A stretch of DNA of 63,752 nt, the filler included, from Octopus bimaculoides (lineage: Eukaryota), in assembly GCF_001194135.2 (NCBI RefSeq). It is 5 parts of 5 records of this genome, joined end to end, with 100 filler letters (N's around TTAATTAATTAA, not from the genome) between each part and the next. Parts side by side here need not be neighbours in the genome. Positions count along the whole stretch, not along the records: positions 17,072 to 44,608 come from NC_068996.1; 4 more parts are not named here. One strand, written 5' to 3'. The position numbers were made by a program, and so were the translations under genes. The notes below the pieces were generated by a model that had not been told where the DNA came from, made no database searches, and saw only the letters and a list, made by a program, of their open reading frames with translations. How positions within the stretch are numbered: position 1 is the stretch's first letter; each line of letters begins with the position of its first letter. Below are positions 1 through 63,752 of this stretch, piece by piece.

Positions 1-55
1 TATATATATATATATGTATGTATGTATATGTAATTCTTTTATCTTATATCGATTC

Positions 56-428
56 TTTGTTTCAGTTATTTCATGCTGGGGAGCCGCCTTGAAATGTTTT
101 CATTTTTTCTCATCCTGGTATATATTGTATAGGTCTCTTTTCGCCAAACCGCTAAGTTACAGGGAATTTAACGAACAAATAGCGGTTGAGAACAAACACA
201 TACACAATGATGCACACACACACACACACACACAAACACACACATACACACATACACACACGCACATATATACGACAGGCTTGTTTCAGTTTCTGTCTTC
301 CAAATCGTCTCACAACGCTTTTGTTGGTCCGAGGCTATAGTAGAAGACACTTGCCCAAGGTGCTACGCAGTGAAACTGATCTAGGAACATGTTGTTGATA
401 AACAAGCTACTTACCACATAGCCACTCC
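56..428 (-). mobile_element. tRNA-derived SINE, family A (degraded)
   Basis: Same blocks (GCCAAACCGCTAAGTTAC, CCGAGGCTATAGTAGAAGACACTTGCCCAAGGTG, TTACCACATAGCCACTCC) recur at 14704-15153, 40372-40922 and 44449-44608. Confidence 0.8.
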
Positions 429-560
429 CATAAACAAAGTCCGTTTTGTTTCATGTCAACGTTTAAATTTCTAATATCCTGTATTCGGATATGCATCTAT
501 ATACACATGTAGATGTAGGTATGTACATATATGTATGTATACATGCATATGCTTATATAT

Positions 561-614
<54 letters not shown>

Positions 615-761
615 CATGTGCGTATGTATGTATGTATGTACGTATATATATAAGTATAAGGTGTGTCAGTTATACAACACGTATCCTATAAAAACTCATC
701 ATACAATTTAAGATAGATATGTTAAATGACTTATAATTTTTTTTTTAATTTTATAAAACTA

Positions 762-795
<34 letters not shown>

Positions 796-1649
796 CTGCG
801 TGTGTGCATGTATACATATATATATATATATATTCACATATCTACGTGTGTGTGTATGTATGTACATGAATACGTGCCTGTATGAAAATTGCGGCCGTAC
901 TTATAATTATTTCTGTATGCGTATATATAATCCTTGAAATATTAATACTGTATTTAATTGCAGTTATTACTGTGACGGAGTGCTGGTTAAGTGTGACCGT
1001 GTGCTCATGGATTAACATATGCATTATTTGAATGCTCAGTTAATTTCTCTTAATTGCCTTTCTATGTATATATTTACACAAACTCATATTGCTCTAAATG
1101 CATAAGGTAAATAGGTAATTTCATACATATTTATACACACACACACACAGATATATATATATATATATANNNNNNNNNNNNNNNNNNNNNNNNNNNNNNN
1201 NNNNNNNNNNNNNNNNNNNNNNNNNNNNNNNNNNNNNNNNNNNNNNNNNNNNNNNNNNNNNNNNNNNNNNNNNNNNNNNNNNNNNNNNNNNNNNNNNNNN
1301 NNNNNNNNNNNNNNNNNNNNNNNNNNNNNNNNNNNNNNNNNNNNNNNNNNNNNNNNNNNNNNNNNNNNNNNNNNNNNNNNNNNNNNNNNNNNNNNNNNNN
1401 NNNNNNNNNNNNNNNNNNNNNNNNNNNNNNNNNNNNNNNNNNNNNNNNNNNNNNNNNNNNNNNNNNNNNNNNNNNNNNNNNNNNNNNNNNNNNNNNNNNN
1501 NNNNNNNNNNNNNNNNNNNNNNNNNNNNNNNNNNNNNNNNNNNNNNNNNNNNNNNNNNNNNNNNNTATATATATATATATATATATATATATGGTGACTT
1601 TCTAAAACTCCAAAATGACCTGCATGCAAAATACCTCTGGGGTGATGAA

Positions 1650-2661
1650 AATAACATGCAGTTCAATGCTGAGAGGTTTCAAGCAATCCACTATCGGCCC
1701 ACATACAGACTAGAATCAGAATATACAGGAACTGTTGGTAGCAATCTCAGAGTTACAGTCGGTGTGTGACCTGGCATTTCACACGAGCAATTATGCAACA
1801 CTCTATGTTTCATATTAGCAAGTTGGCAACGATGTGCCACTGAGTAGCTAGAAAGACTGTTGTGAGATCATTCAGAACCAGAAAAGGGATGATACCATGT
1901 TACTTCTATTGAGAGAGCTTTCATTCTCTGTTGTCTGGATTAGTACATCCAACTGTAGTCACCGCAGCGATTCAAACTGGTGGCGGATATGCAGGCATTA
2001 TTCGCTACGCAAAGAAGATTGACTCGGTTCCTTTAGCTCCCCCACCTCCAGTAATGGGGGGGGGGGTAAAGAAACTGAATTGCAACTCCTTAGAGAGAAT
2101 GCAGTGATATACATATAGAATTTCAATCTCAATTGACAGATGGAAGCACACCGTGGCAGGATGCACAGAGAAAGACGGCCCCGTCTATCTCGCGAATTCA
2201 CCAAAACCAACACAGAAAAAATCCCAAACTCACTGAAAGAAGGCGCCTGGGCATGGCGTCAGCCTTTGGTTGAAACACATAAAATATTAAAGACTAAAGA
2301 TATCTTTCTGCATACAAAAATAATCCACTCAAAATACTTTTATCGTTCTAAGAGTATAGTAGAAAACACTTTAGACCACACAGTGGAACTCAGCCCAAAA
2401 CAATGTCCTTAAGAAGGAATCTCCTTATCAAATAGCCACGCCTGTATGAATATAAACGCTGCTTCTCCAAATGGAAACCTTACGTGTCATTCTACTTTTG
2501 AGGCTAGAAACAATAGAGGCCTTGCCGTCCAACCAAGAAAACTCATAGTAAATGATCCACAAGCTTTCAAATCAACTGAGTCCTCAACTTGTTCCATTTG
2601 CCAAAAGGTTTTCAAGGCACCAGCAGGCCTTGTGAGTTACATTCATGTCCATAGAACATGA
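1650..2661 (+). mobile_element. RTE-clade LINE, degraded 3' ORF2 fragment
   Basis: Broken frames give ALFATQRRL, QLTDGS...RPRL and a terminal C2H2-like finger CSICQKVFKAPAGLVSYIHVH, as in the C-terminus of RTE/BovB-type ORF2. Confidence 0.6.
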
Positions 2662-2836
2662 TCAACGCTTTATTTCATTGAAACCTTATCTGTCGTTCAC
2701 GACAAGAGAATCTATCATATATTTGCGTGTGTGTGTGTGTGTGGGTGTGCGCGCGCGCCTGTGTGTGTAATTGCATATTTTGTGTTTTTCTCTCAATGTA
2801 TATTTATATGTATATACAAATACATATATATACATG

Positions 2837-2873
<37 letters not shown>

Positions 2874-3501
2874 ATATATATATATATACACATGCATATA
2901 TATATACCAATACACATGCATATGTATATGTGTATGCGTTTGTGTGTGTGTTGTATGTTTATAAAAATGTGTTTGCATGTACGTAGGGCATAGTTTTGTA
3001 TAGGGTGCGTTAACGTATTTTATTACCCTCATTTAGTGATTTATTATGATTTAGCTGTTTCAGTTTTTTATGTGTCGCCCTGTGGTTGCAATTGATATAA
3101 TTTAATTAGGTTCTTATATATATATATCCAGTCTTACTTTATAAAATTAGTCTATTTGTGTTAGCACATCGAAGCTAGAACAACATGTGGAAGACTGAAT
3201 CAAGAAATTCACTGATTATTTTGTGCTTTGCCTCGCTTATACATGTCGCTAGTAAGTAACACATTCGTTATCTCTACATGAGTTTCTTGTTATTACAGCC
3301 AATGATATTTCTGTTGTTGCTGTCGTTGTTGTTGGTGTTGTTGTTGATTACATAACGGTGGCGGCAAGGTAATGGTGATGGTGGTGGTGCTGCGACTATT
3401 GCTGTCTTGTTTTTGTTTCTTCTTTTTTTTTGGCTTTTTGGGGATTTCCGTTATTTCTTTGCTTCCCTCCTTCCTCATCTCCACTTTCTTCATCATCTCC
3501 A

Positions 3502-3622
3502 TCTTCTTCTTTTTCTTCTTCTTTTTCTTCTTCTTTTTCTTCTTCTTCTTCTTCCTTTTCTTCTTCTTCTTCTTCTTCATTTTCTTCTTCTTCTTCTTCT
3601 TTTTCTTCTTCTTCTTCTTCTT
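3502..3622. repeat. (TTC)n/(TTTTTC) simple repeat
   Basis: Direct inspection; source of the poly-F/poly-K/poly-E pseudo-ORFs in the track. Confidence 0.95.
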
Positions 3623-3729
3623 CCACCAACCTTACTACTTCTGCCTTCACTATCACCATCACCATCTTCACTGAAACGAGGCCTTTATTTATTTTTTTTC
3701 TGCTGTGACACAGAAGCTATTATTTATTA

Positions 3730-3970
3730 ATGTTACCGTGTCGTCAAAACTGACGCCAGATATGTATATCTTAATTAAAAGTATTGAATATGATTATAAA
3801 ATAAAATGAAATTATAATCGATTCGTTAATGGTCATTGTACGTACCGTAGTAGCAGGAAATTGATGTCTGTTGTAAAGGGAGATTCATATCACTGCGGTT
3901 TAAATTTAATCTTGGGATGGATATCATCTCCCCTTTCTTACTGTCCATCAGTATTTGCCCATATAACGAA
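3730..3970 (-). pseudogene. Helitron RepHel PIF1-helicase relic
   Basis: Minus strand reads GQILMDSKKGEMISIPRLNLNRSDMNLP, then after a frameshift RHQFPATTVRTMTINES. This matches the Helitron/PIF1 segment GExVxIPRIxLxPSD..PF..RRQFP..LAFAMTINKS. Confidence 0.72.
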
Positions 3971-4901
3971 GAGTATTCAGTACGTATACATACATATTCA
4001 CATATGATAAAAACACATATACTGAAACATATTTTTTGAAAACAGCACTTCATATAATTATATAAAACGTGCTTACGCAAACACTGATTATACACACTCG
4101 CATACAATTGCAAAGAATAAAGATATACATTACACATACACACACGCACGCTCACTCCCTTTTATAAGCATGCACACACATACAACCACAAAGACACATA
4201 AATACATACATACTTACTTGCATACGTACATACATACATACATTCATACATACTTACTTGCATACGTACATACATACATTCATACATACGTACATGCGTA
4301 TATATATTCTTAAAGTTATCTTTTACAGAAACTATAGTCAGCACTGATGATTTGCTACAATGTTTCGTATCTAGACCTCAGATGTAAACATCAATGCTGG
4401 CTATGACTTCTGAGGAAAATTCTTAGCAAAATAATATTATAATTACTGTTAACGGAATACGACGTGGCGTTGACTTATAAAAAAACATTTAATGTACTTT
4501 AGATTATGATATGTTTGCATAACGAAATACCACGTACCGACGAACAAGTCATTAATGTATACATACATATGTATATGTATTTATATACTCGTCTATTTTA
4601 GTTAGGACAAAAGCCTCATAACGTTATGTTAAAAGCTCCTATGTTTCTTGGTGTCAGTTACCACCTCTTAATTCCATTTCCCAATGTAATCCAATGGTAT
4701 GGCTGGCAGAAATTTGCTTATACAATAACTGTGGAAGACTCCGAACTGGAAATTGAGCTAAGAAAATATTCAAAATTCATAATTTCTAAGAGTAATCTCA
4801 AGCAATGAAATACGAAAGAAGATGTGGGTTGTAGGAACATAGAAACAAGTTGTGATGCATTAATAAAACCTATAGATTTCTATCCGTATCTCATCTTTTC
4901 G

Positions 4902-4939
<38 letters not shown>

Positions 4940-4944
4940 ATACA

Positions 4945-5125
4945 AATAATAAATGAGTATATGCATATATACGTACATTTATGTACATACCTACATCTAC
5001 ATGTATATATAGATGCACATCTGGGTATAGGACGTTGCAAAAAAACATGGACAAAATGACAGAGTACAGAAAACAAACAGGCCACATAGAGAACATTTCC
5101 TTCATCAGCTGCCACCATTCTAAGA
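4945..5125 (+). repeat. Unclassified interspersed repeat (three copies in window)
   Basis: GCACATCTGGGTATAGGACGTTGCAA...GCCACATAGAGAACATT.CCTTCATCAGC recurs at 24760-24930; its left part recurs in reverse at about 478-545. Confidence 0.7.
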
Positions 5126-5133
5126 CTAAGCGT

Positions 5134-5164
<31 letters not shown>

Positions 5165-5989
5165 ATATTTGTGTATGTATGTATGTATGTATGTATGTAT
5201 GTATGTGTAATATTAATGTGAGGTTAGGGGTTTGTATTAATCGGGCGGATACTACGGTATCTCTAAGGTATGTCCCACAATACGGCTGACTGCATCGATT
5301 AGTATATAACTGTACGACTACTAGGAGTTGTCACTCACGTTCTAAGACCCTCCGATGGATAATTCTTTGTTTTCTTCACTGGATGGTAATATTAACTGGA
5401 GTATATATTTGAAACCTCTGTCGTTCTATGTATGCGTTTGCAGCCCCACCCCTACAGACACACACACACACACACACATATATATATGTATGTGTGTATG
5501 TATGTATTTATACATGTCTATGTACAATATATATATGACCATATATATGTATATATGCACACGTATACATACATATATACATATGTATTTGTGTGTGAGT
5601 ATGCATGTATGATTGCATAAATGTATGTAACGAAATATAATGCATACTCACACATATGTACTCAAATATTACATGTTTGAAAACATTCTTTTCTCAGCCT
5701 TCATACACTTATGGACACACCTGCAAAGACTACATCGATCAAGTCTCTGTAATATCATGATAATTATCTTGAAAAGAATCGAAATTTCGCCCAACATTGT
5801 TACGTTTCTATAAAATAGTCATATAGATGGTTTCATGTGATAAAAGATGTTTAAACAAAGGACATGTCTCTCAGGATTTTCTGTGAAGTAGAATTACATT
5901 GCAGAAAACGCAATGCAATCGTAAAATCTTGGGTTACGCATTATATAGAAAGATAAACAAATAAAAACTTTTCAAGTGCATGTGCGTAT

Positions 5990-6640
5990 GTTTTCCCAAG
6001 TGTGTAGCTCATGATATTGCTACCCTTGTAGGAGTTTCTTGCCGTGATGTATGCTCGTCTGGGATCTGGGACAACGGAAGATCAAACTGTCTCGTGGAGA
6101 GATGTACCCCAATTCCATGCCGATCTCACACGGAATTTTGCGTAAGATTTTAAATTGTTGTGGACATTTGAATCACATGCTATCTACCTGACCCTTACAT
6201 TATACAGGATGGATAGATATTTTGGAAGTTTGCAGTGGTGACGTTTTCGATAAATAGCATAATTATCGATGCTATGATTTCTTTCAGCCTCTCTGAGAAC
6301 TTCCGTATGCATGTCACATCAAATCTTTCTCAGATTCGCTCAAGGGAATAGATTCCCAATTTTCACAGTCTCTTCCAATACATCAGGTATTTCATCGATA
6401 GAGCATTCTTGGTGTTCTGGGATTCGTATAACTCTCGATGCCAAAGCTTGTTGCCAGCTACTCTGGGATCTTTCACATGTATATCATTGCATATCTCACT
6501 CACCTTGCTCCAAGGATCAGGCTCGCAGTTTTAAGTCTCTTCCAGTAGCCCAAATATTTCATTGATGCAGTGTCTTCTTGGTGTTTGCACGACTAGACTG
6601 TCTCGAGCTCTGCTATTAAATCAACACTGAGGGGTGACCA
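5990..6640 (-). mobile_element. CR1/L2-type LINE, 3' ORF2 relic
   Basis: Minus frames give DPWSKVSEI...KYLMYWKRL*KLGIYSLERI*ER and LSQIPDE, resembling the CR1-type C-terminal WSP...Y.ERL..L.LYSLERRRER and PDEP motifs. Confidence 0.6.
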
Positions 6641-7570
6641 TAGTTGAGGATAAATGCTCTATCTATCTATACACACAGACACGGGAACATGTTCTTGTGT
6701 GTTTGTTTGTGTATGTGTGTGTGTATGGATGTGTGTGTATACATATACATTCATATATATATATATTACATTTAGTTCAATGTGATCGACTTTACACAAA
6801 CCCAAGACAAAGATCTGGTTTCTCAACATTTCCAATGGTTCCATAATTAATCAAAATTATATTTTTTGTAGATGTTTGTTTAAATTTTTACTTCATTGTA
6901 TTATATTTCCATGTCTTTATATCGAATGTGTGCATTGTCTGCCTAGCATATTCCAATTATTTTTTAGTATTGTTTTCTTATGGTTTTCATATTGTTATTA
7001 TATTGTGACTTCTCGATCCCTTGTTGCCGTAGAGCAACTAACGTTCATGAAATCATTTGTTAAAAACAATTTACAGGAATATATTTTTAAGAAATATATT
7101 TTGTCGGTTAGTGTGTTAGCTTTTCTGTCAATGCGTAGCAGTGTGTGCGTTGTACGCATGTCTATGTATGTATTTATGCAAGTATGTGTATTGTGTGTAT
7201 GTCAGTGGTTGCTTGTGCGTGACCACTGAGCATGCGCATAGGTATCAGATAAGCTGTGTTCTTCTATTCACATATTCGTTTCGGGAGATTCGTATGGGGA
7301 TCATTTCTTCTTCATAACCTTCCACCTTCACAATCTTCATTCTGTTCTAAATATTGTTTTCGCTCATGTAGTAGTTGTTGTTGTTGCTATTGTTCTGCTT
7401 CTCCTTCTTCCTTTTCTTCTTCTTCCTCGTCTTCCTTTTCTTCTTCTTCTTATTATTATTTTAATTATCAACACAATTCACCATCATCACCATCATCATC
7501 ATCATCATGACAAGTACCACTGCCACAACACCACCAAAAAATCACCGCCATCAAAAACCAACACCCTTGC

Positions 7571-7629
<59 letters not shown>

Positions 7630-9050
7630 ATCATCATCATCATCATCAGTAATTAATATCTCCATAGTTTCCAACCTTTGCTCAAACCTCTAGTATAAAT
7701 TAATAGCCATTTCCGACCCTCCAGCAAACTCCTAACCCCAACATATACATTCACAAAGTAACCACCAACGCTAACAACAGCAACAACAACAACAACAATA
7801 GCGCAACACCGCCAACAACTACATAAAGAATCGCAATAGGAACACTATCATGACGAACACGACTAAAGTCTCCAAGACGTTCATTTTATATTAGGTGTTA
7901 TCAAGAGGATACACATTAACATCACCTAACAACGAAAACACCACGAATGCCATAATCATTATCCTCATTATCACAACAACCACCACCGGTGCCAACGCCC
8001 TCCTCAGCCGTTTTTCCTGCTCATCATCATTCACCCACACCCATCTTCACCATCATCGCTGCTATTCTTTAAAACCGTAGCCATTATCACCAGGACCGAA
8101 TAGTTAGCGCTTTCTCCTTCGTTTCCTTTTTGTTTTTGAGGTCACAAAAAGTTCATCCCACTCTAATTTTAACTAACACAGATGCATTGTCGTTTTACAT
8201 TAGATTCTCTCAAATTGTATTACTTTATACTATACACAGTTATATTTATAAAATCTTATATATTTATATAACAGTGTATGCTGTATTTTAATATATTACA
8301 CTTGGGCAATCAGCTCGCAGAATCGTTATCATTCCAGATAAAATGTTTAGCAGACACTTCTCCTGGCATAACTTTCTGAGTTCTAGTCTCACCGAGGTTA
8401 TCTTAGTCTTTCAATGTTTTGGGATCGATAAAATTAAAGTCAATTGAGCACTAGGGCGGATGTTATCAACGAGAACCTACCTACGAAAAACTTTAGGCCT
8501 TCAGCCATTATTAGAAAGAATAATATATTAGACTAATGTATTAGACTTTCAGAGTTCAAATGCCGCTGGGTAAGACGTCGTCCTTCATTCTTTTGGGGTC
8601 GATTAAATAAGTACCGGTTGAGTGCTAGGGTCGATGTAATCGACTTCGACTTACCTTCTCCTCCAAATTTGCTGGTCTTGTTCCAAAGTTTGATATCAAC
8701 AATAAATTAGACTTGAAAGACTATGTGCATCAGGTTCGATTTGGTTCTTAACTGGTAATTTATCAGGCCCTGCTCAACTTAGTGAGAAAAGGAAACGCAT
8801 GTGTACCAAATATATTAAAATTGAATCTCTAAAGTGACAGAAGAGTTTCTCATAAAGCAGAACTATATTTAACAGAAAGCAGAACTATAGTTCTTTGAAC
8901 AAAAGAAGACTTACCTAACTGATTAACCGAATGCAATTTGGAAATATCAGATTTTAAACTTTGTACGTACGCTGACAACATCGTTTTTGTTACTGCTGTT
9001 TCGCTGACTGACGGATTGCTGATGTGTAGAGTCAATACAGCTTATATCTC

Positions 9051-9290
9051 AGGGTCGCAAGCTGGTAGAATCGTTAGCACGCCGGGCGAAATGCCTAGCG
9101 GTATTTCGTATGCCGTTACGTTCTGTGTTGAAATTCCGCCAAGGTCGACTATTCCTTTCATCCCCTCGAGGTCGATTAAATAAGTACCAGTTACGCACTA
9201 GGGTCGATGTTATCGACTTGATCCCCTTGTCTGTCATTGTTTGTGTCCTCTGTATTTAGCCCCTTGAGGACAATAAAGAAATAAATATAA
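9051..9290 (+). mobile_element. tRNA-derived SINE, family B
   Basis: A-box-like TGGTAGAATCGTTAGC, B-box-like GTTGAAATTCC and body AAGTACCAGTTACGCACTAGGGTCGATG; near-complete homologue in reverse at 43564-43796. Confidence 0.85.
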
Positions 9291-9654
9291 CATATATGGA
9301 AAGGCGACAATAATAAGAAATTAATGCCCAACTGAGAGAGAGAGAGAAAGTAATTGATAGAGAAATGGCTTTGGACTAAAGTCACCCTCGGTGAAGAAAT
9401 TTGGGTGGGAGTGTCTCTGTCTTTTTGCAAATAAAAATTTACGAATGTGGCGTATGTCATATCTTACTAAGTATTTATTAATGTTAGGTTTCATATTTTA
9501 ACGGGTCATTTTCATTTGAGTTCACTTTTATAAACATTCATCAGGAAACCTAATTTAGTTCATAGCATACGGTCCCACACGATTTAATTCAAGTTTTCGT
9601 TAAAATTACATTATATGCTTTTCGGTGCTTGATTAAATAATTGTACTCTAAAAA

Positions 9655-9815
9655 ACAACAATGATGATGATAATGATGATGATGAGGAGGAGAAGGAGGA
9701 GGGGAAGAATGACGTGGAGGAAGAGGAGGAGGACGACGACGACGAAGAGGAGGGAGAGAGGAATAAGGAGGATGGAACAGCAACTACCACTACTACTACT
9801 GCTACTACTACTACG

Positions 9816-9889
<74 letters not shown>

Positions 9890-9946
9890 TAATAATAATA
9901 ATATGAGGTACAACAATAACAAGAATGATACTAATAAAGATGATGG

Positions 9947-10022
<76 letters not shown>
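9655..10022. repeat. Compound trinucleotide array (GAT/GAG/ACT/AAT/GAT)
   Basis: Direct inspection. Confidence 0.95.
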
Positions 10023-10023
<1 letters not shown>

Positions 10024-11000
10024 AAATAACGTTTTGTACATAAGAAGGAGATCGATAACTGAGTCATTGTGTAAACACTTTATGTAATGTGTTGACAAAT
10101 AAAGCACAATGATTAATGTGTACAGTCAACACACTCAAACTGTGATGTGTTTGTTTAGTAAAGACGTCGAGTGATGCTTGCAAATGCTGGCGTGAACATT
10201 TCGATTGTAAATGCCGAGAGTAAATGTTTTAGCGAATGTATAATACAGGAACGTTTACATTGAGTGACCCGATATTTAATGAAATAAAATGATACATAGT
10301 TCAGCCCTTCCCTCTCTTCACAAAAAAAGTTATTTGTATTTTTGTTTTTTTCTTTCGCTGCTTATTATTATATTTATTTTTTTTTAGTTTAGTGTTTCAC
10401 ACACTTGTTAATGAAGTAAAAAGAAAATTTTAAAAAAAGAAAGAAATAATACGCATGATGATTACGAATTTATTTTCTCATAATCATTTCTAACGTAGAA
10501 TGAAGATCATACGCTGTGAAAAAAGTTCAATATAAATGGGCTGAATTTGTGACTTGTTTCATATATTGTTTTCGTTGTTAAGCCTTAGTTGAATGCTCCC
10601 TCAAGAATGAAACATAAAAGGTGGTCTTAACCGGATTTGGAATTAGAATATGATGCGTTGAAATGAAATAATGAATAATATTTGGCTCAGACCTTCACAG
10701 ATACATTAATATCAGACGTAGGACTGGGTGGCTCTGAGGAGATAATCTTATAACCCAGAGGTTATTATGTAAACTAACTCATATTTAGATTACAATGTTA
10801 TAATTTTATATTGTCATGGAGTATACAGAGATAAAGCTGTTTATTTACATTGAGAATAATGAAATGAGACATCTACAACACGTACAAATTAACAATCTTT
10901 CGTCCATAACAGACAAAATTTATTTTCTGTTAGTTGTACGTAGAAACGAAAGTTTGATGCAATTTGTTATGTGTGAACTTCACAACAAGCTCAATGTGAG

Positions 11001-11090
11001 CTCTGATTGGTTGTATGCAAATGAGTTCATTACTGGGGTCCGGAAGTTTTGTGGGGAAAAAATTTCGCTGCCCGGGCAGCATCCAGTCGT
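11001..11090 (+). promoter_or_regulatory. Candidate promoter cluster (CCAAT, octamer, ETS, palindrome, Inr-like)
   Basis: ATTGG 11006-11010, ATGCAAAT 11015-11022, CCGGAAGT 11040-11047, perfect 14-bp palindrome GCTGCCCGGGCAGC 11067-11080 and CCAGTC 11083-11088, inside a roughly 2 kb repeat-poor island. Confidence 0.4.
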
Positions 11091-12471
11091 GTCACTTTCT
11101 TCAATTTAGTAGTATAGAAGCATTTTTTCTTGCTGCTTAAGAAAGGATTTACTCGATAACTACCACAGCGGGTAATGACAATAACTGAAGTTATCGACTT
11201 ATAAGATGACAGATTATCTAAATTTAGAACGGATTAAAGTTTAAATCATTGAGAAAAATGACATATATTACATGTTGTCTTGCCATACCCTGAGAAATAT
11301 TTTATCGACTCAGTATAAATTAATCCGTAAAATTTCCTACAGCAATTTCGTATTGAAAGAAAGGGTGGGTGTAGCGTTTCGTTATTATATTAATTTATAC
11401 AACATAAGGTAAAAATAAAAAGGAAATTGATAACAAAATAGTATTGATAAAATAATGATGTAATTTGAAACGAACTTTTTATTCTTATAAAGCACGAATG
11501 AAAATATAACTATATCGAACTAGAGAAAGCTGGGAATTGAAATGAGTAAAGTTATAACTTCAACGGTGGTTTTTAGAATCCTAATTTCAGTGTGTCATGA
11601 TTATCCCTCACCTAAAAATTCTATGGAGTTATTTCAACAACTCTGCGCTACATGATTTTACAAAAGATATCTAATACATTTTGTTTTCCTATTATCATTT
11701 ATATTATACGAACAATTCAATTAATAGCACAAGTTTTCTTTTAACATTCGCATACTTTTCGTTTGAAAAAATATATATTTAGTATTTGAACTGGAGAAGG
11801 AAAATGGGGAAATGCCAGATTCAACAGACAATACCAGATGTATGTGCCGCGTTTGGTTCGGATCTTATAATTTTCTTGTGGGATTGATTTCCATGGGATC
11901 GACTTTGCATTTTATTCTTGCAAAGTAGACAAAGTAGAGTGTAAGTCAAGTGCTAGAAATGATACCCCCCTCTATTGTGTGTATGTGTGTTGTAATAAAG
12001 AAGTCAAACGAAATAATGCGTGCATCAAATAATGATATTTTGTAAGCATTTAGAACGTTCGTTTCTGATCTGCATGATATAAAATAAGAAATATATCTCT
12101 TACGCAGGATGAAAAAGGACAGTCTTGCGTAAGGGATGTAATTTCTGCAAACATTATACAGTTATGAAACGTACGTATTAATTGATTTCAGAATATGATT
12201 GTTTGCTTTGACTTTATTACTACAAGTTATGGGACCTGATGCCAGTACAAGCTAGTCTTTCCTGACACCACTTATGAAGATATTCTAGCAATGGTCTGAA
12301 GTTGCCTCTTGCTTCTGGCTGTACTAAAAAAATCCTAGTAGCGTGAATCGGTTCTAAGAACGGTAACCTTCGTTCTACATATATATAATATATGTACGTA
12401 TGTATATATATATATATATATATATATNNNNNNNNNNNNNNNNNNNNNNNNNNNNNNNNNNNNNNNNNNNN

Positions 12472-12483
12472 TTAATTAATTAA
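12472..12483. other. Assembly linker TTAATTAATTAA centred in a 100-bp gap (also 17016-17027, 44653-44664, 60768-60779)
   Basis: Each copy has exactly 44 N on both sides; the 12-mer is palindromic and gives a stop codon in all six frames. Confidence 0.95.
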
Positions 12484-12527
12484 NNNNNNNNNNNNNNNNN
12501 NNNNNNNNNNNNNNNNNNNNNNNNNNN

Positions 12528-12559
<32 letters not shown>

Positions 12560-12599
12560 CACACACACACACATATGGCTTGGAATTAACTAAAGATAA

Positions 12600-13335
12600 A
12601 CTTCGTACAGATGGTACTCAAACCCTATCCAGCCTAAATTTCTATAGGTCGACTGGAAGTCATTTGAAAAACAGATACTCCAGCAGCAGTGGTCTAAAAT
12701 CCTCTCTATGCAAGACATAGATATGAAACTGAATACATTTATGTCAATAACGCGAGCCTTATGCATTAAATATGTCCCAGAAAATGGAGCCAATACATGC
12801 AAAAGCATCATTCCCCAAAGCAGGAGAATACTCATGTGGAGAAGAATAAAGGTCTCGAATTGTTCAAGCAAGCACCTTAATGACAGAGTGAAATCCAATC
12901 TGACAGAGGAACTCTTTGAGATAGAAAATAAACCCAAAATCTCCCATGAAAGAGAAAGAGAAGCAAGAGAAACCTGGGCAGTCGAAAAATATAAAAAGAA
13001 ATCCTAAAGCCTTCTACATGTTGGCAAAGGAGTCTGCCTCAGTACGCTATAAGATACGGCCACTATTTGGTAAAAACAGCTCACTAACTGGAGACCTGGT
13101 GAAGATAAGTGAAGCAGTAAATAAACAATTCCGAAGTATTCTCACTTCTCCACTGGAAAATATGCAAATAAACAAGCTGAAGCAGTTTCCCAATATAATG
13201 AATCTATTCAGAAAAGAGGTAACCCTCGATTATATCAAGATAACAGAAAAGGATGTAATATTGGCCATTGATGAGATGAGATCAAACTCAGCAACAGGCC
13301 CAGATGGATTCCAGGCTGTTCTCTTAAAATCATGA
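12600..13335 (+). mobile_element. CR1/L2-type LINE ORF2 fragment (between endonuclease and RT)
   Basis: NFYRS.WKSFEKQIL..W, KYVP, KRNPKAFY, ITEKDVILAIDEMRSNSATGPDGF are typical pre-RT motifs; frameshifted and truncated. Confidence 0.8.
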
Positions 13336-13973
13336 ATGAAAAATTAAACTTTATATAACTTAAATCATAATAAAACAATTAACTATATTGTAAACATTTT
13401 ATTGAATGTTAAAGTTTAAGTAATTATAGATTCTAAAGAATAAGACTAAGAAACAATATAAACTAACACAAATATTATATGCAAATCTAATCTTAACGAA
13501 TCATTCATTTAAAATACAATTTAAACGAAGTTTTAGGTTAAACTAAAATTATAATCGTAAAATATAAACTAACAAAAATTAATTTATATAAAAGCAATTA
13601 TATCACCATTAAATAAAGGAAAAAAAAGGAAAAAACATTTAACAAAATTATTGAAAAGAAATACAAAATTTATCTAATCGAAACTTTAGTTTAAATAAAA
13701 TTATAAATGTTGTACTATTGACTTAACCTTAATTAGAATATAAACTAATAGTCAAAGAAATTATTTAAAAAAACTACTTATTTATCCCACAAATCAAAAA
13801 GAAATATTAAACAGTATTATTGGAAAAAATCAACCAAGTGTTAAATAATGTATCGATTAACATTAAATATCAATTAAATTAAAATACATATTTTTTCAAA
13901 TAATGATAGAAAACCATTAACAATATTAATAAAGATAGAAACAATACTTATCTCAATGATGCTATAGTTTAAA

Positions 13974-14115
13974 CTTAGTCGAGCAAATCGACCCCAGGAC
14001 TTATTCTTTGTAAGCCTAGTACTTATTCTATCGGTCTATTTTGCCGAACCGCTAAGTTACAAGGACGTAAACACACCAGCATTAGTTGTCAAGCAATGTT
14101 GGGGGGACAAACACA
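13974..14115 (-). mobile_element. SINE family A, partial
   Basis: TTAGTCGAGCAAATCGACCCCAGGACTTATTCTTTGTAAGCCTAGTAC... nearly identical to 14765-14950. Confidence 0.85.
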
Positions 14116-14164
14116 CACATATATATACATATACATATATAGTCAGTTGAGATGTGTTCTGTTA

Positions 14165-14480
14165 AGAATGTATAAGAGTACAAATACAGCTCATTATCGA
14201 AACCTCATCACGTCATTCCGAAAAATAAATAGACAGCACACAACCTCGCTGGTAGACCTCATATGGGGACTGAAAGAATCAAAAATTAAATACCAAATAG
14301 AATGGTCAAAAATATAAAACACACATCCATGTACTTCACTATCCGGCAAATGTGACATTTACCTTGAGGAAGAACTGAGTATTCTACTGAGTAATGAAAA
14401 TATAGTGAATAAACATGATGAGACAATTCCAAGATGTAACCACCATGCCGAATATGCATTTTCCAGATGGAACAGTGTAT
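14165..14480 (+). mobile_element. Penelope-like element, GIY-YIG C-terminal fragment
   Basis: One frame reads HYRNLITSFRKINRQHTTSLVDLIWGLKESKIKYQIEWSKI*...SGKCDIYLEEKLSIL...NKHDETIPRCNH, matching the PLE C-x-L-C-L-E-E-K...NKRSEL..KCRH ending. Confidence 0.75.
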
Positions 14481-14703
14481 AAATTATGATTATTATTATT
14501 CTATCTCACTAAACCCATTTTTTATCGCCTTCACGTATGTATAGGAGTGTGTATTTATGATATAGCGTTCAACGATATAACTATGTAGATATAACAATGT
14601 ACATGAAAATGTGTAGATAAATATATAAGCGTCTATGTATAGATGTGAATGTATTTATTGATATGTAGGTGAGTATATGTATGCGGGTGTGCATCTGAAT
14701 ATA

Positions 14704-15153
14704 TACTCTTTTACTATTTTACTTGTTTCAGTTATTTGACTGTGGCCATGCTGGAGCACCGCCTTTAGTCGAGCAAATCAACCCCAGGACTTATTCTTTG
14801 TAAGCCTAGTACTTATTCTATCGGTCTCTTTTGCNNNNNNNNNNTTCTTTGTAAGCCTAGTACTTATTCTATCGGTCTCTTTTGCCGAACCGCTAAGTTA
14901 CGGGGGACGTAAACACACCAGCATCAGTTGTCAAGCGATGTTGGGGGAACAAACACACACACATATATATATATATACATATACATATATACGACGCACT
15001 TCTTTCAGTTTCCATCTACCAAATCCACTCACAAGACTTTGGTCGGCCTGAGGCTATAGTAGGAGACACTTGACAAGGTGCCACGCAGTGGGACTGAACC
15101 TGGAACCATGTGGTTGGTAAGCTAGCTATTTATCACACAGCCACTCCTGCACC
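14704..15153 (-). mobile_element. tRNA-derived SINE family A, full length
   Basis: Reverse strand has a tRNA-like head (GTGGCTGTGTG...GGTTCAGTCCC), the CCTTG.CAAGTGTC box and a (GTAAAAGA)-like tail; a 10-N gap with duplicated flanks lies inside. Confidence 0.85.
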
Positions 15154-15450
15154 TATATATATGTACATATATTTTATACATATGCATGTATGTGTGTACG
15201 TGTCTGCGTGTGAGTGCATGTGTGTATGTATGGAAACACTCGGTGATGTATTGTATCTCGGTGTGTAAGTGATTGTATAAGTATGAGCTAATGAATGAAT
15301 GTATTTTGTGTAATGGTACAGTTTGGCATGTGCAGAATCACATGTTGAAGATGAATAAATAAACAGACAACGTGCACATTGCAGCTCATGTCGAATGTGA
15401 TAACACACTCATACCAACCAAATTGAAACCGTCAGCATTTGTTAGTTTCA

Positions 15451-16576
15451 AAGAAGCCATGGATGTTGTTGCACGGAAATCTAGATTTACTAATGGACAC
15501 AGCAACTGAGTATCGCCTGAGGAGATATATATAGATCGTCATATACAGGTAAATCGTTACATAATTTAATTTAAACTTAACTTTAAATCCTGTATTTACG
15601 AGGATCTGTATGTATCAAAACATTTGTAGGGATTAAAAAGCTGCCTAACTGTACTTACTCTTCTTTTTGACTCTTTTACTTTTACTTNNNNNNNNNNNNN
15701 NNNNNNNNNNNNNNNNNNNNNNNNNNNNNNNNNNNNNNNNNNNNNNNNNNNNNNNNNNNNNNNNNNNNNNNNNNNNNNNNNNNNNNNNNNNNNNNNNNNN
15801 NNNNNNNNNNNNNNNNNNNNNNNNNNNNNNNNNNNNNNNNNNNNNNNNNNNNNNNNNNNNNNNNNNNNNNNNNNNNNNNNNNNNNNNNNNNNNNNNNNNN
15901 NNNNNNNNNNNNNNNNNNNNNNNNNNNNNNNNNNNNNNNNNNNNNNNNNNNNNNNNNNNNNNNNNNNNNNNNNNNNNNNNNNNNNNNNNNNNNNNNNNNN
16001 NNNNNNNNNNNNNNNNNNNNNNNNNNNNNNNNNNNNNNNNNNNNNNNNNNNNNNNNNNNNNNNNNNNNNNNNNNNNNNNNNNNNNNNNNNNNNNNNNNNN
16101 NNNNNNNNNNNNNNNNNNNNNNNNNNNNNNNNNNNNNNNNNNNNNNNNNNNNNNNNNNNNNNNNNNNNNNNNNNNNNNNNNNNNNNNNNNNNNNNNNNNN
16201 NNNNNNNNNNNNNNNNNNNNNNNNNNNNNNNNNNNNNNNNNNNNNNNNNNNNNNNNNNNNNNNNNNNNNNNNNNNNNNNNNNNNNNNNNNNNNNNNNNNN
16301 NNNNNNNNNNNNNNNNNNNNNNNNNNNNNNNNNNNNNNNNNNNNNNNNNNNNNNNNNNNNNNNNNNNNNNNNNNNNNNNNNNNNNNNNNNNNNNNNNNNN
16401 NNNNNNNNNNNNNNNNNNNNNNNNNNNNNNNNNNNNNNNNNNNNNNNNNNNNNNNNNNNNNNNNNNNNNNNNNNNNNNNNNNNNNNNNNNNNNNNNNNNN
16501 NNNNNNNNNNNNNNNNNNNNNNNNNNNNNNNNNNNNNNNNNNNNNNNNNNNNNNNNNNNNNNNNNNNNNNNNNNNN

Positions 16577-16619
<43 letters not shown>

Positions 16620-16874
16620 ATGTATATGTATATAAAAAGAAAACAGTAAAAGAGTCAAAAGGAAGAGTAAGTACACTTAGGCAGCTTTTTAATCCCTACA
16701 AATATTTCAAAACATACAGATACTCATATATACAGGATTTAAAATTAAGTTTAGATTAAATTATGTAATGATTTACCTGTATAAGAAGATCTATATGTAT
16801 CTCCTCACGCGATACTCAGTTGCTGTATCCGTAAGTAAATTTAAATTTCCATGCTACAACATCCATGGCTTCTT
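15451..16874. mobile_element. Long-inverted-repeat (foldback-like) element with unresolved centre
   Basis: 15451-15687 and about 16635-16874 are reverse complements over about 235 bp (AAGAAGCCATGGATGTTGT...TAGGGATTAAAAAGCTGCCTAA...GACTCTTTTAC) flanking an 890-N gap. Confidence 0.65.
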
Positions 16875-16886
16875 ATATATGTAATG

Positions 16887-16935
<49 letters not shown>

Positions 16936-16936
16936 T

Positions 16937-16971
<35 letters not shown>

Positions 16972-17429
16972 NNNNNNNNNNNNNNNNNNNNNNNNNNNNN
17001 NNNNNNNNNNNNNNNTTAATTAATTAANNNNNNNNNNNNNNNNNNNNNNNNNNNNNNNNNNNNNNNNNNNNTATAGGATCTTTCTGATTTGGCGGACACC
17101 ATTTGTTTTCTAACGAAACACTTTCAAACTTGGGACACTGGTAGAATGCGTCATAAAAAACATCTTTTACTCTTAGTGTTGTTGAGAAAAGTATATATTT
17201 TTAAAGTTATTTCGTGTTAAAGTTGTATTTCGGTAATTTCAACCAATGAATAACGTCTATTGAGGTGAAAACAATTACTGCTGTGGTTTGTCAATAACAC
17301 ATTGTGGCTGTGGAATGGGATCATTTCCCTTGAATGAAATTACTGCCGTTGTTTGTCAACAACAACTATCAGCGGTACTGTTATTTATGACATCGTTCGT
17401 GCGTTTGTACTGGTTTTAGCTTTGGGGTT

Positions 17430-17458
17430 TTAGGGTTAGGGTGTTAGGGTTAGGGTTA
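17430..17458 (+). repeat. Short interstitial TTAGGG run
   Basis: TTAGGG TTAGGG TG TTAGGG TTAGGG TTA. Confidence 0.8.
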
Positions 17459-17569
17459 TGAATATTTTTACCAAATTTGGAGACTTCGAATATAAATTTT
17501 TTTCTCTGTTCTATAAGACAAAATATACAAGTATATGAAGTTTTAAAGTATTTCGGTAGAAGGCTCCAT

Positions 17570-17800
17570 AGAAATGCCTCCTTCATTTTCTCAATGTCTT
17601 CAAAACGACTTCTGAGATTCTCTTTCAGCTCGCGGCCAAAAGTCATAGGGAGCAAGCTCTAGACTATGGGGAGGGGAGTGAGAGATAGTTCTGATGCCTG
17701 TCTCTGTCAAGTAGTTGGTTACCAGCATGGAATTGTGATAACCAGTGTTTTGCAGAGTGTGTTCAAAGTGCAGTTACAGTCATCTCCTTGAATCTGGAAA
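17570..17800 (-). pseudogene. mariner transposase C-terminal relic
   Basis: Minus strand: HNSMLVTNYLTETGIRTISH..PHSLELAPYDFW..ELKENLRSRFEDIEKMKEA, a decayed HPPYSPDLAPxDFWLFPxLKxxLRGxRFxDIEE. Confidence 0.75.
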
Positions 17801-18610
17801 TACAAAAGTTGGCAGATCAGCTTATTAGATTTATAGTAATGATATAGTAAAATTACAATGATGTAAAACATAACTGCCTCTCCTAAAAAGTCTCAAACCG
17901 GATCTTTTCTGTTTGACTGCCACTTTCCAGCCTCAATTCTTATTCCAATTGATTCGATGTATTGGTGTAGTTTTGTATGGTAATTATTGACATTAAATTC
18001 ATTTTCGCCGTAAATCGATAAATAAAGAGTTAATAGCTTTTAAAGTTTACAAATTTTAGTAATTTTAGCCATTCGAAAGCCAGAGACATATAGGTGCCTG
18101 TTTCCATAGTAGCAAGCCATGCTATTATCAAGCTGCTTATCCACATGGAATTTTCAGAAAATCATTACGAATTTCTGTTCTACACACGGAAATTCATACG
18201 ACTATGCAAAAACAAAAACAAACAAAAATTGTGTGATTTAAGTTGTTATTTTTAGCACATCTCAAGGCCACCTCATGCCGTCCTCGTTTGTTTGTCACAC
18301 TGATGTATTGATGCTTTTCAATCTTTCTCTTCCTAAACACATTTAACAGTCTATTGCTGAGATGTAAGGCAAAAATTCATATTGTCTGTATTTTAAATTG
18401 TGGTTCAAAAAAATAATTCGAAAAAAAAAATTATTTGGAAAAACTAAAAAAAATTTGTTTCACATAGTCGTATGTAACGCTAACAGAATAGACAAATCCA
18501 CAAAAAAATTTCTGAAAATTCCAAAAGGTAAACAAGTTATGAAGGGTTATGAGCAAAAATCTGCTATATAATTAATATATACCACTAGGCCCACTAATGT
18601 TACTTGAACC

Positions 18611-18778
18611 CACTAGCGTAGCTGGGCAGGGGCGGTCCGTCCAGGACGGCACTTTTAAAGGGGTGGCACTTTTCATCCTGTTGTAAGCTATTGCCGTAGG
18701 CAATATGTATCTTTTGTGGGGTCTGGGGGCGGCAAACGGAACAGCCGCCCCGGGCGATGCACACTAGCTATGCTAGTG
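18611..18778. mobile_element. hAT-type MITE (GC-rich, 168 bp)
   Basis: TIR CACTAGCGTAGCT / AGCTATGCTAGTG; 8-bp flanks CTTGAACC / CTTCTACC (6/8). Confidence 0.7.
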
Positions 18779-19172
18779 CTTCTACCACATGTCTATCGCT
18801 TGTTGGCTGAGTGTCCTATCAATTACATTACAGAGCGCTTGCTATTCCATCTTTTCAAATTAATTACTATAGATTGCTTTCTGCTGTTTTAACTCTATTA
18901 TTTTATCTCCACAAGATAATTTATCAGTCACTAAGAGCTGACCGAATAGACTTATTATACTCTTGTCCAGCTTAACAAAGTCACCTACAGTGAGAAACAC
19001 TCGCGTGAATCAAATTATGAATTAATTGTTGATAATTTCTATGTAAATGTAGGCCTTAATTGTAATGTCTAATATCATTTGCATTAATATTTTAGCGGTT
19101 AATTTATATGTAATTGTTCTTTCATTTTCATTATTTTTGTTTTGCAGAAACGAAAATCTGAAAATAGGAAAA

Positions 19173-20099
19173 ATGCCCTACCTAAACAAAAGAAGCAGCA
19201 CACGGTGCGGTCCGACTGGACGAGGTGGTGTTCTAATTCCACTTGAACCACTGAAGGAGGGACATCGAATTGATCCGCAAGAACGATTCTTCCTAGAAGC
19301 TGCAGAAAAGGGAGACAAGCATACAATGATACGATGTTTGCAAGGCCCGAACCCAGTAAATGTTAATTGTACTAACATGTTAGGTCGATCTGCCATACAA
19401 ATAGCTGTGGACAATGAAAACACAGAAATAGTAGAACTCTTACTCAAACAGGAGGGTGTCAAAATTGGAGATGCAGTACTCTACGCCATCCGTGAAGGTG
19501 TGTATAAGATAGTTGAAATGTTGATTGACCATCCGAGTGTTACCAGGGGTATGCTGGGATCGGATTGGTCTAAAACGAAACACGGAAACGAAGAGAGTTC
19601 AGATTATTCTCCGGATATTTCTCCAGTTATTTTAGCCGCTCATTGTAACCAATTTGAAATTCTTCAGTTATTACTTCTTCGCGGTGCCACCATTGAAAGA
19701 CCACACGAACTGTCTTGTTCTTGTAAGAAATGCCAGGAACAGGTTCACGAAGACAGTCTCCGACATTCTTTGCTGAGAATTCACACTTATAAAGCGTTAG
19801 CTAGTCCTGCGTGGATATCTTTGACAAGTCTCGATCCCATTTTAAGCGCTTTTAAGCTATCGTGGGATCTTGCCAAAAAAGGATTAAAAGAAAATGAATT
19901 CAAGGATTTATATTTCGATTTAGCAATGCAATGCAAACGATTCGCGTGCGATCTATTGGACCAATGTCGGAGCAGTGAAGAGGTAATTGCTGTATTAAAT
20001 AAAGAGACATCTTCAGATGAGGAGGATGAGCCGAGTTCGAGTGGAGAGAAACTTACTTTGGCACGATTGAAATTAGCCCTCAAATATGAACAGAAACAG
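19173..20099 (+). CDS. TRPC: TRPC-family cation channel, first coding exon (ankyrin repeats + TRPC linker domain)
   Basis: Acceptor TTTTGCAG ends at 19147, ATG at 19173, donor CAG|GTAGGT after 20099 (309 codons, phase 0). Ankyrin-like GRSAIQIAVDNENTEIVELLL and SPVILAAHCNQFEILQLLL, Zn motif HELSCSCKKC, YKALASP, DPILSAFKLSW, LARLKLALKYEQKQ. Confidence 0.96.
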
Positions 20100-20799
20100 G
20101 TAGGTGGCTAAAATATTTTGTTTCATTCCTTAATATTTCAACATTCCAATTTTGTAGCATTATGCCAAAATTAGAAATTAATATTTCAACATTTCGTAAA
20201 AATATTTAGTTGCTATTAATTCTGACGTATGACCAAAAATGTTCTTGACATGACCATCTTTCCTTTTTCTCGCCCACTTTTTGTCTTTCAGACATGATAC
20301 TTCTGGATCTAAGTTACCCAATGCATCTTTTTATGATTATTACCTTCGCCTTCGCTAAGGCGGAGGTATTGTTTTCAGTCGAATTTGTTAGTTTTTTTCT
20401 TTGTCTGTGGACAAGATATCTCAAGAACCGCGCGATGGATTCGGATGAAACTTTCAGAGATGTTTGTCCTCATGACTGGCACAGACTGATTAGATTTTGG
20501 GATCGATCCGGATTATTTTTCCGGATTTTTTTCATTTTTGAGAGCGGTCGGGTTCGTTTTTAGTATTCTCGCTTGTGAGAGCAGTCGAGTGTATTTCAGA
20601 TATTCTCATTTTAAAAATCATCTTTGGTTAATCGTTGAGAGGGTATTGGTGTTGCATCGGCTGACGTTTGTGTCACAGGCGGTTTGAGTTGTTTTTTGTC
20701 ATGTTAGACGTGAGTTATAGCGTTAAATATTTGTTTGATTGTTACTGCTCAAATTGTTGCTAGTATTATTTTGAATTGTTTTTTCCCATTGTGGGAAAA

Positions 20800-21843
20800 A
20801 TGGAGAAAACGCCAGCAGGTGGCCACAGTTATGCGGCTGCAACTGGAAAAGGGATAGAAGTGGAAACGCTGGAGGTACGAGAAATAAAGGTTGAACCTCG
20901 AAAAATGAAGGAATGCGAGAAGTTGCTGGAAAGAGACGGAAATACATTGAAATTAACGCCGCCTGTGGAACTAACAACCAATGTAATGAAAAGAACGGTG
21001 ATATATAAGACAATGAAGATAGCAACAAGAAAAATAGAAATAACGACAATAGAGGCTATTGAAGAATGTCTAATGAATATAAAAAGACTAACCGCATTTA
21101 TAACAAGAGGGAGAAAGTACGCTACTGTGGAGGTGTGCTTTGCATCAGAAGAGGAAGCAATTAAGCACTCCGCGGAGGCAATAAAATCAGAAGAATGGCT
21201 ACTTTTGCCAAAGTACTGTGGCAAACGTGTGGCCAGGGTGCGAGTTGGCAAAGTGCCCCCAGAGCAGAAAAAAGTATGGCTGATGACAGCCATAATGTAT
21301 GACATGAATGAGGAGGCTAAGATACTGAAGGCCACAAGAACCCAAAGAGATAACTACTGGGGATATGGAATAGAGTTAACCGTTCAAGCAATAGTGGGAG
21401 ATCTAAACAGAATTGTCGAAGAGATAGTGCTGCCCGATAACGTAAGATTGAGAGTGGTGGTGGAGGGTAGGCCACTTATATGTTATACGTGTGGGGAAAA
21501 CGGTAACATGAAAGTGAGGTGCCCCCAGAGGGAACAACAAATAGAGCAGACGGAGAGGCAGGAGAGCACGGACCAGGAGGTACAGGTCGAGATAAAGGAG
21601 AAAGCAACGGAGGAGGAGTTCACGGTGTTTAAAAAGAGAAAGAAAAGTGGGAGAGTGCGCCCTCCGCCTGAGAAGCAGAAAAAGAAGAAAGAAGAAATGG
21701 AAAAGGAGGAGACCAGCAGGAAGGAAGACAAAATGGTGGTGGATAAAATAAGCGAAAAGGAACTTGAGGAGGTGTTCCGGGCGGAGTCGCATGAGGAGGA
21801 AACATTGAGGAGACATTGTCCTTGTTCCGGTGGAGAAGGATAA
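20800..21843 (+). CDS. LINE ORF1/gag-like protein with CCHC-type knuckle (347 aa), TE cargo
   Basis: Open 347-codon frame with SYAAA near the N-terminus, RRM-like hydrophobic segments, VVVEGRPLICYTCGENGNMKVRCP (CX2CX4[H>N]X4C) and a K/E-rich tail; purine-rich and unlike the surrounding intron. Confidence 0.7.
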   Translation: MEKTPAGGHSYAAATGKGIEVETLEVREIKVEPRKMKECEKLLERDGNTLKLTPPVELTTNVMKRTVIYKTMKIATRKIEITTIEAIEECLMNIKRLTAFITRGRKYATVEVCFASEEEAIKHSAEAIKSEEWLLLPKYCGKRVARVRVGKVPPEQKKVWLMTAIMYDMNEEAKILKATRTQRDNYWGYGIELTVQAIVGDLNRIVEEIVLPDNVRLRVVVEGRPLICYTCGENGNMKVRCPQREQQIEQTERQESTDQEVQVEIKEKATEEEFTVFKKRKKSGRVRPPPEKQKKKKEEMEKEETSRKEDKMVVDKISEKELEEVFRAESHEEETLRRHCPCSGGEG

Positions 21844-22201
21844 TTTAGAAACGCGACTGGAGAGACTGTCCAGAGTGGTGGAAGAAAAGAAGAAGGTACC
21901 AGGAGGGGAGCAGGAAAAGAGAAAACAAAGAAAATGAAAATTTCGATGGAATTTTATGACGTACGTAAAAGGCAAAGAAACTGAAAAGAAAATAGTAAAG
22001 TTTAAACATATTATAAGAGTAATGTTGCCCACGGATGTGTATTCCGAGAATGTGAAGGCCATCGTGGTTGACAAAAACACCTACAACAGACTAAAAGACA
22101 TGTGTGGAGAAGGGATTGTCCCGCCAGGAGTGATAGTGGAGTTCGATGAATTGCCACCAGTAGTGGAGCTAAAAGATTTAGAACGTTTCATGAGAGATTA
22201 A
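21809..22201 (+). pseudogene. Frameshifted C-terminal continuation of the ORF1-like cargo
   Basis: The +1 frame is open from 21809 (GDIVLVPVEKDNLETRLERLSRVVEEKKK...), has one TGA at 21935-21937, then continues to MTYVKG...ERFMRD* at 22201. Confidence 0.55.
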
Positions 22202-22627
22202 AAAGGAAAAAAAGTAAGTAAAATTGTTTTATTGAAGAAAGAAGCAAAAAAAGTAAAATTGTTTCGTTTAAAACAAAGAGAGGAAAAACGAGATTAAGAA
22301 AAGCAATAAGACAATAGAACGATTGTAAATAGTTTATATAAACGTTCAAATGATACTGCATGGGATTGGGGGCCCATGCAGCCATTTCATTTTTATATAA
22401 CATCTCATTTTCATTCGTTTTGTGTCTTTTGTCCCCACTGTGGTGTTGTGTCTGTCTTTGTAGTGTTCCTCTGTGTTGTGGCCGTAGTACCAAAATAGAG
22501 AAACATTGGCGGAGGTTTGCGCTCTCTGAGTGCTCTTGTTATTATTATTGTTATTTCAAAGACCAGTAAGATGTGATCTGATAAATATTTAACTGCTAAT
22601 TCTAGCCGATTAAATGACTATGTAGAA

Positions 22628-22947
22628 CAGCGTTTCTCAACCAATTTAATTTATGGACCCCTTTGATTACTATTTTATTTTAGTGGACCCCCATAGCCAT
22701 TCGATGTTTACAAACTAGTTTTATAGACACTTCTTCTGAAATTCCTGTTTTGTGTTACACACATTAACTTGTGTAGGTTGAACTATGAAAAATGTTAGAG
22801 AAAGAAAACTATCTGTTTCTTGTAATACATACGTCTAATGTAAAGTTTTTTCAGGGGTCCTTAAAATATTATTGAGGATCCCCAATTTACTATTTTGTTG
22901 CGTGGATCCCACCAAAATCTTATATGGTCCCCGGTTGAGAACCAATA
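22628..22947. mobile_element. hAT (Charlie-like) MITE
   Basis: Termini CAGCGTTTCTCAACC / GGTTGAGAACCAATA; perfect 8-bp TSD ATGTAGAA at 22620-22627 and 22948-22955. Confidence 0.85.
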
Positions 22948-36872: not shown

Positions 36873-37200
36873 GACATTGCACAGTATCCAATATTGTGAT
36901 GTTGATTGAAGATATTGTGTCTACCGGAAGTTTGTACTGTTTGTCAAGTCACAAGAACCTCAGACAAACAATACTTTACGCAATATGCATGCAGTTCCAA
37001 GTAGTGCCAACTTTAGAAATACACCTACATTGTAGGGCATTTCTAAAGTTTCTATCTGCTTCTTCAGTTTGGGTGGTATTGAACCCAATGTTCCAATGGC
37101 AACAGGAACAACCTTTATGTTTGACTCTCATAGCTGCCACATTTTGGCATTCTCAATTCTCAGGCCTCCATATTTATCAATATTTTCTGCTTCTTCTTAT
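36870..37200 (-). mobile_element. R4/Dong-clade LINE (restriction-like endonuclease) 3' end, copy 1
   Basis: ENIDKYGGLRIENAKMWQL*ESNIKVVPVAIGTLGSIP...ALLGTACILRKVL; (TAA)n tail. Confidence 0.75.
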
Positions 37201-37254
37201 TATTATTGTTGTTGTTGTTGTTGTTGTTGTTATCATCATTATTATTATTACTAT

Positions 37255-37980
37255 TGAAGACATCACACAGTATCCAATATTGTGATGTTGTAGATTGAAG
37301 ATACTGTGTCTACAAGAGGCTTGTACTGTTTGTCAAGTCACAACTAGGACCTCAGCAGACAGTTCTTTATGCAATATGTGTGCAGTTCCAAGTAATTCAC
37401 CTAGATTGTAGGCTAATTATAAAGTTTCCAGATGTTCCTTCAGGTTGGATGGTATTGAATTCAGTGCTCCGATGACAACAGGAACAACCTTTATGTTTGA
37501 TTCTCACAGCTGCTACATTTTGGCAATTTCCATTCTCAGGTCTCCATATTTACCAGTCTTTACTCTTTCTTTCATAATATGTTGATCTCCTGGTTCTGCC
37601 ACATCAATTATTAAGCACTGTTGTTTGTCCCTCCCAAAGGTTATTACATCTGGCCTTCAGTGCTCTAACACTTTGTCTGTCTGGAAGTCAAAGTCTCAGA
37701 GGATCTTTGCCTCCTCATTTTCATCCATTACCTTTCCTGCTGTATGTTGGCATCAAGCACCTGTTATCTCGTATCCATACTTCCGGTATAGTAGCCAGTG
37801 GAGGTTTTGAGCTTCTTTGTCATGTCTGTGCTTGTACTCTTTCTGCACAAGACTTTCACAAGCACTAACAATGTGAATCACGTTTTTGACCTTCTTCCCA
37901 AACATTCTGCAGAGGTTTGTTGCATTTGTGCAGTATATATCCTTTTTCACTGAGTTTGTTTGTATTCAATGCCTGGTCTT
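37255..37980 (-). mobile_element. R4/Dong-clade LINE 3' end, copy 2 (CCHC + RLE region)
   Basis: CRMFGKKVKNVIHIVSACESLVQKEYKHRHDKEAQNLHWLL.RKYG...KILWDFDFQTD, then the same C-terminus as copy 1. Confidence 0.85.
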
Positions 37981-37994
37981 GGGCAGCACAATTA

Positions 37995-38490
37995 ATAAGC
38001 TTGGTAGCAAGCTGACGGAATCATTAGCACACCAGGTGAAATGCTCACTGGCATTTCATCCACCTTCATGTTTTGATTTCAAATTCCACCAAGGTCAACT
38101 TTGCTTTCATTCTTTAAGGGTCAATAAAATATGTACCAGTTGAGTACTGGGGTCGATGTAATTGTCTATCTCACTCCTCCAAATTTCAGATCTCGTTCCT
38201 TTAGAAGAAGGGATCATTTGTATTATTACTGTTCTTGTCATTAGTATTGTTAATAACATTGCCATTATTATCATTAATTAAGGTGGCGAACTGGCAGAAT
38301 CGTTAGCACGCTGGATGAAATGCTTAGAGGTGTTTTGCCCATCACTACGTTCTGAGTTCAAATTCCACTGAGGTCAACTTTGCCTTTCATCCTTTTGGGG
38401 TCAATAAATTAAGAATCAGTTGCATACTAGGGTCGATCTAATCAACTGGCATCCTCCCCCAAAATTTCAGGCCTTATGCCTATAGTAGAA
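37995..38490 (+). mobile_element. Two tandem SINE family B copies (37995-38215, 38278-38490)
   Basis: CTGGCAGAATCGTTAGCAC head, GAGTTCAAATTCCAC B-box and family B body, twice. Confidence 0.85.
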
Positions 38491-38605
38491 AGGATTATTG
38501 TTGTTGATTTTGTCATGGTATGATTTCATTTAACCTTCATTTCTAAAATGGCTCCAGTACAAATTGAAAATCAAACATTTTATTTATATTTTTTTTTTTT
38601 TGCAG

Positions 38606-38948
38606 TTTGTAGCCCACCCACACTGCCAGCAACTTTTAACTTCAATATGGTACGAAGGTCTTCCAGGATGGAGAAAAAGGAATGGTTTCACAAAATTACT
38701 GATGTGCATCGGCCTCATACTGCTGTTACCATTTATGGCAGTTTACTATTGGATTTTTCCACGGAGTAAAATTGGACAAATTCTCCGTAGTCCTTTCATG
38801 AAATTTTTATATCACAGTGCATCATTTGGTGCATTTCTGTCGCTATTAGTTTGTGCATCAACAGACATTAGCAGCAAACCTGGCCGAGAAAGATTGCGAA
38901 GTCCTCCGCCATCAGTTTTGGAATGGCTAATTGTTTTTTGGGTCACAG
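38606..38948 (+). CDS. TRPC: TRPC-family channel, second coding exon (pre-S1 elbow, S1, start of S2)
   Basis: Acceptor T15-GCAG ends at 38605; FVAHPHCQQLLTSIWYEGLPGW directly continues KYEQKQ of exon A; SPFMKFLYHSAS and PPPSVLEWLIVFWVTG; donor G|GTCAGT after 38948 (phase 1). Confidence 0.95.
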
Positions 38949-38999
38949 GTCAGTAAGATTTCATTGTTCATTTGTTATTTTTATGTTGCTGTGTTTTTG

Positions 39000-39335
39000 T
39001 TTTTTTTTTCCTTCTGCTCTACTCTCTGCTCTTGCTCAACTGAGCTGGGGTCATTCAAGGTAAGTGGTTCCAAAGGCATCATCATGTGTAGGGCTGACCA
39101 GGTCTACTAGTGCCCCACTCCAGCCCTCACCTCCATCACAAGCAGTCCTGTGCCAGCTCTTCTGTATCTTCCAAGGTGACATCAAGCCTCCGGAGATCTT
39201 CCTTAATCACATCCAACCATCTGATGCAGAGCCTGCTACAAGGCCTCTTCCATTCTCCAAGCTGCTGCATCAAACAGGAGCAAGGCCCAGGTAGGATGAC
39301 CTTACAGGAGAAGCAGAGGACATGTCCATACAAAC
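39000..39335 (-). mobile_element. RTE-clade LINE 3' fragment, antisense to TRPC
   Basis: YGHV...EWKRPCSRLCIRWLDVIKEDLRRLDVTLEDTEELAQDCL*W, followed by a 3' UTR and A-rich tail ending near 38995. Confidence 0.75.
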
Positions 39336-39564
39336 ATGTTATTAATGTCTTATATTGACTTATTTATTTGCTTGGATACTTGTATTTTGCAATCTATTTT
39401 TGTTTGTTCTTCCATACTATTTCACACTCTGGAAGCTCTAATTCAGAGAATTATGATATGCATAGTTAAAGACTTTCATGTGGACAATATTTTATTCATG
39501 CTGTTCCAGTACTCTAGTTTTATTACCCAAGGTGCACTACCATGCAGTCTTTATTTTGTTCACA

Positions 39565-40000
39565 TTTTTACACACACATGTACACACACATGTATACACA
39601 CACATACACATACATGTATATACACACATATGTACACACATATACATATATGCACAAAAACACGCATATGTGTACATACACACATGTACACACACAAAAT
39701 ACATGTCCACCAGTGTACACACATAAACACACGCACACATACATACACATACATGTACATGCACACATATACTCATGTACACAAAAACACACATATGTGT
39801 ACACACACACATGTATGCATACACACACAAAATACATGTCCACCAGTGTACACACACAAACACACACATATACACATGTACACAAAAACACACATATGTG
39901 TACGTACACACATGTACACATACACAGGTACATACACAAAATACCAGTGTACACACACATGTACACACACAAACACATGCACACACATAGAAACACAAAG
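39565..40000. repeat. CA/TA-derived low-complexity array with 2-3 higher-order copies
   Basis: AAAATACATGTCCACCAGTGTACACAC recurs at about 39697 and 39829, with a partial third copy near 39940. Confidence 0.85.
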
Positions 40001-40144
40001 CTCATACAAGCACACTGGTACATGATTATGTTTTAATATATATTTGTGTTTTTGTGTGATTTTTCTTTTGAAATGCCTTAAATCCTCCAATGAAGAAAGT
40101 GTTGTATCCTATATGAAACAAGTCCCTAACATTTGAAATGGTTT

Positions 40145-40280
40145 CTAATTTTAGCACAAGGCCAGCAGTTTTAGGGGAGGGAAGTTAAGTCGATTACATC
40201 AAGCCCCAGTGTATAACTGGTATTTATTTTATTGACCCTGGAAAAATGAAAGAGAAAGTCAACCTCAGTGGCATTTGACC
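40145..40280 (-). mobile_element. SINE family B, partial
   Basis: Reverse complement aligns with 38355-38490. Confidence 0.75.
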
Positions 40281-40371
40281 CAATGGAAATAAAATAGCAA
40301 TATTAAAATTTTAGATGCTGAATTTTAGAAAAGTTTTGCATATGCTTACTATTCCATGCACAAATTAAATT

Positions 40372-40922
40372 TATGGTTGTGTGGTGAGTAGCTTGCTTAC
40401 CAACCACATGGTTCCGGGTTCAGTCCCATTGTGTGGCACCTTGGGTAAGAGTCTTCTACTATAGCCTCTGGCCGACCNNNNNNNNNNCTTGGGTAAGAGT
40501 CTTCTACTATAGCCTCTGGCCGACCAAAGCCTTGTGAGTGGATTTGGTAGACGGAAACTGAAAGAAGCCCGTCATATATATGTGTATGTGTATATATATA
40601 TTTATATATATATGTATGTGTGTGTACGTGTTTGTGTGTCTGTGTTTGTCCCCCAAACATCGCTTGACAGCTGATGCTGGTGTGTTAACGTCTCTGTAAC
40701 TTAGCGGTTCTGCAAAAGAGACTGATAGAATAAGTACTAGGCTTACAAAGAATAAGTCCTGGGTCGATNNNNNNNNNNTAGCGGTTCTGCAAAAGAGACT
40801 GATAGAATAAGTACTAGGCTTACAAAGAATAAGTCCTGGGTCGATTTGCTCGACTAAAGGCGGTGCTCCAGTATGGCCACAGTCAAATGACTGAAACAAG
40901 TAAAAGAGTAAAAGAGTAAAAA
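40372..40922 (+). mobile_element. SINE family A, near full length
   Basis: GGTTCCGGGTTCAGTCCC B-box, body and GTAAAAGA tail; two 10-N gaps with duplicated flanks. Confidence 0.85.
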
Positions 40923-41089
40923 ATGTGTTCATCATCATCATCATGATCATCATCATTCATTATTTAATGTCTGTTTTCCATACTGGCATGGGTTGGTCAG
41001 TTTGACAAGAGTGGCTCCATAGTCTGATTTGGCCTCGTTCCTATGGTTGGATATCCTTCCTCATGCCAACCACTTTACAGAGGGGGCTA

Positions 41090-42250
41090 GGTGCTTTTCA
41101 CATGGCACCAGTGCCAGTATTTTTTTATATGGCACCATCACCAGTGCTGTTTACATGACACCAACACAAATGGATTTTTGCATAGCACCAACAAGAAGTA
41201 CTTTTTATGTTGCATCAGCACCAGTGCATTTTATGTTGCAATAACACCACTGCTTTTCACATGGCACCAGTGCCAGTATTTTTACATGGCGTCATCATCC
41301 GTGCATTTTAAAGTGCACAAACATCAATGCTTCTTATATAGCACCAACATGAATTGTTTTATGTTGCATCATCACCAATGCATTTTACAGTGCACCAACA
41401 TCAATTCTTTTTACATAGCACTGACAAATGCTTTTTTATGCTGCATCATCACCGATGCATTTTACGGTGCACCAACATCAAGGTTTTTTACATGACACCA
41501 GCATGAAATGTTTTATATGCTGCATCATCACCGATGCATTTTACAGTGCACCAACATCAACGCTTTTTACATGGCACCAACATGAAATGTTTTTTTATGT
41601 TGCATCAGCACCAATGCATTTTACGGTGCACCAACATCAATTCTTTCTACATGGCACCAACATAAAATGCTTTTTACGTTGCATCAGCAACGATGCATTT
41701 TACATTGCACCAACATCAATGCTTTTTACATGCTAGCAACATGAAATGTTTTTTATGCTGCATCATCACCGATGCATTTTACAGTTCACCAACATCAATG
41801 CTTTTTACATGACACCAGCATGAAATGCTTTTATGTTGCATCAGCACAAATGATGTACCAACATCAAATGATGTACCAACATCAAATGATGTACCAACAT
41901 CAATGCATTTTACATGGCACCAATATAAAAAAAATTTTATGTTGCATCATCAGCGATACATTTTACATTGCACTAACATCAATGCTTTTTACATGGCACC
42001 AACAAATGCATTTTATGCTACATCATCACCGATGCATTTCATGGTGCACCAACATCAATGCTTTTTACATGGCACTGACAAGTGCTTCTTTATGTTGCAT
42101 CAGCACCAATGCATTTTACAGTGCACCAACATCAATGCTTTTTACCTACATGAAATGCTTTTTATGGTGCACCATCACCAGTGCATTTTATGTCACACCA
42201 GCACCAGTGCTTTTTATATACCGCCAGTTTCAGTGCTTTTTATAGAGCAC
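41090..42250. repeat. About 1.15 kb minisatellite, 21-27 bp units (TGCACCAACATCAATGC[A/T]TTTTAC...)
   Basis: Dozens of variant units inside a retroposon whose 3' end lies at 40930-41090. Confidence 0.9.
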
Positions 42251-43563
42251 CACCACCAAGGAGGTTAGACAGTAATTTTGTTTGCCTGAGAACCGTAGAT
42301 TTCCAAGATTACCACTACTAGTTATCATCTCTTCCTCCTACCTGACCCACTCTTATTTCTTTTACCTTTTCCCCCAAACACGTTGGCCATTCACTGCATC
42401 ACTTGTGTCCCTATATTCCCTACAATTAACAATCACCCTAGTCAATCTCTTGTCCCTTTGTCTCTTTCTTCCTCACCTATTTTTCTGTCCCTGCCCACCT
42501 CAAGGGATGCCCTGACATATCATCATCATCATCATCTCTCCTTTTCCAGCTACGAGTAGTCATGTATCTTCTCTGCAGCAAGACACCTGTTCTTATTCCT
42601 CTACCATACTCTTGCATAGCCCACCTCCCTCAGTACTACCGACTCTCAGTTAAGGAGGAAGAGTCATGTCTTACAAGTTACTTGATAATCTCACTAGTAG
42701 CAGTGGCAAAAAAGTTTTAAAAAAATAAATTAAAAAAGAATAAAAGCTAAAAACACCCAGCACATTCTACAAAATGGTTGGCATCAGGAAGATCATCCAA
42801 CCATAGAAACTGTGCCAAAACAAACACTGAAATCTGACACAGCTCTCTGACCTGTTGCAGCCTGTCAAACCATCCAACCAATGTCAGCATTGAATACAAA
42901 TAATGATGATGATGATAATAATGATGATGATGATGATGATGTTGGGGGAGGAGAGCTAATTCCCTAATGGTTATTGGTACAAATGTAAATTATAGACTGC
43001 CAAGAGATGTTGTTGTAGATTTCAAATCTGTTCCTTATAACTGTTTCGTTTTCCATCTATTATTAATGAAATGATCACATCTACTGGGCAGCTGACCAAC
43101 AAAACGGTACATAATCTTCTTGCTTTTGTCCCAGACAACTACATTAGGTTTTTGTTGTGTTTGCATTTGACAGAAATTTTGTTGTGTTTTGCAATTGATG
43201 GAAAATTTCTCTAGTATCACCCTAAAGACCATTATTGAATCAATTTTCACTTCAAATGGTTGCTGGGGAAAGATGGAGGCAGCATGTATGGATGGATAGA
43301 CAAACAATTAGAATGGAAGATTGCAAAGAAGCAGGCATAAACAGAAAAGTAGAGAAGAAAATACGATACATCTTTTTTATTCATTTTTACTCTTTTACTG
43401 TTTACAATCATTTGATTGTAGCCATGCTTGGGCATCGCCTTCAAGACATTTTTAGATAATTATACTGATCTCAACCCTTGCTTTTTTTTTTACACTTATT
43501 TTATCAATTGGATCAATAAGTTACATTTTTTTATAAGAAAGATATAAGTATGCACCAGTTTCT

Positions 43564-43796
43564 TATTTCTTTATTGCCCACAGGGGGCTAAACATAGAGG
43601 GGACAAACAAGGACAGACAAAGGGGTCAAGTCGATTACATCGACCCCAGCGCGTAACTGGTACTTAATTTATCGACCCCTGAAAGGATGAAAGGCAAAGT
43701 TGACCTCGGCAGAATTTGAACTCAGAACGTAACGGCAGACGAAATACCGCTAAGCATTTCGCCCGGTGTGGTAACATTTCTGCCAGCTCGCCGCCT
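43564..43796 (-). mobile_element. SINE family B, young full-length copy
   Basis: Intact head and CpGs; 19-bp TSD TAAGTATGCACCAGTTTCT at 43545-43563 and 43797-43815. Confidence 0.92.
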
Positions 43797-44116
43797 TAAG
43801 TATGCACCAGTTTCTACTCATTTTCATCATCATCCAGTGTTTTAAATCCGGGTTCTGTCCCCGTTAACAGAAGTGGCCAGATCTACTTCAATGCCATTAC
43901 AACTGAGGCAGGTAGGTGCAATCCACCCCAACCTTTACGCTGGCTAGCTGGTGCTCATTCTCCCTTGCTATCATGGGGCTTTTTTGGAGAGATGCCAGGA
44001 ATGTCTGGGTATTTATTATCAAGCTTACAGTACTTTAAAGCAACTCTTAGTTGTTGTATGTTGGTAGTATACACTAGTAGTATACACACACACATATCAG
44101 TTTATATGTATAAATA

Positions 44117-44277
44117 CAGTAATCCCTCACCTTATTTTGGTTCACTTATCAAGCACTTGGAACCTTCAGTATATCACAGGTTTCTGTGGCTGATAGATGT
44201 TTATAATTTTTTTAGATTTTACTTATTTCTGTGGGAGGTTTTGGAACATAACGCCCGCGATAATTGAGGGATTACTG
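44117..44277. mobile_element. Tc1/mariner-pogo (Tigger-like) MITE
   Basis: TIR CAGTAATCCCTC / GAGGGATTACTG with TA on both sides. Confidence 0.85.
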
Positions 44278-44384
44278 TACACACATAGACATATACCTAT
44301 GTACATAGGTATTAAATTCAATACAAATCATAGATCCAACCCAGAGCTGGTTTCTGCAAACTTTGAACCCCACTTGTGTTCTTC

Positions 44385-44427
<43 letters not shown>

Positions 44428-44448
44428 CAAAAATATATACATATATGT

Positions 44449-44608
44449 AGGCGCAGGAGAGGCTGTGTGGTAAGTAGCTTGCTTACAAACCACATGGTTC
44501 CGGGTTCAGTCCCACTGCATGGCACCTTGGGCAAGTGTCTTCTACTATAGCCTCGGGCCGACCAAAGCCTTGTGAGTGGATTTGGTAGATGGAAACTGAA
44601 AGAAGCCC
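44449..44608 (+). mobile_element. SINE family A, 5' half (runs into gap)
   Basis: AGGCGCAGGAGAGGCTGTGTGGTAAG...GGTTCAGTCCC head. Confidence 0.85.
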
Positions 44609-44708
44609 NNNNNNNNNNNNNNNNNNNNNNNNNNNNNNNNNNNNNNNNNNNNTTAATTAATTAANNNNNNNNNNNNNNNNNNNNNNNNNNNNNNNNNNNN
44701 NNNNNNNN

Positions 44709-44766
<58 letters not shown>

Positions 44767-45039
44767 CGATTCTAAGTTTTGCCACTGGTTAGAATATGAT
44801 TTGCTGAGGCTGAGGATGTCTAATGAGAGAGAAAATGTCAGTCGCTTTCAACAGTTGTCATTATGAGAAAAGACATTCTAATCTACATCAATTTCACAAT
44901 TAGATTTTAAACCCTCACTGAAGGAGATTTTGTGTGCTATTTCCAGCTAAAACCAGCTAATTGTGGTTTTGTTATATTTCGGTACATTACATATATGAGG
45001 GTCCTCCGCACTCCCTCTCTGTATCTATCTGTCTGTCTA

Positions 45040-45098
<59 letters not shown>

Positions 45099-46466
45099 GT
45101 GTGTTTTTGTGTGTGTGTGTGTGTGTGTTTGTGTGTGCATATATATATGTGTGTTTGTGTGTGCATGTGTACACGTGTGTGTAGGTGAGTGTATATGTGC
45201 ATATGTGCGTGTGCATGTATTTTCATACAGAAAAATGAACAAATGCGCAAATGAGCATGCAAGCAGAAACCTGCACACGAACACACACGACGCACGCCCA
45301 CAGTCATTAAACAATCAATCGTAAAATGACTGATATCTTCTACCAAATAACACAGTTGCTGTTGTAGCAGCCTTTCGGTGAATGAATCCCGAAGAATGAA
45401 ACAAATGAATGACATACATAATAAAACAATGAATAAAATGGACTATCCATTATATAGAGATATATATCACACAGACATGCACACACATGCATGCGTGTAT
45501 TCATACATACATGCATACGTATATACAAAGTAATGACAATAATAACTGCAGCAAAAACGAGAACATCAAAACGATCTCCAGCATTTTGAATCATTGACAA
45601 GTTTTATATGGTCTAAATTATTAATTCATTTAAAGAGGAAATCGATGTGTATTTATGTGAATCTGATAAATCTTTCAGGTTTCTTAATATATTTGTCATT
45701 GTCATTGAAAAGGCGGAGACAGGCTCAGCAAGGCGGTTAACGACTGTTTGCATTAAAATTAAACTGACCGAAGCAGGCGACAAGGCTTTGGCGACACATT
45801 TACAAACAAAGCTCATACATCTTCCATTCTTAAAGAAATTTAAATAAAGTTCCAGAACGTTATGAAACATAATTACTAAAAACATGTTTTGTATTTATCG
45901 TTTGACGCTGTAAATTCCTGTTATTTGCTCATATATATGTATGCATGAATATATGTATTTATGTACCTTGCATACACACAGATAAATACAAACATACTTA
46001 TATACATGTATATAAATACATATACTCACGCACGCACACACGCGCGCGCACGAAAGTACGTGGCTTAGTGGCTGGGGTATCGGATTCATGATTGTAAAGT
46101 CGTTCATTCGATTCCCAGACAGAACAGCGGATCGTGCATTGTGTTCATGAGAAAGAGTTTCTTTTCACGTTGAATCACCCCAGTATGCTGAAAATGAGTA
46201 ACAGTAAGAGCTAGTCCTTTGCCCTGCTACAGGCTTACATCGCGTTGTGGGTCGTGAGAATATTGTCGCATATATCGCATACATACATGCACACATACAT
46301 ACATGAATGCACGCATATGCGCACACACTTACATAGAACCACATACACACACACATATTCAATAGCGAATTAAGAGTAGCACTAGTGTTGTGAACATTAT
46401 CGACCACACATGCTCAATGAGTGTGTTTTGTTTGTTCACCTGTTCGCTGAGGCATATCGTCTAGAA

Positions 46467-46763
46467 CAGGGGTTTTCAAACTGTGGTCCCCGGACCACAG
46501 GGGGCCCGCAAGGACAAGACAGGGGGTCCGTGGACAGCAAATACTTTTTATGGGCAATTTGATTTTATATATGTTTTATAATCGAAATCTTTTAATTGAC
46601 AATAAAACTATTTGTTAAATACTGTTAAATAAATAAATGTAAAAATATATGTTATTTTAAGCAAATATTTATGTATAAATTTCATAAGCGTTTATAAGGG
46701 GGTCCCTAAGGTAAAGCCTGAAATATAAAGGGGTCCGCAAGTCAAAAAGTTTAAAAACCCCTG
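46467..46763. mobile_element. hAT (Charlie-like) MITE
   Basis: TIR CAGGGGTTTTCAAAC / GTTTAAAAACCCCTG; perfect TSD GTCTAGAA at 46459-46466 and 46764-46771. Confidence 0.92.
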
Positions 46764-47157
46764 GTCTAGAAGATGACGCCCTCATTATGCTGGGTGTTGG
46801 AATACCTGAAAGTCATAGGAGCCCCCCACCCAGACGCTAGACGCAGCGAATAGGCGAACCAACAAAACATACATTGAGTGTGTGCGGTCAATGATAGGTG
46901 AATAAGGAATTTAAATGGTAAGGCACCGGATTGGGTCTAAATTAAAATGCATTCACAGCAATTATAGACAAATACAAACATTGGTACCGAGGTACTGGCA
47001 GAAAGATATTCAGGTTATGTATACGATTCACTGAAGCCAACTGAATATATCATCAACTCTTGGGTTAATTCAGAAACGCACATTATATTAAATATATAGT
47101 CGCAATACGCAAGGGGCAGATTTAGAGAGAGGTGGATCATAAATAAATAAATAAGAA

Positions 47158-47277
47158 ATGATGGATAGGTGTCAATTCATTACAACTGTTTCCAAAGATT
47201 TTTTATAATGATATAATGTACGTATTAATCAATTAAAAAATTCGTTGGAAAAAGCTGATTTGACACCTATCCACCGT
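47158..47277. repeat. About 120-bp imperfect palindrome
   Basis: Arms TGGATAGGTGTCAA / TTGACACCTATCCA, with further pairing to a central TACGTA. Confidence 0.75.
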
Positions 47278-47283
47278 TTGTTT

Positions 47284-47324
<41 letters not shown>

Positions 47325-47329
<5 letters not shown>

Positions 47330-48073
47330 GCGGTGAATAAACTGTCGATTAAATTACACAAAAATAGCACTGACAACTCATTTAAACAGATAAATATTTA
47401 CCAAAATTAAAATATCTTGAAATACTAAGGAGTAAATTTATTCAATAAAATCGCCATTGTCTTCGACCACAGCCTCCAGACGACTTTGGAATCTCTTGCA
47501 ACTCTTCTGGACTGTCTCTCTGTTTAAGCTGGTGAATGCTGCCATAATCCTTGCCTTCAGTTCATCTTTGGTGACTAGTTTCTTCTGCTGACGTAGCATA
47601 GTGCAGATTTCTGTTGCCAGAGATAGGGTCTTCCAGCAGCCACCCTCTTGACCCAGGGCAGCACTACTTCTTCCGGGCATTTGATGTAGGCTTCCGTGTT
47701 GAGTCTGAGGTCGTGTAGGAAGATGAATGTAGGCATAACGTCACCATCACTAGTGGTCACTCCAAACACCATAATGTTGACTGGATGTTTGATTTTTATT
47801 ACTCTCGGTACTTGTCCCCAGATGGCATTGACCTCAGATTGACACCCAAACACTCTGAAATATTCGTATTGGAGCTTCCAGTGCGAATGCTAAGCAGTGC
47901 AGCATATCGTTTCCAAATTTCTGGCTGAGTGAATTGCGTCATGGGGCTGTTTTTCTCACAGACGGTGCCCAGCTGACTCTATTATACTGTGTAGGCGACA
48001 AAGTTAAAAACAATCAATGCGCATGTGTGGAATTGAAAATATGGAATGTCAACAATTTACCCATTTCACTTTG

Positions 48074-48075
<2 letters not shown>
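47325..48075 (-). mobile_element. Internally deleted Tc1/mariner-superfamily element, maT/DD37D-like
   Basis: KHPVNIMVFGV.TSDGDVMP.FIF..LRLNTEAYIKC.EEVVLPWVKRVAAGRPYLWQQ joined to TKDELKARIMAAF...SCKRFQSRLEAVVEDNGDFIE*; weak TIRs. Confidence 0.75.
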
Positions 48076-48113
<38 letters not shown>

Positions 48114-48224
48114 AAACCAGTTACAGTAGGGAAAACACATATCAGCCATCTGTTTCCACTCTGTAATACACACACACGCACACGCGCGTGCACACACACA
48201 CACACAATCACACACACACACACG

Positions 48225-48260
<36 letters not shown>

Positions 48261-62899: not shown

Positions 62900-63500
62900 T
62901 ATGTACTTTCAAATGGCGTTAGATATTCACTTTCTCAGCTGTAATCTAGATGGGAAGGTCAACTTGCATTATGTTCTATTTATGTGAAGAACCCTGCCTA
63001 TGTCTGGACTATACACTAGGTGTTGAATCAATTCCATTCCCTCAAGTTCCTGGAGTTTATTTCGGGTCGTTCGAGTGGACTGAGGTCTTGCGTTGTCTTG
63101 CTACAGAAGAGATTGCTTTCTGTTGCCCAATGTCCGGTATTTTTGCCACACAATGGCATATATCCATTGCAGTTGTTCGGAATACAGGTTGACATCGATG
63201 GCTCAACCATCCGGAATGAATTCGTCGTGAATTATCCACTCATAATTCCACTAGACACAAACTACCACCTTGTATTCGAAATGTCCATACTTGGCGACAA
63301 GTTCCGAAAGCTGGCCCTTAACAATTGCTTATGCCTTTTAGGATGGCGGAAAATTATTTAACACGGGTTATTACTTGTTCCGATCCATGGCTCAATTACT
63401 GCGCTCGTGACGCTTCATCAAGCAAGAGGCGGTGGAAGTTTGAGTGAAGGAGCTCTTCGCCTCGAAGGATAAAAACTGCTGTCAGCGTAGGATAAAAAAA
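62900..63500 (-). pseudogene. mariner transposase relic (third family)
   Basis: KVVVCV*WNYEWIIHDEFIPDG*AIDVNLYSEQLQ...LL*QDNARPQSTRTTRNKLQELEGMELIQHLVYSPDIG. Confidence 0.85.
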
Positions 63501-63639
63501 CTGATAGAAAGGTGGCTTCAGACTATGTAACATAATGACTTGCGCTTTGAATGCTAGGCTGCTTAAAAAAAAAACTTGATGAATAAAACAAATAAGTTAA
63601 CAAAATATTGCATAACTTTTGATTCAAATATCTCTCTCG

Positions 63640-63694
63640 CTTTCGCGCTCTCATCTCTCTCTTTCTCTCTCTTTCTCTCTCTCTCTCTCTCTCG

Positions 63695-63752
<58 letters not shown>
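63640..63752. repeat. (CT)n microsatellite to window end
   Basis: Direct inspection. Confidence 0.95.

What the first reader, a model, noticed from the sequence alone, without database searches (positions are those of the whole stretch)
20337..22540. Rolling-circle (Helentron/HINE-type) element ferrying a LINE ORF1/gag-like gene inside the TRPC intron
Seen: a 5' stem-loop containing ACCT[T/C]CGCC, a complementary 3' subterminal TTGGCGGAGGT followed by a small hairpin, T-rich flanks and no TSD. Known: this is the terminal architecture of Helentrons and their non-autonomous HINE/DINE-1 derivatives, which are usually short and non-coding. Seen: between the ends lies 1.8 kb with a 347-codon open ORF (SYAAA, RRM-like core, CX2CX4NX4C knuckle), an A-rich tract and a GT-rich 3' region, with no RT, endonuclease or RepHel. 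Inference: a chimeric family in which a DNA rolling-circle vehicle amplifies a retroelement RNA-binding/chaperone gene, possibly maintained as cargo or on the way to domestication. It is in sense orientation about 240 bp after the exon A donor.
Basis: partly seen in the sequence, partly recalled or inferred. Interest (0 to 1): 0.8.

Follow-up and report, generated by a model that had tools for sequence, protein, structure and literature searches.

The report
LINE ORF1-only retroelement nested in HINE-like repeat
The interval is two octopus transposons, one inside the other: a decayed copy of a LINE-derived element that keeps only the ORF1 gene, inserted into a very abundant short repeat with Helentron-like ends. 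It is not a rolling-circle element carrying a gene as cargo.

Summary
The 5' hairpin, the 3' GGCGGAGGT plus small hairpin, the 347-codon ORF with a CX2CX4NX4C knuckle, and the lack of RT, EN or RepHel are all present. The interval holds two elements.

- **Outer element, "S".** About 355 bp (20336-20655 plus 22506-22540), non-coding, HINE/DINE-1-like ends. Thousands of copies exist, and nearly all read straight from 20655 to 22506.
- **Inner element.** 20656-22505, a decayed ORF1-only derivative of an L1/Tx1-like LINE. Its protein models as two RRMs plus a zinc knuckle. In Argonauta and O. sinensis the same ORF sits directly upstream of an APE-RT ORF2. The window copy has private stops, a frameshift and a broken knuckle. 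It is bracketed by an imperfect 15-bp repeat of S sequence, the length of the perfect target duplication of the Argonauta LINE.

No other copy with S's 5' 300 nt plus the ORF was found, so rolling-circle co-mobilisation is not supported.

One result is unexpected. About 45 ORF-element copies end in S's last 35 nt, and two or three begin with a 25-32 nt S-derived leader. This fits retro-copying of a composite source. The result is a nested insertion that seeded a chimeric retro-subfamily, of modest interest.

The parts
19065..20101 (+). Context only: TRPC-type coding exon (ankyrin repeats plus TRP_2). A GT donor follows at 20102.
   Evidence: Pfam TRP_2 at 1.8e-25 and Ank_2 at 7e-12; sequence.
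20336..20655 (+). 5' part of the outer short element S, which is very high copy, non-coding and HINE-like.
   Evidence: Depth is 0.3-1.1 million k-mer depth against 53 for single copy, and about 1,250-2,440 reads at roughly 0.7x coverage. Matches of other copies start at 20336/20337. A second copy sits in O. sinensis locus L004.
20342..20367 (+). 5' subterminal repeat ACCTTCGCC plus its adjacent complementary inverted repeat GGCGGAGGT, forming the 5' hairpin.
   Evidence: strand folding gives -10.7 kcal/mol, z = -4.75. The motif count is far above chance.
20610..20619 (+). TATA-like TTTTAAAAAT inside S, about 30 nt upstream of where the S-derived leader of related ORF-element copies begins (about 20640). 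Its role as a promoter is inferred.
   Evidence: Sequence; leader start taken. No transcript evidence was obtained.
20656..20670 (+). 5' copy of the duplicated S target (ATCGGCTGACGTTTG). It matches the 3' copy at 12 of 15 positions. Relatives carry the canonical CTTGGCGGAGGTTTG here.
   Evidence: P = 2.5e-5 for 12 or more of 15. One search gives the other letters at 20656, 20658, 20662 and 20665.
20671..22505 (+). Inserted ORF1-only LINE derivative: 5' UTR, ORF1, 3' UTR, ending ...GAGAAAC(A). This copy is decayed.
   Evidence: Homology to copies in L001, L002, L003 and L006 spans 20735-22504 only. Relatives align from about 20668.
20800..21843 (+). ORF1, N-terminal 347 codons. It holds the SYAAA motif, two RRM-like domains (about residues 40-130 and 140-225), a degenerate knuckle CX2CX4NX4C (21481-21522) and a long helix. 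It ends at a private TAA at 21841.
   Evidence: AlphaFold pLDDT is 80.9. Foldseek matches tandem RRMs with probability 1.0. Relatives have CCHC. Most relatives read A at 21841.
21947..22201 (+). C-terminal domain of the same ORF1, now in another frame and preceded by an in-frame TGA at 21935.
   Evidence: P0002 joins both parts; tblastn gives 76% identity in frame 2. The domain is conserved in the ORF1 of full LINEs (P0011, P0032).
22202..22505 (+). 3' UTR of the insert: an A-rich tract, a conserved hairpin at 22357-22382, a GT-rich tail and the terminal ACCAAAATAGAGAAAC(A).
   Evidence: Hairpin z = -3.3. The last 100 nt are 5-20 times more abundant than the body. The terminal motif is shared with the LINE 3' ends in L004 and L005.
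22506..22540 (+). 3' part of S: the 3' subterminal repeat GGCGGAGGT (22508-16), the palindrome GCGCTC-TCT-GAGTGC (22519-33) and the end ...CTCTTGTT. The first 14 nt form the 3' copy of the target duplication.
   Evidence: Joints 20655 to 22506 and match ends at 22540. The same 35 nt follow the 3' end of about 45 other ORF-element copies.

Best explanation
The interval holds two transposable elements of an Octopus genome, one nested in the other.

**Outer element (S).** It is about 355 bp, non-coding and present in thousands of copies. Its ends have the Helentron-associated (HINE/DINE-1-like) layout: a 5' subterminal repeat with an adjacent inverted repeat, then a 3' subterminal repeat followed by a small palindrome, with T-rich flanks.

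**Inner element.** It is a 1.85-kb copy of an octopod family made of 5' UTR, ORF1 and 3' UTR only. The family derives from an L1/Tx1-like LINE whose ORF1 has two RRMs, a CCHC knuckle and a C-terminal domain.

**How it got there (inferred).** A LINE ORF2 protein acting in trans inserted it into S's 3' subterminal repeat by target-primed reverse transcription. This duplicated 14-15 bp of S.

**State of this copy (shown).** It has since decayed: knuckle His to Asn, a private TAA, a frameshift and a TGA. It is neither cargo maintained by S nor a domesticated gene.

**What happened next (inferred).** A composite of this kind, either this locus or a paralogue, was transcribed from a start inside S about 30 nt downstream of a TATA-like box, through to S's end. 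Those RNAs were retro-copied. That produced a subfamily of roughly 50 copies that carry S's last 35 nt at the 3' end. When full length, they also carry a 25-32 nt S leader at the 5' end, but never S's first 300 nt.
For: **S is normally uninterrupted.**
- The dominant joint is 20655 to 22506, with one C or T between the two sides, in raw reads and contigs of four DNA runs.
- S depth is hundreds to thousands of times single copy, against 10-100 times for the ORF part.

**The insert has its own ends.**
- Homology with copies in four other loci stops at 22504 and starts after 20668-20735.
- The copy in L003 is 5'-truncated.
- The 3' end is over-represented relative to the body.

**The flanking repeat fits a target duplication.**
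- The two copies match at 12 of 15 positions, P = 2.5e-5.
- The full Argonauta LINE has a perfect 15-bp target duplication and the same type of 3' end, GCGAATAAAGAAAT.

**The ORF is a LINE ORF1.**
- P0032 (527 aa) lies 38 bp upstream of an 812-aa ORF2 with Exo_endo_phos, RVT_1 and zf-RVT domains.
- That ORF2's best solved relative is human L1 ORF2p, E = 4e-42.
- The same arrangement occurs in O. sinensis locus L004.
- In L002 a gag-like fragment directly abuts an APE domain.
- The AlphaFold model (pLDDT 81) matches tandem RRM proteins.

**ORF1-only structure recurs.** It is seen in the window, L001, L002 units 1-3, L003 and L006.

**This copy is decayed**.

**A chimeric retro-subfamily exists.**
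- At least 8 distinct contigs per run, about 45 copy-equivalents, run from the insert's 3' end into 22506-22540 and diverge at about 22540.
- The same kind of contig occurs in two other Octopus species.
- Two or three loci begin with (AGGAAG)TTGGTGTTGCCTTGGCGGAGGTTTG, preceded by the 3' end of another unit and not by S.

**The junction is not an assembly artefact.** An independent contig spans 20604-21028 with one mismatch.
Against: - The 5' copy of the duplication differs at 3 of 15 positions, while the 3' copy and the relatives' copies are canonical. That is more change than S's overall divergence would predict.
- Whether further composites with S's 5' part exist could not be excluded. Assembler contigs break inside the high-copy S, and read tables are swamped by S reads.
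- The transcription start at about 20640 is inferred from two or three related loci that may be duplicates of one array. RNA-seq was uninformative.
- If retro-copies end exactly at S's 3' end, that end may act as a retrotransposition terminus. This would sit awkwardly with S being a DNA rolling-circle element.
- S's class rests on architecture alone. No Helentron partner was examined.
- The orthologous site in a sister species shows S's 3' end, but not whether the insert is there.
Confidence: 0.7

Rival explanations
1. The whole composite (S ends plus ORF) is one family that a Helentron transposase moves as DNA by rolling circle, with the ORF1 gene as captured cargo.
For: The ends have the HINE layout. 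About 45 copies join the ORF element's 3' end to S's terminal 35 nt and stop matching exactly at S's end. Composites carrying S's 5' part could be under-counted, because contigs break inside S.
Against: - The canonical S is uninterrupted in thousands of copies.
- Depth over 20656-20666 is near single copy.
- The two or three relatives that reach the 5' end have only 25-32 nt of S, preceded by another unit's 3' end.
- 5'-truncated copies and 3' over-representation are signs of reverse transcription.
- The insert is bracketed by a 15-bp repeat of the kind made by the family's own LINE.
- The ORF here is broken.
Confidence: 0.06
2. The LINE family, or this subfamily, is site-specific for S's 3' subterminal repeat, as Tx1L is for Tx1D in Xenopus. 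In that case the many ORF-to-S 3' junctions are independent insertions into different S copies.
For: The ORF2 is L1/Tx1-like with a zf-RVT domain. Many copies share the identical 3' junction. Units pile up head-to-tail at precise junctions.
Against: - With S's 3' end left out of the reference, only one contig and no reads join S's 20640-20670 region to an internal point of the body. 5'-truncated insertions into S should give many such joints.
- The full Argonauta LINE has a perfect target duplication in unrelated sequence.
- The O. sinensis LINE sits in an (ATT)n tract.
- L001, L003 and L006 have other flanks.
- The leader-bearing relatives are not preceded by S.
Confidence: 0.08
3. S is not a rolling-circle element. 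It is a LINE-dependent retroposon (SINE-like) whose 3' 35 nt are the recognition end it shares with this ORF1-only subfamily. Either S is a deletion derivative of a composite, formed between the two 14-nt repeats, or both use the same tail.
For: - S and about 45 ORF-element copies end at the same nucleotide with the same stem-loop.
- S is followed by (ATT)n or T runs and preceded by (ATT)n.
- A bona fide LINE of the family sits in (ATT)n with an (ATT)n tail.
- A deletion between the two repeats would give exactly the canonical S.
Against: - No tRNA, 5S or 7SL head was found (ARAGORN and Rfam give nothing).
- The combination of 5' hairpin, 3' repeat and palindrome is the specific HINE signature.
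- The conserved family-wide 3' end is ...AAAGAAA(C/T), across genera. The extra 36 nt occur only in this subfamily and begin exactly where an insertion junction would lie.
- S shows no 5'-to-3' depth gradient.
- S's tail has no significant similarity to the unit ends of other subfamilies.
Confidence: 0.12

Closest known systems
HAL1 ('half-L1'), the non-autonomous L1 derivative of mammals that encodes only ORF1p (PMC5753468)
   Same: The layout is 5' UTR, ORF1 and 3' UTR with no ORF2. It recurs in many copies and several subfamilies. It is derived from a LINE of the L1 superfamily and is presumed to be moved in trans by ORF2p.
   Different: The ORF1 here is Type I-like (two RRMs plus a CCHC knuckle plus a C-terminal domain), not the coiled-coil/Transposase_22 type. 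There is no long poly(A); elements end in ...AAAGAAA(C/T). Units are often found in head-to-tail piles. The host is a mollusc.
HINE/DINE-1-like non-autonomous Helentrons (PMC4067079; Cg_HINE of the oyster, PMC7492417)
   Same: The outer element has a 5' subterminal repeat with an adjacent complementary repeat, a 3' subterminal repeat followed by a short palindrome, T-rich flanks, no coding capacity and very high copy number.
   Different: The 3' repeat lies 24 nt from the end, against 38-60 nt in the mite families. The flanks are mostly (ATT)n. No Helentron partner was examined. S's 3' end also terminates a set of retro-copies.
5' and 3' transduction, and composite retroelements such as L1 transduction or SVA (my own knowledge of the L1 literature; SVA in PMC3287187, listed)
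   Same: Flanking sequence of a source copy is carried into progeny at both ends, creating a chimeric subfamily.
   Different: Here the transduced flanks are the two sides of another transposon's 3' end. Progeny appear to stop at that transposon's own terminus.
Tx1L in Tx1D composite elements of Xenopus (my own knowledge; the Tx1 clade is discussed in PMC5203782)
   Same: An L1/Tx1-superfamily LINE lies inside a short DNA-transposon-like repeat at a defined position.
   Different: Site specificity was tested here and is not supported.

Membership tests
HINE / DINE-1-like (non-autonomous Helentron): outer element S | 5' subterminal repeat a few nt from the 5' end, with an adjacent complementary inverted repeat | tested here: met
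   ACCTTCGCC lies 6 nt from the start and GGCGGAGGT 8 nt further on. The hairpin folds at -10.7 kcal/mol, z = -4.75.
HINE / DINE-1-like (non-autonomous Helentron): outer element S | 3' subterminal repeat complementary to the 5' one, followed by a short palindrome near the 3' end | tested here: met
   GGCGGAGGT lies at 22508-16 (two matches against 0.01 expected). The palindrome at 22519-33 lies 7 nt from the end and is present in the consensus of hundreds of copies. Its folding energy alone is not significant.
HINE / DINE-1-like (non-autonomous Helentron): outer element S | Insertion at TT or T-rich sites without target-site duplication | tested here: inconclusive
   Consensus flanks are (ATT)n upstream and T or ATT runs downstream. 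Two copies were read and show no duplication beyond ATT repeats. Microsatellite flanks hide short duplications.
HINE / DINE-1-like (non-autonomous Helentron): outer element S | An autonomous Helentron (Rep/Helicase/APE) with the same termini in the same genome | not tested
   The 5' junction is near single copy and relatives lack S's first 300 nt. The uninterrupted form dominates. Caveat: contigs break inside S.
LINE ORF1 protein, Type I (RRM plus CCHC) of an L1/Tx1-like LINE | A homologous ORF directly upstream of an APE+RT ORF2 in a full-length element with a target duplication | tested here: met
   In L005, ORF1 is at 8001-9584 and ORF2 at 9623-12061 (Exo_endo_phos, RVT_1), followed by zf-RVT, with a perfect 15-bp duplication. 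L004 shows the same arrangement. The ORF2 matches L1 ORF2p at 4e-42.
LINE ORF1 protein, Type I (RRM plus CCHC) of an L1/Tx1-like LINE | At least one RRM fold | tested here: met
   An AlphaFold model (pLDDT 80.9) built on a 30-sequence alignment gives top Foldseek hits to IMP3 RRM12, SFPQ/NONO and hnRNP A1 UP1, with probability up to 1.0. Pfam finds no RRM by sequence.
LINE ORF1 protein, Type I (RRM plus CCHC) of an L1/Tx1-like LINE | CCHC zinc knuckle | tested here: not met
   The window copy reads CX2CX4NX4C, with His replaced by Asn. Relatives have the canonical CCHC (PF00098). The family meets this feature; this copy has lost it.
ORF1-only non-autonomous LINE derivative (HAL1-like) | A recurrent structure of 5' UTR, ORF1 and 3' UTR without ORF2 | tested here: met
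   Seen in the window, L001, L002 units 1-3, L003 and L006. There is no ORF2 similarity in the window.
ORF1-only non-autonomous LINE derivative (HAL1-like) | 3' end shared with the autonomous LINE | tested here: inconclusive
   The terminal ..GCC.AATAAAGAAA is shared. Alignments of the last 150 nt are matched or exceeded by only 3-8 of 500 shuffles.
SINE | Pol III head derived from tRNA, 5S or 7SL | tested here: not met
   ARAGORN finds no tRNA-like gene and Rfam gives no match at E <= 1 over 20200-23000.
Site-specific LINE (Tx1L/Tx1D type) | Copies occupy the same target sequence | tested here: not met
   Flanks differ in L001, L003, L004, L005 and L006. Only one contig joins S to an internal point of the body.

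The most novel reading that the evidence does not exclude
The 3' subterminal repeat and hairpin of a Helentron-like repeat may serve as the working 3' terminus of retro-copies. A start site inside that repeat may serve as their promoter. An ORF1-only LINE derivative that landed there would then have become a chimeric retro-subfamily of about 50 copies that predates the split of several Octopus species. This would also suggest that the thousands of S copies are themselves moved by the L1/Tx1-like LINE despite their Helentron-like ends. S would then be an element with rolling-circle-type architecture that spreads by reverse transcription, or by both routes.
Probability: 0.25. Interest if true: 0.6.

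Novelty: new member of a known kind. Interest (0 to 1): 0.3.

Why it matters
As proposed, a DNA rolling-circle vehicle amplifying a retroelement gene would have been a new kind of chimeric mobile element. The evidence points to something more ordinary: one transposon inserted in another.

Three by-products are useful for annotating cephalopod genomes.
- Octopods carry a large family, 465 clusters at 50% identity, of LINE ORF1 sequences with two RRMs and a knuckle. Pfam does not recognise them, and they contaminate gene models (RGS, WD40 and LDL-receptor chimeras).
- ORF1-only "half-LINE" elements exist outside mammals.
- One such element picked up both of its present ends from a Helentron-like repeat. 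This gives a concrete case for asking how new retroelement 5' and 3' ends arise.

The copy in the TRPC intron is dead and shows no sign of expression or domestication.

Tried and rejected
- **Pfam on the window ORFs.** Nothing above threshold.
- **AlphaFold with a 7-sequence alignment.** pLDDT was 33, unusable. It was repeated with 30 diverse relatives.
- **PDB sequence search with the family profile.** It matched only the zinc knuckle.
- **Profile search of the word-indexed protein database.** It added almost nothing. A search with the C-terminal domain gave one hit without a contig.
- **Long representative hits.** They proved to be chimeric gene models, not ORF1-ORF2 fusions.
- **tRNA and Rfam scans of S.** Negative.
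- **Motif search in papers.** GGCGGAGGT returned only primer lists.
- **Is S's 5' part a general 5' region of the LINE family?** No similarity above shuffles to the upstream regions of units in L001, L002, L004 or L005.
- **Is the 14-nt repeat or S's tail ancestral to unit 5' ends or unit-unit junctions of other subfamilies?** The visual resemblance (GTTGAGCGGCAG against TTGGCGGAGG) is not above shuffles, so the idea was dropped.
- **RNA-seq.** The ORF body has 0-7 reads per bin in both orientations, and S reads come from both strands. No start site could be read.
- **Sister-species empty site.** An orthologous contig starts inside S's 3' end, so presence or absence of the insert could not be decided.
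- **Assembly artefact.** Rejected, because an independent contig spans the 5' junction.
Full report
**Source and context.** All protein relatives of the ORF come from octopods: Octopus bimaculoides, O. sinensis, O. vulgaris and Argonauta hians. DNA runs of one species hold up to 72% of the sampled words of the interval. The ORF at 19065-20111 carries ankyrin repeats and the TRP_2 domain. It ends at a GT donor after 20101. The finding therefore lies in an intron of a TRPC-type gene, 235 bp past the exon and in the sense orientation.

**Observation.**
- The 5' hairpin pairs ACCTTCGCC (20342-50) with GGCGGAGGT (20359-67). It is strong: -10.7 kcal/mol, z = -4.75.
- The same 9-mer recurs at 22508-16, which makes two matches against 0.01 expected.
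- The 9-mer is followed by the stem GCGCTC-TCT-GAGTGC. That stem is unremarkable on its own (z = -1.0).
- The ORF at 20800-21843 has 347 codons, SYAAA at residues 10-14 and CYTCGENGNMKVRC at residues 228-241.
- No RT, endonuclease or helicase is encoded in the window.

**Two elements, not one.** Reads and contigs of four DNA runs were laid on 19900-23000.
- 20336-20655 and 22506-22540 are enormously repeated. K-mer depth is 0.3-1.1 million against 53 for the single-copy flank. Read depth is about 1,250-2,440 at roughly 0.7x coverage, taking a genome of about 2.7 Gb from my own knowledge.
- The stretch between them is only 10-100 times single copy.
- The dominant joint in every run goes from 20655 straight to 22506, with a single C or T between the two sides.
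- The consensus before 22506 is GCTAATCGTTGAGAGGACGTTGGTGTTGCC.

The canonical element, which I call S, is therefore about 355 bp and uninterrupted. The window copy has 1,850 bp inserted between ...GTTGC and TTGGCGG.... S occurs with the same consensus in two other Octopus species. A copy in O. sinensis locus L004 carries a different nested insertion.

**What S is.** Its layout matches the published HINE/DINE-1 substructures: 5' subterminal repeat, adjacent complementary repeat, 3' subterminal repeat, palindrome, and T-rich sites without duplication (PMC4067079; PMC7492417).
- S has no tRNA-like or other Rfam-recognised head.
- Its flanks are mostly (ATT)n and T runs. This fits a TT preference but also hides short duplications.
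- No Helentron partner could be looked for.

I file S as HINE-like on architecture only.

**What the insert is.** Copies in L001, L002, L003 and L006 are 70-82% identical in DNA. They share only window 20735-22504 and have no GGCGGAGGT nearby.
- P0002 joins the 347-codon ORF to the small ORF at 21947-22201. The ancestral protein was therefore about 450-470 aa.
- An exhaustive HMMER search finds 465 clusters of relatives.
- With 30 of them as an alignment, AlphaFold gives a confident model (pLDDT 80.9). Its core matches tandem-RRM proteins such as IMP3 RRM12, SFPQ/NONO and hnRNP A1 (Foldseek probability up to 1.0).
- Relatives have a canonical CCHC knuckle.

This is the Type I ORF1 pattern of L1/Tx1-group LINEs (PMC5203782).

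The direct test comes from full-length elements.
- In Argonauta locus L005 the homologue P0032 (8001-9584) is followed 38 bp later by an 812-aa ORF with Exo_endo_phos and RVT_1 domains, then a zf-RVT domain.
- That ORF2's best solved relative is human L1 ORF2p, E = 4e-42 over its full length.
- The element is bounded by a perfect 15-bp duplication, CTTCAACTTATGTTT, and ends ...GCGAATAAAGAAAT.
- O. sinensis locus L004 has the same ORF1-ORF2 arrangement.
- In L002 a gag-like fragment abuts an APE domain.

By contrast, the window copy and those in L001, L002 (units 1-3), L003 and L006 go from ORF1 straight to a conserved 3' UTR. This is an ORF1-only family analogous to mammalian HAL1 (PMC5753468).

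**State of the window copy.** It is decayed.
- The knuckle histidine is asparagine.
- The TAA at 21841 is private; most relatives read A at that position.
- The frame shifts around 21800-21840.
- A TGA at 21935 interrupts the C-terminal frame.
- RNA-seq shows next to nothing over the body.

There is no sign of maintenance or domestication.

**How it got there.** The insert is bracketed by ATCGGCTGACGTTTG (20656-70) and ATTGGCGGAGGTTTG (22505-19). These match at 12 of 15 positions, P = 2.5e-5. The length equals that of the Argonauta LINE's duplication. A 5'-truncated copy exists in L003, and the 3' end is 5-20 times over-represented. Together these point to target-primed reverse transcription into S's 3' subterminal repeat. 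The three mismatches in the 5' copy remain unexplained.

**An unexpected result.** Laying contigs on 22440-22545 shows at least 8 distinct contigs of single-copy depth per run, about 45 copy-equivalents. They pass from the insert's 3' end into S's last 35 nt and stop matching at about 22540. The same kind of contig occurs in two other species.

At the other end, two or three relatives reach 20646 and read the canonical S letters there (...TTGGTGTTGCCTTGGCGGAGGTTTG|TGTCACAGG). Upstream of that they have ...GCCTAATAAAAGAAATAAGGAAG, which is the 3' end of another unit and not S.

The window's subfamily therefore carries S-derived sequence at both ends but lacks S's first 300 nt.
- With S's 3' end left out of the reference, only one contig and no reads join S's 20640-20670 to internal points of the body. 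This argues against repeated site-specific insertion into S.
- Neither S's 5' part nor its tail resembles the ends of other subfamilies above chance.

The simplest account is that a composite like this one was transcribed from inside S and the RNAs were retro-copied. A TATA-like TTTTAAAAAT sits about 30 nt upstream of the leader's start. That start site is inferred, not shown.

The architecture and the ORF's identity are right. The mechanism is not supported. S normally has no cargo, the ORF element moves on its own in many other contexts, and no second copy with S's 5' end plus the ORF was found. The limit of this test is that assembler contigs break inside S. A whole-genome search is needed to close the question.

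**Rivals kept open.**
- Rolling-circle cargo: 0.06.
- Tx1L/Tx1D-like site specificity: 0.08.
- S is a LINE-dependent retroposon that shares its tail with this subfamily, or a deletion derivative formed between the two 14-nt repeats: 0.12.

Noticed in passing
L002:5327-11430; L006:4492-4900: ORF1-only units of different subfamilies lie head to tail with exact junctions: ...AAAGAAAAC|GTTGAGCAGCAG, ...AATGAAAAC|GTTGAATAGCAG and ...AAAGAAAAC|GTTGAGCGGCAG. In L002 there are four units in a row. The third ends in poly(A), and the fourth is a gag fragment fused to an APE domain. Because neighbouring units are divergent, this is not simple tandem duplication. It suggests reverse-transcriptase template jumping or insertion at element ends.
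   Followed up: partly
window 21148-21300: A stretch of about 100-150 bp of the ORF (start of the second RRM) is several times more abundant than the rest of the body, up to about 220 reads. Ninety-seven reads leave the window sequence after 21245 with one shared continuation, GAGTAAGGTGCCATCCGAACTGAAACTTTA (agreement 0.91). Another repeat family seems to contain this piece of ORF1.
   Followed up: no
window 22604-22915: A second, unrelated high-copy repeat lies just downstream of S. Its k-mer depth is 0.1-0.3 million, and matches of other copies start at 22645/22652.
   Followed up: no
L004:14955-15978 (minus strand): An O. sinensis copy of S (83-85% identical) carries a different nested insertion of about 675 bp, flanked by a 10-bp duplication TGGGATCGAT. 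Its 3' end is followed by (GTT)3(ATT)3.
   Followed up: partly
L004:7720-13380: A LINE of the same family (ORF1 P0011 plus ORF2) sits inside an (ATT)n microsatellite: (ATT)18 upstream and ...AAAAAGAATT(ATT)7 at its 3' end. S is also usually flanked by (ATT)n.
   Followed up: partly
P0007, P0013, P0084 (public gene models): Annotated octopus proteins with RGS, WD40 or LDL-receptor domains include fragments of this ORF1 as exons. P0015 is named 'EPM2A-interacting 1-like'. Because Pfam does not recognise the family, it contaminates gene models.
   Followed up: partly
window 20508-20534: Most S copies carry extra sequence here (...TGGTACCGGACAAGGATTCTGGATTATTTT) that the window copy lacks. The window has the short tandem TCCGGATTATTTT/TCCGGATTTTTTT instead.
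   Followed up: no
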